Shown here: in pieces, positions 1 through 64,000 of the stretch | Numbering within the stretch: position 1 is the first letter of the stretch | How the letters are laid out: the number at the start of each line of letters is the position of its first letter | NCBI GenBank assembly: GCA_965223325.1 | Contig: CBDCWI010000002.1 | Span: 576,001 to 640,000, forward strand | Length of the DNA stretch: 64,000 nt | Source: Candidatus Multivoradales bacterium | Lineage (GTDB): Bacteria; Acidobacteriota; Thermoanaerobaculia; Multivoradales; Multivoraceae | Direction: 5' to 3' | Translations under genes and position numbers: made by a program | Notes under the pieces: model-generated | Seen by the model: the letters and a program-made list of their open reading frames with translations, nothing else | What the model was told of the DNA's origin: nothing | Database searches by the model: none

Positions 1-594
1 GTCGACCACATGATCTTTCTCTTGATGGCCGCTCACGACACCACCACCAGCGCACTGACCAGCATGGTTCTGCACGTCGCCCAGGATCAGGCAATTCAAG
101 ACCGCCTCCGCGAGGAAGCGCGCGGGCTCGAGGTGCCAGCCATCACCTGGCAGGATCGCAACAAGCCCGTAGGTGTCGACTACGCCTTCCGTGAGACCCT
201 GCGTCTCCACCCGCCGGTTCCTTTCATCGGTCGTCGGACGGTGCGCCCGTTCCAGCTCGGCGACCTCGAGCTGCCGGCCAGCGCCGCGGTCAGCGTTTGT
301 TCATTGGTCACCCATCGCGATCCCGAGCTCTGGCCCGAACCCGAGCGCTTCGACCCCGAGCGTTTCTCCCCCGAGCGCGCCGAGCACAAGCAACACAGTC
401 ACGCCTGGTTCCCCTTTGGCGGCGGTGCCCACACCTGCATCGGCATGCACTTCGCCTACGCCCAGGTCAAGGCAGTCATGCATCAGCTGCTGCTCAGCTA
501 CCGCATCACGCTCGATGGCGACCCAAAGCCGTTGCGCGCGATCCCGATTCCCCACCCCACCGACGGTCTACCGATCCGCCTCGAGAAGCTCTGA
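1..594 (+). CDS. Cytochrome P450, C-terminal part (5' truncated by the window)
   Basis: I-helix AAHDTT, ExxR (ETLR), PERF and heme-ligand motif FGGGAHTCIG; frame is open from base 1. Confidence 0.95.
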   Translation, partial: VDHMIFLLMAAHDTTTSALTSMVLHVAQDQAIQDRLREEARGLEVPAITWQDRNKPVGVDYAFRETLRLHPPVPFIGRRTVRPFQLGDLELPASAAVSVCSLVTHRDPELWPEPERFDPERFSPERAEHKQHSHAWFPFGGGAHTCIGMHFAYAQVKAVMHQLLLSYRITLDGDPKPLRAIPIPHPTDGLPIRLEKL

Positions 595-642
595 TCGCCC
601 CGCTGCCGGTCCAGGAGCCCCGTTGGGCCGACCGCTTCAGCG

Positions 643-1551
643 TCAATCCCCGAGGAGGGCCGCGCAGCCACCTGGCAGACCCTGCTCGGCGAGCGTCTTC
701 TCGATTCGCTCACGCGCTCGCGCCAGGTAGGCGCGGTAGCCCTCGGGATCGACGAAGGCTCGCCGGTTCCCGGCGCGCACTGCCTCTCTTTTCTCGGCGG
801 CGCGAATGAAGGAGCCGTGGGAGGCCAGGAAGATGTCTGGCGAAAGGCTTTCGAGATGAGCAACGCTGGTGCAGAAGTCCTGCGCGATCCCCGGGTAGCT
901 CTCCTCGGCACCAAGCAGCTGGTAACCGTCGAGAACCGTCAGACTGCACACCGAGACCCAGAGGAGCTCCTCACCCCCGATCGTCGCCGTGCCGCTCCAC
1001 GAGGTGCAGCCGCGGGTGTGACCCGGGGTCAGGTGCGCAGTGAGAGTCGTCGACCCGAGGCGCAGCTTGTCGAGGTGCACCAGCTCGAGAGAGGCCTCTG
1101 CCGCTTCGTAGGGGGCACTGTCGGCGAGATGAAAGTCTCCTCGCCCGCCGTTCGCGACCAGCGTCTTGTCTGCAGCTGAGAGAGCCAGTTGCGCGCCGGT
1201 CGCTCGAAGAGCATCAGCGATCCCACCGGTGTGGTCGAAATGCCCGTGGCTGGCGAGCTGAATCCTGACGTCCGCCGGATCAAAGCCGAGCTTTCGGATG
1301 TTCCCGAGTACCAGCTCGACGTTCTCTGCGAGTGGCACATCGATCAGGAAGTGCCCCTCATCGGTGGTGATCAGGTAGGCGGCAAGGTCTTCGCTCCCGA
1401 CCCAGTAGAGGTTCAGAGCGATCTGAAAGGGCTCGATCGGGCTCGTCCAGGAGGCCGGCGTCTCCCAGTCCTGTGCGGCGACCGGAAGACTGAGCCCGGC
1501 TGCCGAGCAGGTTGCGAAGAGGGTGACAGCCAGCGTTCGGATTGCGCTCAT
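643..1551 (-). CDS. Subclass B3 metallo-beta-lactamase-like secreted protein
   Basis: Signal peptide, PF.I..NLYWVG, HGHFDH zinc motif, TPGHTRGCTSW, ASH; start taken at MSAIRTL. Confidence 0.85.
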   Translation of the reverse strand: MSAIRTLAVTLFATCSAAGLSLPVAAQDWETPASWTSPIEPFQIALNLYWVGSEDLAAYLITTDEGHFLIDVPLAENVELVLGNIRKLGFDPADVRIQLASHGHFDHTGGIADALRATGAQLALSAADKTLVANGGRGDFHLADSAPYEAAEASLELVHLDKLRLGSTTLTAHLTPGHTRGCTSWSGTATIGGEELLWVSVCSLTVLDGYQLLGAEESYPGIAQDFCTSVAHLESLSPDIFLASHGSFIRAAEKREAVRAGNRRAFVDPEGYRAYLARARERIEKTLAEQGLPGGCAALLGD

Positions 1552-1699
1552 CGCGGGTACCTCGAAGAGTCCGGGGGTCAGGAGACGTCGCATGCTAACC
1601 GCCACGACCGCATTGGCGAACCAGTGGTTCGAGGGGCGCACGTTCTTGGTTTCTTTCGAAGCTACACATTCAGCAGAAACGTGGCATCATGACGGCCGT

Positions 1700-2719
1700 A
1701 TGAAATACGCCGTGACATTGATTTCCGGGGACGGAATCGGCCCCGAAGTTGCCAAAGCCACCGTCCGCGTGGTCGACCACGTGACTGATCAACGCATCGA
1801 ATGGGACCCGGTGACCGCCGGCATGGGGGCAGTCGACCAGGGGCTCGAGCCGCTGCCCGACGGGGTACTCGAGTCCATTCAAAAGACCCGCATCGCCATC
1901 AAAGGTCCGCTTCAGACTCCCGTGGGCGGCGGCTACCGGAGCGTCAATGTAACCCTTCGTCAAGCACTCGAGACCTACGCCTGTGTGCGGCCCGTACGCT
2001 CATTGCCGGGAACCACCCGGGCGCGCTACGACAACGTCGACCTCATCATCGTGCGCGAGAACACGGAAGGGCTCTATAGCGGCCGCGAGCACGAAGTCGT
2101 CGACGGTGTTGTCGAAGCGCTCAAGATCGTCACCCGCGAGGCCTCCGAACGCATCATGCGTTTCGCCTTCGAGTACGCCCGCAATCACGGCCGCAAAAAG
2201 GTCACGGTGGTACACAAGGCCTCGGTCATGCGGCTTTCCGATGGGCTGTTTCTCGAGTGCGCGCAGAGAATTGCCGCCGACTATCCGTACCTCGAGGTCG
2301 AATACAAGCCGCTCGACAGTCTCGCCCTCGAGTTGGTGCGTGACCCGACGGTGTTCGATCTGCTGGTGATGGGCAACCTCGACGGTGATCTGGTGAGCGA
2401 TCTATGTGCCGGTCTGGTGGGCGGGCTCGGGCTCGTTCCCGGCGCCAACATCGGCGACGGTTGCGCGGTTTTCGAGGCCGTCCATGGAACGGCGCCCGAC
2501 ATCGCCGGCAAAGGGATCGCCAATCCGCTGGCGCTCATTCTGTCAGCAGAAATGATGCTGCGCCACATCGGCGAGGCCGGTCCCGCCGACCGCCTGATTG
2601 CGGCGGTTGAAACGCTTCTGAGCGAAGGCAAGCACCTGACCGGTGACCTCGGCGGCAAAGCCAACACGCGAGAACTCACCGACGCCTTGATCGAGATTCT
2701 CGACCGGAGTGCATCATGA
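1700..2719 (+). CDS. NAD-dependent isocitrate/isopropylmalate dehydrogenase family protein (catalytic, IDH3 alpha-like)
   Basis: GDGIGPEV, KGPLQTP, RENTEGLY, HKA, GDLVSDLCAGL, FEAVHGTAPDIAGK. Confidence 0.9.
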   Translation: MKYAVTLISGDGIGPEVAKATVRVVDHVTDQRIEWDPVTAGMGAVDQGLEPLPDGVLESIQKTRIAIKGPLQTPVGGGYRSVNVTLRQALETYACVRPVRSLPGTTRARYDNVDLIIVRENTEGLYSGREHEVVDGVVEALKIVTREASERIMRFAFEYARNHGRKKVTVVHKASVMRLSDGLFLECAQRIAADYPYLEVEYKPLDSLALELVRDPTVFDLLVMGNLDGDLVSDLCAGLVGGLGLVPGANIGDGCAVFEAVHGTAPDIAGKGIANPLALILSAEMMLRHIGEAGPADRLIAAVETLLSEGKHLTGDLGGKANTRELTDALIEILDRSAS

Positions 2720-3744
2720 ATCCGAAAGTTGCACTGATCGTTGGCGGCTCGATTGGCGCTGAGATCGTTCCACCGGTCCTTGACGTCCTGAGCGCGGCGG
2801 GGGCCAGGATCGACTGGCAACGCGTCGACGTGCCGGCCGCGACCGAAGACTCGAACCTGCAGGAGCTGCTCGGCGAGGCCCTGACGGCGGTCCGTGACTG
2901 CCGGCTGGCCCTAAAGACCCGGCTAATCGGTCCCAAACCGCACGAACTTGCCACCGACAACAATGCACCCGGGCCGATGAACCCGAATGTGAACCTGCGC
3001 ATGGAACTCGGCCTGTTCGCCGCCGTCCGGCCGATTCGCACCATGCCGGGCCTGTTCACCCGCTACCCTGACCTCGACCTCATCCTGGTGCGCGAGAACA
3101 CCGAGGACATCTACAAAGGGCTCGAACACGAGATCGTGCCTGGGGTCGTTGAAAGCGTCAAAGTCGTCACGCGCGAGGCTTGCGATCGGGTGGCACGCTA
3201 CGCCTTCGAGATGGCGCACGAATACGGGCGCTCGAAGATCACCTTCATTCACAAGGCCAACATCATGAAGAAGGCAGACGGCCTCTTCATGCGCACCGTT
3301 CAGGCGGTCGCCGACGAGAACCCCGACATCGAGTTCAAGACCATGATCGTCGACGCTTGCTGCATGCAGATGGTACTCAACCCGTATCAGTTCGACATCA
3401 TGTTGATGGGCAACCTCTACGGCGACATTCTGAGCAACCTCGGAACCGGCCTGGCTGGCGGCATCTCGATCGGTCACAGCATCGGCATCGGAGAGGACGA
3501 TCTCAGGGTCTTCGAAGCCATCCACGGTGATGCACCCCACCTCGTGGGAACCGGGAAGGCCAATCCGCTGCCTCTTCTGACTCCCGCTGTCGAGCTACTC
3601 CGACACCTCGGCCTCGAGGAGTCGGCCGAGCGCGTCCTGGCAGCTGCCGGGCAAGTTCTCGAGGCTGGGCGCGATGTCACCCCGGACCTCGGCGGTGAAG
3701 CGAGCACCACAGAAATGTGTCGCGCGATCGTCGATGCGCTCTAG
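2716..3744 (+). CDS. Second IDH/IPMDH family paralogue (IDH3 beta/gamma-like)
   Basis: RENTEDIY, HKANIMKKADGLF, DACCMQMVLNPYQFD, NLYGDILSN; ATGA overlap with the upstream paralogue. Confidence 0.85.
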   Translation: MNPKVALIVGGSIGAEIVPPVLDVLSAAGARIDWQRVDVPAATEDSNLQELLGEALTAVRDCRLALKTRLIGPKPHELATDNNAPGPMNPNVNLRMELGLFAAVRPIRTMPGLFTRYPDLDLILVRENTEDIYKGLEHEIVPGVVESVKVVTREACDRVARYAFEMAHEYGRSKITFIHKANIMKKADGLFMRTVQAVADENPDIEFKTMIVDACCMQMVLNPYQFDIMLMGNLYGDILSNLGTGLAGGISIGHSIGIGEDDLRVFEAIHGDAPHLVGTGKANPLPLLTPAVELLRHLGLEESAERVLAAAGQVLEAGRDVTPDLGGEASTTEMCRAIVDAL

Positions 3745-4370
3745 CCCCCGACCCGAAGGTCGAGCACGCGCAGGAAGTCCGAGATGATGCGGTAGGTCAA
3801 GCCCCAGACCACGTGCCGGTCGGGCTCGCCGACCAGGATTCCGGGGAAGGTCGATACAGGCATCAGCGGGTAGCGGTACGAAACGCGGCGTTCGGGATCG
3901 ATCAGTCGCGAGAGCGCCACCCAATGCGCACTCGCCACCTCTTCGCTGAAGGTGAGTTCAGGATCGCCTGATATCTGCCAGGCGAAAGCAGCAATACTGA
4001 GCCGCATGCTGCCTGCAGTGCTCGGCGACTGGTCGTCCAGGCGGGCCAGCGCCCCCTCCGTCCGGCTCGATGCGAAAAGGTCTAGACCCACTTCTTCGAG
4101 AGTCTCGCGGGCGGCGGTTTCTTCGAGCGACGCGTCGCCCTTCTCGACGCGACCACCGGGCAGTGCCATTTGACCAGACCAGCGGTCGCCGGGCCGTGCC
4201 GAACGTTCGATGAACAGGACCTCGGTGTCGACCTCGCCCCGCATGATGAGCGCCACTGCCGCTCCCGGTTTCGGCAGCCTGACCTGGCGAGGCCTTCTGG
4301 CGGTCAGGGCCTCACGAATTGCGATGCGGTCTGGCAGATCGAGGCCATCTGGTTGATCGTGGTCAGACAC
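3741..4370 (-). CDS. Nudix hydrolase, CoA pyrophosphatase type
   Basis: SGQMALPGG plus Nudix box ARETLEEVGL, C-terminal VWGLT. Confidence 0.9.
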   Translation of the reverse strand: MSDHDQPDGLDLPDRIAIREALTARRPRQVRLPKPGAAVALIMRGEVDTEVLFIERSARPGDRWSGQMALPGGRVEKGDASLEETAARETLEEVGLDLFASSRTEGALARLDDQSPSTAGSMRLSIAAFAWQISGDPELTFSEEVASAHWVALSRLIDPERRVSYRYPLMPVSTFPGILVGEPDRHVVWGLTYRIISDFLRVLDLRVGG

Positions 4371-4416
4371 GGCGGGAGAGATGGTACTGCTTTCCGGCGC
4401 TGGTTGTTGGTGTGAG

Positions 4417-4968
4417 TCAATCGAGCGGCAGGAACTCGAGGGTCAGGCCCTCGTAGGTCACGCTGTCGATGCGCACCGCAGCCAGGCGCCCCTGGTCGGT
4501 CTCGACACAGAGACAGTTCTGGTTCTCGAGATCAGGAATGGAGGTGTCTACCATTGCGCTCCTGAGAGCTTGGCAACGCGCGCGGTCCGGCGCCTCCATG
4601 CCGGCGACCGCTGCACGGGCACCGTTCTCGGGCACGAGAAAGAGAACTGTCATCGAACCGCGGGATAGTTCGAGCGCCAGATCGGTCTTGGCGTCCCCGT
4701 CGGTCGCGGCCGGGTCGAGGTCGACCGAAGCCCGGTTCGGGTCGCCGGCGACGAGCTGCACGGTGACGGGTTGCGCGGGCTCGGCACCACCGGTGGAACC
4801 TTCATCCGCTGCGCGGGCCGCCGCTGCTGCGGGGTTTGCCACCGCGAGCTCTTCCGCCGGCGGACCGGTGCACGCGCCGGCAAGCACCGCCGACGCCGTC
4901 ACGCACGCGAGCATGGCTGTTCTCTTTGTGCTCTTTGCGATCGTCTTCGGGTCCTTATCCATCGTCAC
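4417..4968 (-). CDS. Hypothetical lipoprotein
   Basis: Basic N-terminus, hydrophobic stretch, LAGAC lipobox-like motif, Ala/Pro linker, small domain with Cys; overlaps the lysozyme stop. Confidence 0.6.
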   Translation of the reverse strand: MTMDKDPKTIAKSTKRTAMLACVTASAVLAGACTGPPAEELAVANPAAAAARAADEGSTGGAEPAQPVTVQLVAGDPNRASVDLDPAATDGDAKTDLALELSRGSMTVLFLVPENGARAAVAGMEAPDRARCQALRSAMVDTSIPDLENQNCLCVETDQGRLAAVRIDSVTYEGLTLEFLPLD

Positions 4969-6005
4969 TCTCCGCGCGGAATGATGAGCTCCCGGCCAGC
5001 TCGAATCCTGTTGGGGTCAGCGATGTCGTTGGCAACGACGAGGGCCTCCACCGTCACGCCGTAGAGGCGGGCGATGCCACCCAGGGTCTCCCCCGGCTCG
5101 ATGCGATGCAGCCGTTCCGGCGTCTGGTAACCATGGGACCACACCTCACCTTCTCGTGCCCGACGACGGACGAGCCCCGGAAGAACCGCACCGCCGGCCT
5201 TGACCCATTTGTCGAGTTCTAATGGAACCGCGTCGTATTCCCCGCGATTGAGCCGCGCGCGGAGCGTTGAGCCCTCGAGCGCTCCGCCGCCGAGGTTGAA
5301 GGTGAACGAGACCAGCGCGTCGAACTGGTTCTGGTTGAGAGGCACCTCGATCAAGCGTCGCACCGCGTCCTCGGCGACCGAGGCGTCTTCGCGAGGCAGT
5401 GCGGACGCTTCAGAGCGAGTGATTCCGTTCTCGTACGGCGCCTCGCTAGCGCGCCCATCGCACGGCCCGAGGTGGACCAGGTGGCCGAAGCCGATCGTGC
5501 AGTGGCCAGCGGGATCGTCATAGAGAGTGCCGGAGAACCCTTCGAAACCGGCGATCAGTTCGACACCGCTATCGCTGAGACTGAGATCGGCATTCGGCGA
5601 CGGCGTCGTCAGGAGGGCGGCGCGGGTGCGGGGACCCACCAGCCCGTCAGCCGTCAGGCCTTCGGCGGTCTGGAAATCGCGCACGGCACGGTCTGTTCGG
5701 GCACCGAAGATCGAGTCGGCAGGACCTGGCGAGAAGCCGTGAATGGCAAGGCGCTCTTGAACCCAACGCACGCCGTCGCCGCGATCGCCCTGGCGAAGCG
5801 TCGTCGAGACCGGGGCAACGCTCTTGGCCTCGAACAGTGACGGCTGGGCGGACACGTAGCTGTCAGCCGGAGCGGAGGCGGTGACGGCCCCTTTGGGGGT
5901 TTCTCTGGGGGTTTCGATTGCGGCGGGGGTGGCGCCGCGCCGGAACAGCGACACGAGGTCACCTACCCAAGAGACAGCGAAGGCTGGTTTGAGAACAGAA
6001 GACAT
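4965..6005 (-). CDS. GH24 (phage-type) lysozyme with peptidoglycan-binding domain and C-terminal LysM
   Basis: PG_binding_1 repeat (LRQGDRG..V..VQ..L / DG.VGPRT), EGF..LY.D.AGHCTIGFGH catalytic E-D-T, NQFDALVSFTFNLG, GLVRRRARE, LysM GETL..IA..YG. Confidence 0.9.
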   Translation of the reverse strand: MSSVLKPAFAVSWVGDLVSLFRRGATPAAIETPRETPKGAVTASAPADSYVSAQPSLFEAKSVAPVSTTLRQGDRGDGVRWVQERLAIHGFSPGPADSIFGARTDRAVRDFQTAEGLTADGLVGPRTRAALLTTPSPNADLSLSDSGVELIAGFEGFSGTLYDDPAGHCTIGFGHLVHLGPCDGRASEAPYENGITRSEASALPREDASVAEDAVRRLIEVPLNQNQFDALVSFTFNLGGGALEGSTLRARLNRGEYDAVPLELDKWVKAGGAVLPGLVRRRAREGEVWSHGYQTPERLHRIEPGETLGGIARLYGVTVEALVVANDIADPNRIRAGRELIIPRGE

Positions 6006-6230
6006 GAGAAGGGATTCCTCCGGTTACCATCAGACAGGCGACAAAGTGCCGGATCGGCTACCAGGAAAGATGTGTAGCCGCATGGATAGGTCAGCTTCAA
6101 TGGAAAGGAGTCCGGTGCCTTCCGAATTCCCGTCGATTCGTTACGAGTAGCGTTCCAACGCTCGAGTCGGATCGAGGGCGCAAGACCCCCCTACGGCCAC
6201 GTCAACGGCTTGTTTCGGGGGTATTCGGGC

Positions 6231-7235
6231 TCAGGCCCCGAGCGACGCAAAGACTCCTTTCAAGGTGGCAAGGGAAACATTGCCGCCGCAGACAACGATC
6301 GCCACGTGTCGGCCCTGGAGATGCTTGGCCATCCGCCGCCATCCCGCGATCGCTGTCGCTGCTGCGCCCTCGATGGCACGCCGCCGTGTTCGGAGGTGTT
6401 CGACCATCGCGTGGCTGATTTCATGCTCGGGAAGGCGAACCCAGGCATCGACGCTCCGGGCGCAAAGGGGAAGGGTCATCGTCCCGGGCTCGAGTCCGCC
6501 GGCGGATCCGTCCGAAAGCGTCTCCTCGTCAGGGTGCGAAACGAGTTCGCCCCGCGACACCGATTCCGCCATCACTGCGTTGGCACTCGGGCTGCAGCCG
6601 ATGACGATGGGTGTGGGTCTCTGGCCGCGGGTGACTTCGAGCGCCGCGGCTGTGCCCGAGATCAAGCCGCCGCCGCCGACTGTGATGAGAACGACGTCGA
6701 CCTCGGGCCATTGTTCACGCAACTCGATTCCGAGCGAACCCTGGCCGGCAATGACGTCTGGATCGTTGTACGGCGAAACATAGATCTTGCCACTGGCGCG
6801 AGCAGCCTTGCGAGCGGCGAGCTCGGCGTCGACACATCCGCCGTCAACGAGCTGGATCGAGGCGCTGGTGTCGTTGAGCTTGCGGCGTTTCGCAGCCACC
6901 GTAGAGGCGGGTACGAAGAGGGTCGCCGGGATATGAAAGCGGGAGGCGGCATGAGCGACCGCCAGGGCATGGTTGCCGGTCGACGCGGCGATGACGCCGC
7001 GCGCTCGTTCCGCGGGAGTCATCTGAAGCAGGCGCCAGGTGGCACCGCGGATCTTGAACGAGCCGGTCGGTTGCTCGCACTCGAGTTTGAGGCGCGGCTC
7101 GACACCCTCGATCGCCAGTTCGGGCGCCGAAACGAGAGGCGTCGGGGCCAGCTGGAGTGCAAGGGCCTGGCGGGCGCGTTGGCTCTCGGCGCCGAGCGTT
7201 GCGAGGTCGACCACGGTTGGAGAGGTCCTGGCCAC
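6231..7235 (-). CDS. PLP-dependent threonine/serine dehydratase family protein
   Basis: KLECEQPTGSFKIRG, STGNH, VGGGGLISG, CGGN. Confidence 0.9.
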   Translation of the reverse strand: MARTSPTVVDLATLGAESQRARQALALQLAPTPLVSAPELAIEGVEPRLKLECEQPTGSFKIRGATWRLLQMTPAERARGVIAASTGNHALAVAHAASRFHIPATLFVPASTVAAKRRKLNDTSASIQLVDGGCVDAELAARKAARASGKIYVSPYNDPDVIAGQGSLGIELREQWPEVDVVLITVGGGGLISGTAAALEVTRGQRPTPIVIGCSPSANAVMAESVSRGELVSHPDEETLSDGSAGGLEPGTMTLPLCARSVDAWVRLPEHEISHAMVEHLRTRRRAIEGAAATAIAGWRRMAKHLQGRHVAIVVCGGNVSLATLKGVFASLGA

Positions 7236-7241
7236 GGCGAC

Positions 7242-7742
7242 CTAGAGTTCCTTGCGCATGATCACTTCGGTGGGACGGTCGTAGCCTGGGTGCGCCCGGT
7301 GATCCACCACGCGAAAGCCGAGGGCGTCGAAGGTGCGCTGGTTCGCAACCAGCTCCATGCGCACGTCCAGCTCGAGCTGCGAGAGTCCGAGAGAGCACGC
7401 AATCTGCTCGAGGCGCTCGATCAAGCCGCGCGCCAGGCCGCGGCGGCGGAAGCGTTCATCGACGGCGACCTTGCCGACGTATAGCACGTCGTCACGGGGC
7501 TTACCGAAGGCGCAGGCAACCGGCCGACCAGACGCCAAGGCGAGAACCAGGTTCTCGCCGCGCGCCTTCTCTTCTAGCGTGTCGGTGTTCCAACTACGAA
7601 GCGACGACGGCGGGTCGATCCGGTCGTTCATATAGGCATACGACGCACAGAGGAGCCGCAGGAGAGCATGCCAGCCATGGAAGGCAGGTGGGTTCACGAG
7701 CCACTCGATCTCGGCTGTTCTGGGGTCTTTCATCTCAGGCAC
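7242..7742 (-). CDS. GNAT family N-acetyltransferase
   Basis: VAVDERFRRRGLARGL acetyl-CoA motif, N..F..LGF. Confidence 0.85.
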   Translation of the reverse strand: MPEMKDPRTAEIEWLVNPPAFHGWHALLRLLCASYAYMNDRIDPPSSLRSWNTDTLEEKARGENLVLALASGRPVACAFGKPRDDVLYVGKVAVDERFRRRGLARGLIERLEQIACSLGLSQLELDVRMELVANQRTFDALGFRVVDHRAHPGYDRPTEVIMRKEL

Positions 7743-7802
7743 CTGTCTCCCAGTGAGAGTTCCTATGGAGACGGCTGGAGTGCCAGCTATAGTAGCCGCC
7801 GC

Positions 7803-8936
7803 ATGAAAGTCGCCGACTTCGAACTAGAGCGCTGGCAGTCCGAGTGGGAACACCGGGTCGATATCAACCTCGCCGAGAGCAGTGTCGAAGGCATGCCGCT
7901 GGGCGAGCTGCTGGCGCTGGCGCCTGATCCCGACGGTGCGCGCGAGGCGATGCTCAGGCAACGCCTCGCCTACACGCAGACCAACGGAACCGCGGAGCTG
8001 CGCGAGCTCGTGGCAGCGCTTCACCCCAGTGCCACGATCGACAACGTCCACATCACCAACGGCGGATCGGAGGCGAACTTCACCACCTGCTGGTCGCTGC
8101 TCGAGCCGGGCGACGACATGATCGTCGTGACACCGGTCTACCCGCAGCTTCTCGGATTGGCGGAGGCCTTCGGAGCGCGGCGCATCATCTGTCCGCTCGA
8201 CGAGGACCGGGAGACCGGAGTGTGGTCTCTCGATCTGGACCGGCTCGCGTCACTGGTCACGACCAGCACGCGGGTGGTGGCGATCTGCAACCCTGGCAAC
8301 CCGAGCGCGACCCGTATCGATGAAGCCACTCTCGAGGGGCTTGCGGGACTCGGCGAGCGTCACGGCTTCTGGATCCTCTCCGACGAGCTCTACCGTGGCA
8401 GTGAGCACGACGGTGTCGTAACCCCGTCGATGTGGGGTCGCACCGAGCGCGTCGTCGTCGTCGGTGGCCTGTCGAAGGCCTACGGCCTGGCTGGGCTACG
8501 CCTCGGTTGGACGGTCACGCCGGCCGCGCAGGCGGCGGAGACATGGCGTCGGCGCGACTACACCACCATCGCGCCAACGGCACTCGGGGATCATCTCGCG
8601 CGCATCGCCCTCGACCCGGCCGTTCGCCCTCGACTCATCGAGCGAACGAGGGGGCTGGCGGTCGAAGGCCTCGAGACTCTGCGTCAGTGGAACGGAGCTG
8701 ACGGTCCGCTTCGCTTCCCCGCTCCCGACGCCGGTGCCTTCGTCTTCGCCCACTACCAGGCCTTCGAACGCGGCGTCGACTCACGGAGGGTCGCGCAGCA
8801 GGCACTTGAGGACCACAGCGTGCTGGTCGTACCGGGCGCACACTTCGGCCACGAAGGCCGTCTACGAATCGGAACCGGCTTCGGCGCCGCGAACCTCCTC
8901 TCGGCGCTCGATCGCATCACTCCCCTTCTCACCTGA
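7803..8936 (+). CDS. Class I/II PLP-dependent aminotransferase
   Basis: CNPGNPS, SDELY, GLSKAYGLAGLRLGW; start MKVADF. Confidence 0.9.
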   Translation: MKVADFELERWQSEWEHRVDINLAESSVEGMPLGELLALAPDPDGAREAMLRQRLAYTQTNGTAELRELVAALHPSATIDNVHITNGGSEANFTTCWSLLEPGDDMIVVTPVYPQLLGLAEAFGARRIICPLDEDRETGVWSLDLDRLASLVTTSTRVVAICNPGNPSATRIDEATLEGLAGLGERHGFWILSDELYRGSEHDGVVTPSMWGRTERVVVVGGLSKAYGLAGLRLGWTVTPAAQAAETWRRRDYTTIAPTALGDHLARIALDPAVRPRLIERTRGLAVEGLETLRQWNGADGPLRFPAPDAGAFVFAHYQAFERGVDSRRVAQQALEDHSVLVVPGAHFGHEGRLRIGTGFGAANLLSALDRITPLLT

Positions 8937-8988
8937 CGGCGATCCACCCGGCGTCGCGCGAGCGGCCCAGCCACGTCCAGGGAGCCCC

Positions 8989-9468
8989 ATGGATTCCAAG
9001 ACCTACCGCAACCTCATCGGTCAATTCGCGACCGGCGTCACCGTCATCACCAGCAACGTCGACGGTTGCCTCCATGGCATGACCGCGAGCGCCGTCGCCT
9101 CGGTCTCGCTCGACCCCATTCTGCTTCTCGTGTGCGTCGACCATGGCTCGAACTGCTACCAACAGTTGGCGCGAGCCACGCACTTCGGTGTCAACGTGTT
9201 GCGGGAGGGCCAGGACGCCGTCTCCAACAAGTTCGCCACCAGACACGATCCCGAACGCAACGCGCTCGCCGAAGGCGTCGAGTTCGAAGTCGGTCACGCC
9301 GGCGTACCACTCCTGGCCGACTGCCTCGTCCGCTTCGTCTGCCGCACCACCCAGCGCCAAGTAGCCGGCGACCACACCATCTTCATAGGCGAAGTCCAAA
9401 CCGGCGACTCCGTCACCAACGACGCCCCCCTCATCTACTGGAACGCCGCCTACCACTCCCTAACCTAG
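8989..9468 (+). CDS. Flavin reductase (HpaC/NtaB-like)
   Basis: FATGVTVIT, GMTASAVASVSLDP, GDHTIFIGEV; GGAG RBS before the ATG. Confidence 0.9.
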   Translation: MDSKTYRNLIGQFATGVTVITSNVDGCLHGMTASAVASVSLDPILLLVCVDHGSNCYQQLARATHFGVNVLREGQDAVSNKFATRHDPERNALAEGVEFEVGHAGVPLLADCLVRFVCRTTQRQVAGDHTIFIGEVQTGDSVTNDAPLIYWNAAYHSLT

Positions 9469-9557
9469 AAAGTGTCTGACACCTTCTGCCTTCCTTCTGC
9501 CTTCTGCTCCTTCTCGGTAGGCGCTAGAAGGGGCGCCAGAAGGTGTCGGACATCTTT
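9469..9557. repeat. Inverted REP-like doublet upstream of the transposase
   Basis: TGTCTGACACCTTCTG (9473-9488) versus CAGAAGGTGTCGGACA (9537-9552), 15/16 reverse-complementary; core GTGTC-T-GACAC is itself palindromic. Confidence 0.8.
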
Positions 9558-9608
9558 GTGGCACCAGGGATGTAACAGTCGCGGCCCGGTTCGTAACTAC
9601 CCGACGAC

Positions 9609-10568
9609 ATGGGCCATCCACTCTGCTACGTACCGCCCGATGAGTCGGGCTGGCGAGTCGTCGAAGTCACTGCTCGAACCCATCGGGGCGCCTTCTTGCT
9701 GCGTCCCTCAGCGCAGCTTTGTGACCGCGTCATCGGCATTCTCGGGCGCGCACAGCGCGCCACGGAGGTGCGCATCTACCAATTCACCTATCTCTCGAAC
9801 CATCTGCACATGCTCCTCGGCGTACGAGACGGTCAGCAGTGCGCAGCCTTCATGCAGAGGGTCCAGGCCCAAACCAGCGTCGAGCTGCGCCACCTGGTGT
9901 CCTGGCGCGGGCCCGTGTGGCAGGGGCGCTACAAGAGGACTGTTCTGAGCCACGAGGCAGCAAACCTGACGCGCAGAATGCGGTACCTGCTGGCTCAGGG
10001 CTGCAAGGAGGGGCTGGTCGACTCCCCGCTTGACTGGCCTGGGCCGAGCTCCTCGCGGTCGCTCTGCGCGGCCGATTTCGAGTTGACTGGCAGCTGGATC
10101 GACCGCACCCGCATGTGCCGGGCGCCGAAGCATCAGCTCGGCGCCATGAGTCCGGCGGAAGATGACTTTCGAGAGGCGGAAACCGTGCACCTTTCGAAAC
10201 TCCCGGGGTTCGACCACCTCAGCGATGAAGCCTACGCAACCTGGGTGAAGAGCCTTGTCGAAGACATCGAACAAGCAACCGCCGCCATGCATCGCGCAGC
10301 GGGAACCCGACCCATGGGTGTGACCAGGGCCCTCCGAGCTCGACCGCATCATGTTCCCCGAAGGGTCGCCTGGGGACCGAGACCACGCGTCGTCGCGTCG
10401 AGCCGCCGTGAGCGCGAGCGCCTGATGGAAGCCCTCAGCATGGTGGTCGGCGCCTATCGGCGTGCGTGTAAGAAACGAGATGGAACCGACGGGGCGGTGA
10501 AGTTCCCGGAGGGAACATTCCCGAGCGCCCGCCGCTTCGTTCCCTCCCGAGACGGGCCGATGGCCTGA
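9609..10568 (+). mobile_element. REP-associated tyrosine (HUH/Y1) transposase, RAYT-like
   Basis: YLSNHLHMLL (HUH), VWQGRY, catalytic Y in RYLLAQGCKEGLV..P.DWPG; flanked by GTGTCTGACAC palindromes. Confidence 0.8.
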
Positions 10569-10777
10569 GGCTGGTCGGGACAGAGGAGGTCACTTCGTTG
10601 GCGCGTGTCCGGAGACGCCTCCGAGCGGAGCACCAGTCTTCAGCGCCATTCGTGCGCCCACCGTGCGCGTCGGAGGGCAATGATCGGCTGTCAGCCCATC
10701 ACAGGGAGAGAGAACCGGCCCCCAAGACCGCCCACGACGACCCGAGCCGCGAGTTCGAAGGCAGTGCCGCCGAAGAT

Positions 10778-10859
10778 GCGCCGAAAGCGCCAAAAGTGTC
10801 TGACACCTTCTTCACGACGCCTGGCCGCGCGCCGAAAGCGCCGAAAGTGTCTGACACCT
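10778..10859 (+). repeat. Two direct copies of a REP-like motif downstream of the transposase
   Basis: GCGCCGAAAGCGCC(A/G)AAAGTGTCTGACACCT at 10778-10808 and 10829-10859. Confidence 0.85.
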
Positions 10860-10865
10860 ACTCGC

Positions 10866-13115
10866 TTACTCGATGGGGGTGGGGGGGCGGTTGTTGCGGA
10901 ACCAGCGCTTGCGGGGTGGTAGGTAGCCGCGGCGGAAGTATTCTTGGCGGCTGCCACGACGGTCGTTGCCCACGAGGAGACCGCTTTCTGGTTCAATTGA
11001 GCGCACGACGACTCTGGGGGGGCGGGCGGGGGCCACCAGGTCGCGAGTCGCGTCGACTCGACGGGCTACTTCTGCCCAAATGGGCCCGGCTGTCGACGCG
11101 CCACCGATGCCGCTGCCGCGACCGTCGTCGGCGCCGATCCAGGCAACGATGACGATGTTGCCAACGCCGCCAACGACCCAGGCATCGCGACCGTTCGACG
11201 ACGTGCCGGTCTTGGCGAACGCCCGGCCCGACATTCCATCGCCGCCGAGCAGCCGACGGGCTGGCTCGCGTAAGACTTCGGTGACCATCCACGCGGTCGT
11301 CGCGCGAGCGACACGTTCGCTGTCGCGGACCTCCCCACCGACGCGACGACCGCCCGGCAGCACGAGGCCACGAATCGCGTGCGGCTCGCGGCGCACTCCA
11401 CCCCCAGCAAGCGCACCGTAGGCGCGGGCGAGATCGACCGGCGTCACCTCGACGGCACCCAGGACGAATGCCGGCGGAACCGGCCTCGGTAGCTGGAGCC
11501 CCGCACGCTCGAAACGATCGGCCACCGCATCGAACGAGCACCAGCGCGCCAGGCGGACAAACGGCACGTTGAGAGATCGCTCGGTGGCCTCACGCAGGGT
11601 GACGAATCCCCGGTGGCGGCCGTCAGGGTTGCGCGGCGACCACGGCTTCGGCTCGAGCTCGATCGTCACCGCGCGATCCGAAACCCGGCGCGCTGGATAG
11701 ACCGGTTTCTGCCGCCCGCAGCGTTCGAAGGCTTCGAGCAGAACGAGCGGCTTGACGGTTGACCCGGGCTGCCGTTTCGACTTGCGCGCCCGGTCGTAGG
11801 AGTCGCCCCCGGACCCCGGACGCCCACCGACCCAGGCCAGCACCCGGCCCGTCTCCGCCTCCATCACGACCACCGAGGCGTTTGCCTGACGGACGCTTTT
11901 CAACCCACGGGTGACAGCCGCCTCGGCCTTCTCTTGCAGCCATGGATCGACCGTAGTCTCGAAGACCAGGCCGCGCCCCGCGTCGGCCCGCGACGGCGCA
12001 CGTTGCTCCCCGCGCTCGGCCAACCAGTCCAGCAGATACCGCGGTCCCGCGGCCTCCGGCCTTCGCACCTGCGCTCTGGGAAGACCACGGCGACGCTCGC
12101 GCGCAACGGCCGCGGCCGACGCCCAGCCTTCTTCCTCCATTGCCGCTAAGACCTGGCGCTGCCGATTGACCAGGCGGTCCGTCGGGCGGTCGGGGTGCAT
12201 CGCGTTGGGCCCCTGCACCATGGCGGCCAAGGTCGCCGCCTCACCGAGATCGAGCTCACGCGCCGACTTGCCAAACCACGCCCGCGCCCCAGCCTCCATG
12301 CCATAGATATTGACCGCGCCCAGATGCCCCATGAAGACATGGTTCAGGTAAGCCTCGAGGATCTCCTCCTTGTCGTGCTCTGCTTCCAGCGAAACAGCCC
12401 GCACCGCCTCCGACACCTTGCGACCGACGGTGCGCTTCGCGGTGAGCTCACGCATCTTGATCAACTGCTGGGTGATGGTGCTGCCGCCTTCCGAGATACG
12501 CCCGCGTTTCAGGTTGGCGAGCAACGCCCGCGCGACCGATCGGCCATCGACGCCCACATGATCGAAGAACCGCCTGTCTTCGATCGCCAGGACCGCACGC
12601 CAAACATGCTCCGGCAGAGAATCGAGTGACACCGGGTGGCGAGCGGCGCGATCGGGCCGCAGACTCTCGGCGAGCAGCTGCGGCTCGAGGACGCCCCACT
12701 CCGGAGCCTCGACCCCTGACAGCGGGTCACCCGCCTCGTCGAGAAAACTCCTCAATCGAACCGGCGAGCCACTGACACCGAGACCAAAGAGGCGCGGTGC
12801 GTAGTCGTCACCGCCATACTGAAAGCCGCGGCGGAAGATCCAGAAGCGTTCATGACCCCAGAAGTACTGCCCCGGACGGTCGGGCCGTCGCCCCCGCACC
12901 CGCTCGTAGCCCAATCGTTCGAGACGTTCAGGAATCCCCGCGGCAACCAGCTCGCTCCCGAGCGCCAGGCGGTAGGGGGCGCTCCATACCCGTGTCTCCG
13001 AGCGCCCGACGTCACGCTCGAGCTCCCCAGCATCGACACGCGCTGCAACGAGAAGCAGCACACCGCCCACAACCGCGTGCCCGATCCGCCCGGCCACCCA
13101 CCGAAGGTCCACCAC
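10866..13115 (-). CDS. Class A penicillin-binding protein (PBP1b-like transglycosylase-transpeptidase)
   Basis: EDRRFFDH.G, GGSTITQQLIK, YLN; RQPGSTVKP (SxxK), SLN, KTGTS; GTG start inferred. Confidence 0.9.
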   Translation of the reverse strand: MVDLRWVAGRIGHAVVGGVLLLVAARVDAGELERDVGRSETRVWSAPYRLALGSELVAAGIPERLERLGYERVRGRRPDRPGQYFWGHERFWIFRRGFQYGGDDYAPRLFGLGVSGSPVRLRSFLDEAGDPLSGVEAPEWGVLEPQLLAESLRPDRAARHPVSLDSLPEHVWRAVLAIEDRRFFDHVGVDGRSVARALLANLKRGRISEGGSTITQQLIKMRELTAKRTVGRKVSEAVRAVSLEAEHDKEEILEAYLNHVFMGHLGAVNIYGMEAGARAWFGKSARELDLGEAATLAAMVQGPNAMHPDRPTDRLVNRQRQVLAAMEEEGWASAAAVARERRRGLPRAQVRRPEAAGPRYLLDWLAERGEQRAPSRADAGRGLVFETTVDPWLQEKAEAAVTRGLKSVRQANASVVVMEAETGRVLAWVGGRPGSGGDSYDRARKSKRQPGSTVKPLVLLEAFERCGRQKPVYPARRVSDRAVTIELEPKPWSPRNPDGRHRGFVTLREATERSLNVPFVRLARWCSFDAVADRFERAGLQLPRPVPPAFVLGAVEVTPVDLARAYGALAGGGVRREPHAIRGLVLPGGRRVGGEVRDSERVARATTAWMVTEVLREPARRLLGGDGMSGRAFAKTGTSSNGRDAWVVGGVGNIVIVAWIGADDGRGSGIGGASTAGPIWAEVARRVDATRDLVAPARPPRVVVRSIEPESGLLVGNDRRGSRQEYFRRGYLPPRKRWFRNNRPPTPIE

Positions 13116-13137
13116 CCTCAAGCGAGCGCCACCGCCG

Positions 13138-13485
13138 TCAGGAGAACGACGCGATCGCCGACGACTCGTCGTCGAAGACCTTGAACATCGGCAGGATGTG
13201 CGCCATGCGCAAGACCCTGCCGGCACGATTGCTCTCGTCGGTTGAGCGAATGATCTTGAGGGACGCTCCGAGTTCCTCGGACACCCGCAGGCTTGCCACC
13301 AGTTCCCCAACCCCTGAGGAGTCGATCGACGAAACCTGGGACAGGTTGATCAAGAGCTTCTTGCACTGGTCTGAGAGCAAATCGTTGACGGCATCGCGCA
13401 GCTGCGCATCGCCGGTACCAGCGACCAACTTCCCCTGCAGGTCGATAATTCCGACCCCATCCATCTTCCGGACATCTACTTGCAT
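13138..13485 (-). CDS. STAS-domain anti-sigma factor antagonist
   Basis: LINLSQVSSIDSSGVGELV with the phosphorylatable Ser. Confidence 0.9.
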   Translation of the reverse strand: MQVDVRKMDGVGIIDLQGKLVAGTGDAQLRDAVNDLLSDQCKKLLINLSQVSSIDSSGVGELVASLRVSEELGASLKIIRSTDESNRAGRVLRMAHILPMFKVFDDESSAIASFS

Positions 13486-13663
13486 GACAGGCGGATTCTA
13501 GCAGCTGATAGAACCGCACCATAGTGTTTCCACGGCAGTCCTTCGTCACGCCGTTCGTCATTCAGCACCCGCCAGCGACCGTCTGTGGCAAGATCGACCC
13601 CAACGACACCAAGCCGTGGACCCGACGACTTCCCTCCCACTCCTTCCTTCGAGGAATCGCTTC

Positions 13664-14311
13664 ATGCCTCATCGACCACGCGCTGCACAGAAAGTCCGCA
13701 GCACCGCGTTCGCGCTGGCGCTCGCCGGTTCGACCCTCACCGGCATCGCGACCGCAGCAGCCGGCACCGAAGACCGTGGCGTCGCCGACTCGGCCAAACA
13801 GGTGCAGCCACTCCTGGTAGGCGCTTCGGTTCCCGACACCACTTTGCTTTCGACCGATGGTGTCGAGACCTCGTTGCACCAGCAGGTCAAGGGTCGCCAC
13901 AGCATCCTGATCTTCTATCGCGGAGGTTGGTGACCGTTCTGCAACGCGCAGCTGGGTCAGCTGCAATCGATTGAGAACGAGCTCACCGAACTGGGATGGC
14001 AGCTCCTCGCCATTTCGCCGGACTCGAGAGAGAGCCTCCAACCAACCGTGGCGAAGAACGAACTCGCCTACTCGATCTACTCCGACCCGAACGCCGACAC
14101 CGCGAAGGCGTTTGGTCTTGCATTCACCGCCCCCGAGGCCTACAACAAGATGCTCGAGAAAGCATCGGGGCAGGACCACCACGTGATCCCGGTGCCGGCG
14201 GTCTACCTGGTCTCGCCGGAGGGCAAGGTGGTGTTCGTTTACACCAACCCCGACTACAAGGTGCGGCTCGAGCCGGCGATCCTTCTTGCCGCCGCCAAGG
14301 CCCTGAAGTAG
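13664..14311 (+). CDS. Exported AhpC/TSA peroxiredoxin-like selenoprotein (UxxC; TGA 13931-13933 read as Sec)
   Basis: ORFs 13616-13933 and 14048-14311 are in the same frame; FYRGGW-TGA-PFCN aligns with the FYRGxWCPxC motif; continues AISPD ... PVPAVYLV ... NPDYKVR; GAGGA RBS; signal peptide. Confidence 0.85.
13935..13979 (+). promoter_or_regulatory. Bacterial SECIS-like stem-loop
   Basis: Directly after the TGA: lower stem CGTTCT(G)CAA/TTGAGAACG, upper stem GCAGCTG-GGT-CAGCTGC (13948-13964) with a G-containing apical loop about 21 nt from the UGA. Confidence 0.7.
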
Positions 14312-14413
14312 CCCGGCCCACCTCCAGCCTCAGTGTTTCGTTGGACAGTCCCGCCCGCCCCGTTCTAGGGTGGCGGGCAAGATCCCGCAACTCAAACTGA
14401 CTTCGGAGGCACC

Positions 14414-16093
14414 ATGCCGAAAAGCGTTCACGCCCTCTTTCTTCGCCGAGGCTCCGGTGCCCACCGTCATGCGCTGCGATTCCTCCTGGTCAGCGCGCTC
14501 TCGATCTTTGCCTGCTTGGGCTGCGAACCGGCGGGGGATCTGGGCGACGAGGAAGCTGCAAAGGCAAATGCCACCGAACAAGAAGCCGGACCGCCCGGGG
14601 GGCCGCCGGCGTGGATCCTCCAGGCAAAACAGCAGCCCCGAGGGTTGATCACCAGCACGCCAGACGCCGCACCCGGCTATCTCCTCTTCTCGACCTTTTC
14701 TCACAGCGCGACCTTCCTGGTCGATACCGCCGGGCAAGTCGTCCACACCTGGGACAGCGACCGATCGGGCTCCTCGAACTACCTCCAGGACGACGGCTCC
14801 CTGATTCGCATTTCGGGGCTCGACAACCCACCAAACTTTCACTCCGGCGGCGTCGCTGGTCATGTCGAGCAGGTCTCCTGGGATGGTGAGCTCCTCTGGC
14901 GCTGGCACTACGCCGACGAAGATAAGATCAACCACCACGACATCGAACCGCTCCCGAACGGCAACCTGCTGGTCATTGCCTGGGAACAGAAGACCGCTCG
15001 AGAAGCCCTCGCCGCCGGCCGCCGCGCCGACCTGGTCGGCAGCAAAGGCATCTGGTCTGAGGTTCTACTCGAAATCGAACCGCTGCCACCTGACGACGCG
15101 CGCATCGTTTGGGAATGGCGCATCTGGGACCACCTCGTGCAGGACATAGACCCTGAGGCCCCGAACTTCGGCGACCCTCGTGCCCATCCCCATCGCCTCG
15201 ACCTCAACGTTGACGCCGATCACGAGGCCATCGACGAAGAGGAACTCGAGCAACTCAAAGCACTCGGCTACGTTCCCGACGACGCCGACATGGACGACAT
15301 CGCCGCAGACTTCCTTCACATGAACAGTGTCGACTACAACGCAGCACTCGATCAGATCCTCCTGAGCATTCCCGAGGTCGACGAGATCTGGATCATCGAC
15401 CACTCGACCACCACAGCCGAGGCGGCCACCAGCTCTGGTGGCCGCTACGGTCGCGGCGGTGATCTGCTCTATCGCTGGGGCAACCCGGCCGCCTACGGCC
15501 GCGGAGACGAGAGCGACATTCAACTCTTCTACCAGCATGAAGCCACCTGGATCAGGGACGGCTCGCCCGGCGCCGGCAACGTCCTACTCTTCAACAACGG
15601 CCGCGACCGGCCCGATCCCGGCTGGTCTACCGTCGACGAGCTCACCCTTCCGGTCGCTGCCGACGGGTCCTACCCTTTGCCCGAGAACGGACCGTGGGGA
15701 CCTCCGGCACCCGCCTGGACCTTTGGCGGCCCGGACCGCCCCGAGTTCTTTGCCGAGTTCGTCTCCGGCGCGCGTCGCCTCCCGAACGGCAACACCTTCA
15801 TCTGCTCGGGCCCGCAAGGGGTCTACTGGGAGGTCACCCCCGACGGTGAAACCGTGTGGGAATACCGCAACCCATTCCACGGCGACTCCACTTCCTGGAC
15901 GCCTCCCGGCACCACCGAGACGTTTCCCTACGGCTCGTTCCGGGCGCACAAGATCGCCCCCGACCACCCCGGCCTAGAGAACCGCAGCTTGCAACCTCTA
16001 GAGGAACAACCTGCCACCTGGACGCCGCATCCGCGTCCCGCCGGACCTCCCGGGGCGCCAGAGGAACAAGCGGCGGCGAACGCCGATGCGTAG
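14414..16093 (+). CDS. Arylsulfotransferase (ASST)-like beta-propeller lipoprotein
   Basis: CLGC lipobox, HHDIEPLPNGN, HMNSVDY, IWIIDHSTT, GDLLYRWGNP, QH, SGARRLPNGNTFI. Confidence 0.85.
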   Translation: MPKSVHALFLRRGSGAHRHALRFLLVSALSIFACLGCEPAGDLGDEEAAKANATEQEAGPPGGPPAWILQAKQQPRGLITSTPDAAPGYLLFSTFSHSATFLVDTAGQVVHTWDSDRSGSSNYLQDDGSLIRISGLDNPPNFHSGGVAGHVEQVSWDGELLWRWHYADEDKINHHDIEPLPNGNLLVIAWEQKTAREALAAGRRADLVGSKGIWSEVLLEIEPLPPDDARIVWEWRIWDHLVQDIDPEAPNFGDPRAHPHRLDLNVDADHEAIDEEELEQLKALGYVPDDADMDDIAADFLHMNSVDYNAALDQILLSIPEVDEIWIIDHSTTTAEAATSSGGRYGRGGDLLYRWGNPAAYGRGDESDIQLFYQHEATWIRDGSPGAGNVLLFNNGRDRPDPGWSTVDELTLPVAADGSYPLPENGPWGPPAPAWTFGGPDRPEFFAEFVSGARRLPNGNTFICSGPQGVYWEVTPDGETVWEYRNPFHGDSTSWTPPGTTETFPYGSFRAHKIAPDHPGLENRSLQPLEEQPATWTPHPRPAGPPGAPEEQAAANADA

Positions 16094-16412
16094 GTACCAC
16101 CACATGGGTATCCCGACCAAAGAGCGGCTCCCAGACGAGGTCCACCTCGAGCACCTCAAGGTCTACGTCAGCGGCTACCGCGAGAGCGAGTTCAACATCG
16201 AGTGGATGCGCTACGAAAACGACGCGCCCTACCCCGAGCTCGTCAAGACCGTTCCCCATGTCGCCTTCGAGGTCGATGACCTGGAGGCAGCGATCGCGGG
16301 CAGAAAGGTGATCATCGAACCCAACAGCCCCAGCCCAGGAGTGCGGGTGGCAATGATCGAAGACAACGGTGCGCCGATCGAGTTCCTCGAGATCGACGAC
16401 ACCGTAAGGTAG
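16086..16412 (+). CDS. VOC/glyoxalase-like small protein
   Basis: YHHMGIPT, PHVAFEVDDL, GAPIEFLE. Confidence 0.8.
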   Translation: MRRYHHMGIPTKERLPDEVHLEHLKVYVSGYRESEFNIEWMRYENDAPYPELVKTVPHVAFEVDDLEAAIAGRKVIIEPNSPSPGVRVAMIEDNGAPIEFLEIDDTVR

Positions 16413-16871
16413 CGAGGGGCGTGGTACGAACGCCCACCTCGACCCCGTCAACCGGCACCCACCACTGACCGCGGGAACGATGAAGGCACGGTCGGCCTGA
16501 CCGGGAGCGGTCCTGAGCCTTCTACAGTCCCTTCATCGAAGGATTCCGCGGCGCGCGACGGAAGACCGCAGTCTCAGGTCGAATGTGCAGGGCGACCGCC
16601 GTCGAACCAGGCTCGCGCTACGGACCGCCTGCGCCGCAAGAGTGACGGTAGCGAGGGGCGTGGTACGAACGCCCACCTCGACCCCGTCAACCGGCACCCA
16701 CCAGCGACCGCGGGAACGATGAAGGCACGGTCGGGCCTGACCGGGAGCGGTCCTGAGCCTTCTACAGTCCCTTCATCGAAGGATTCCGCGGCGCGCGACG
16801 GAAGACCGCAGTCTCAGGTCGAATGTGCAGGGCGACCGCCGTCGAACCAGGCTCGCGCTACGGACCGCTTG

Positions 16872-18781
16872 GATACGCCGGGATAAACCGGCATGGAGAA
16901 AGGAATGAGAGAGTCCCACCCTCGAAGGGGTAGCGACCCAGAGGGTCCCCGAGTCATGCGCCGGCTCCCGCGAGGGTGCGGTGAAGCGTTGACAGGGGCA
17001 CACACAGGCCGGGTATTGAGCCGCGAAATAAGAATTTGGGAGTGCCGACGCTGTCAAGCGAAGCGGAAGGCGAGACTCCGTAGCGCGCTATCGCGAGCTC
17101 TGCGGCGACTCCCCGCGGTCGTAGACCCTGTGCATGTGTGGAATCTCCATGCGCGAGAACCGGGAGATCCGCGATCTGGCCAGTTGGGTATCTGGTCCGC
17201 ATCGGGAAGGCTAGAGGCCGTAAGCCGATGACGCACGGATGGCGGAAGTCAGACAGGCCCGTAGTACCTGCGAAGTCGTCGAACAACGGTGGGAGACCAG
17301 CGGCGGAGGCGGTGGAGGGAAGGGGCCTGGCCAAGGGGAACACGGGCAAGCAAAACGCACCCCGGACACAGAGCCGGATGGAGAGTGCGAGCAATGCGCT
17401 GGGCCGTGTACGAGAAGCCGCCCGCAGGGGCAAGGAAGTGAAGTTCACAGCGCTTCTTCACCACATCACGGTCGAGCGACTCCGGAGCGCATTTGACGTG
17501 TTGCACCGAGACGCAGCGGCAGGAGTGGACGGAGTGTCATGGAGCGAGTACGCAGAATCTTTGCTGAGCAATCTCGAGGACCTGCACTCTCGTGTCCACC
17601 GTGGGAGCTACCGGGCGAGTGCGACTCGTCGCGTCTACATCGAGAAATCGGATGGGCGGTTCCGACCGCTTGGCATCGCCACGTTGGAGGACAAGATCCT
17701 TCAGCGCGCCGTCGTCTCGGTGTTGGATGCGATCTACGAGGAAGACTTTCTCGGGTACTCATACGGATTCAGGCGAGGCCGCAGCCAGCACGATGCTTTG
17801 GATGCGCTATTCGTTGGAATCACAAAGCGGAAGGTGAACTGGGTGCTCGACGCAGACATTCGTGGGTTCTTCGATGCCCTGGACCACGAGTGGCTGGTGA
17901 AGTTTCTCGAGCACCGTATCGGAGACCGTAGGATCCTTCGCCTCATCCAGAAATGGCTGAGGTCCGGAGTGATGGAAGACGGTAAGTGGCACGCGAGCAC
18001 GCGGGGGACTCCTCAGGGGGCGACGATTTCGCCTCTCCTCGGGAACGTGTACCTGCACTACGTGCTCGATCTCTGGGTCCAGCAGTGGAGGAAACGCAAC
18101 GCGCTTGGGGACATGATCTTCGTGCGCTACGCGGATGACTTCATCGTTGGATTTGAGAGGCAGGAGGAGGCAGAACGATTCCTCGAGGAACTGAACCTGC
18201 GACTCCGTGACTTCTCGTTGGAGATCCAACCCGAGAAGACGCGCCTGCTGGAGTTTGGCCGCTTTGCGGCCTACAACCGACGCGCGCGAGGTCTCGGGCG
18301 GCCGGAGACCTTCGAGTTTCTAGGCTTTACGCACTGCTGTGCGCAGTCTAGTCGAGGGAGGTTCTTGCTGAAGCGCATCACGAGCCGCCACCGAATCCGC
18401 AGGACACTGAAGGCTGTCGGTACGGCCCTTCTGGGACACCGACACTCGCCGCTACCAGAGCAAGGTCTCTGGCTGGGATCCGTGGTGCGAGGCTTCAATG
18501 CCTACTACGGCGTACCCGGCAACTCAGCGGCGTTGAACGCCTTTCGACAGGAGGTCATTCGGCACTGGATGCGCGCTCTGCGCCGACGCAGTGACAAAGA
18601 CCGCACGTCCTGGAAACGGATGTGGGCCCTGGTGGCCCACTACCTACCCAAAGCCCGAGTCCAACATCCCTGGCCTGATGAGCGACTTGTCGTCAATACC
18701 TGAGGCAGGAGCCCAGTGCATTAGCAGTGCACGCTGGGATCTGTGCGGGGGGCGCCGGGCAACCGGCGCTCCTACCGCGAT
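16872..18781 (+). mobile_element. Group II intron (complete, about 1910 nt)
   Basis: Splits the repeat sequence CGCTTG|CGCCGCAAG exactly with no duplication; domain V GAGCCCAGTGC...GCACGCTGGGATC at about 18709-18741; domain VI ends CCTACCGCGAT; EBS1 CAAGCG at 17055-17060. Confidence 0.95.
17228..18703 (+). CDS. ltrA: Group II intron reverse transcriptase/maturase (no endonuclease domain)
   Basis: AAGVDG, RPLGI, SYGFR, DADIRGFFD, GTPQG, RYADDF, FEFLGF, domain X GFNAYY; ends soon after X. Confidence 0.95.
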   Translation: MTHGWRKSDRPVVPAKSSNNGGRPAAEAVEGRGLAKGNTGKQNAPRTQSRMESASNALGRVREAARRGKEVKFTALLHHITVERLRSAFDVLHRDAAAGVDGVSWSEYAESLLSNLEDLHSRVHRGSYRASATRRVYIEKSDGRFRPLGIATLEDKILQRAVVSVLDAIYEEDFLGYSYGFRRGRSQHDALDALFVGITKRKVNWVLDADIRGFFDALDHEWLVKFLEHRIGDRRILRLIQKWLRSGVMEDGKWHASTRGTPQGATISPLLGNVYLHYVLDLWVQQWRKRNALGDMIFVRYADDFIVGFERQEEAERFLEELNLRLRDFSLEIQPEKTRLLEFGRFAAYNRRARGLGRPETFEFLGFTHCCAQSSRGRFLLKRITSRHRIRRTLKAVGTALLGHRHSPLPEQGLWLGSVVRGFNAYYGVPGNSAALNAFRQEVIRHWMRALRRRSDKDRTSWKRMWALVAHYLPKARVQHPWPDERLVVNT

Positions 18782-19127
18782 CGCCGCAAGAGTGACGGTA
18801 GCGAGGGGCGTGGTAAGAACGCCCACCTCGACCCCGTCAACCGGCACCCACCACCGACCGCGGAAACGATGAAGGCACGGTCGGGCCTGACCGGGAGCGG
18901 TCCTGAGCCTTCTACAGTCCCTTCATCGAAGGATTCCGCGGCGCGCGACGAAAGACCGCAGTCTCAGGTCGAATGTGCAGGGCGACCGCCGTCGAACCCG
19001 GCTCGCGCTACGGACCGCTTGCGCCGCAAGAGTGACGGTAGCGAGGGGCGTGGTAAGAACGCCCACCTCGACCCCGTCAACCGGCACCCACCACTGACCG
19101 CGGAAACGATGACAACCACGCCCCTCG

Positions 19128-20348
19128 CTACCTCTCGGTGATCACACGGTGGGCGCGCAGGCGCAAGGCGTTGAGACGGATAAAGCCCTGCGCATCCGTC
19201 TGGTCGTAGCCGCCCGCTACGTCCATTGACGACAACTCCTGGTTGTAGAGCGAGCTCGGCGAGCGCCGCCCGAGAATACGCACATTGCCCTTGTAGAGCT
19301 CGATCCCGACCGTGCCGTCGATGAGCTCCTCGGCCTTCGCGAACGCCGCGCGAATAAAGTCCATTTCGGGGCTGAACCAGAAACCGTTGTAGATCAACTC
19401 GGTGAATTTCGGCGACAGGCTGTCGCGGAGCCGCAGGACCTCGCGGTCCATCGCGATGCCTTCGAGATCGCGCAAGGCTGCATGCAAGACCGTCCCGGCA
19501 GGCGTTTCGTAGACCCCCCGCGACTTGATGCCAACGAAACGGTTCTCGACGATGTCGATACGGCCCACCCCGTGCTCGGCGGCCAGTTCGTTGAGCCGTA
19601 CGAAAAGCGCCAGAGGCTCGCGCTCTTCTCCGCCCGGCCAGTTCAACTGCACCGGCCGCGCGTCCCGGAAGCGAAGCTCGATCTCGACCGCCTCGTCGGG
19701 CGCATCGAAAGCCGAACGCGTCAGGTCGTACATCGAGTCCGGCGGCGTTTTCGCCGGGTCTTCGAGCATGCCCGCTTCATAGCTCTTGTGCATGAGGTTT
19801 TCATCCATGCTGTAGGGCTTCTCAGACGATGCCTCGATGGGGATTCCCTCCTTCTCGGCGTACTCCAACAAGTCGGTGCGGCCGCGAAAGCGAGCCAAGA
19901 ACTCGGAGTCTTTCCATGGCGCGATGACTTCGAGGTGAGGCCCCAGTGCCGCGTACGCGAGTTCGAAACGCACCTGGTCGTTGCCCTTGCCAGTGGCACC
20001 GTGCCCCACCGCAGTGGCTCCGTGTTCGATCGCACAGTCGACTTGCGCGCGCGCGATCAGCGGACGCGCCAGAGAGGTGCCTAGAAGGTAGCGGTTTTCA
20101 TATACCGCGTTGCCAGCCACCGCCGGAAAGATGAAGTCGGTGACGAACTCTCCCTTGAGGTCGGCAATGATCACATCGGAGGCGCCAATCGCCTCCGCGC
20201 GCCGCGCACCGACCTCGAAGTCTTCGTTCTGGCCTACATCGGCAATGAAGGCGATGACGTCGTAGCCCTTCTGCTGCAGAACGCGCAGAATGACCGAGGT
20301 GTCGAGGCCCCCGGAGTAGGCAAGTACCGCTTTCTTCTTGGTCGACAT
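19128..20348 (-). CDS. argG: Argininosuccinate synthase
   Basis: [38 protein letters not shown]. Confidence 0.97.
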
Positions 20349-20513
20349 CGGAAGCTTCCTTCCTGTTGGGTTCATCTTGTGTGAGATGGGGCCGGCGCAG
20401 TATCCCCCATCCGGCCCCGGATCGGAACCCTTCGAGCGTGCGCTTTGCCGCAAGTGGGCCCACGCCGTCAAACCCAGAGGGCGCGGGCCGGAGTCTTGGA
20501 AGACTGTGGGCTC

Positions 20514-21869
20514 CTAGAGCGCCTCCACCGCTCGCACCGTGCCGCGGAATCGAGTGCGAATGCGCAGCGCCAACAGGATCGCGACGATCGAAAGGCCAAC
20601 GGTCAGACCCCACCATAGGCCCTCCGGGCCCATCCCGCGCCGGAAGGTCAGCCACCAGCCCAACGGCAGGCCAATCACCCAGAAGCCGACGAACGCCAAG
20701 AGCGCCGGCACCCGGGTGTCCGCAAGACCACGCAGAACCCCCGACGCCACCGCTTGCACCCCATCGCCAAGTTGGAAGATGGCCGCGATCGGAATCAAGC
20801 CAGCCGCCAGAGCGATCACTTCGGGTTCGGTCGTATAGAGGCCGGCCAGGAGCTGAGGCAAGGTCGCAAAGAGCACTGCAAATGCCAGCATCACGGTCGA
20901 GCCCGAAGCCAGAGCAAGGCCGGCCGCCACTCGCGCCTCCCCAACCGCCTCTCGCCCGATCGCGTTACCCACCACGGTAGAAGCCGCCTGGCCGATGCCG
21001 AGGGGAACCATGAACGAAAGGCTCGCCAGGTTGATCGCGATCTGATGGGCCGCCATCGGCACCGCACCGAGGCTACCCATGATCAGAGCCACGACTGAAA
21101 ACACCAGGTACTCAATTCCGACATGAAGCGCGATGGGACAACCGATCACCAGGACCTGAACGAGTCCTCGCATGTGGACCGCGGCAAGCTGAAAACGCCT
21201 GGCGAGCGGAAACAGACGGCGGCGCCCGAAGAACAGCAACGAGACCACGAGCACCCATCGCGAAAGAGAGGTTGCCAGTGCCGAGCCACTCACACCGAGT
21301 GCCGGGAAGCCGAAGTAGCCGAAGACCAACGCGAGGTTCGCAAAGACGTTGAAGACGTTGGCGACCACGATCGCCTCGACCGCGGGGCGCACGACGCGCA
21401 TGCTCTGCAGGGTCGAGCGCAGTACTCCGTAGATGAGAAACGCCAGGTTGCCCGGAAGAAGCGCGATCAGGTACTGGCCCGCCGGGTTCAATAGCTCGTC
21501 GCTCTGGCCCAAGAGATCGAGGTTCGAGGCGAACCACAGCATCGAACCGGTCACGGGCACCGTGACCGCCAACGAGACCACGAGACCGCGCAGGAAGACG
21601 TTTGCGACCCGCTGCTCGTCGCCAGCACCCCAAGCCTGCGCGATCAGGGGATCGAGCGCCAACAACAACGCCATGCCGAGAATCAAATGCCCCATCGCGA
21701 CGACATGGCCGAGCGCCCCCGCCGCCAGTGCGACTTCTGAAACCCGACCGAGCATCATCACGTCGACCGTTCCGGTCAGCATGAGACCGAACTGAACGGC
21801 TGCGATCGGCGCTGCCAGCGAGAGCAAACTAGCCAACGGCGCACGCAGAGACTCCAGACCACGTTTCAC
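20514..21869 (-). CDS. MATE family efflux transporter
   Basis: About 12 TM segments, VDVMMLGR, GFPALGVSGSALAT, DGVQAVASGVLRG. Confidence 0.92.
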   Translation of the reverse strand: MKRGLESLRAPLASLLSLAAPIAAVQFGLMLTGTVDVMMLGRVSEVALAAGALGHVVAMGHLILGMALLLALDPLIAQAWGAGDEQRVANVFLRGLVVSLAVTVPVTGSMLWFASNLDLLGQSDELLNPAGQYLIALLPGNLAFLIYGVLRSTLQSMRVVRPAVEAIVVANVFNVFANLALVFGYFGFPALGVSGSALATSLSRWVLVVSLLFFGRRRLFPLARRFQLAAVHMRGLVQVLVIGCPIALHVGIEYLVFSVVALIMGSLGAVPMAAHQIAINLASLSFMVPLGIGQAASTVVGNAIGREAVGEARVAAGLALASGSTVMLAFAVLFATLPQLLAGLYTTEPEVIALAAGLIPIAAIFQLGDGVQAVASGVLRGLADTRVPALLAFVGFWVIGLPLGWWLTFRRGMGPEGLWWGLTVGLSIVAILLALRIRTRFRGTVRAVEAL

Positions 21870-22038
21870 TGCGCGACCTTACAGCCACCCACCGTCTGCA
21901 GTCGTTCTACGAGGAGTCAGCCGAGCGCCATCTGGCGTGCACCTGTTTCTCCAACGACTCGGTACCTGGCTGCCCGTCCGACCTCGGACCGGGACGGTAG
22001 GTCCATCGAGGCGCTTTCGTTCGCGCCACCACAGACTC

Positions 22039-23658
22039 CTAGTGCCCGAGCGCCGGCCCGGGACGGACCAACCGGAACTCGCCGCCGCGATGAGGCACCA
22101 CCGCGACCTCCAGAGCCTGATCCTCGACCGCTGAACCCTGTTGATGCGAATCGGGAACGGTTGGAACGGGCCGCGGCGACGGTGCAACGATGTAGGCACC
22201 TTCCGGTGGCGCCCGGTGATCCGAGAATGTTCGAACTGGATGGTCGAGGTAGTAGTAGAGCGACGAATGTTTTCCCGCGGCATCGGCCGGCGTGCGCACC
22301 CACACCGTCTCGCCGGGTGGAAGGTAGGAGCGCAGCACCTCTGCGTTGGCTGATTGCTCGCGCGAGCTGGCCCGCCGCGGAATGAGAACGAACGCCTGCG
22401 CCACCGCAAGAACCAGCGAGGTTGCCACCAGGAGCGTCGCCACCGACCGACCAGGTCTTCTGGGCACGGGAATCGCGAACGTCCCGAGGAGCCCACAAGC
22501 CAGAATCACTCCCGGCCACAGTGGAACCATCAACCAGACCGCCGCCGCCATGCCGGCGGCCGCCAGAACGAGCAGCAACCCGCGCAGGCCAACCATCGCC
22601 GCTCGTGGAACCGGTCGTTCGAGCAGCGCATCGAGCGACAGCGCCACCAGAATGGCGTGCGCCGTGACCAACGGCAGGTAGTAGCGGCTCTCGTTCGTTG
22701 GAACGAGCACAAAGGGAACGAGACCGGCACCGAGGAACGCAGCCGCCGCCCGCCCCATCCGCTGACGCACCTGGTCACCAGAGGCCACGGCTCCGCCAGC
22801 CAGCAGCAGACACACACTCCACGGAAGGAACGATGCCAGCACCACGAGTGGTTTGGCGAGCGTGATCGAAAAACTCGAAAGGTCCCATCCGCCAGATCGC
22901 ATCTGCGCCTCGCGCAGCGGATGCTCGAACACCGACCATCCGCCCACCAGATAGGCCTGGCGAAGGTAGACCCCGACAACCAGCGCGAACAGCGAGGCAG
23001 CCAACAGGTGTCGCCACGAAAAGAGCGCCGGAAGATTCCTGGTGAAGACTGCTGCCAGGATCAAACCTGGCGCGAAGGCCATCAACGCCGGCGTGCCTTT
23101 GGCGAGGAACCCCACCGACAGTCCCAGGTAGGCCAGCAACCAAAGCCCGAGGTGGGGCCTACGAGCCGCTAGATTGGCCGTCGCACAAACCACCGCTGTG
23201 CCCACCCCGAATGCCAAAGGCGTATCGAACTCGGCCACCCTCACCTTCTCGAGCAGAAGCGGCGTTCCCGTCACCGCCAGCGCCGCGAACAAACCAACCC
23301 GTGGGGTCACCCGCCGACCGAGGACGACGAAGACCACCAGACTGAGCGCCACCGCACAGAGTGCGAACGGCAGACGCAGGATCCACTCGTTGGCCGGCCC
23401 CGGGAGCGCCTGTGCGGCGGCCGACAGCCAGTACGCCAGGGCCGGCTTGTAGGTGTACATCTCACCGTAGACCTCCGGCACGACCCAGCTGCCTCCAGCG
23501 AGCATGGTGCGGCCGCCGTCGACCACCATGCCCTCCATCCCCATGACCCCGAAGCCTCCGAGGTTGGCGAGACAGGTCAGGGCAACGAACACACCCCACA
23601 CCACAAAGGCGGCGGGCCAGCGCTCGATCTCAACGGTCCAATGGCGGTCGGTCTTCAT
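22039..23658 (-). CDS. ArnT/PMT (GT-C) family membrane glycosyltransferase
   Basis: E....R.ML..G.W.VP, KPALAYW, RLP, GFLAKG, RYYLP; multiple TM segments. Confidence 0.85.
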   Translation of the reverse strand: MKTDRHWTVEIERWPAAFVVWGVFVALTCLANLGGFGVMGMEGMVVDGGRTMLAGGSWVVPEVYGEMYTYKPALAYWLSAAAQALPGPANEWILRLPFALCAVALSLVVFVVLGRRVTPRVGLFAALAVTGTPLLLEKVRVAEFDTPLAFGVGTAVVCATANLAARRPHLGLWLLAYLGLSVGFLAKGTPALMAFAPGLILAAVFTRNLPALFSWRHLLAASLFALVVGVYLRQAYLVGGWSVFEHPLREAQMRSGGWDLSSFSITLAKPLVVLASFLPWSVCLLLAGGAVASGDQVRQRMGRAAAAFLGAGLVPFVLVPTNESRYYLPLVTAHAILVALSLDALLERPVPRAAMVGLRGLLLVLAAAGMAAAVWLMVPLWPGVILACGLLGTFAIPVPRRPGRSVATLLVATSLVLAVAQAFVLIPRRASSREQSANAEVLRSYLPPGETVWVRTPADAAGKHSSLYYYLDHPVRTFSDHRAPPEGAYIVAPSPRPVPTVPDSHQQGSAVEDQALEVAVVPHRGGEFRLVRPGPALGH

Positions 23659-23747
23659 TCGGGGAGCAGCGGTCTAGTCTGGATCGCCCGGAACTCTACT
23701 GATTCCGAGCGCCTCACGGCAGCCCTGGGTGACGAACTCCCGCGCGA

Positions 23748-24836
23748 TCACGAGCAGGCGCTGAAGGCCTTGGTGTCGAGAACCGGCAGGAAGTCCTGGC
23801 CGACGGGTGACTCATAGACCTTCTCGTCCCCGGTCATCGTGTCGGTGACGGTAAGCGTCACACCGACGTTGGTCAAACCGCCAGCAAACACCCAGAACGA
23901 CTCCGACAGGTTGCAAGCATCGAGCACCTTGACCAGGAGCTCAGTGTTTCCGGGACTGAAGAACCAGAACTCGCCCGAATCGGCCGAGCCGAGAATCGCC
24001 TGACCGACACCGTCGTTGCCCTCGAAGTCGACGAAGTTCACCCGCACTGCAAAACGACCTCCGCCCAGACAATGGGTGGTGGCGCCGGCGCTACACGCTG
24101 GCAAGGTGAACTCTGTGAGTTCGAGCTCGTCGTCTTTGATGAGTCCGATTCCCGGCGCGAAGTACTTGTCGTTGATCGACTCCGGGTCGAGCGCATCGGT
24201 ATCTTCGGTGTTCAGCACGTTGGTGAAGGTCCCAGCCTCAACCGTCAAGGTGAGACCACGGCCGGTGATCTCAGAACGGTCAAGCGCTATGTCTGGCGCG
24301 ATCTCCTGAAAGAAGCGCGCCCCCAACATCGGATTGCCGGGCATCAGAACACCCGCCAGAGCGCCGTCTCTACCGGCTCGCCATTCACCCTCGTGCCCAA
24401 CGACCTCGCCGTCCTCGTAGTCATCGACGTCTTCGCCGAAGTACCAGACGTCACCGGTCTCGCGACAGTGGGCCATGAAATTCGTCGACACTTCGACCAG
24501 CTCGTCGTCTTCGTACTCCTCTTCGAGGAACACCCGAGTGCGCACCCCGTCGATGACCTCGGTTGCGTGCGTGACGGTGTGCCGAACGAAGACCTCGATG
24601 ATTTCGCCCTCGTCCTCCTCTTCTGCCTCGAGCTCGAGAACCAGACCGGGTGTCAGTGGAAAGAAGGGGTTGTTGCCCACCGAGCTGAAGGTGCACGCGT
24701 CGCGGTCGAAGTCTTCGGTGAAGTCTTGAGCGAGGAGCGGACTGGACAGCACTGAGAGCGAAAGAACGAGAACCGAGATGAGGCCGAGGAGCCCTGGCGT
24801 GGGAAAACCGGATAGCGGGCGGTGCTTACTTCTCAT
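23748..24836 (-). CDS. Secreted acidic protein with a lineage-typical C-terminal beta domain
   Basis: Signal peptide; NPFFPL, VWYFGE, APGIG; C-terminal CLGGGRF..FWFF..N.ELLVKVLDAC..FWVFAGGLTNV. Confidence 0.75.
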   Translation of the reverse strand: MRSKHRPLSGFPTPGLLGLISVLVLSLSVLSSPLLAQDFTEDFDRDACTFSSVGNNPFFPLTPGLVLELEAEEEDEGEIIEVFVRHTVTHATEVIDGVRTRVFLEEEYEDDELVEVSTNFMAHCRETGDVWYFGEDVDDYEDGEVVGHEGEWRAGRDGALAGVLMPGNPMLGARFFQEIAPDIALDRSEITGRGLTLTVEAGTFTNVLNTEDTDALDPESINDKYFAPGIGLIKDDELELTEFTLPACSAGATTHCLGGGRFAVRVNFVDFEGNDGVGQAILGSADSGEFWFFSPGNTELLVKVLDACNLSESFWVFAGGLTNVGVTLTVTDTMTGDEKVYESPVGQDFLPVLDTKAFSACS

Positions 24837-24931
24837 GAGGTGGTCCTCTCTGCACTCTCATCGAGCGCCGTAAGACGGCTCGTCGGACCACGGCCACGCA
24901 GAGGCGTGGCCGTGACCCCAGAGCTCAAGCG

Positions 24932-27565
24932 ATGGATTTCGCTGTTACTCTGGGGTGGATGCGCGATGACGCCGAATCCTTCGCGACGGGTGGTTCACTA
25001 CCTGGCCAACCGCTGCACTTTCGGCTCGCGGTGCTCATGGTGGCCCTCGCGACCCTCGCCGCCGCCTCGCCCGTCTGCGCGCAAAACGCCAGTGAACCTC
25101 GGTCACTCAGAAGCGCTCTCGAAGAACTGGCAGCCAACGGCCTGTCGGTCATCTTCACCGAAGCGCTCGTCCTCGAGCACATGCAGGTGACCGAGGAGCC
25201 CCAGACCGATGACCCGGTCGTCGTGTTGCAGGCGCTCCTGGCGCCCCATGGACTGGTCGCTCTCGAGCGCACCGAGGGGCTTTGGGTCGTCGCTCGCGCA
25301 ACCGGCGCACGCCTCAGCCAGGGAATCGCCGGCAGGGTGCTGGCTCGACACTCACAAGAACCCGTCGCTGGGGTCTCGCTCTCTGCCCGGAACCTGAGCG
25401 GCAACGCTTCTCACCAAACGACCAGTCGCGGCGACGGTCACTTCGCGTTGCCGGACCTTCCGGCGGGAAGCTACTCGTTGGTGTTCGAACGAACCGGCTT
25501 CTTGCCCGAGACCTTGGCAAGGCTCGACGTGCGCGAGGAAGGCACACCGCTGGTCACCGCCTGGATGACCGCTGCACCATACCTGCACGAAGAAATCGTC
25601 GTGCGCTCTGGCAACATCACCTTGATCGGCGCCAATCCCGCGTCGCCTCTTTCGCTGAGTCGTGATCAGATCGAAGCACTCCCCCACCTCGGCAACGACG
25701 TCTTTCGGACGCTCGAGCTGTTCCCTGGCGTCACCAGCAACGACATCAGCGCCAGGTTCAACGTGCATGGCGGGCGACCGGACGAGGTCAAGGTCCTTCT
25801 GGATGGCCAGGAACTCTACAACGCCTTCCACCTCGAGGACTGGGGTGGCGCGCTGTCGCAAGTGGACGCCGGTGAGCTCGGCAATGCCGCCCTCACGACC
25901 GGTGGGTTCGCCGCCGAACATGGCGACCGCATGGGCGCGGTGCTCGACCTTCGCACCCGCGGCGCCTCCGGGCCTCTTCGAGGCCGCCTGAACGCCTCGC
26001 TGCTCTCCATTGCGCTCTCGGGTGCCGGCCCGATCGCGCGCGAACGGGGAGGTTGGTTGGCCTCGGCCCGGCGCGGGTCGCTCGACCTTGCGGGCCGCCT
26101 CTACGGAGACGAGAGGCCGGAGTTCTGGGATGGGTTCGCAAAGCTCGAGTGGATACCGACAAGTCGAGAGCGCCTCCGTGCCCATAGCCTGACCGCCCGC
26201 AACCAGCTGCGTTTCACCGAGCAGGTCCTTGGCGACGACTTCATCGAGGAGTCCAACTTCGCAACCAACTACAACAACGCGGTTCACTGGCTGAGCCATC
26301 AGGTGGCAGTCGGCTACCACTCGCTGGCCACCACCCGTGTCTCGTGGTCTGAGGCGAGCCGCAATCGACTCGGCCTCGAGAACGAAGAGGACCAGAGCTT
26401 CATGGTCGACGATCGTCGAGACAGCTCCGTCATTGACCTGTCCCATGGCTGGATCTTTCAACTCAGCCCTCGGCGGAGTCTCGAGGCGGGTCTCCAGGCA
26501 CGGAGGTTCGACGCGGAGTTCGACTACTTCAACCGCTCCGATCAAGAGCTCGGCGTCGCTGCTCCGGGAAGCGCTGCGAGCACCTCGGACCGCGTACAAA
26601 CCAGCCACCGAAGCGACCACTTCGGCAGCTACGTCACCGGTCGCTTCGCTCCCGACCCACTCACGATCGAGGTCGGCCTACGCTACGACCGCCACACCTT
26701 GACCGATGACACGCTCCTGAGCCCGCGTTTCAACCTGGCCTGGCGAGTAGCCCCGAGAACCGTCGCACGGCTTCATTGGGGTCTCTTTCATCAAAGCCAG
26801 AGGCCCTACGAACTGCAGGTCGAAGACGGCGTTTCCACCTTCTTTCCCGCCGAGCGTTCGGAACACCGGACACTCAGCTTCGAACAGCAGGTGAACCGAA
26901 AAGCCAGCGCACTCCTCCGCACCGTGCGCGTCGAGCTCTACCGTCGCGAGGTCGACAACCCACGGCCTGAGTGGCGCAACATCTACGAACCCTTCAACAC
27001 CTTCCCCGAGGTCGAGCGCGATCGGACGTTCCTGGCGCCCGACTACCGCCTCGCCGAAGGCGTCGAGTTGTCGCTTCGCGGCGGCGGGCACAGGAACGTG
27101 GGCTGGTGGCTGAACTACACGCACGGGACGTCTGAAGATCACCGTGGGTCGGAGCGTCTCCCGCGCCCGCAGAGCGAACCCGACAGCGCCGCTTTCGGCC
27201 TCAATCTCATCTTGCCGCGGCACTTCCAACTCAACCTCGCCTGGCGGTACCACACCGGCTGGCCCACGACTCCTGCCAGCCTCGCCTTCAGGCCCGACGA
27301 AGACGGCGAACCTACGCCTATTCTGATCGCGGGCTCGCTCTACGCCGACCGCCTGCCCGACTACCATCGATTGGACATCCGTCTCAGTCGGCGCTGGCAG
27401 TTTTCGTCGTCGCAACTGCGCATCTTTCTCGACCTGCAGAACGCCTACGATCGCGACAACATCGCCGGCTTCGACTTCGAGGTCACGGACGATGGGTTGT
27501 TGGAACGCCATCCGGAGGAATGGGCGGGGATCTTTCCGTCGCTAGGGATCGATTTCCGGTGGTAA
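24932..27565 (+). CDS. TonB-dependent receptor with N-terminal signalling-type extension and carboxypeptidase-like domain
   Basis: Plug (FPGV, NVHGG, LDG), GLRYD, SPRFN, RLD, C-terminal aromatic residues (DFRW); true start may be downstream. Confidence 0.88.
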   Translation: MDFAVTLGWMRDDAESFATGGSLPGQPLHFRLAVLMVALATLAAASPVCAQNASEPRSLRSALEELAANGLSVIFTEALVLEHMQVTEEPQTDDPVVVLQALLAPHGLVALERTEGLWVVARATGARLSQGIAGRVLARHSQEPVAGVSLSARNLSGNASHQTTSRGDGHFALPDLPAGSYSLVFERTGFLPETLARLDVREEGTPLVTAWMTAAPYLHEEIVVRSGNITLIGANPASPLSLSRDQIEALPHLGNDVFRTLELFPGVTSNDISARFNVHGGRPDEVKVLLDGQELYNAFHLEDWGGALSQVDAGELGNAALTTGGFAAEHGDRMGAVLDLRTRGASGPLRGRLNASLLSIALSGAGPIARERGGWLASARRGSLDLAGRLYGDERPEFWDGFAKLEWIPTSRERLRAHSLTARNQLRFTEQVLGDDFIEESNFATNYNNAVHWLSHQVAVGYHSLATTRVSWSEASRNRLGLENEEDQSFMVDDRRDSSVIDLSHGWIFQLSPRRSLEAGLQARRFDAEFDYFNRSDQELGVAAPGSAASTSDRVQTSHRSDHFGSYVTGRFAPDPLTIEVGLRYDRHTLTDDTLLSPRFNLAWRVAPRTVARLHWGLFHQSQRPYELQVEDGVSTFFPAERSEHRTLSFEQQVNRKASALLRTVRVELYRREVDNPRPEWRNIYEPFNTFPEVERDRTFLAPDYRLAEGVELSLRGGGHRNVGWWLNYTHGTSEDHRGSERLPRPQSEPDSAAFGLNLILPRHFQLNLAWRYHTGWPTTPASLAFRPDEDGEPTPILIAGSLYADRLPDYHRLDIRLSRRWQFSSSQLRIFLDLQNAYDRDNIAGFDFEVTDDGLLERHPEEWAGIFPSLGIDFRW

Positions 27566-28156
27566 CGATCGCCGTGGTTTGACGGCCTCTTTAGGGCGAC
27601 GGTGGGTTCGGGTGGCGGTGCTGTTGGAGCGGCTGACTCGTGAGTGCGGCAGGTCGTTACCACGGCGATCGTTACCCGTCACTTTTGCGGCGCAAGCGCT
27701 CCGACGGGCGGGCTGTGTGCGGGGGCGCTCGCCCTGCACTTGCGATCTCGGACTACGGCGGCCCGGCGCGCGCCGCGGATTCTTACCCTCTCGAAACCTC
27801 TTCCCGGAAGTCCTTCTCAGAGCTCCCTGGCTGGATGACCGCCAGATCGCTACCGGTCGCCCTGCACTTGCGATCTCGGACTGCGGTGGCACGGCGCGCG
27901 CCGCGGATTCTTGCCCTCTCGAAACCTCTTCCCGGAAGTCCTTTTCAGAGCTCCCTGGTTGGATGACCGCCAGATCGCTACCGGTCGCCCTGCACTTGCG
28001 ATCTCGGACTGCGGTGGCACGGCGCGCGCCGCGGATTCTTGCCCTCTCGAAACCTCTTCCCGGAAGTCCTTTTCAGAACTCCCTGGCTGGATGACCGCCA
28101 GATCGCTACCGGTCACGCCCGCGCAGCAAGCGCTCCGACGCGCGGCTGTGTGCGCC
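27561..28156 (-). repeat. Second REP/BIME-like mosaic: 18-bp inverted repeat pair plus three 128-bp tandem units
   Basis: IR GGTAACGATCGCCGTGGT 27561-27578 / 27659-27676; units start at 27729, 27857 and 27985; shares a ~58-bp core and the junction motif with the 16.4-19.1 kb array in reverse orientation. Confidence 0.92.
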
Positions 28157-28169
28157 GGCCGGCCGGCGC

Positions 28170-29300
28170 TCAGCCTCTCGCGCTGACGCGCAGCACCTTT
28201 GCGTCGGCTGAGACTTCCAGGTCGGAGGCCAGGGCTACGGATCGCAGGGCCTCCTCGAGGTTGCTGATGGCGAGGGGCGATCCCGACATGCGGCTTGCGA
28301 GTTGGTCGGCGACCGAGGCCGCTTCGACCAGCTCGAGACCGTGCTCGCGGGCGATGGCCGCTAGTACTTGACGGATCTCACGCCCGTCGACCGGTAGCTT
28401 GGGCGCCGCCGCGGCAACCCACTGCCAGGTGGTACCGAATGGGTCGACGGAGCGCCGTTGTGGCGGGCCGTCGACCGCGTAGCGCAGTTCTTCACCCGCC
28501 AGGACGACCAGGGTGGCAACGGCATCGTCGTCTGCGGCTGCGGGCGCTAGATCGACCCGGCCCTCGCGTACGCGGATACGCAGTGCACCGCTGTCCCCTT
28601 CCTTCGCCTCCTCTTCATTGGCCTCGAGCAAACGTACTTCGAACTGCGTTCCGATATCGCGCGCCTCACCGTAAACAGTCACGACGCGCAGGTGCGCGGA
28701 GGTATCGCCGTCTGAGCCGGAGTCGACGTAGACCGCCCCACGGCTGAGCGAGACGGTCGCCCGGCTGGTGATCTCGAGTTGACTGTTTTGATCCAGGCGC
28801 ACGGTCAACCCGTCGGCGAGTTCGGCAGTGGCGAAACTCTGCGGTCCGGTGACAAGAGACGCACCGGCAACAACTGGCACTCCCTCGTCGAGGGACCCCA
28901 GGGCGGGATCTGACCAGGCAGCCTGGCCGCCAACGCGAAGCACTGAGCCCAACACCTCGACCGGAACCTCTGCAATCACGCCGGCTGGTGGGGGCCCATC
29001 GGGCGACGGCCGGTTGACGAGCCAGGCCAGGCCGAGTACGAGGAGTGCCAGAACGGCGGCAAGCAGCCATGGCGCCGGCCTCTCGGCCTCGAATTCGGGC
29101 GTTTCTGCCGGTTGCGCTCCCCATCTCTTCTGCCACTCTGCATGTGCCGCCTTGCGCAACTGGGCGGTCGTTTCTGGAGGGGGATCCGGGCGCGGACCCG
29201 CTGCACCCAACAGCGCGCGGAGTTCCCTCTCCTGCTCGCTGTCGTCGCGCGCCTGGCTGGCGCGCCTTCGATCTTTGCCGTCGCTCATCGCCTGGGTCAA
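28170..29300 (-). CDS. FecR-family anti-sigma/sensor
   Basis: Single TM segment, then LADG.TVRLDQNS, L.RGAVYVD, DIGTQFEV, VREGRV. Confidence 0.88.
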   Translation of the reverse strand: MTQAMSDGKDRRRASQARDDSEQERELRALLGAAGPRPDPPPETTAQLRKAAHAEWQKRWGAQPAETPEFEAERPAPWLLAAVLALLVLGLAWLVNRPSPDGPPPAGVIAEVPVEVLGSVLRVGGQAAWSDPALGSLDEGVPVVAGASLVTGPQSFATAELADGLTVRLDQNSQLEITSRATVSLSRGAVYVDSGSDGDTSAHLRVVTVYGEARDIGTQFEVRLLEANEEEAKEGDSGALRIRVREGRVDLAPAAADDDAVATLVVLAGEELRYAVDGPPQRRSVDPFGTTWQWVAAAAPKLPVDGREIRQVLAAIAREHGLELVEAASVADQLASRMSGSPLAISNLEEALRSVALASDLEVSADAKVLRVSARG

Positions 29301-29926
29301 TCCATGAAGTCATCGTGAAAGGGTTGGAACCGGGTCCTGAAGGCGCCTCGTGCACGGGTGAGCAGAGACTCCGCCGCCTTGGGTGTGACCTCGAGACGCT
29401 CGGCGATTTCCGCCACCGGCAGCTGCTCGAGGTACTTCCACTCGAGCGCCCTGGCATGTCGGGGCGGCAGCTCATCGAGGACCTGGTGGACCAGGGCGCC
29501 CTTCTCGCGCAGCATGAGCGCCGCTTCCGGTCCGAGCAGGTCGTGGCCGCGCCGCCAGGTCTCGAGGGCACCACGCTCCTCGTCGGTGTCGAGCTGTACC
29601 TCGCTACGTTGCTTACGCCGCAGGTACATCCCGATCTCGTTGCGACAGCAGGTGTAGAGCCAATTCAGGAGAGGTGCGTCGGCCCTGAAGCTGTCTAGCT
29701 TCGCGATCACTTTACAGAGCGCGGTCTGCGCAAGTTCGCGCGCCACCTCTGGGTCCTTCATCTGACGGGCTGCGAAGCGATAGAGGACCGGCAGGTACTC
29801 GTCGCAGAAGAGATCGAAGGCCGCCTCTTCGCCCGCCATCATGCGCTCGACCAGCCGTCGGTCGGCGGCAAGATCTTCGGCGGAGGCACGCGCAGCGCTC
29901 CGTTCTACCGCCTGGCGACCGTTCAT
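29297..29926 (-). CDS. ECF RNA polymerase sigma factor
   Basis: D..LV....GEEAAF, region 2 (LDSFR....WL...CRN), region 4 (EIAERL..T.KAAES.L.RAR); overlaps fecR. Confidence 0.9.
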   Translation of the reverse strand: MNGRQAVERSAARASAEDLAADRRLVERMMAGEEAAFDLFCDEYLPVLYRFAARQMKDPEVARELAQTALCKVIAKLDSFRADAPLLNWLYTCCRNEIGMYLRRKQRSEVQLDTDEERGALETWRRGHDLLGPEAALMLREKGALVHQVLDELPPRHARALEWKYLEQLPVAEIAERLEVTPKAAESLLTRARGAFRTRFQPFHDDFMD

Positions 29927-30098
29927 CCGGGCGGGCCGTGCCACGGACTCACTCTCGACTGCCCCGAGTGATCGATCTGCCAGACTCTGACCACTAGACT
30001 CGATTCCGCCAACACCGCCCCTCCGAGGCATATTGCACCGCGTTCGCACGCCAGGTTGGATGCCTGAGCCTACGAAATCCCTCTCTGAAAGAAGCAGA

Positions 30099-30500
30099 AT
30101 GTCACTAAAAACCGCATTTCTCGGGCTTCTGCTGGCACCCGCCCTGGCTTTCGCGTCCCCGACCGAAGAGACGGCCTGGCCGCTCGAGCGAGTGGCGAAC
30201 GGGGTGTTTGCTGCTCTCTTGCCTCCCGCCGAACGCTTCGACGACGCCAACTCGCTGATTGTCGTTGGCTAGCGCGCCGCGCTGGTGGTCGACGCCCAGG
30301 CCAATGACGAGACGGTCAGAGCGATTCAACGGGCAACCGCCAGGACGACCCGGTCGCCGCGCGCAACGGGCAGGGCTTTCTGCCACAGGGGATCGAGCGC
30401 GCCTGGCTGGAGGCCCGCGAAGAACTCGACGCCGTCCCCTGAAGCCGCCGCGGTTGCCGCTCGCCGCGAGACAGAGCTACACTTCTCCGGCCCCGGTTTT
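30099..30500 (+). pseudogene. Degraded MBL-fold hydrolase remnant
   Basis: Signal peptide then ERVANGVFA...NSLIVVG*RAALVVDAQ with an in-frame TAG (30270-30272); later ELHFSGPG, but no HxHxDH core. Confidence 0.55.
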
Positions 30501-30589
30501 CGCCGGGTCACAAGCTTTTTGAGTTCTTGCGATCGATCGGTTGGCCCGAGCTCCGCTGCTCGCTCTCAGACGGTCGCGAAGGAGTGTCG

Positions 30590-33424
<2,835 letters not shown>

Positions 33425-33576
33425 CGGTCGGCTTCTGGTGCGTGTGAGGTTTCGGAATCGAACCGAACCACGCTCGAGGCCATGACCAACAAGACGTCAT
33501 AGACGGTCACGCCCCATAGAACCCAGATCGTCCCGCCTGCGGCGAGGCGGTTTTCGGCGAGCAAGGAAAGAACAAC

Positions 33577-34857
33577 ATGTCGGTCGAAGTCAAGATCCCA
33601 GAGATCGGTGAATCCATCACGGAGGCCTTGATCAGCCGCTGGTTCAAGTCACCCGGCGACTGGATTGATGAGGACGAGCCCATCGCAGAGCTCGAGACCG
33701 ACAAGGTCACCGTCGAGCTCCCCTCGCCTGCGGCCGGCCGCATCGAGTCGTTGGCGATGGGCGAAGGAGACACCGCTCAGGTCGGCGACGTGATCGCAGT
33801 CATCGATAACAAGGCCAAGAAGACGGCCGGAGACGAAGCGCCCGCCGAACCCGCGCCGGTAGAGGAGAAGCCCGCACCGTCGGCGCCAGCGGCGGCGGCA
33901 AGCGCCACCAGCGAACCGGATCCAGAGCAGGCGCCTTCTGGAAAACAAGCGGCGCGCGTGATGCCGGCGGCACAGCGCCTGCTCAGTGAGCACGGCCTCA
34001 GCCCGAGCGATATCACCGGCAGCGGTCCTGGCGGACGCATTCTAAAAGAAGACGTCGAGCGCCTGGTGGCGTCCAAGAGGGGCGCCCCCAAGGTCCAGGC
34101 TTCCGAATCGCCCGGGAGCGGAGGGCAAGAAACTCCTGCTGCACCTCCGACGGGTGAACGCGTCGAAGAAGCGGTGGCCATGACCCCGATCCGCAAGCGC
34201 ATCGCCGAGCGCCTGGTCAGCGCGCAGGAGAACGCGGCCCTCCTGACGACTTTCAATGAGATCGACATGACGGCAGTCAAGCGGCTGCGCAAGAAGTACC
34301 AGGAGAGTTTCGTTGCAAAGAACGGCTTCAAGCTCGGCTTCATGTCGTTCTTCGTCAAAGCCTCGATCGAGGGATTGCGTGAGTTCCCGCAGATCAACGC
34401 CGAGATTCGCGATGAGCACATCATCTATCGCAACTACTACGACGTCGGCATCGCCGTCAGCACGCCGCGCGGCCTGATGGTTCCGGTCGTCCGCAACGCC
34501 GAGCGCTTGAGCTTCGCCGAGATCGAAAACACGATTTCGGAGTACGCGGGCCGAGCGCGCGAGGGCAAGATCCAGCTCGCCGACCTCGAGGGGGGCACCT
34601 TCACGATCACCAACGGCGGCATCTTCGGGTCGATGCTCTCGACCCCGATCATCAACCCGCCGCAGAGTGGCGTGCTCGGCTTGCACGCGATCCAGGATCG
34701 CCCCGTCGTCCTCGACGGAGAGATCGTCATCCGCCCGATGATGTACGTTGCGCTCACCTACGACCATCGCATCGTCGACGGTCGTGAGGCGGTGACCTTC
34801 CTCCGGCGCGTCAAAGAAACCATCGAGGATCCGACCCGGATCCTGCTCGAAGTCTAA
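33577..34857 (+). CDS. sucB: Dihydrolipoamide succinyltransferase E2
   Basis: Lipoyl ETDKV, E3-binding GSGPGGRI, TYDHRIVDGREAV. Confidence 0.97.
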   Translation: MSVEVKIPEIGESITEALISRWFKSPGDWIDEDEPIAELETDKVTVELPSPAAGRIESLAMGEGDTAQVGDVIAVIDNKAKKTAGDEAPAEPAPVEEKPAPSAPAAAASATSEPDPEQAPSGKQAARVMPAAQRLLSEHGLSPSDITGSGPGGRILKEDVERLVASKRGAPKVQASESPGSGGQETPAAPPTGERVEEAVAMTPIRKRIAERLVSAQENAALLTTFNEIDMTAVKRLRKKYQESFVAKNGFKLGFMSFFVKASIEGLREFPQINAEIRDEHIIYRNYYDVGIAVSTPRGLMVPVVRNAERLSFAEIENTISEYAGRAREGKIQLADLEGGTFTITNGGIFGSMLSTPIINPPQSGVLGLHAIQDRPVVLDGEIVIRPMMYVALTYDHRIVDGREAVTFLRRVKETIEDPTRILLEV

Positions 34858-34866
34858 GGGGTCACC

Positions 34867-36282
34867 GTGGCACAAACTCTCGATCTGATCGTTGTCGGCG
34901 CCGGTCCCGGCGGCTACATCGCAGCCATACGCGCTGCGCAACTCGGAATGAAGGTCGCGTGCGTCGACGAGAACGCGGCGCTCGGCGGGACCTGCCTGCG
35001 GGTTGGCTGCATTCCATCGAAGGCGCTACTCGAGTCGAGTGAACTGCTGGTCGAAGCGCGCGACCACGCGTCGGCTCACGGCATCCAGACGGGGCGGGTC
35101 AAGCTCGACCTGGATGCGATGATGAAGCGCAAGAACAAGGTCGTGGCGACCCTCACCAGGGGTGTCGCGGCGCTGTTCAAGAAGAACGGCGTCGAGTCGA
35201 TCAAGGGCCGCGGCCGCCTGGTCTCCGCCAAGGACGGCGAGGTCACCCTCGAGATCAGCGAGGGCCGCGGCAAGACGGCCAAGAATACGACGCTCACGGC
35301 CAAGCGGGTGATTCTCGCGCCAGGCACCCGTCCTGCCACCCTTCCTGGCATAGAGCTCGACGGTGACCGCATCGGGAGCAACGTCGAAGCTCTCTCATGG
35401 TCCTCGGTACCCAAGCGCCTGATCGTGATCGGCGCGGGCTACATCGGCCTCGAGCTCGGTTCGGTGTGGAACCGCCTGGGGTCTGAGGTCATCGTTCTCG
35501 AGTACCTCGATCGCATCCTTCCCGGCGCAGACGCTGAGATGGCGCGCTCGGCCCAGAAGATCTTCGAGAGCCAGGGGATCGAATTCCGACTCGGTACACG
35601 GGTCACCGGCGCCGTCTTGTCGGGCAAGACCAAGGTCAAGGTCGAAGCCGAAGGCAGCGAGCCGCTGGTCGCCGACCGTCTCCTGGTTGCCGTCGGGCGA
35701 GTACCTGCCACCTCTGACCTCGGGCTCGACGAGGTCGGCGTCGTGGTTGATGCGCGCGGTACGATCGAGGTCGACTCCGACTACCGCACAGCCGCACCCG
35801 GGGTCTACGCAATCGGCGACGCGATCGGCGGTCCTCAACTGGCGCACAAGGCCGAAGAAGAGGGCGTCGCCTGTGTCGAGAAGATCGCCCTCGGCTACGG
35901 CCACGTGAACTACGCCGCCATCCCCGGCGTTTGTTACACCCATCCCGAGCTCGCCGCCGTCGGCCCTTCCGAAGAGCAGCTCGAGGCCGACGGGGTCCCC
36001 TACCGCCAGGGCAAGTTCCCGTTCCGGGCCAACGGCCGCGCCCGCGCACTGGGCGAGCTCGAGGGTATGGTCAAGATGCTGGTCCACGAAGAGACCGATC
36101 GCATCCTCGCGGTTCACATCCTCGGCGCGCGCGCCGGTGACATGATCGCCGAAGCGGTAGCCGCAATCGAGTTCCAGGCAACGGCCGAAGATCTCTACCG
36201 GACGTCACACGCCCATCCGACCCTGGCAGAGTGCCTCAAGGAAGCTGCCCTGGCGACCGCCGGTAGAACGCTCAACCTCTAG
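34867..36282 (+). CDS. lpdA: Dihydrolipoamide dehydrogenase E3
   Basis: GAGPGG, GGTCLRVGCIPSK, GAGYIGLE, HAHPT. Confidence 0.97.
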   Translation: MAQTLDLIVVGAGPGGYIAAIRAAQLGMKVACVDENAALGGTCLRVGCIPSKALLESSELLVEARDHASAHGIQTGRVKLDLDAMMKRKNKVVATLTRGVAALFKKNGVESIKGRGRLVSAKDGEVTLEISEGRGKTAKNTTLTAKRVILAPGTRPATLPGIELDGDRIGSNVEALSWSSVPKRLIVIGAGYIGLELGSVWNRLGSEVIVLEYLDRILPGADAEMARSAQKIFESQGIEFRLGTRVTGAVLSGKTKVKVEAEGSEPLVADRLLVAVGRVPATSDLGLDEVGVVVDARGTIEVDSDYRTAAPGVYAIGDAIGGPQLAHKAEEEGVACVEKIALGYGHVNYAAIPGVCYTHPELAAVGPSEEQLEADGVPYRQGKFPFRANGRARALGELEGMVKMLVHEETDRILAVHILGARAGDMIAEAVAAIEFQATAEDLYRTSHAHPTLAECLKEAALATAGRTLNL

Positions 36283-36294
36283 CACCTGGCCCGC

Positions 36295-37230
36295 CTAGAG
36301 CCCGCCGGTGATCTCGACCGAGGCTTTGGGCAACCAGCCTTGATCTCCCTCCGGAAGAGCGATGCGCACCCATTCCTCGCGCGTTTCGAGCACCACCAGC
36401 TCGGCACCGTCATGCAGGCGGAAGCGCACCACGCTCGCCCGGTCGGTTCCCGAGTAGGCCTCGACTTCCGGAGCGGTGACGACCGCCACTTCACCTGGTG
36501 CAGCCTCCGAAATGACCAGCGACCCCACCGCGGCGGCCAGCGGAACCGCCGCGGTGATCGCCACCCAGCGCGTCCACTCGCTCCCGCGAAAGAGGCCGTA
36601 GCCGAGGGCAGCACAGAGCACGATCATCGCGGCTCCTCCGACCAGCTGCAGGCCTCGCCGGCTGAACCCGTAGTGCCAGAAGAAGAGCGTGCGTGCAAGC
36701 GGCGTAGGCCCGGGCGGTGCGAGCTGATCGGCCGTCTGCCCACGGGCGAAGTCGAGGTTGGCGCGCGCTTCGGGATCGTTGGGAGCATCGTCGAGAGAAC
36801 GGCGGTAGGCCGCGATCGCCCCACCGAGCTCGCCGTTGCGCAGACGCGCATTGCCCAGGTTGTAGTGCACTGCCCGATCTCCGTAGCCGGCATCGACGAG
36901 GCTCTGGAAGAGCTCGACTGCCTGCTCGAAGCGCCCACCTTCATAGGCGTCGTTGGCGCGTACGAATGCCTCGACGGCCCCGGAGCGGTCGACGATGGCA
37001 GGCGCGCCGTCACCTTCCTCTGGAGCACTCGCCTGCTCCCCGGCCAGGACGACCGACGGTGCTGTCGGGCGCTCGCCTTCTGAAGCCTGCGCACCCTGAT
37101 CATCCGACCCGACGATCAGTGCTGCGCCGGCCTCCGGCTCGACCTCCTGTGCACCGATACCGAGGGCTGCCGTGAGAAAGACGGCGAGCGCCAGGGATGC
37201 AGGAGCTGCTCTCCGCTTGTGAATGATCAC
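36295..37230 (-). CDS. batE: BatE-like TPR/TM/SH3 protein
   Basis: TPR YNLGNA, 2 TM segments, SH3-like LHDG..L...WVRI...GW; operon position. Confidence 0.8.
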   Translation of the reverse strand: MIIHKRRAAPASLALAVFLTAALGIGAQEVEPEAGAALIVGSDDQGAQASEGERPTAPSVVLAGEQASAPEEGDGAPAIVDRSGAVEAFVRANDAYEGGRFEQAVELFQSLVDAGYGDRAVHYNLGNARLRNGELGGAIAAYRRSLDDAPNDPEARANLDFARGQTADQLAPPGPTPLARTLFFWHYGFSRRGLQLVGGAAMIVLCAALGYGLFRGSEWTRWVAITAAVPLAAAVGSLVISEAAPGEVAVVTAPEVEAYSGTDRASVVRFRLHDGAELVVLETREEWVRIALPEGDQGWLPKASVEITGGL

Positions 37231-39137
37231 GCTTTCCTCCTCTTCTTCTTTCGCATCGCCGACTCGAGCTCGCCGATCAGCGCCTCGATGCCGCGCCCTC
37301 CGGCCCCACCGGGGTTCGCGCCGCCGAACCGGGCGGCCTCGAGACGGTCGAGGATCTCGCGCACCCTGCGCGCCAGGGCCTCCGGCACGCCGGCACCGAG
37401 CAGTCGCTCCTCTGCTTCGGGTGGCGTTAGGGCAGCACCCGGCGCACCGGTGCGATCACCGATGTAGCCGCGCAGAATCAAAGAGGTGCGCTCGGCTCGC
37501 TCACCCGCCGATAGTTCGGTTGCACTCTCGAGCTGCTGGGCGTCGGCACGCGCCCGACGCGCGGCGGTCTCGCGTCGCTTGAGTCCGAGGTCCCTCGAGT
37601 AACGCTCCTGGCGCTTCCGCCAGAACCAGAGCCCGAGGAGAACCAGCGGCGGAACGATCCAAGCAAGAGCCACCACAAACCGCTCCAGGCTCCAGCCCCG
37701 GCCGCTTCCGAGAGCATCAGCGTCGCGAACGATCGGACGGATGTCGTCACCGACGATCTGCACCGTCGCGCGACCCGGTCGACTGCCACCCTCGGTCAGC
37801 CGAAGATCCTCGGCGCCATCGGACGGTGCGACGTCGAGCGTGATGCCTTCGGTGCGTTTGCGCTCGTAGCGCTCGGCATCCGGGTCGAACCACACCAACT
37901 CGACGGGGTCGAGTGCGAGCTCACCCTCTCGCACCGGCACCAGCGCTTTGCGGTAGACCTTGCTGCCCCGCAGTTTGCTCGTCGAACGATCGAGCGAACT
38001 GGTTGGCCGGTCGTCGTAGACCTTGAAGTCGCTCAAGTCTGGGAACGTTGGCGGCGAGATCATGTGAGCGTTGCCAGATCCCGACACGGTCACCTCGAGG
38101 GTGGTCGACTCCCCCACCGCCAACTCGACGCGACTTACCGCCGCCTGCACGTCGAAGTCACCGACCAGACCAGAAAAATCGTTGGGTGGCTCGGGCAGCC
38201 GGCGGGCGGTGATCTGGATCGGAGTCGAGCGCAGGACTTCGGTGCGCAGTTGCCCGCGCGACATGAAGTCGTCGAAGACCGAGCGCCGGCGTCGACGGGT
38301 TTCGGTGCGCACCCCGACGGTCAGCTTCGATGCCGGGATGGTGAAGGTCCCTGGGCGCTGGGCGAACAGCGCCTTGCGAATCTCACTGACCATGTACTGA
38401 ACACCGTTGACCGTCGTCTGATACTCCCGCACCTCGCCCAGGTCCTCGGCAACCAGATCTGGAAAGTCGAGGGTCTCGAGTCGCGGATCGGCAATCGCGA
38501 CGCGTCGGTAGAAGCGCCAGGTGAACAGCACCTGCTCGCCGACGTAGGGGTTGGCCTTACTGACCCGGGCGGTGACAAACAGGTTACGGTCGTTGGTCGG
38601 CACAGCGCTCGCCTCAACGACCCGAATGCTGAACGGTCGCGTCGAATAGGGCTGACCGCTGATCGCGACCGTCACCGCGGGCACGACGAACTCGCCGGCA
38701 CCCTTCGGGATCAAGAGGTAGTCGAAGGAAATGCCCTGGCTCACCCGACCGTTGACGATCGACATCTCACTGCGGCGCCCCGCCGACACGACGTCGAAGC
38801 CAGGCATCTCGGGCAGCACCGGCTCCGCGTCGGGGTTGCCTTCGACGCGCACACTCAGCCGCACCTGTTCGTCGGCCGCGACCTGATTGCGGTCGACCGT
38901 AGCCTGGATCGCCTGGCCCTGGCTGGCCGCCGCCACCGCTGCCAGCACGAGGAGCTGAACGAGCACCAGAAGGCGACCCGCGAAATCCCAGAACCTCCCC
39001 AGTCGTTTCCCAGTCGATCGCCCGGCGCACGCCCGGCGGTTGCCCGGCGCATGCCCGGCGGTTGCCAGGCCCCGCCAGCGAGCTCTGGCCAGGAAACGGG
39101 GACGCTCCGAGCCACCTTCAAGGGACATGGGCATCAC
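37227..39137 (-). CDS. batD: BatD oxygen-tolerance family protein
   Basis: ATVDRNQV, SIVNG, PYVGEQV, FSGLVGDF, G.GN, WFDP; C-terminal TM segment; start uncertain. Confidence 0.85.
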   Translation of the reverse strand: MMPMSLEGGSERPRFLARARWRGLATAGHAPGNRRACAGRSTGKRLGRFWDFAGRLLVLVQLLVLAAVAAASQGQAIQATVDRNQVAADEQVRLSVRVEGNPDAEPVLPEMPGFDVVSAGRRSEMSIVNGRVSQGISFDYLLIPKGAGEFVVPAVTVAISGQPYSTRPFSIRVVEASAVPTNDRNLFVTARVSKANPYVGEQVLFTWRFYRRVAIADPRLETLDFPDLVAEDLGEVREYQTTVNGVQYMVSEIRKALFAQRPGTFTIPASKLTVGVRTETRRRRRSVFDDFMSRGQLRTEVLRSTPIQITARRLPEPPNDFSGLVGDFDVQAAVSRVELAVGESTTLEVTVSGSGNAHMISPPTFPDLSDFKVYDDRPTSSLDRSTSKLRGSKVYRKALVPVREGELALDPVELVWFDPDAERYERKRTEGITLDVAPSDGAEDLRLTEGGSRPGRATVQIVGDDIRPIVRDADALGSGRGWSLERFVVALAWIVPPLVLLGLWFWRKRQERYSRDLGLKRRETAARRARADAQQLESATELSAGERAERTSLILRGYIGDRTGAPGAALTPPEAEERLLGAGVPEALARRVREILDRLEAARFGGANPGGAGGRGIEALIGELESAMRKKKRRKA

Positions 39138-40189
39138 CAGTCCTTCCCTGACCGGGTGCGCTTCTTGCCGCCACGCTCGCGAGCCGGGCGCTGTTCTTCG
39201 AGGGCGTCGAGGAGCCGCTGTGCCTGCTCGGGGGAAAGCTGCCCGCTGCGCGACTGGCCACCCTCGGCCATCTGAGACTGCGCCTCGGCACCATCGGGTT
39301 GGCCGTCGTCATCGCTGTCACGGTCATTCGGATCGGTCTCACCTGGATCCACCCTACCGTTGCGATTCTTGTCCTCTTCACCATCGGCCAGACCGTCGCG
39401 ATCGCTGTCGGGGTTGTTGGGATCAGTCGGGTTCTCCGCCGACTGCTCGGTTTGATCGGGCAGTCCGTCGCCGTCGGTGTCTTGTCCACCTTCTCGGTTC
39501 TCGCCCTCGTTCGGCTCTTCGCCTTCACCCTGGTCCCCGTCCTGACCTTCGTCGTTCTGCTCGCCGTCCCCTGAGTCCCGCTTGTCGCCCTCGCCTTCGC
39601 CGTCTTCTGACTCTTCGTCTTCGCTCGGCTGATCCTCCGGTGACGGCTCCTCTTTCGGCTGCTGCGATTGCTGCTGCTGCTGCTCGAGCATCCGGCGGGC
39701 GTACTCGAGATTCCACTTGGCATCTTCGTCCTCGGGCACCAGTTCGAGCGCTCGCTTGTAGTTCTCCACCGCGTCGGCCAGCGCGCCCTGTCGGAAGGCG
39801 ACGTTGCCGAGGTTGTAGAGCGCTTCGCTGCGCACTGCCGGGTCATCGCTGGTGGTCGCGCGGCGAAAGGCAGCCGCTGCTCCCTCGAAATCTTCGAGTC
39901 GATAGCGCGCACTGCCGAGGTTGTTCCAGACCCGCGGATCGTCCGGCCGTGCAACCTGCTCTTCGAGAAACCCCTCGAGCGCCGCAGGGTAGTCGCCGGC
40001 CTCCCAGGCGTCGTAGGGATCGTCACTGCGAGCGATCTCGCCAGTCTGAGCGTTCAGCGGAGAACCGAGAACCAGCCAACAACAGGCGAACAAGACACCC
40101 AGAGCCATGCGAACCGGGGCGCTCTGACTCGAGAGCTCGAGGAAGACGCTAGGCCGCCACATCAGGCACCTCCTCAATCTGAACCTCAT
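39134..40189 (-). CDS. batC: BatC-like TPR protein with acidic linker and DxDxDG repeats
   Basis: NNLGSA, YNLGN, DAKWNLE, poly-Q/E linker, A.RLLDAL, terminal KDW. Confidence 0.85.
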   Translation of the reverse strand: MRFRLRRCLMWRPSVFLELSSQSAPVRMALGVLFACCWLVLGSPLNAQTGEIARSDDPYDAWEAGDYPAALEGFLEEQVARPDDPRVWNNLGSARYRLEDFEGAAAAFRRATTSDDPAVRSEALYNLGNVAFRQGALADAVENYKRALELVPEDEDAKWNLEYARRMLEQQQQQSQQPKEEPSPEDQPSEDEESEDGEGEGDKRDSGDGEQNDEGQDGDQGEGEEPNEGENREGGQDTDGDGLPDQTEQSAENPTDPNNPDSDRDGLADGEEDKNRNGRVDPGETDPNDRDSDDDGQPDGAEAQSQMAEGGQSRSGQLSPEQAQRLLDALEEQRPARERGGKKRTRSGKDW

Positions 40190-41303
40190 TCTGGCGAACT
40201 CCCCGTCTTTCTCGACCCCGCACCCGGCGCCCTTCGGGAATCAGCGGACCGAGCATGAGAAACAGGAGCGCTGCCCCAACCAGCCATTGAAAACGATCTT
40301 CGTACTGCTTGCGGCGACGGGTTTCGAGATCAGCCTCGGCCAGGGTCGCCTTGATGCCCTCTAGATAGATCTCTTCGAGGTCGAGGTCACCGGTCACCGA
40401 GCGCACGTAGCGCCCACCGGTCTCGAGGGCGAGGCGCTGCAGGGTCGGCTCGTCGAGGCGACTGAGGATCATCTCACCGCGAGCGTCGCGACGGAAGCCA
40501 CCGCCAGGCCGTGGTATCGGCGCGCCGCTGTCCTGGCCAATGCCGATTGCAAACACCCGAACTTCAGCTGCCGCCACCTGCTCGAGCATTGCGTCGAGGC
40601 CCCCTTCGTGGTTCTCGCCGTCGGTGATCAGGATGATGGCGCGCTCTGCCTCCGACTCGAGTTCGAAGGCGTCGAGCGAGACGCGCAGCGCCTCACCCAG
40701 GTCAGTCCCCTGCACGGGCATCAGCTCGGTGTCCAGGTCGTCGAGGAACAGCTCGGCCGCCGAGTAGTCGAGGGTGAGCGGCAGCTCGAGAAAGGCGGTG
40801 CCCGCAAACGCCACCAGAGCCACCCGGTCGCCCTTCATCAAACGCAGGAGATCGGCAATCTCGCGCCGCGCGCGTTCGATCCTCGTCAGCTCGTCGGAGG
40901 CCGCAGCGTCCTGGACGAGCATCGATTCGGAGACGTCGAGCGCTACCACGACGTCGACTCCTCGGCGTCTGATCTCTTGCCAGGTGAAGCCGTACTGGAA
41001 GCCCGCCATCGCCAAAGCGAGAAGGCCGACGGACGCCACCAGGAGAGTCGCCCGCAACCGCCGACGAGCCGAGCTAGCGCCCTCTTCGATACGACCGATG
41101 ACCGCTGGGCTGCCAAACCGCTCCAGCAGGCGTCGGCGGGCGCGACCGCTCCAGATGAAGAACACCACCAGCGCCGGCGCCAGCCATAACGCCCAGAGCA
41201 GACCGGGGCGCTCGAACCGTGCGTCGCAACCGGCCAGCGTTGCCAGGAGCGGTAGGAGCCAGAGCACCAGGGCACGATCGTTCAGGCGGCGGGCGTTCGT
41301 CAT
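40149..41303 (-). CDS. batB: BatB-like VWA protein
   Basis: DVSESM MIDAS, FAG.A...PLTLD, QGTD, ITDGENH, SRLDE.TL. Confidence 0.88.
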   Translation of the reverse strand: MTNARRLNDRALVLWLLPLLATLAGCDARFERPGLLWALWLAPALVVFFIWSGRARRRLLERFGSPAVIGRIEEGASSARRRLRATLLVASVGLLALAMAGFQYGFTWQEIRRRGVDVVVALDVSESMLVQDAAASDELTRIERARREIADLLRLMKGDRVALVAFAGTAFLELPLTLDYSAAELFLDDLDTELMPVQGTDLGEALRVSLDAFELESEAERAIILITDGENHEGGLDAMLEQVAAAEVRVFAIGIGQDSGAPIPRPGGGFRRDARGEMILSRLDEPTLQRLALETGGRYVRSVTGDLDLEEIYLEGIKATLAEADLETRRRKQYEDRFQWLVGAALLFLMLGPLIPEGRRVRGRERRGVRQNEVQIEEVPDVAA

Positions 41304-42328
41304 GGCAACCTCCGCAGCCTCGAGTTGAGCAGCACGGTCTCGAGCAGCAACAGAAGAAGCGCCGGGAACACGGCGAAACGGTAGCGCTCGGTGGTTTCCA
41401 GGAACCTCTGCATTGAGATCTCGGTGCGCTCGAGCTCGTCGATCTCCTCATAGATCAACTGCAAAGCCTCGGCGTCCTCGGCCCTGAAGTAGCGGCCGCC
41501 GGTGCGATCCGCCATCAGTTGCAGCGTGTCTTCATCGATCATGTTGGGTTGGTGAAAGACCTGCGGTCCGCGGCCGGTCTGCACCAGGAACGGAGCATCG
41601 CCACGCACGCCCGCGCCGATCGCATAGATTCGCACACCCTCGGTCGCCGCCACTTCGGCAGCCGTCGAAGGCGCCAGCGAACCGGCGTTGTTGACACCGT
41701 CGGTCAACAGGACGATCACTTTCGACTCGGCCTCGGAATCGCGCAGCCTCTTCACCGCCGTGCCCACCGCACTGCCGAGCGCCGTTGCGTCTCCTGCGAC
41801 GCCGATCTCCACCCGCTCCAGGAACGTCGCCAACACGTCGTGATCGAGGGTCAGCGGAAGCTGAGTGAAGGCCTGGGCGCCAAACACCACCAGGCCGATC
41901 TGGTCGTTCTCGCGCCCGGCGGCGAACCGCGTCACCACCTCCTTGGCGACCTGCAGTCGGTTGCGGCGCTTGCTGATGTCACGGTCGGAGTCGAGATCGC
42001 GCGCCTCCATCGACCCAGACGTGTCGAGGACCAGCATGATGTCGATGCCCACCGTATTGACCTCGGTGAGCGTCTTGCCGGTCTGCGGCCGCAGCATCGC
42101 CAACATCAAGAGTGCGACCACCAGAACTCGTAGGAGTGAAACCGCGCGCCGCGCCCACACTCGCCAGCCGGGTCGCGCATCGGCCAGACGACCGAGGCTC
42201 GAGTAGCGCAGCACGGGCGACTGTGTGGCCCGTGCGATCAGGAACCAAAGCAGCAGCCACAACAAGAAGAGAGGAGCCAAGACGGTGATCAACCCCGGGC
42301 TGGCGAAGAAGAAGGAGTCGGGCAGCAC
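41300..42328 (-). CDS. batA: BatA-like VWA protein
   Basis: RPQ, DTSGSM MIDAS, TALGSA, LLTDGVNN, TGGRYFRA. Confidence 0.9.
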   Translation of the reverse strand: MLPDSFFFASPGLITVLAPLFLLWLLLWFLIARATQSPVLRYSSLGRLADARPGWRVWARRAVSLLRVLVVALLMLAMLRPQTGKTLTEVNTVGIDIMLVLDTSGSMEARDLDSDRDISKRRNRLQVAKEVVTRFAAGRENDQIGLVVFGAQAFTQLPLTLDHDVLATFLERVEIGVAGDATALGSAVGTAVKRLRDSEAESKVIVLLTDGVNNAGSLAPSTAAEVAATEGVRIYAIGAGVRGDAPFLVQTGRGPQVFHQPNMIDEDTLQLMADRTGGRYFRAEDAEALQLIYEEIDELERTEISMQRFLETTERYRFAVFPALLLLLLETVLLNSRLRRLP

Positions 42329-43377
42329 TAGCTCGCCCCTCCACTCGCCCTGAGCATGTGCGCCTCGCCCGACGGGTCCGCGCCAGGCGATGTGGCCTCT
42401 TCCTCATCCGCCAAGACCGCTGCAGTGCGCTCGACGAAACCGATGGCCTTCTCCCACGTCGTTTCGATCTCAGAGCTATCGGGCACGACCCGCGCAAACT
42501 TGACCTGGTCGGTTTCGGCCAGGAAATCGAGCAGAGCGTCCCGGTCGTCGGACTGAAACTCGGGCATGTCGCCAATGCCGGCGCGGATTTCTTCCTGGGT
42601 GAGATCAGTGACGTTCCAGCGGAATCGTTCCTCCACATAGCGACGCACGACGTGCGAGAGATCGAAGTAGTAGGCCCGGAGCGCATCGAGGTCCTTGAAG
42701 TCGGTGGTCCGCAGGCGTTCGAGCTCGAGCAGCGCGCGTCGGTGGGCTGGAACCTCCGGTCGCTCTCTGAGACCTCCCATCTGACGGCGCAACAGCCAGT
42801 AGACCAAGAGAGCCCCCAGGAGAAGCAGCCCCAGCGACAGTGACACCAACCAGATGGGGACCGCACGTGACGGCCGTCTGACCGGTTTCAAATCGCGAAT
42901 GTCAGAAAGCTCGGCGTCGTCGGCGGGCAGGACCGACTCGACTTCGAGAAACAGCTCTGGCGTCGAGGTGGTCTCGAACTCGGCCTCGGGCTCTTCGGCA
43001 TGACCCGGGGCATAGGTGACCTCGACCGCTGGCAGGGCGAACGTTCCGAGCAGATCGGCGCGCAGACGGTATCTGATGCGCTCGATCTCTCGGCCTCCTG
43101 GCGCTGGAACCGTTTCTTCGGTGCGATCGATAACCTGGAGGTCGGCGATTCTCTCACCGAGGTCGGGAACCCTGGGCTCGAAGGCTGGGTCGTGCTCGAT
43201 CTCGAGAGTGTAAGTCACCACGTCACCGGTCGTTGCCACCGCCCGATCGAGTGCGGCGCGCGCCTCGACCGGCGGCCCGACCGACTGAGCCTCGGGTTCC
43301 TGGCGCGAACTGCAGGCACCGAACACGGCCGTGCAGGTGAGAAGCAAGACGATTCCCGCTGGGCGGCAACCGGTCAT
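42328..43377 (-). CDS. Bat-associated membrane (lipo)protein
   Basis: Lipobox FGAC, DIRDLK before the TM segment, C-terminal YY..LS..VRRY.E...D.VKFA typical of the gene between DUF58 and batA. Confidence 0.75.
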   Translation of the reverse strand: MTGCRPAGIVLLLTCTAVFGACSSRQEPEAQSVGPPVEARAALDRAVATTGDVVTYTLEIEHDPAFEPRVPDLGERIADLQVIDRTEETVPAPGGREIERIRYRLRADLLGTFALPAVEVTYAPGHAEEPEAEFETTSTPELFLEVESVLPADDAELSDIRDLKPVRRPSRAVPIWLVSLSLGLLLLGALLVYWLLRRQMGGLRERPEVPAHRRALLELERLRTTDFKDLDALRAYYFDLSHVVRRYVEERFRWNVTDLTQEEIRAGIGDMPEFQSDDRDALLDFLAETDQVKFARVVPDSSEIETTWEKAIGFVERTAAVLADEEEATSPGADPSGEAHMLRASGGAS

Positions 43378-44303
43378 CGGTACATCCTGCGTTCACGCAT
43401 TCGAAAGAAGGCCAGCAGATCATCGATCCACGGCCGCACACTAGAAACCTCGAGCTCGCCGGTTCCAGCGCGCTGAAACGCGCGGCGGCGTTCCTCCTGG
43501 TCACGCCTGGCGCGGTTCGCAAAAACTCTCATCGCACCGGCATCGCGGGTGTCGATGAGTTGGCGACGACCAGTTTCAGCATCTTCGAGCTCCAGGAGAC
43601 CAACCGCCGGCAGCTCGTACTCGCGGGGATCGGTGATCGCGATCGCGGTCAGATCGTGGCGGCGTGCGGTGGCCCGCAGACGTTCGCCCAGTGACTGGTC
43701 GAGAAAGTCGGAGATAAGAAACACAACCGCGCGGCGCGAGACCACCTTGTTGAGGTATTCGAGGGCTATCTCGAGGTCGGTTCCCCGGCGCTCCAGCGTG
43801 CGGTGCCCGAGAATCTCGCGGATGACGCGCCAGACGTGGGCCCGCCCTTTCTTGGGTGGAATGAAGTGTTCGATGTCGTCGGCGAAGAGCACCATGCCCA
43901 CACGATCGTTGTTCTTGATCGCCGCGTAGGCAAGAACGGCAGCGACCTCAGCCGCGACCTCCTGCTTGAAGCGCTCCTGGCTGCCGAAGGCACCCGACGA
44001 GCTCACATCGACCACCAGCATCACCGTGAGCTCACGCTCCTCGCGATGTTCCTTGACGTGCGGTTGACCGGTGCGCGCGGTGACGTTCCAGTCGATATGT
44101 CGAATGTCGTCGCCGGGCTGGTACTCGCGCACCTGCTCGAACTCCATGCCGCGCCCCTTGAAGGCCGACTCGTACTCGCCGGCCAACACGTCAGTCACGA
44201 GACGCTGGCTCTTGAGTTGAATCTGCCGGATCTTCGTGAACAGTTCGGGCGAAAGCGTCTCGGCGCCGTCTACCCCTCGCCTGTTCTCACTCTCGAACAC
44301 CAA
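43374..44303 (-). CDS. DUF58 family protein
   Basis: FKGRGMEF, REYQPGDDIRHIDWNVTAR, DVSSS, ISDF. Confidence 0.92.
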   Translation of the reverse strand: MVFESENRRGVDGAETLSPELFTKIRQIQLKSQRLVTDVLAGEYESAFKGRGMEFEQVREYQPGDDIRHIDWNVTARTGQPHVKEHREERELTVMLVVDVSSSGAFGSQERFKQEVAAEVAAVLAYAAIKNNDRVGMVLFADDIEHFIPPKKGRAHVWRVIREILGHRTLERRGTDLEIALEYLNKVVSRRAVVFLISDFLDQSLGERLRATARRHDLTAIAITDPREYELPAVGLLELEDAETGRRQLIDTRDAGAMRVFANRARRDQEERRRAFQRAGTGELEVSSVRPWIDDLLAFFRMRERRMYR

Positions 44304-44331
44304 AGCCCCCTAGCCCCTTCTCTTCCTGTCC

Positions 44332-45363
44332 TCAGGGAACGTCGACGGTGTTGAGGATTTCGCGGATCACTTCGTCGGGCCCGATGTCCTGGGCTTCGGC
44401 TTCGTACGACACGAGAACGCGGTGACGCAGAACGTCGGGTGCGGTCGTCTTGACGTCTTGCGGGGTCACGAAGGCGCGCTTGCCGAGAAACGCATTGACC
44501 CGCGCTGCACGCGCCAGCCAGATCGTGGCGCGCGGCGACGCGCCGTAGTCGACGAGTGAAACCAGGCGCTCGAGACCGCACTCTGCAGGCTCTCGGGTAG
44601 CGGCGACGAGATCGACGATGTAGTCCTCGACGCGGTCGTCGAGGTAGACGAGATCGGCAGCATCGCGCATCGCCTTGATGTCATCGCGACTGAGAACCGC
44701 GGACACCGAAGGATGTTCGCGACGGCCCATGCGACGCATGATCTCTTTCTCCTCATCGCGGTTCGGGTATCCGACCCGAAGCTTGAGCATGAACCGATCG
44801 ACCTGCGCTTCCGGTAGCGGATAGGTACCTTCCTGCTCGATCGGATTCTGGGTTGCGAGAACCAGAAAAGGGTCCGGCAATGCCAGCGTTTCATCGCCAA
44901 TCGTCACCTGGCGTTCCTGCATTGCCTCGAGCAGTGCACTCTGGACCTTGGCGGGAGCGCGGTTGATCTCATCGGCGAGCAGCAGGTTGGCAAACACTGG
45001 CCCGCGCTTGACCTCGAACTCATGGTCCTTGGGGCGGTAGATCTGGGTTCCCAGCACATCGGCGGGTAAGAGATCAGGCGTGAACTGAATCCGCGAGAAG
45101 TCTGCCGACACCGCCAGGGCCAGCGTCTTGATCGCGGTAGTCTTGGCGAGGCCCGGAATGCCCTCGACCAGCACGTGCCCGTCGGCGATGAGCGCCATCA
45201 GCAGGCGATCGATCATGTAGCGCTGCCCGACGATCACCTTGCCTACCTCGTCGCGCGCGGACTGAATGCGTTCACCGTGCGCCTCGATCTCCGCCCGCAA
45301 CTCATCGTTCGGCCGCTGGTTGGCCACACTGTCGGTCATTTCGTTCTCTCCCCTCGATGACAC
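44332..45363 (-). CDS. moxR: MoxR-family AAA+ ATPase
   Basis: GIPGLAKT, RIQFTPDLLP, DEINRA, ATQNPIEQEGTYPLPEAQVDRF. Confidence 0.97.
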   Translation of the reverse strand: MSSRGENEMTDSVANQRPNDELRAEIEAHGERIQSARDEVGKVIVGQRYMIDRLLMALIADGHVLVEGIPGLAKTTAIKTLALAVSADFSRIQFTPDLLPADVLGTQIYRPKDHEFEVKRGPVFANLLLADEINRAPAKVQSALLEAMQERQVTIGDETLALPDPFLVLATQNPIEQEGTYPLPEAQVDRFMLKLRVGYPNRDEEKEIMRRMGRREHPSVSAVLSRDDIKAMRDAADLVYLDDRVEDYIVDLVAATREPAECGLERLVSLVDYGASPRATIWLARAARVNAFLGKRAFVTPQDVKTTAPDVLRHRVLVSYEAEAQDIGPDEVIREILNTVDVP

Positions 45364-45450
45364 TGCTTCACGAACACTCTCAATGCTGCTTCAAAACTCC
45401 CCAAGAGAAACCTGCGGTCCGCTTCTGCGGGCGGCGATCCCCGAGGGGAC

Positions 45451-46299
45451 CTACTGCCGTCCCGCCCGCCGAACGCCCCGACCCGAGCGCTCACGATAGG
45501 CCCGTAGCCTGACTTCCAGCTGCCTCTCGACCTGGTCGATCAACCCCGTCACCTCTGGATCGCTGACGGACAATCCCCCATAGAGTACGCGTTCGAGCAC
45601 GGCTTTGAGGGTTCCTTCGTCGGCCGCCCCGATCTCCCCCGCCGTGGCGAGGTCGACCGTGTCGTGCCGCAGGCTCGCCAACTGGTCGAGGGCACTCTTC
45701 TCCCCCGCTCCAATCGCGCGCCGGGCAGCCTGCAGGCGTTCTTCGAACTCCAGCAGGCGAGGGTCCTCATGCGCGTTGGAACCCCTTGATCGCGCAGCCA
45801 CAACGAGGCCCAGAGCGGCGATCGCGACAAGCACCAGGGCGGCGAGCAACAACCGCCCATTGCCCTTCTCAGAGGCCGCGACCGCGACGAACGCCGGCAC
45901 CTCGACCTGGAGAGTGCGCTCTTCTCCAGCGCTCTCGAAGGGCCACTCGACGTACCCTGGAGAAAGCTCGCCGGCAGCGAGCGGCACCAGGTCGAAGACA
46001 TAGCGCACCACTTGTTGCCGACTGACCCGCCTGCTCGACTGCGCAACGTTCTGGCGTAGGAACTCGGGGCCGTGGTGGAGCTCGGGCACCAGTGCCCGCC
46101 ACGCGGCGTCGTCGAAGGTCGCCTCGACCTGGAGCTGCACCACCTCGCCAACGCTTCCTCGAGAGGAGGCGAAGGCCGCACTCAGTTCGGGCTCGCCAGC
46201 GAGGCCTGGAACCGTCGCCGCCGCTTCCTGGGCGACGACCAGCCCCACCGCCGAGAGGGACCACAGGAGTGCGAGGAGAATGAATCGAAGACTTGTCAT
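45451..46299 (-). CDS. Membrane-anchored protein with a BatD-like Ig domain
   Basis: Signal peptide MTSLRFILL, VGEVVQL...Y.F.L.P..AG, TM segment, helical C-terminus; directly upstream of moxR. Confidence 0.6.
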   Translation of the reverse strand: MTSLRFILLALLWSLSAVGLVVAQEAAATVPGLAGEPELSAAFASSRGSVGEVVQLQVEATFDDAAWRALVPELHHGPEFLRQNVAQSSRRVSRQQVVRYVFDLVPLAAGELSPGYVEWPFESAGEERTLQVEVPAFVAVAASEKGNGRLLLAALVLVAIAALGLVVAARSRGSNAHEDPRLLEFEERLQAARRAIGAGEKSALDQLASLRHDTVDLATAGEIGAADEGTLKAVLERVLYGGLSVSDPEVTGLIDQVERQLEVRLRAYRERSGRGVRRAGRQ

Positions 46300-46620
46300 C
46301 GCTTGCCGGGGTCGAAGGGTGTGTCGAGGGTCTGGACCGCGAATCGGGAGTCGCCGCGTGTCATGCGGACGCCTGGTTCGCCCGCCGAGCCGCCAGAATG
46401 ACCTCTGTCGGTCGCCGACGGTACGCTCCAACGCCCGAAGGTCAGGCCTTGTGTCTTGACAATCGGCGGTTGCCGCAACGGACACAGCAATCCCCGGGCC
46501 ACAACGCGCCGAACTCGAGAATCGTTCCGATGCCGAGAGAAGCGCGCGCGCCACGTCAACAGAGAGACAAGGAATCGGCGGAAAGAACTGAGGCCTGCTA
46601 TGATGGTTGATCGGCCTAGA

Positions 46621-46636
46621 TGGTCATATATTTGCA
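46621..46636 (+). promoter_or_regulatory. Candidate sigma-54 promoter
   Basis: TGG-TCATATATTT-GCA: GG-N10-GC with TTGCA; AT-rich intergenic site near an NtrC-type activator gene. Confidence 0.5.
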
Positions 46637-46751
46637 TAGGCACCCTTTTCTTTCTCCTTGCCTCCCCGGCTCTCCGCCGGCCTGCGACCCCCGCCGGGGT
46701 CGAACGATCGACGAACGATCAGGAGCGCACACTTCACCAGGAGCGCCTTCC

Positions 46752-47189
46752 GTGTTGACATCCCATCCATCTTCCCCGTCGCCGGCTGGTGGCCGCAAGG
46801 CCCCGGCGCGAGCCCGCCTTCCCATCGCCCTCCCCAACTGGATCGTGGTCGCCAAGCTTCACGACAAGAAGAACGATCGCACGCGGTCAACGCGCCGGCG
46901 CGGTCGGGCGGCCCGGGCCTGGTCGCTGCTCGAACGCGGCTCGGCGGTCGAAATCGAGGTCACCTCGCGTCAAAACCAGGCCGCCTCGCTCCTGTTCCGG
47001 GACGGCCGCTATGTGGGTTTTCGCCGTAACCGTGGCCGACTCGAGCGCAGCGAGTGTCCCGAGCGCCGCCGATTCGTCGAAGACTGCCGGCGCTGGCTCG
47101 CAGGAGATGGCACCGGAACTTCGGCCCAGTCAGCCGCAGGGCCCGTACGTCGACTGCTCGGCCAACTGCTCGAGAGTAGCTCTCGTTAG
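46752..47189 (+). CDS. Hypothetical basic protein
   Basis: CAGGAG RBS before GTG; fills the intergenic gap; no recognised motif. Confidence 0.45.
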   Translation: MLTSHPSSPSPAGGRKAPARARLPIALPNWIVVAKLHDKKNDRTRSTRRRGRAARAWSLLERGSAVEIEVTSRQNQAASLLFRDGRYVGFRRNRGRLERSECPERRRFVEDCRRWLAGDGTGTSAQSAAGPVRRLLGQLLESSSR

Positions 47190-47515
47190 AACAGCGTGGC
47201 GTCGATCCCGGAAGGTCGCTGAGCGCGCGCTGGCGCAGCTGGTGCCACGAGCTACCGAAAGACACGTATGATGCGTGCGCCCCGAAAGGCGCGAACGATC
47301 AAGCAACGCTCCCATCTCCCCTCGCACGAGGCTGGGAGCGGCGCGCGCGTGCTGCCACTTCGCTCGACGGCAGCTCCCGCTCGGTAAACACTGCTTTGCA
47401 GAGTGGTCCCCAGAGTGTCACTCTCTAGACCCCGTGGGTCCAACCGCCCACACGGTCGCCAGCAACCTCTCGCCCGCGCGTAGCCTCCACACTCTCAACA
47501 AGCTCCGGCCAGCTC

Positions 47516-49000
47516 ATGACGCCTTCTCCCGACAACGGCTCGCTGATTCTGATTGTCGACGACGATCGCACTCTCGGTCATCTGCTCAAGAGCTGGCTCG
47601 AGAAGGAGGGCTACCGGGTACAGACCTACACCGACGGTCAGTCCTGCCTGGCCGCACTGGCCCATACGCTCCCCGACGCCATCTGCCTCGATCTCCATAT
47701 GCCCGGCATGACCGGAATCGAGACGCTGGAGCGCATCAAGAGTCGCCACCCTCTGCTTCCGGTCCTCATTCTCACGTCCGACACGCAGGTCGAGTCGATC
47801 GTTGGCGCCATGCGCGTCGGTGCCTACGACTACCTCCAGAAGCCCGTCGACCGCCACGACCTGACCAACCGCGTCCGCCACGCTCTCGATGGTTTCGAGA
47901 TGTCGCTCAAGATCGCCCACCTCGAGCGCACCGCAGAAGGCAAGTCCTACCCCGGCATGGTCGGTAAGACGCCCGCGATGACCGCGCTCTACCGCCAGAT
48001 GGACCGTCTCACCTCCTCGGATATCACCCTCCTGATTCAAGGCGAGTCCGGCAGCGGCAAGGAGCTCGTCGCGCGCGCCATCCATCAACAGTCGGGGCGC
48101 GCCTCCGGACCTTTCGTGCCCGTCAACTGCGCCGCGATTCCCGAGACCCTGCAGGAGTCAGAGCTCTTCGGTCACGAGAAAGGCTCTTTCACCGGCGCTA
48201 CCGGTCGACGGATCGGGAAGTTCGAACAGGCCGATCGCGGCACTCTCTTCATGGACGAGATCGGCGAGCTGTCACTGCCAGCGCAGGCCAAGCTGCTCCG
48301 TGTCCTGCAGGAGCGCAGCTTCACTCGCGTTGGCGGAACCAGCGAACTGTCATCGGACTTTCGTCTGATCGCCGCCACCCATCGCGACCTGTCAAAGATG
48401 GTCGCCGACGGAGCTTTCCGCGAAGATCTCTACTTCCGGGTCGCGGTCTTCGAACTCGCCGTCCCGCCACTGCGCGACCGCAGCGACGATATCGCCGACC
48501 TGGCGAAGAAGTTCCTCGTCGACTTCGCATCGATGGAAGGGCGCCAACCGCCGGTGCTCGCCGAAGGGGCCCTGTATGTCCTCAGCCGCTACTCCTGGCC
48601 GGGTAACGTGCGCGAGCTCCAGAACGCCGTGCAACGTGCCCTGGTGATCACCGACTCCGAGGTCATCGACGCACAGCACCTTCCACCACGCATTCTCGAC
48701 AGCGTCGGAGAGACGAGAGCCTTCCCGGCCGTCGAGGAGCTCGCGAGTGACGCGGCAGCTGAGGGCATCGAGCAGCAAGCCTGGAGCGCCGGCATCGAAG
48801 TCCAGCACGAGAGCTCCGGCAGTGGCATCGCCTCGGCGCGGCGCGAAACCAAACCGATCCAGACTCTGGAGGACATGGAGCGTGACGCAATCGCCGCGGC
48901 GCTCGAACGCGCCGACGGCAACCTGTCGCGCGCTTGCCGAGAGCTGGGGATCGGGCGCACGACGCTCTATCGCAAGATCAAGAAGTACGAGTTGCGCTGA
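47516..49000 (+). CDS. Sigma-54-dependent response regulator (NtrC family)
   Basis: REC (DDD, D, KP), GESGSGKE, ELFGHEKGSFTGA, WPGNVREL, Fis-type HTH. Confidence 0.96.
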   Translation: MTPSPDNGSLILIVDDDRTLGHLLKSWLEKEGYRVQTYTDGQSCLAALAHTLPDAICLDLHMPGMTGIETLERIKSRHPLLPVLILTSDTQVESIVGAMRVGAYDYLQKPVDRHDLTNRVRHALDGFEMSLKIAHLERTAEGKSYPGMVGKTPAMTALYRQMDRLTSSDITLLIQGESGSGKELVARAIHQQSGRASGPFVPVNCAAIPETLQESELFGHEKGSFTGATGRRIGKFEQADRGTLFMDEIGELSLPAQAKLLRVLQERSFTRVGGTSELSSDFRLIAATHRDLSKMVADGAFREDLYFRVAVFELAVPPLRDRSDDIADLAKKFLVDFASMEGRQPPVLAEGALYVLSRYSWPGNVRELQNAVQRALVITDSEVIDAQHLPPRILDSVGETRAFPAVEELASDAAAEGIEQQAWSAGIEVQHESSGSGIASARRETKPIQTLEDMERDAIAAALERADGNLSRACRELGIGRTTLYRKIKKYELR

Positions 49001-49065
49001 CCGAGAGCTTCTCCGACTGCCACGTTGATACTCTCGAGCCATGTTCTCCTCACCGTTGAGGAGTC

Positions 49066-50739
49066 ATGACTGGGAGGGGGGTGTTCGTGCGCCTGAGAAT
49101 CGATCCCGCAGATGGCGACCCGTACGAAGCGGCACTCGACCGCGATTCGATGGTCATCGGGAGGTCCTCGACCTCGGACCTCAGCCTGCCTGACCCTTTT
49201 CTCTCGCGCTATCACGCGCGCCTCTACCGCGAGAACAACGACCTTCTGCTCGAGGACCTGGGGTCGCGCAACGGGACCTTTCTCAACGGGGTGGCGATCG
49301 ACGGGCCGACGCGCGTTGAAGCAGGCGATGAGATCCGGGTCTCATCCAGCATCATCGCGCTTTGTGACGGCGCCAAAGCGGAGCCCTCGCGGGCCGAGAT
49401 CGCCAGTGACCTGAACGCCACCATCTTTCGGCCGGCGCGTGAACTGCTGGAGGAGGAGAGTCAGACTCATCCGGGCTTGGTCGAAGACGGTGACGCTCTG
49501 CGCCGCTACGCCGAGCGGCTCAAGCTCTTCAACGAGATCCACGAGGCACTCACCGGAGAGCTCGACCTCCAGGAGCTGCTCGAACTGATCCTCGACCGTG
49601 CCTTCGACCACCTCGGCCCGGAGCAGGGCGTGGTCTTCCTCACCCAGCCCGACGGCTCCTACACCCGCGCGGCCCAACGCTCGTCGAGCGGCGACCACCG
49701 CATGCCACTGTCGCGATCGCTCATCCACGAAGTGTCGACCAAGGGCATGGCGGCACTGGTCCTCGACACTGCAACCGACACACGCTTCGCCGGCTCAGAG
49801 AGCATCATCATGTCCGGTGTGCGCTCACTGATCGCCGCGCCGATGAGCGATGCCGACGACCCCCTCGGCATGATCGTGCTCAGTTCGCGTGCCGGCGCCG
49901 AGCAGTTCTCCGAAACCGATCTCGAGTTCCTTGTCTCGATGGCGGCGGTCGCGGCCCTCAAGATCAAGAACGCCGCGCTGGCCGAAGAAGCGGCCGAACG
50001 CAAGAAGCTCGAAGCACAACTCGCGCTCGCACGCCGCATCCAGGTCAGTCTGCTTCCCAAGGAGCTCCCCAAGGTTCCCGAGCTCGAGATCTTCGCCGAG
50101 AACCTGCCCTCGCTGGGAGTCTCCGGCGACTACTTCCAGGTCGTCGAGCGAGATCACGGGGCGGAATACATTCTCCTGGTCGCCGACGTCTCGGGCAAGG
50201 GAGTACCGGCATCGCTCCTGACGGCTTCCCTCGAGGCCTTGTCGGCTGCACCGATCGAGGACGGCCTACCGACCGACGAGGTGTGCGCCCGGCTTTCCCG
50301 TCAGCTCTACCGGCGCACCCCGCCCGAGAAGTACGCCACCCTCTTCATCGCCGCCTATGAAGTCGAGTCTGGGCGAGTGAGCTATACCAACGCCGGCCAC
50401 AACCCGGCGATCGTCGTGCGTGCAAACGGCGACTTCGAGCTGCTCGAAACCTCGGGCATGCCGGTGGGGCTCATGGAAGGCGGCGCCTACGAGCGCTTGC
50501 AGTTCACCCTCGACCATGGCGACACCATGGTGATCTACACCGACGGAATCACCGAAGCTGAGAGCCCGGCTGAAGAAGAGTACGGAACCGACCGCCTGCG
50601 CGACATCGTCGTGCAGCACCGCAACGACTCGCTCGAGGACCTCGCCAAGGCGATCGCTACCGACCTCGACGCCTTCGCCTCCGGAGTCCCGTACCACGAC
50701 GACCGCACGCTGATGATCGCCCGCCGCGAGCGCCTATAG
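49066..50739 (+). CDS. FHA-GAF-SpoIIE/PP2C phosphatase
   Basis: FHA (GR, S..H, GSRNGT), GAF, SGDYF, DVSGKG, NAGH, YTDG, DDRT. Confidence 0.93.
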   Translation: MTGRGVFVRLRIDPADGDPYEAALDRDSMVIGRSSTSDLSLPDPFLSRYHARLYRENNDLLLEDLGSRNGTFLNGVAIDGPTRVEAGDEIRVSSSIIALCDGAKAEPSRAEIASDLNATIFRPARELLEEESQTHPGLVEDGDALRRYAERLKLFNEIHEALTGELDLQELLELILDRAFDHLGPEQGVVFLTQPDGSYTRAAQRSSSGDHRMPLSRSLIHEVSTKGMAALVLDTATDTRFAGSESIIMSGVRSLIAAPMSDADDPLGMIVLSSRAGAEQFSETDLEFLVSMAAVAALKIKNAALAEEAAERKKLEAQLALARRIQVSLLPKELPKVPELEIFAENLPSLGVSGDYFQVVERDHGAEYILLVADVSGKGVPASLLTASLEALSAAPIEDGLPTDEVCARLSRQLYRRTPPEKYATLFIAAYEVESGRVSYTNAGHNPAIVVRANGDFELLETSGMPVGLMEGGAYERLQFTLDHGDTMVIYTDGITEAESPAEEEYGTDRLRDIVVQHRNDSLEDLAKAIATDLDAFASGVPYHDDRTLMIARRERL

Positions 50740-50756
50740 CCACGTACCCGAACCCT

Positions 50757-51704
50757 CTAGCGCGACACGACCTCTCGAATGAGCTCCAGCGATCGTCTGA
50801 TCGCGTCTCGTCCAACGCCGCGCACGCCCGGCCTGACGATGCAATGAGTCATGCCGAGCCGCTCTTCGAGCCCGGCGAGTCGAGCCGCCACCTGGTCAGG
50901 GCTGCCAACGATCGCCCACTCATCGACCGGCGACCGGCGCGGCCCCGGCCGTGCCTTCATCTCTGCCTCGAGCGCCAAGCGCGCCTGCTCGAGAAGCCTC
51001 TGTTCATGACTGGCGAAAACCGTTCGCATGATGGGAACCGCCAGACCCGGAATCATCGGCGGTGAGTCATGGGCTGGATCGCCTTCGGACAGCTCCAGAA
51101 ACGCTCTGCGATGGAGTGTGTGGTTGGTCGCAAGCTGCTCCTCGCTTTCGATTGGCGAAGCGAGATAGGGCAGCGCGAGGCGACCGACTTGTGCAAGCGC
51201 CAACGGACCGAAGGCCGCCACCCAGAGTGGTGGGTGAGGATTCTGCAGCGGCCGCGGCGACAGCTCGAGCGGCGTGTCGCCCGCCAGTGGTTCGCCCCGC
51301 CAGGCGCGCCGGATGACCTCGAGGTTGCGCTCGAAGATCAGACGCTTCGCTTTCGGGTCGATGCCCAGGACCTCGAACGTCGCGCGACGGAATCCGCGCC
51401 CGAGTCCGAGAATCAGTCGCCCGCCCGAGAGACGATCGAGGACGGCAATCTCCTCGGCCAGCAAGAGGGGCTGCCTGAGCGGCAGGAGGAGCGACGTCGT
51501 ACCGAGGACCAGAGTCTCGGTGCGCGCCGCCACTGCTGCCTGGACCAGGAGTGGAGCCGGCATACCACCCTCGTCGGCGAAGTGTCCCTCGGGCAGCCAG
51601 AAACTCTCGTAGCCGAGATCTTCGATCAAGATCGCCTGCTCGACCACTCCCTCGAGCTCGGACGCCAGGCGCCGGAGAAACGGTGTCGACCCCAGGTGTA
51701 GCAC
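50757..51704 (-). CDS. Luciferase-like (LLM class) flavin monooxygenase
   Basis: W.PEGHF, AVAART, LAEEIAVLD.LSGGRL.LGLGRG, PRPLQ.PHPP, VGSPD. Confidence 0.9.
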   Translation of the reverse strand: MLHLGSTPFLRRLASELEGVVEQAILIEDLGYESFWLPEGHFADEGGMPAPLLVQAAVAARTETLVLGTTSLLLPLRQPLLLAEEIAVLDRLSGGRLILGLGRGFRRATFEVLGIDPKAKRLIFERNLEVIRRAWRGEPLAGDTPLELSPRPLQNPHPPLWVAAFGPLALAQVGRLALPYLASPIESEEQLATNHTLHRRAFLELSEGDPAHDSPPMIPGLAVPIMRTVFASHEQRLLEQARLALEAEMKARPGPRRSPVDEWAIVGSPDQVAARLAGLEERLGMTHCIVRPGVRGVGRDAIRRSLELIREVVSR

Positions 51705-52072
51705 CGGCGCAGTCTAGCTGCAGCCTCTCCACCGCCGAATGTTCCGGAGTGGGGCTGCTGGCACCTGTGCACCTTCGCCTTGACGATCCGCAGAACGAAC
51801 CGCACCTTGTCAGCCAGCAAAAGAAACAGGCAGGGCAACGAGGCCATCCGATGTACAGCGGTGATCCGTTTTCTCTGCTTTAAGAAGAGGCAAAGAAACG
51901 GTGCCGCGACAAAACCGTTGCCGAAATGCTCTATTCCGCGCATTTCGCCGGTGTACGATGGATCAGGGCCGATATCCTTGTCGATAGACCGTGCCTGGCC
52001 CGAGGATGGCCTCTGCCTTGCACCTCATGAGCCTGGCCGTCTCCCGGCCCACCTCGGCCCCAAGGTCCCCCC

Positions 52073-53728
52073 ATGTTGCTCGACTTCTACGGCTTCGAAA
52101 CCAACCCCTTCCACCCGTCACGGGACCCGCAGTTCTACTACGCCTCGCGCTCGCACCGCGAAGCGAGCGCGCTCATCCGTCGGGCGGTCGAGGAGCGCGG
52201 CGGTCTGGTGGTCGTGACGGGTGACGGTGCGTGCGGAAAGACCAGCCTGCTCGAAGCTCTCAAGCGACAGGAGTGGCCTGATGGGGTCATCTCGGTGACC
52301 TTCCTCAATCCCCTCATTACGTTCTCGAAGCTTCTGCATAGCATCCATGAGAGGCTTTTCCCCGACCTCACGCCGGCACCGACCCAAAACGAGTTGCTCG
52401 GCCAGCTGACCCGAGAACTCTCACGCCCAAGTACCCGCCATTGGCGCGTTCTCCTCCTGATCGACGAGGCACAACACCTGCCACCCGATACGGCCGCCCA
52501 ACTCGGTCGGTTGCTGGCGATCAAGAACAGCAACGGTCGGGTTTTCCAGATCGTGCTCTCAGGCCAAGAGGAACTCAACCATCGTCTCGAGGACGAACGC
52601 CTCTCCCACCTTCCGGCGCTCATCCACTCGCGCTGTGAGATCTCAGCTCTCGAGCCGGGCGAAGTCGCCGCCTACGTCGACCACCGCATCCGCGCAGCCC
52701 TGGCGATGGACGCCGATCCCGAGGGCTTCTTCACGCGCGAAGCCCTGGAGCGCATCGGCGCGGTCTCGGAGGGGCGACCGGGCCGAATCAACCGCTATTG
52801 CCACGAGGTTCTGACAGCCGGAGCTCGGTTTCGGGAACGCCCCGTCTCCCTGGCAACCGCGAGGTCTATTCTTCCTGCCGACCCAGAAGAAAAGCGACGG
52901 TCGCCGCGCTGGCTGCCGACTCTGGCCGCCGCCGCCACCGTCTTCTTGTTGGTGACCGCCGGCTGGATGGCGGTGGGCCGATGGGGCAAAGAGCCGCTGC
53001 AACAGAGCGCCAGCGATCGCGGCCCGGCAGCCGTGCCAACGTCTAGCGCTAGCCAACCAGGCGAAAGCCCCGGCAGGAGCGAACTCACAAACGCCAGCGA
53101 AGCGACGGTCGGTGAGCAGATTGACGACCGTACGGTGTTCGTCGACTCCGGAGAGCAGGCAGCTGGTGCTTCAGATGCAGCCCTCGAACAACGCGTCGAC
53201 ACCTGGGTCAACACCTTGAGTGGACTCGAAAGCGAGCAGGCTGCGCTGATCGTCGTGGGAGCCGAACGCACCCCTTCAGACGCTGCCCTGCCAGGAGGTA
53301 GCACCAAGAACGGGAACGCAAACCAATTCGAAACACCGGCCGCTGAACCAGCCATCCAAACCGCCGAGCGCGGCGCAACGCCCGATGGCGCGCCTCGAGG
53401 TCGCCAGCCGGGCACCGACGACACGACGGTACGAACTCCGCTGGTGGTCACGCCCAGCGAGTTCGAGACCCTGACCGTCGCGCCAGCTCCCGAGCCCGGG
53501 GCGGCAATCACCAGCGGCGCGCAACTCTCCATCGTCTCCTACCCCGCCGCCACCGTTCTGGTCGACGGAGTGAGCATCGGAACAACCCCTGTCATGGGGT
53601 TCAAGGTGGGTGCCGGCAGGCACCTGGTCGAGGTGGTCAGCAATGGACGGCGACAGGTCAGAACCGAAGTCATCCGCGAGCGCGAACATCGCCAGTTGAG
53701 CTTTCGCTTCGACAAGGAACCGCCCTGA
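52073..53728 (+). CDS. ExeA/GspA-like AAA ATPase with TM segment and C-terminal PEGA-like domain
   Basis: FYGF..NPF, TGDGACGKT, LIDEAQ, SGQEEL, G.PGRIN; P.A.V.VDG..IGTTP. Confidence 0.85.
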   Translation: MLLDFYGFETNPFHPSRDPQFYYASRSHREASALIRRAVEERGGLVVVTGDGACGKTSLLEALKRQEWPDGVISVTFLNPLITFSKLLHSIHERLFPDLTPAPTQNELLGQLTRELSRPSTRHWRVLLLIDEAQHLPPDTAAQLGRLLAIKNSNGRVFQIVLSGQEELNHRLEDERLSHLPALIHSRCEISALEPGEVAAYVDHRIRAALAMDADPEGFFTREALERIGAVSEGRPGRINRYCHEVLTAGARFRERPVSLATARSILPADPEEKRRSPRWLPTLAAAATVFLLVTAGWMAVGRWGKEPLQQSASDRGPAAVPTSSASQPGESPGRSELTNASEATVGEQIDDRTVFVDSGEQAAGASDAALEQRVDTWVNTLSGLESEQAALIVVGAERTPSDAALPGGSTKNGNANQFETPAAEPAIQTAERGATPDGAPRGRQPGTDDTTVRTPLVVTPSEFETLTVAPAPEPGAAITSGAQLSIVSYPAATVLVDGVSIGTTPVMGFKVGAGRHLVEVVSNGRRQVRTEVIREREHRQLSFRFDKEPP

Positions 53729-54558
53729 TGAAGCGGAGAGCCCTGTGGGTCGTCGCCGCGAGTCTGCTTGCGAGCGCACTCTCGGCGGGCAACCTGGTAG
53801 CGCAGCAGCCACCTGCCGACGCACAAGGGGCGCTCGAGACAGCACAGCGCCTTTTGCGCCTCGAACGACCGGAGGAGGCCATGCAGCTCCTTGATGCGGC
53901 GCTCGAGCGTTGGCCTAGCGACCAAGGTCTCGCGACTCTGCGAGCCTTCGCCCGTTCGCGCCTGGTTGACGAACGCGAGCGCTTGATCGAGGTCGGCCTG
54001 GCCTCATTCTTCGACGACCCCGCCCGCAGCTGCCGAGCGTGGAGTCGGCTGCTCGAAATCGATCCCGACGATGAGGCAGCCGCCCGCTACATCAGTATCC
54101 TCAGTCAAGAAGTCGAACACCAGGCACAGGCACTCGAGCGCCAGTTCCACAGCCAACTCGAACGCGCAGCGTGGCCGGAAGCAGCGGCTCTGATCGACCG
54201 CGTCGAGGATCTCGAGTGCGTCTACCGGCGTAGCGCCGACCTGCGGGCACAGCTCGTTGAAGTGCGCACCGAGACCCTCCGCGCGACGATTCTCATGCGC
54301 TCTTCCGAAGCCTTCCTGGGACAATGCCAACCAGCCGAGGCACTTCTGCGAACAGCGGTCGGCGAACCGAACCTGGCGGCCGGTGAAACCGCCACGGCGT
54401 ACCTCGCCCTGGGCTCGTGCGAATCGCTCACCTCACTCGAAACCGCACGCCAATCGTTTCGGCGCGCCCTGGCCTTCGACGGCGACGCCCGTCTGCCGTC
54501 TCACGCGCGCCCCGAGCTGCACGCCCTGCTTTCCGAGTTGCGGGGCCGGGAACGCTAG
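53728..54558 (+). CDS. Secreted TPR-like helical protein
   Basis: Signal peptide, TPR-like helices (LERWP, LEIDP, FRRAL..D); coupled to the upstream stop. Confidence 0.7.
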   Translation: MKRRALWVVAASLLASALSAGNLVAQQPPADAQGALETAQRLLRLERPEEAMQLLDAALERWPSDQGLATLRAFARSRLVDERERLIEVGLASFFDDPARSCRAWSRLLEIDPDDEAAARYISILSQEVEHQAQALERQFHSQLERAAWPEAAALIDRVEDLECVYRRSADLRAQLVEVRTETLRATILMRSSEAFLGQCQPAEALLRTAVGEPNLAAGETATAYLALGSCESLTSLETARQSFRRALAFDGDARLPSHARPELHALLSELRGRER

Positions 54559-54720
54559 TACCCCGTACCATTGAAACGGATAGTGGCTGAGCGGATGATC
54601 GTGCTCGAGATCAAGGCGTCACGACAGAGGCATATTGGTGATCTGTCGAGGAGTGACAACACAGAGATCGAGCGCGAGGACCGCGCAGACGCTGTGCGTT
54701 TCAATGGTACGGGGTACTAG
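54555..54720. mobile_element. MITE-like element with perfect 24-bp terminal inverted repeats
   Basis: CTAGTACCCCGTACCATTGAAACG (54555-54578) ... CGTTTCAATGGTACGGGGTACTAG (54697-54720); non-coding, lower GC. Confidence 0.88.
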
Positions 54721-55877
54721 GAGCCCGAAGCGGGAGCCACCAGCCGTACGATCCCGCGGCGCGCCAGCCCGTGGATCAAGAGGCGCGAATCCATCGGAGG
54801 CGTCGGCATGCGCCGGAGCAAGGCATCGACGCTCGAGCGGCCGTCGACTCGTTGCGCCAGGAACTCCTCCTCGACCGACAGATCGAGTTGCGGAAAATCG
54901 CTCGGCGGCTTGAGCAGCACTGGCACCGCTCGATCGATCACCCCTGCCTCTTCGAGCGCACTCTCGAGCGACTCTTCGACGTGCGCGACGCGTTCCGTCA
55001 GCTCACCTGTGGGTGGCATCAGAGTTCTCGCGGCAACCGCGTAGCGCTGCGCGCGCGCCAGATCGCCCGATTCGAGGCAGCGCTCTGCGACCTGAATGAG
55101 GTTGTCGCTATCGACCACGGGAATACCCGTCGACATGCCGAGACCAGACGAGCTCTCACGATGTGGGTTCGGCGGCGCGACGATCTTGAGGCGGCCACGC
55201 TCGATGCGGGTCATCAGGATGCAGCAGGCTTCGAAGACACCGGTGCGCGCGCGGTTGGCGATCTCCTGCACCGTGCGATGGTCGTTGACCTCACGCAGCA
55301 CGGCGCGCTCGTCCGGTTCCAGGGCACCGTCATCGAGAAAGCCAATGGCCACCGGAATGCCGCGGCCAGCGCTGGGAAAAATGGAGTTCAACCGTCGCCA
55401 CTGGGCTCTTCGCCGTCGTCCCTCCTCGACCAGGGCAGTGACCTCGAACGCCGTGTCCCAGGGTGCGCTGGCACGAAGGCGTTCGCGGTCTTCGAAACGA
55501 AAGCGACCCTCGTTCCACTCCAGGACGTCGAAGGTCGCCTCGCGCGTCTTCTGTGAAAGAGCGCGTGCCAGGTCACGCGGAACCACCAGCCCGTGACGAA
55601 CCAGATAGCTACCGAGAAGCCGACCTTCGGCGTGGGCGGCGTCACACGCATCGGCGATCTCCTGGGCGCTCAAGAGGCCCCACGCGAGCAGTTGGTGGCT
55701 CAAGTACTCGTGCGGATCACTCGACGACGCGCCAACGACACGACCACGATCGAAGTAGAGGCCCTTCTCTCGCCCGCCACTCTCGAAGACCAGGGCACCC
55801 GATTGATCGGCGCCCGCCCAGGCCAACAACTCCGCCACGTCCGCTGCGTTCAGATCGCCGCTGACCATCGCCTGCAT
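54717..55877 (-). CDS. DUF4388 domain protein
   Basis: GDL....VAELL, SG.L, LYFDRG.V..A, LGSYLV, W.EG.F.F, EG.RR. Confidence 0.85.
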   Translation of the reverse strand: MQAMVSGDLNAADVAELLAWAGADQSGALVFESGGREKGLYFDRGRVVGASSSDPHEYLSHQLLAWGLLSAQEIADACDAAHAEGRLLGSYLVRHGLVVPRDLARALSQKTREATFDVLEWNEGRFRFEDRERLRASAPWDTAFEVTALVEEGRRRRAQWRRLNSIFPSAGRGIPVAIGFLDDGALEPDERAVLREVNDHRTVQEIANRARTGVFEACCILMTRIERGRLKIVAPPNPHRESSSGLGMSTGIPVVDSDNLIQVAERCLESGDLARAQRYAVAARTLMPPTGELTERVAHVEESLESALEEAGVIDRAVPVLLKPPSDFPQLDLSVEEEFLAQRVDGRSSVDALLRRMPTPPMDSRLLIHGLARRGIVRLVAPASGS

Positions 55878-55910
55878 CCCCTCACCTGCTGTGTGCCGTT
55901 CGACACCGAA

Positions 55911-55940
55911 TTGACTCTATGGCTATGGTTATACAATACT
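55911..55940 (+). promoter_or_regulatory. Possible sigma-70-type promoter in a divergent intergenic region
   Basis: TTGACT followed by TATACAATACT in a rare AT-rich patch; spacing is not ideal. Confidence 0.35.
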
Positions 55941-56121
55941 TGGCTTGCCCCGTCCGTCTCTGCGCCATCACGCATGCTATCCCAATTCCCCAGAAATCCC
56001 AGGGAACTGGCGATCTCACGCCTTGGCCTTTCGCGCTCGCCGTATCGGCGAACGTACTGCATGCTCTCGGGATCAGCGTCCAGCCGCGAAAGCGCTCAGA
56101 AGACGCTCTCGGAACGACACT

Positions 56122-58731
56122 TTGAAGAAGCCCCGGTCCACTCGTCTGTCTTTGATTTTGCCCCTGGTCATCGCCGGCCTGCTGGGGGCGAGTACCCTGG
56201 CGCGCGCCCAGGTCGCGATCTCTGAACTCCACTACCACCCAAGCGACGCAGAGCCCGGCGAGTTCCTCGAGCTCACCAACACGAGCGGCGCTTCTGTCAA
56301 CCTCGGTGGCTGGTGCCTGAGCGAGGGGGTCGATTACTGCTTCCCCGCCGCGACCACCCTCGCCGCGGGCGGCTTCCTGGTAGGAGCTGAAGACCCGGCA
56401 GAGTTTCAAGGCACCTTCGGATCAGCCCCCGACTTCGTCTACGACGGCAAGCTTTCGAACGGCGGCGAGAGCCTCGAACTCCACAATGCGATCCAGAACC
56501 TGGTCGACCGGGTCGACTACGACGACGCGGGCAACTGGCCGGTAACCCCCGACGGTCTTGGCCCCTCGCTCGAGCGCATCGACGTGACGCTCGACGGCAC
56601 CACGCCACGCAACTGGGCCGCTTCGTCAGGCAGCCCGACGCCGCGAGCGACCAACAGCGTCGCCGCCACTGGCCTGCCGGCCTTCCTCAGCGAGCTGGCT
56701 CACGGCGAGGCCAGCGAGGCGACGCCGCTAGTGGTCACGGTTCGAGCCGAAGACGCGTCGAGCGTTTCTCTCACCTACCGGATCGACTTCGGTCCGGACC
56801 AGACGATCGCCATGTTCGACGACGGCGCTTCCGGTGACGGGGCCGCTGGCGACCTCGTCTACGGAGCCGCCATTCCTGGCCAGCCAACCGGCACCCTGAT
56901 TCGCTACCGCGCAACCGCCGAGGGGGCCAACGGTGGCGCGAGTACGCCGCGTGTCGACGACACCATCACCTGGCGCGGCACGATGATCGAGTACGAGATC
57001 GCCACCGCTCTGCCGGTTTTTCACTGGTGGATCGAAGCCGGCGACTATCAGGCGGCGGTCGACCACAAGTTCAGCGACGAAACCGAGCCGGCATTGCTCT
57101 ACTACGACGGCGAGCTCTGGGACGGCGTGCGAATCCGCGTTCGAGGTGGGACCTCGCGACAGTGGGACAAGCTGCAGTGGAAGTTCATCATGCCGCAGGG
57201 GCACGACTTCGTCGCGCCCGACCTCCTGCTCGGGCCAGTCGACCGCCTCAACCTCAACAGTGGCTACTCTGACAAAACCCACCTGCGCGAAACCCTGGGC
57301 TGGGAAACTGTCGCCGCCGCTGGCCTCCCCGCCTCACTGGCGTTCCCGATCAGGCTCGAACGCAACGGCTCGTTTCATGGGCTCTTTACCTTCATCGAAC
57401 AACCCGACGGTGAATGGTTCGATCGCATCGAGCTCGATGGTGACGGAGCACACTACAAGTCGGGCAGTGACTGTCGCGCGTTGCCGATCATCGACCTCGA
57501 GTTCTTCTACGAGAAGAAGACGCGCGAAGACGAGGGGCACGACGATCTCAAGGCCTTTCTCGACGGCATCGCGGCCGCCGAGGGCGACCCCGAGGCGCGC
57601 ACTGGCCTGCTGCGGGAGCACTTCGACCTGCCAGCGCAGATCAACTACATGGCGGTGATGACGCTGTTGCATAGCAACGACCATGTGGCCAAGAACTTCT
57701 ACCTCTATCGCGACACCGAAGGTACCGGCCGCTGGCACACGCTGGCCTGGGACCTCGACCTGATTCTCGGCCGTAGCTACCAGGGTGAGGTTCTCAACGA
57801 TCGCATGTTCGCCGCCGACGACATCATCGAGGGGCGCCCTGATGTCAGCCCGAGCCATCCCCTGTTCGGCGACCGCACCCACCAGAAGTGGGACTTTTTC
57901 TGGAATCGCTGCATCGACATCGTGCTTTCAGACGACGAGACACGGAGCCTGTACTACCGTCGCCTCCGCACCTTGATGGACTCTCTCCTCACCGCCGGGG
58001 TCTTTGAACAGCGCCTTGACGAACTCGCGGCATTGATCGCGCCCGAAGCCGCGCTCGATCGCTTAGAACCGTGGGGCCAGTGGGGCGAGGCGCAGACCCT
58101 GGCCGAGGCCGTCAGTATTCTCAAGGACGAGCATCTGACGCCCCGCCGCCAGCATCTCTTCGTCTCCCATCGCACCGCGGGCGAGATCCCACCCGCCCAG
58201 ACCGGCGATGACGAGGAGCGCGTGCGCATCGTCGAGATCATGTACGCCCCCGCCTCGGGCAGCGACGCCGAGTTCGTCGAGTTGTGGAACGGAGCGGACA
58301 CCGCAGTCGACCTCAGTGGTTGGACGCTCGAGGGGACCGACACGGTCCTGCGCGGCGGCACGGTCATTCCCGCCAAGGGAACCCTTCTCCTGGTGCGCGC
58401 CGACACAGTCTTTCGCACCATCCATGGAGGCACACTTCTCGTCGGCGGCGAAACCGAAGACGAGCTGGCCGACTCAGGGGTCGAGCTCATCCTGCGGAAC
58501 GCGGACGGCCTGGAGATCGACCGGGTGCCCTACCTCGCGACCGCACCCTGGCCGACCGCGGCCGGCACTTCGCTGGTGCGTCGCCATCCCGACCTCGCGG
58601 GCGCCGACCCCGCGAGTTGGGCGGCCAGTGAAGAAGAGGGCGGTAATCCCGGGACGCTGTGGGTCGAATCGCTGTTCGAAGACGGCTTCGAGTCGGGCGG
58701 AGTCAACCAGTGGTCCTTTGCCCGCCACTGA
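56122..58731 (+). CDS. Secreted CotH kinase-family protein with two lamin-tail domains
   Basis: ISELHYHP..EFLEL.N and IVEIMY..EFVELWN (LTD); RVRGGTS, LRE, NDH..KNFYLY, WDLDL; C-terminal LFEDGFESG. Confidence 0.88.
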   Translation: MKKPRSTRLSLILPLVIAGLLGASTLARAQVAISELHYHPSDAEPGEFLELTNTSGASVNLGGWCLSEGVDYCFPAATTLAAGGFLVGAEDPAEFQGTFGSAPDFVYDGKLSNGGESLELHNAIQNLVDRVDYDDAGNWPVTPDGLGPSLERIDVTLDGTTPRNWAASSGSPTPRATNSVAATGLPAFLSELAHGEASEATPLVVTVRAEDASSVSLTYRIDFGPDQTIAMFDDGASGDGAAGDLVYGAAIPGQPTGTLIRYRATAEGANGGASTPRVDDTITWRGTMIEYEIATALPVFHWWIEAGDYQAAVDHKFSDETEPALLYYDGELWDGVRIRVRGGTSRQWDKLQWKFIMPQGHDFVAPDLLLGPVDRLNLNSGYSDKTHLRETLGWETVAAAGLPASLAFPIRLERNGSFHGLFTFIEQPDGEWFDRIELDGDGAHYKSGSDCRALPIIDLEFFYEKKTREDEGHDDLKAFLDGIAAAEGDPEARTGLLREHFDLPAQINYMAVMTLLHSNDHVAKNFYLYRDTEGTGRWHTLAWDLDLILGRSYQGEVLNDRMFAADDIIEGRPDVSPSHPLFGDRTHQKWDFFWNRCIDIVLSDDETRSLYYRRLRTLMDSLLTAGVFEQRLDELAALIAPEAALDRLEPWGQWGEAQTLAEAVSILKDEHLTPRRQHLFVSHRTAGEIPPAQTGDDEERVRIVEIMYAPASGSDAEFVELWNGADTAVDLSGWTLEGTDTVLRGGTVIPAKGTLLLVRADTVFRTIHGGTLLVGGETEDELADSGVELILRNADGLEIDRVPYLATAPWPTAAGTSLVRRHPDLAGADPASWAASEEEGGNPGTLWVESLFEDGFESGGVNQWSFARH

Positions 58732-58759
58732 GCCACGGAGATCCTCAAACCTAGTTTTT

Positions 58760-58775
58760 CGGCATATTTCTTGCA
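58760..58775 (+). promoter_or_regulatory. Candidate sigma-54 promoter
   Basis: CGGCATATTTCTTGCA is a close match to TGGCAC-N5-TTGCA, about 80 bp upstream of the PilZ gene. Confidence 0.6.
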
Positions 58776-58852
58776 AATCTACGGGCGGAGCCGTGCGCTT
58801 ACCCCTCGGTCCTTTCGGCCTCCCTTGACTCTCGGCGCACAAACCTCTTGCC

Positions 58853-59575
58853 ATGAGTGATTTGCCCCCATCGCCCCAACGCGACGACTCGCTCGTCCTG
58901 CCGATTCGTGATGAGCGACTGCCCGCCGCTGGTTTACGGGGTTCGCTGCCGCTCACTGCGGCCGGGACTCTGGTTGATCTGAGCCTCGAGGGCCTCGGCC
59001 TCGACACCTCTGAGGCCCTGCCGGTCGGCGAAAGCTACCGTCTCGACCTCAACTGCCAGGGTGACCAGCTGACAATCGACGGCACTTTGCGGTGGCAGCA
59101 GTTGTCGGCGCTCGACACCGGAATCGACGGCCAACAGCTACCGCGCTACCGAACGGGCATCCAGCTTCCTCCGTCCACCAGCGAGCGGCGCTCGGTGTCG
59201 CGGTTTCTCGATCGTCACGCCGGCCCGCAAAATGGCGAACGGGTTCCCCCACGCTGGCACCTCAGGCGCCCCGCCGTGCTCGCGCTGCAGGCCGAGTTTC
59301 CGTTCGAGGTCTCGACGGTCAGTCGGTCCGGCATGCTGATCGATGTTCCGGTTCGATTGGGTCCTGGAGAACCCGTCGAGCTGGCGCTCGTACTCCCCGA
59401 GGAGGCGAAGCGCGATACCGACAGGCTTCGGGTTCAAGCGGAGACCGTCGAGGCGCACCTCTTGCGCACCGACGGCGGCGCCGAACGTCGCCTGGCTCTG
59501 CGCTTCGTGCAGCGCGGCGAAGGTTACGCCCGGTTGCGGGCCTGGATCGACCACCGGCTTCAGGTCGAAGTCTAG
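58853..59575 (+). CDS. Tandem PilZ-domain protein
   Basis: DLSLEG and VSRSGM motifs, RxxxR-like ERVPPR, GIQ/ALRF termini. Confidence 0.7.
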   Translation: MSDLPPSPQRDDSLVLPIRDERLPAAGLRGSLPLTAAGTLVDLSLEGLGLDTSEALPVGESYRLDLNCQGDQLTIDGTLRWQQLSALDTGIDGQQLPRYRTGIQLPPSTSERRSVSRFLDRHAGPQNGERVPPRWHLRRPAVLALQAEFPFEVSTVSRSGMLIDVPVRLGPGEPVELALVLPEEAKRDTDRLRVQAETVEAHLLRTDGGAERRLALRFVQRGEGYARLRAWIDHRLQVEV

Positions 59576-59726
59576 GTGAGGGGCAAGCCACGGGCCGCGG
59601 CATCAGGGCGCCCCGGGGCGGTCCCCATCTTGTAGCCTCCAGGAGCCCGTTAGCGCCTCCCGACGCTCGACATCGACTTCTGGCTCTGGTGCCACGTGCC
59701 GGCCATCCACCCGGGAACCCTCCCCC

Positions 59727-60500
59727 TTGCCCCCGACCGATTTCAGAGACCCACTTCACACCGAAACCGCGCTCGCGGATCGGGTTCAGTCGCTCGCCGC
59801 ACGCTTGCGGGCGATCGACCCTCTAGCCAGCGAGTTCACCGACCGTCGTCTCGAGCGCATGCTCGAGGTCGCGTGTCGGCGCCTGGTTTCGATCACGCTG
59901 ATCCTCGAAGATCTCTGGGACCCCCACAACGCCTCGGCGATCATCCGAAGCGCCGAAGGCCTGGGTCTCGACTCGGTTCACTTTGTCGAAGCCGGCAACC
60001 GCTATCGCCGCAACCGCGGCGTGCTCAAAGGAGCCGATCGCTGGCTCAGCATCGAGCGCTACACCGCCACCGAGGACGTGTTCTCGGCATTGCGTCAGCG
60101 TGGTTTCAGAGTCGCGGTCGCCGACGCCAGCGAAGATCCCGTCCGCCAACAGTCGGCGCGAACTCTAGAAGAGCTCCCGGTCGATTCTCCCCTAGCGATT
60201 GTCATGGGCGCCGAAAAGAATGGACCGTCACAAGCCGCGCTCGAGCTTTCAGACCACACGTTCACCGTGGCGATGGCCGGCTTCACCACCAGCTTCAACG
60301 TTTCGGTGAGCGCAGCGATCGCGCTCTTTGACGTCACCCGGCGACGACGAGACCACCTGGGTGCAATGGGTGAGCTCGACGACAGGGAGATCCTCGACCG
60401 CGTCCGCGACTGGATGGAGGCGACGATCAACCGACGGACTCCGCCCGGACTGCGGCCACGCAGTCGACACCACGGTTCAGAATCGGCCCCCGAATCGTGA
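59727..60500 (+). CDS. TrmH/SpoU family RNA 2'-O-methyltransferase
   Basis: DPHNASAIIRSAE, MGAEKNG, MAGFTTSFNVSV. Confidence 0.9.
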   Translation: MPPTDFRDPLHTETALADRVQSLAARLRAIDPLASEFTDRRLERMLEVACRRLVSITLILEDLWDPHNASAIIRSAEGLGLDSVHFVEAGNRYRRNRGVLKGADRWLSIERYTATEDVFSALRQRGFRVAVADASEDPVRQQSARTLEELPVDSPLAIVMGAEKNGPSQAALELSDHTFTVAMAGFTTSFNVSVSAAIALFDVTRRRRDHLGAMGELDDREILDRVRDWMEATINRRTPPGLRPRSRHHGSESAPES

Positions 60501-62830
60501 GAAAGCGGATTGCCGCCTGGCTCGCCGGCCTCGCTGCACGGCGCCCGGTTCTCTTGCTGGCCGTTGCAACCGTCCCGGCCCTCCTGGTCGTCACTGCGCT
60601 CCCGGGGCTGCCCGTCGACATGAGCTTCGCCGGCATGATGGACCGCCAGGATCCCGAGGTCGAGCGCTACTTCAGGACCCTGGGCGAGCTCGAGATGGGG
60701 GGCGAGGTTCTGCTCCTGCTCGAGGGGCCCGACGAACTGCTCGACGACGCCGCCCGCCGCGTCATGACGGCGGCGGCCGCAAACCCCGACGTGGTGGGCA
60801 CGGATTCGGGCGTGCCGGCCGAATGGCTAGAAGAGAACGCCGCCTGGCTCGCTCCGAGAGACCTCTTCGACCAGTGGCTGGCCTGGGTCGAGGGTTCCGA
60901 AGACATCGCCGAGGGTATGAAGCTCCTCGCGCGCTTTCGAGAGCTCCAAGAGTCGACGCGCACCGAAGGGTCGCGCCTGGTCACCATTCGCCTACGGCGA
61001 CATCCACTCGAAGTCGACTTCGGAGGCAGCGAGTTTCTTCGCCTCGAAGAACAGATCCTGGCGTCCATCGACGACCACCGCATCTCCGCTGGGCTCTCTG
61101 GGCTGCCGGCCGTTGCCGCCCAGGACCAGAGCCGCACCATGGGTTCGATCAAGCGACTCACCCCGGTCAGCCTGTTACTCGCTCTCCTTCTGTTTCGCTT
61201 CCTCGAACCGCGGCTGCTCGGCCTCTTGGCGGTTCTCGCACCGCTTGCTCTGGCCGTTGTGGTCACGCTTGTTCTGACCGGATGGATTCTGGGCGGCATC
61301 ACTGTGATGGAGACCTTCTTTGGCATCATGGTCTTCGGTCTCGGCATCGATTTCGGCATTCACCTCTTGAGCCGGCTGCAGGAAGAACAAGCAGCCGGAA
61401 AGCCCTTCGAAGTCGCGTTGTCGAACGCTCTCGCCCTCTCGGGCGCAGGCGTCGCCGCCGGCGCCGTCACCACCGGTGGCGCCTTCCTGATCGTCGCCAT
61501 GGCTCCCGAGCCGGTTGCCAGGCATCTCGGCTTCCCAGGTGGCATCGGACTGCTCCTCTGCCTTGCGCTCACCTTCACGGTGCTTCCCGCACTGTGGGCC
61601 TTACTCGAGCGACTGCCCAACAAGGTGCCCCCGAGAGCGTTCTCGCGATCGGATGCAACGGGCTCGGCATCCAAGAGACCCCTCGGCCCACTCGAACGCA
61701 TCGCCGCCGCGGCGACCGAGCGCGCCAACCTGACGATCGCTATGGCCGGAGTCCTCGCCGTCACCGCGATGCTCGGGACTGCTCGCTGGGAATTCGAAAC
61801 CGACCTGACCAAGGTCTTCAATCGACAGGTTCCCGCCCTCGCGGTGGTCGAAAGGGTCCAGGAACTCCACGGTCTGAACGGAGCTCCATGGTTCGTCGCA
61901 GTCGCTGATGAGGCTGCGGCAGCGCAGCTGGTCGAGAAGTTCGAAGCGCACCCGACCTTTGCCCGCGTCATGAGTCTGAGCAATCTCCTGCCCGCCGACG
62001 TCACGGAGCGCCAACGCGCCCTGGCAGCCTGGTCTGGCAGAGCACCGGCCGGTTCTTCTCCGATGTGGTCGCTCGCAGCGGCGCCACTCTTATCGGCGAA
62101 GCAGAACGGACCTCCAGGCATCGAAGATCTTCCTCAGGTCCTTCGCAAACGCCTGGTGGCGCCAACGGGAGAGCTCATCGTCTACGCCTGGGCAACGCGC
62201 TCTCCGCTGTCGGGCGAGGAGGCACTTGGGCAGCGCATCGCGGCGCAATCGATTGCTCCTCGGGCCACCTCACTCGGCGTCCTGATCGAGAACATTCTCG
62301 GAGCCGAGCGCCCCTGGCTGTGGCGCCTCCTAACGGCGATCCTGGCCTTCGTCGCTCTCGTGCTGTGGGTCGATTTCAGGTCTCTCTGGCTCTCGGTGCT
62401 CGCCCTGGTCCCGGTGACCCTCGGCGTCATCGGAACGATCGGGATTCTCTGCTGGACGGGCACCGCCTTCAACGTCATGACCGTGATGGTCGTGCCGCTG
62501 ATCCTGGGCCTCGGCGTCGACGACGGGATTCACGTCGTGCACCGGCTGCGTGAGGACGGCGGACACGATCCGGCGGCGGCAGCCGCAGCCGTGGGACGAG
62601 CCATCACCATGACAACCGCCACGACCTGCTCGAGCTTCTTCGTCCTCTTGTTCGCTGATCACCCCGGGCTCGAGTCGATGGCCTGGGTCATGCTGATCGG
62701 CCTACCGCTCTGCCTGTTGACCTCGATCACCGTCCTGCCAGCACTGGCTCGAAAGCTCGGGTCAAAGGTCTTCGCGCCATCGCCCGAGGTCGCCAGGGAG
62801 TCGGCGACGGGAAATCCGGCTGTTCTCTGA
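60497..62830 (+). CDS. MMPL/RND family transporter
   Basis: Two repeats with GLGIDFGIH and GLGVDDGIH; about 12 TM segments. Confidence 0.9.
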   Translation: MRKRIAAWLAGLAARRPVLLLAVATVPALLVVTALPGLPVDMSFAGMMDRQDPEVERYFRTLGELEMGGEVLLLLEGPDELLDDAARRVMTAAAANPDVVGTDSGVPAEWLEENAAWLAPRDLFDQWLAWVEGSEDIAEGMKLLARFRELQESTRTEGSRLVTIRLRRHPLEVDFGGSEFLRLEEQILASIDDHRISAGLSGLPAVAAQDQSRTMGSIKRLTPVSLLLALLLFRFLEPRLLGLLAVLAPLALAVVVTLVLTGWILGGITVMETFFGIMVFGLGIDFGIHLLSRLQEEQAAGKPFEVALSNALALSGAGVAAGAVTTGGAFLIVAMAPEPVARHLGFPGGIGLLLCLALTFTVLPALWALLERLPNKVPPRAFSRSDATGSASKRPLGPLERIAAAATERANLTIAMAGVLAVTAMLGTARWEFETDLTKVFNRQVPALAVVERVQELHGLNGAPWFVAVADEAAAAQLVEKFEAHPTFARVMSLSNLLPADVTERQRALAAWSGRAPAGSSPMWSLAAAPLLSAKQNGPPGIEDLPQVLRKRLVAPTGELIVYAWATRSPLSGEEALGQRIAAQSIAPRATSLGVLIENILGAERPWLWRLLTAILAFVALVLWVDFRSLWLSVLALVPVTLGVIGTIGILCWTGTAFNVMTVMVVPLILGLGVDDGIHVVHRLREDGGHDPAAAAAAVGRAITMTTATTCSSFFVLLFADHPGLESMAWVMLIGLPLCLLTSITVLPALARKLGSKVFAPSPEVARESATGNPAVL

Positions 62831-62894
62831 CTCCCTTTGAGACAAGCCCCCTCTGGGGCCTCTCATTGTTCTCCTTTTCTTGGAACCCCCGTTC

Positions 62895-63215
62895 ATGAAT
62901 CACCTGCTTCAACAGGTCGGCCAGCACATGGTCGACGTCGCACCTCCCGACTTCGCCGCCGCTCGGCTGATCGTCACCGTCCACGAAGGCAACGTCGAAG
63001 TGCTCTCGCGCTTCGAGGACGAGAACGGCGAGAGCTCGGACCTGCCCATCGACATTCTGCTCGTCGCTCCTCTCTGGCTCGAGATCCGCAGTCATCTCGC
63101 CAAGGAAACGGGGCGCGAGCCCTTTGAGGCGGCGACCTTCACGCTCGCCAACGATGGCCACTTCGACCTCGACCTGCGCTACGAAGATGACGAGCCGCAG
63201 GACGAGGGCAGGTAG
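62895..63215 (+). CDS. Small acidic YezG/DUF600-like immunity protein
   Basis: L...G......P.DF...; C-terminal EPF.AATFTLANDGHFDLDLRY resembles the YezG-type terminus. Confidence 0.55.
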   Translation: MNHLLQQVGQHMVDVAPPDFAAARLIVTVHEGNVEVLSRFEDENGESSDLPIDILLVAPLWLEIRSHLAKETGREPFEAATFTLANDGHFDLDLRYEDDEPQDEGR

Positions 63216-63221
63216 TCCGTC

Positions 63222-64000
63222 ATGGCCTGGCTTCCCTATCCCACGCTCTCGCGTCTCCCATCGAGGCCCACCGCGAACGATTCGGTTGCTGCCGCCCCGG
63301 CAGAGGGCCCGGACCGCGAACATTCATCGCCGAGCTCTCTTCCTGGTGACGTCATTGGCGATGTCTTCGAGAGTGCCGCCAACGACAACCCGGACCGCTC
63401 CCTGTTCGACGGCCGCCTCGACCTGCGTAGGTCCGCACAAGCGCAAGCTGTCGACCCCGAAGACGGGTGCAGCTGTGAGAACGAAGGCGAACAGGCATCC
63501 GTCGCAACGGCAAGGCAACAGCGGCGCCCCGAACCCAACCGTCTCTACCGAGTGGGTGACTACATCTACCGGACCGACACGTTCGGCCGGGTGACCTGCG
63601 CTTCGGGCAAGCTGCGACTCGAGAAGGGGGGCCGCTCAGCCTACTGGCAGAAGAAGGTCGGTGACAGCGGTTACTGGCACGACGACGGCGGCCACCTGAT
63701 CGGCGATCAGTTCGGCGGCAAGTCGACGCCGCTCAACATGCTTCCCCAGCACTGGGGTCTCAACCGCGGAGCCGGCAGTACCTGGCGATTCGAGATCGAA
63801 GACAAACTCGCCGGCCTGCTCGAAGACGGGCACGAGGTCTGGCTGAAGGTTCGCCCGCAGTACGCGCCGGTCGCCGCCGCAGATTCAGTCGCCGCTACGC
63901 GTCCGATCGCCTACGCAGTCGAATACCGAGTGGTCCTCCATGGCGAAGCTGCCAAGACCGCCCCGGAAGCCGACTACGTCGTGCGCCACTACCTCTACAA
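63222..64000 (+). CDS. DNA/RNA non-specific endonuclease (NS_2 type) toxin-like protein, 3' truncated; absent from the ORF track
   Basis: Manual translation from ATG 63222: ...YIYRTDTFGRV...DDGGHLIGDQFGGKSTPLNMLPQHWGLNRG...W..E; frame open to the window end. Confidence 0.85.
   Translation, partial: MAWLPYPTLSRLPSRPTANDSVAAAPAEGPDREHSSPSSLPGDVIGDVFESAANDNPDRSLFDGRLDLRRSAQAQAVDPEDGCSCENEGEQASVATARQQRRPEPNRLYRVGDYIYRTDTFGRVTCASGKLRLEKGGRSAYWQKKVGDSGYWHDDGGHLIGDQFGGKSTPLNMLPQHWGLNRGAGSTWRFEIEDKLAGLLEDGHEVWLKVRPQYAPVAAADSVAATRPIAYAVEYRVVLHGEAAKTAPEADYVVRHYLY

Follow-up and report, generated by a model that had tools for sequence, protein, structure and literature searches.

Spliceosomal introns are presumed to descend from group II introns, which also underlie targetron tools, and a central question about group II introns is how they find safe places in a genome. 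The window analysed here, a stretch of 64,000 nucleotides of contig CBDCWI010000002.1 from a Candidatus Multivoradales bacterium, raises this question in a particular form, as it contains an intron lying inside a tandemly repeated intergenic sequence. The locus asks whether the repeat serves as the homing site of the intron, what kind of element the repeat is, and how the site is recognised.

The intron and its encoded protein

A complete group II intron of 1910 nt occupies positions 16872-18781 of the plus strand, with boundaries that follow from comparison with empty sites and from the identical ends of 14 copies. The 5' exon ends with CGCTTG (16866-16871) and the 3' exon restarts with CGCCGCAAG at 18782, with no target duplication. 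Group II introns have conserved ends, GUGYG at the 5' side and AY at the 3' side. The 3' end of this intron, ...CCUACCGCGAU, closes with AU and matches AY, so that the departure is confined to the 5' end, which reads GAUACG; related introns begin with GUACG, GUAGCG or GAUGCG.

The ribozyme domain I region (16910-17128, plus strand) is matched by the Rfam model RF02005 (group-II-D1D4-6), covered over its full length (1-225), with 180.6 bits at a gathering score of 49 and an E value of 4e-54. A hairpin loop at 17055-17060 (plus strand) carries CAAGCG, the complement of the last six exon bases CGCTTG, and this predicted EBS1-IBS1 assignment is confirmed by covariation in five homologous introns: UAAGCG occurs with CGCTTA (homologues L001, L004 and L007), UAACCG with CGGTTA (L009), UAAGCU with GGCTTA (L012), and CCAGGUG with CACTTGG (L005). 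An EBS2 that would account for extra specificity was not found, the sole GGUCCG (17195-17200) being located outside domain I.

The intron-encoded protein starts with ATG at 17228 and ends at 18703 (491 aa, plus strand), while a GTG start at 17138 gives 521 aa; it comprises a reverse transcriptase (RT) domain and a C-terminal tail. In the 521-aa frame RVT_1 (E 9e-39) is the sole Pfam match, and neither a maturase (GIIM) domain nor an HNH/En endonuclease domain was detected by Pfam. In the PDB the protein is most similar to RTs of group II introns, being no closer to those of IIC introns (136-145 bits) than to those of IIA or IIB introns (128-134 bits).

Downstream of the coding frame, the minimum-free-energy fold of 18696-18781 (z -3.4) has two parts. 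[quoted passage not shown] The Rfam model of domains V and VI, RF00029, gave no match to the intron even at E<=10, so the presumed self-splicing competence rests on the identity of the copies together with the predicted domain V/VI fold. No sigma-70-like promoter was predicted within 16000-19400.

The structured repeat and its place in the genome

The intron interrupts an array of 240-bp units (TRF) on the plus strand, at 16408-19132. The array is preceded by an ORF of 108 aa with no Pfam match (16086-16412, plus strand), whose in-frame TAG stop (16410-16412) lies within the first copy of the 18-nt left arm, armL. Unit 1 (16408-16647) consists of armL (16408-16425), a part of the loop, a spacer and a module, and is empty; its site is a variant, CGCCTG/C (16626-16631, the slash marking the insertion point, 16631/16632), with one mismatch in IBS1. 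Unit 2 is split into the 5' exon (16648-16871), ending with IBS1, and the 3' exon (18782-18796), which reads CGCCGCAAGAGTGAC. Unit 3 (18797-19036) has an intact empty homing site, CGCTTG/CGCC, at 19021/19022. The array ends with a terminal hairpin (19037-19132) composed of armL (19037-19054), a 60-nt loop and the right arm armR (19115-19132), with the arms paired in 18 of 18 positions. The convergent argininosuccinate synthase gene (19128-20471, minus strand) has its TAG stop, seen as CTA at 19128-19130 of the plus strand, within armR.

A second repeat locus in the window is a complete element on the minus strand (27555-27805) with an empty site at 27693/27692; a convergent ORF has its TAA stop within the 18-bp armL/armR hairpin of this element. 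A three-unit array of truncated 128-bp units, also on the minus strand, extends over 27729-28114; each unit comprises only an armL-like piece and the 5' half of the module, and therefore has no homing site. The sequence details of the initial annotation were thus all correct as regards the 1910-nt intron, its exact CGCTTG/CGCC junction and the missing duplication; the CAAGCG loop that it took for EBS1 is the covarying one, and the mismatched site of unit 1, the empty site of unit 3 and that of the minus strand are all present.

Genome-wide, the repeat is an element of about 250 nt with two long-range helices, found at about 59 intergenic loci that make up about 0.5% of the genome, often as tandem head-to-tail arrays with a period of 128-305 bp. 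Of the two helices, the first, H1, contains the homing site in its 3' strand and has a conserved TT bulge. H1 is 99.5% paired, four of its ten pairs have changed on both sides, and its covariation score was reached by none of 500 shuffles. The earlier placement of the site in the arm of a mini-palindrome holds for the sequence, which is present; the hairpin itself shows no compensatory pairs and lacks its outer pair in 12 of 21 rows, and it was rejected as a supported structure in favour of the long-range helix on the same bases. Single-sequence folds also give a GC-rich hairpin 9-10 nt upstream of the homing site, in a part where the MAFFT alignment is not structure-aware, and no T-run is present at the site.

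The second helix is formed by the 18-nt arms, which pair in 18 of 18 positions at 23 of 47 loci and in at least 17 of 18 at 40 of 47; the internal mismatches comprise nine G.U, no A.C and four other. The arms are 60-83 nt apart in 26 of the 28 complete elements, the other two having 3 nt and 74 nt. In 22 of these 28 elements a convergent, unrelated housekeeping gene has its stop codon in the outer bases of the helix; such genes include a guaB-like IMPDH, an aminoacyl-tRNA synthetase and argG. Since the terminal hairpin embeds these stop codons, the repeat may affect the termination or 3'-end biology of many housekeeping genes.

The repeat has no match in Rfam and was not found in 60 relatives, in 400 genomes of the phylum, or in plasmids or phages; it is a lineage-specific, previously undescribed and unannotated family. 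REPs are generally imperfect palindromes of 20-40 nt with a GT(A/G)G head, set in alternating orientation in BIMEs. The description in PMC2817692 is of 20-35-nt palindromes flanking RAYT genes. The present repeat resembles REPs, BIMEs, REPINs and other small intergenic repeats in being intergenic, multicopy and hairpin-forming, in lying near gene 3' ends and in keeping its palindromy by complementary changes, and its (G/C)TAG head, the sole REP-like trait of the palindrome, recalls GT(A/G)G. It differs in the unit of about 250 nt with two long-range helices and a loop of about 80 nt, in the hypervariable 18-bp arms with the stop codon of a convergent gene in the outer arm, and in the head-to-tail order. 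Of the 28 Y1-transposase ORFs of the genome (PF01797), a single one is at most 600 bp from a repeat locus, the next nearest being 5-7 kb away. The REP/BIME-like identity proposed in the initial annotation was accordingly abandoned, as neither the palindrome size nor the flanking RAYT genes were found.

Filled and empty sites

A genome-wide blastn search of the 6.69-Mb genome (assembled in two contigs) revealed 14 full-length intron copies and one 3' fragment. Over the 1910 nt, 12 copies are 100% and two 99.95% identical; a 539-codon frame is open in all 14, and RVT_1 matches nothing in the genome except the RT genes of these 14 copies. Thirteen copies occupy the same position of the repeat, with the 5' flank ending in (G/C)GNCCGCTTG or GACGCTTG and the 3' flank starting with C(G/A)C. 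The remaining copy lies in sense orientation within a GNAT-like ORF, at GAGCGCTTG/C, with no repeat context.

The identical junction at all filled repeat sites, together with the multicopy nature of the repeat and its tandem arrays of near-identical units, could suggest that a filled unit was simply copied by whatever moves or duplicates the repeat, in which case neither mobility nor specialisation of the intron would be needed. The introns, however, are at least 99.9% identical, while the locus-specific repeats flanking them are only about 70-80% alike and differ in their hypervariable arm sequences, so the insertions are independent events rather than duplications of a filled unit. Moreover, the 13 filled sites lie in 13 loci, with at most one per array even where the units are near-identical, and one copy is outside any repeat. 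Such passive spread is already contradicted by the divergence of the flanks, and is regarded as extremely improbable.

The association of the intron with the repeat is far beyond chance. Empty CGCTTGC heptamers number 1797 in the genome, about 123 of them in repeat loci and 1674 outside, whereas 13 insertions are in repeat loci (0.49% of the genome) and one is outside. Among longer sequences, GGACCGCTTGCGC occurs 72 times, 71 of them within repeat loci, and the extended GGACCGCTTGC is found 81 times inside and 9 times outside, so that a homing core of 11-13 nt is nearly confined to the repeat. As the core is so confined, every intact unit would be a landing site, giving about 136 candidate sites, filled and empty. 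The genome search, which showed neither copies mostly in non-repeat targets nor a repeat confined to the two loci of the window, strongly supports the earlier suggestion that the homing site of this endonuclease-less intron is provided by a multicopy repeat.

A common origin of the two elements was also considered, in which the intron RT would have copied the repeats, as non-autonomous retroelements or exon fragments, in a SINE/LINE-like relation. It would agree with the 14 intron RTs being the only RVT_1 proteins and with the repeat having no link to the Y1-transposase ORFs, and template switching could in principle yield tandem head-to-tail arrays. Nevertheless, divergence among the repeat copies far exceeds that among the introns, which makes the repeat older, 46 of the 59 loci are intron-free, and relatives of the intron from the same family and order have unrelated flanks and no repeat. 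The sequence common to the two is limited to ACCGC. Dependence of the repeat on the intron is, on balance, quite improbable, though slightly less so than passive spread. [quoted passage not shown]

The reading preferred here, and held to be very likely, is that a mobile endonuclease-less group II intron homes into the conserved core of a lineage-specific, structured intergenic repeat of about 250 nt and has been active recently and probably still is, a selfish element living almost entirely inside another; the system is known from one genome. The intron would be transcribed within a repeat transcript and spliced out, and the RNA-protein particle would reverse-splice into DNA at ...GGACCGCTTG/CGCC, with the six bases before the insertion point read by EBS1 and further context contributing. 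Because the intron lacks an endonuclease, the primer for the DNA copy would presumably be supplied by replication. The landing sites being intergenic, the cost to the host would be low, and the single copy within a gene would be a retrotransposition to a look-alike site. On a GC-skew map inferred for the two-contig assembly, eight copies point the same way as the leading strand and six the opposite way, and this absence of bias lends no support to lagging-strand priming. All 13 repeat insertions are oriented as the strand on which the long hairpin of the repeat tolerates G.U, i.e., the strand expected to be RNA.

Target recognition and related systems

As regards the recognition step, the choice of the target could depend on its structure, as in IIC introns, with pairing limited to IBS1 and the first base of the 3' exon and with the folded single-stranded repeat, either H1 with its TT bulge or the upstream hairpin, being needed, so that shape is preferred over a longer sequence. 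The heptamer by itself cannot explain the distribution of the insertions inside and outside the repeat, no EBS2 was found, and in a gammaproteobacterial MAG the introns, identical to each other, are preceded by unrelated bases at -7 to -12, with no conservation seen there. The site also lies within a covarying helix, close to a GC-rich hairpin, and recognition of DNA hairpins together with short EBS-IBS pairings is reported for IIC introns in PMC12584367 and PMC4424553. On the other hand, sequestration of IBS1 in H1 should hinder the pairing with EBS1, the ectopic site has no repeat context, and GGACCGCTTGC alone separates inside from outside almost as well. Structure-dependent choice is put forward tentatively, as somewhat doubtful. 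The very young intron burst provides a natural experiment, in which about 136 near-identical candidate sites, 13 of them filled, stand against 1674 decoy heptamers with one insertion and the site is buried in a covarying helix, and extra determinants of the target (further pairing, protein contacts or nucleic-acid shape) become directly testable.

A broader and likewise speculative proposal, thought possible but not probable, is that the target belongs to a novel type of element: a structured RNA gene or mobile module of about 250 nt, specific to this lineage, which attaches itself tail-to-tail to unrelated housekeeping genes at their stop codon. The terminal helix of 18 bp would include that stop codon in one strand and its copy in the opposite one, the element would amplify in place into tandem arrays, and its folded core, not a simple sequence, would be recognised by the intron. 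If true, one parasite would live on another in a two-tier system based on RNA structure.

Homing into a multicopy element is itself a known strategy, used by RmInt1 for an IS and by IIC introns at terminators and attC sites, and what is new here is the target. The initial view that the system had not been described before holds for the target, while the strategy is in print for IS elements, terminators and attC sites (PMC4424553, PMC1802570, PMC12584367, as far as these accounts go). The target specificities of bacterial introns given in PMC4424553 are three: ordinary homing sites, terminators and attC sites. RmInt1 of Sinorhizobium meliloti, as described in PMC1802570 and PMC4615759, is an endonuclease-less, high-copy intron that homes into ISRm2011-2 and spreads by retrohoming. 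It shares with the present intron the endonuclease-less RT/maturase type, the high copy number and a natural homing site in another multicopy element. The target of RmInt1 is, however, a transposase gene, while that of the present intron is a non-coding, structured, tandemly amplified repeat; RmInt1 belongs to class D, and the present intron, with its GAUACG end, has no established class relation to it.

IIC introns are described as endonuclease-less and located at abundant non-coding hairpin-forming intergenic motifs, such as terminators and attC (PMC4424553, PMC12584367, PMC1702495), and the present intron is similar in both respects. IIC introns, though, insert after a hairpin and have a very short IBS1 and no EBS2, whereas the present one has a 6-bp IBS1 and a site inside the 3' strand of a helix of one repeat family. 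IIC membership was rejected, as the site within the helix is 9-10 nt past the nearest upstream hairpin and has no T-run, the IBS1 is 6 bp long, and the RT shows no particular closeness to those of IIC introns.

In a plasmid collection, the closest named RTs were those of Pseudomonas putida-group introns (59% identity). In P. putida KT2440, where mobile elements also lie inside extragenic repeats, the counts given in PMC1525189 are 7/7 REP-associated copies for ISPpu9 and ISPpu10 and 2/9 for a group II intron, by which the intron-REP association is weak (22%) compared with 93% for the present intron and its repeat. In a Solirubrobacterales MAG, homologues of the intron (59% amino-acid identity) are located in one conserved coding sequence, of which three copies carry them, a case that shows homing into multicopy sequences elsewhere in the lineage.

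A group II intron and its copies in the genome

A tandem array of head-to-tail 240-bp units (TRF: period 240, 98% matches) starts at position 16408, and its second unit is split by a group II intron. The unit reads ...ACGGACCGCTTG up to the junction, the intron starts at 16872 with GATACGCC..., and the repeat picks up again at 18782 with CGCCGCAAGAGTGAC; since unit 2 breaks at 16872 and continues at 18782, the insert is 1910 nt long and is accompanied by no duplication. Unit 3 is unbroken (ACGGACCGCTTG|CGCCGCAAG, the bar marking the insertion point), with its empty junction at 19021|19022, unit 1 carries the variant CGCCTG, and another empty junction lies on the minus strand at 27693|27692. 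The complement of CGCTTG, the exon motif preceding the insertion point (IBS1), is CAAGCG at 17055–17060 (EBS1). The statements of the initial annotation on the units, the 1910-nt insert without duplication, EBS1, and the empty sites all proved correct when window positions 16100–19500 were re-examined.

The Rfam group-II-D1D4-6 model matches the intron end to end at 16910–17128 with 180.6 bits (gathering score 49), and in this alignment CAAGCG occupies the loop of the EBS1-bearing hairpin. The intron ORF (17228–18703, 491 aa from ATG) matches only the reverse-transcriptase domain in Pfam and, having no further domain, therefore lacks an endonuclease. Among solved structures its best matches are group II intron reverse transcriptases, those of classes IIC, IIA, and IIB being about equal (128–145 bits), with no class singled out. 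For the last 77 nt, the modelled fold is a bulged hairpin followed by a long stem, in which a UA bulge lies seven nucleotides from the end, as would be expected for domains V and VI; the Rfam domain V/VI model gave no match on the intron. The 5' end is GAUACG, versus the canonical GUGYG; GUACG is present in gammaproteobacterial relatives, and GAUGCG in one relative belonging to the same order.

The assembly comprises 6.69 Mb in two contigs, C1 and C2, and a blastn search of the whole genome found 14 full-length copies (12 identical and two with one difference) and one 237-nt 3' fragment. The reading frame is open in all 14 copies, and there are no other RVT_1 matches genome-wide. Thirteen copies share an identical junction within one conserved sequence, while the fourteenth lies in sense orientation inside a GNAT-like ORF, at GAGCGCTTG|CAGTTGG. 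Each of the 13 copies is flanked by a locus-specific repeat; these repeats are only some 70–80% similar to one another, against at least 99.9% for the introns, and the copies therefore represent independent recent insertions rather than the copying of one filled unit. Contigs from four metagenome runs aligned over the locus display only a raised summed depth on the intron and loose ends matching the other copies in this genome. The 237-nt fragment (C2:4242250–4242488) is 97% identical to the intron and still adjoins the 3' exon of the repeat; on its 5' side it is truncated by foreign-looking, AT-rich DNA, which probably reflects an insertion or rearrangement at a later time.

On a GC-skew map based on the assumption that C1 is inverted with respect to C2, the introns show no orientation bias relative to replication (8 versus 6). 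The cumulative GC skew falls monotonically over the whole of C1 and turns on C2 at approximately 0.35 Mb and 3.5 Mb, a pattern more in keeping with a single circular 6.69-Mb chromosome, C1 being inverted with respect to C2, than with two replicons.

Structure and location of the repeat

The 28 complete elements are 226–269 nt long, except for one of 173 nt, and consist of a module of about 130 nt ending with GTGAC, an 18-nt left arm, a partly conserved loop, and an 18-nt right arm. The loop is 60–83 nt long in 26 of the 28; in the remaining two it comprises 3 nt and 74 nt. There is support for two long-range helices: the arms form one, and in the other, H1, GCGGCGCGCG near the 5' end pairs with CGC-TT-GCGCCGC, the strand holding the insertion site. 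H1 pairing reaches 99.5% in 21 sequences, changes on both sides are found in four of its ten pairs, and its covariation score was reached by none of 500 shuffles. The initial annotation placed a mini-palindrome at the site, but this local hairpin, which competes for the bases of H1, lacks compensatory changes, and 12 of the 21 sequences break its outer pair; the supported structure is the covarying H1. Inside H1, RNAalifold returned no consensus with an alignment that is not structure-aware there.

The middle of the arms is hypervariable, yet of 47 loci, 23 have arms that pair at all 18 positions, and in 40 at least 17 of the 18 positions pair. Internal mismatches, counted on the strand with the intron in sense, comprise nine G.U, no A.C, and four others, and the excess of G.U over A.C argues for an RNA read in the intron-sense direction. 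The hypervariable arms might be a 'guide' taken from the target, an idea that was considered; a simpler explanation is that they form an inverted repeat undergoing concerted evolution.

The element had initially been described as REP/BIME-like, which is not borne out: the complete elements are mostly 226–269 nt long and have two long-range helices, and there is no linkage to a Y1 transposase. Such a linkage was rejected, as only one of the 28 Y1-transposase-like ORFs is near a repeat locus. These 28 PF01797 matches have open frames of approximately 170–410 aa, one being located at 9723–9956 (+) of the window, and many lie in clusters towards the ends of the two contigs.

In 22 of the 28 complete elements, a long, high-GC3 ORF encoded on the other strand has the outer 3–5 nt of the right arm as its stop codon; in a further two, no more than 3 nt separate the stop from the arm. 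The in-arm stop is TAG in 20 of the 22, versus 42% TAG among the 1451 long high-GC3 ORFs of a crude set covering the whole genome (TGA 52%, TAA 6%), and the left arm has a matching copy of the stop, even in both TGA/TAA cases. In the window, the argG stop (TAG, 19128–19130) lies in the right arm (19115–19132) and that of the upstream ORF (TAG, 16410–16412) in the first left-arm copy (16408–16425); both ORFs flanking the array end with ...AGG TAG CGAGGGGCGTGGT. The host genes are unrelated and ordinary, coding for IMPDH, a class II aminoacyl-tRNA synthetase, an amidase, ArgG, an SDR, a protein kinase, and others, with Pfam matches for 17 of the 19 examined. The CTAG tetranucleotide is ca. 4.6-fold under-represented genome-wide (4857 observed versus ca. 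22,200 expected).

Arrays differ in the segment amplified. The three-unit array at 27729–28114 (minus strand, 128-bp period) comprises only a piece resembling the left arm and the 5' half of the module, and its units lack the homing site because they are joined at GCGACC|GGTAGCGA; other arrays amplify different sub-segments, e.g., C2:700869–701366, where the 130-bp units stop at model position 109.

Target occupancy and recognition

A profile of the repeat, based on the 11 reconstructed empty sites that were cleanest, detects 183 pieces distributed over 59 loci. Most of these are tandem arrays, their periods ranging from 128 to 305 bp, and the family extends beyond the two loci of the window. 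Thirteen loci are filled. Each filled locus carries a single intron, located in the first unit in five cases, in a middle one in two, in the last in four, and in the sole unit in two. Empty CGCTTGC heptamers number 1797 genome-wide, with 123 inside the repeat loci, which make up 0.49% of the genome; GGACCGCTTGC is found 81 times inside these loci and nine times outside, and GGACCGCTTGCGC 71 times inside and once outside. Since 13 insertions lie inside the repeat loci and one outside, recognition by the intron clearly extends beyond the heptamer. The proposed homing into a multicopy repeat is supported by the 13 of 14 copies at the same repeat junction and the 123 empty heptamers in repeat loci; the observation is confirmed and the evidence supports the core interpretation, with the identity and structure of the target corrected. 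One unit (C2:721852–721997, minus strand) reads GGACCGC-GAT-CGCCGCAAG in place of GGACCGC-TTG-CGCC. [quoted passage not shown]

EBS1 and IBS1 covary across homologous introns from MAGs (49–62% protein identity): CAAGCG with CGCTTG in the intron studied here, UAAGCG with CGCTTA in L001, L004, and L007, UAACCG with CGGTTA in L009, UAAGCU with GGCTTA in L012, and CCAGGUG with CACTTGG in L005. Thirteen of the 14 copies, and most of the relatives, have C as the first base of the 3' exon. As to specificity beyond the EBS1–IBS1 pairing, a visual search of domain I found no EBS2 (GGUCCG at 17195–17200 falls outside this domain), and bases −7 to −12 are unrelated between identical introns of one MAG. 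A less likely alternative that speaks to this additional specificity is that the intron would need the folded repeat, in the way that IIC introns recognize DNA hairpins; the insertion point lies within H1.

Distribution and relation to known systems

No Rfam family matches the repeat at 16300–19300 (E ≤ 10). It was found in none of 40 relatives by BLAST with one unit, in none of 60 by covariance model R1 under strict filters, and in none of 400 genomes of the phylum by a gapped pattern, and plasmid and phage collections hold no match to the full element. A pattern scan of metagenomes returned four contigs, none fitting the repeat profile or the intron, which were dismissed as chance matches. 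The nearest sampled genome, from the same genus, is distant (ArgG 71% identical), and 'lineage-specific' therefore means only not seen elsewhere so far in the genomes searched.

According to one review, bacterial introns have three target specificities, i.e., homing sites, terminator motifs, and attC sites, and introns of classes C, D, E, and F all lack an endonuclease and take primers from replication (PMC4424553). Most bacterial introns are intergenic or lie within other mobile elements, and IIC introns recognize DNA hairpins (PMC12584367). RmInt1 also homes into another element, ISRm2011-2 (PMC1802570), whereas the target here is a non-coding, structured tandem repeat, and two of nine copies of a KT2440 intron are REP-associated (PMC1525189). 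The strategy is therefore already known, and the initial suggestion of an undescribed system stands only for this pairing of repeat and intron: searches of open-access literature turned up no description of the repeat or of an intron specialized on such a repeat. What is new is a non-coding, structured, tandemly amplified target with the site inside a helix, together with the degree of specialization (13/14) and the large number of sites still empty; the target element itself may be of a new kind.

Degenerate or fragmentary related introns (65–91% nucleotide identity over pieces) are present in the same family and order, namely L027, in the same-genus genome G001, and L029, L030, L033, and L034; their flanks are unrelated and the repeat is absent. 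Three 59%-identical introns on Solirubrobacterales MAG contigs (L005, L008, and L011) split a conserved coding sequence common to all three, close to where it begins (...LLPP..DWLPE.H|...); this start resembles the N-terminus of an IS transposase. The 5' flanks of L004 and L010, both from one gammaproteobacterial MAG, and of L009 from a Steroidobacteraceae MAG share the motif TAGTGYGCACGTGTNCACCTAT... ca. 60–90 nt upstream, followed by a stop-codon-like triplet and AAGGTGA ca. 20 nt before the site, and these introns may also have a small repeated element as their target.
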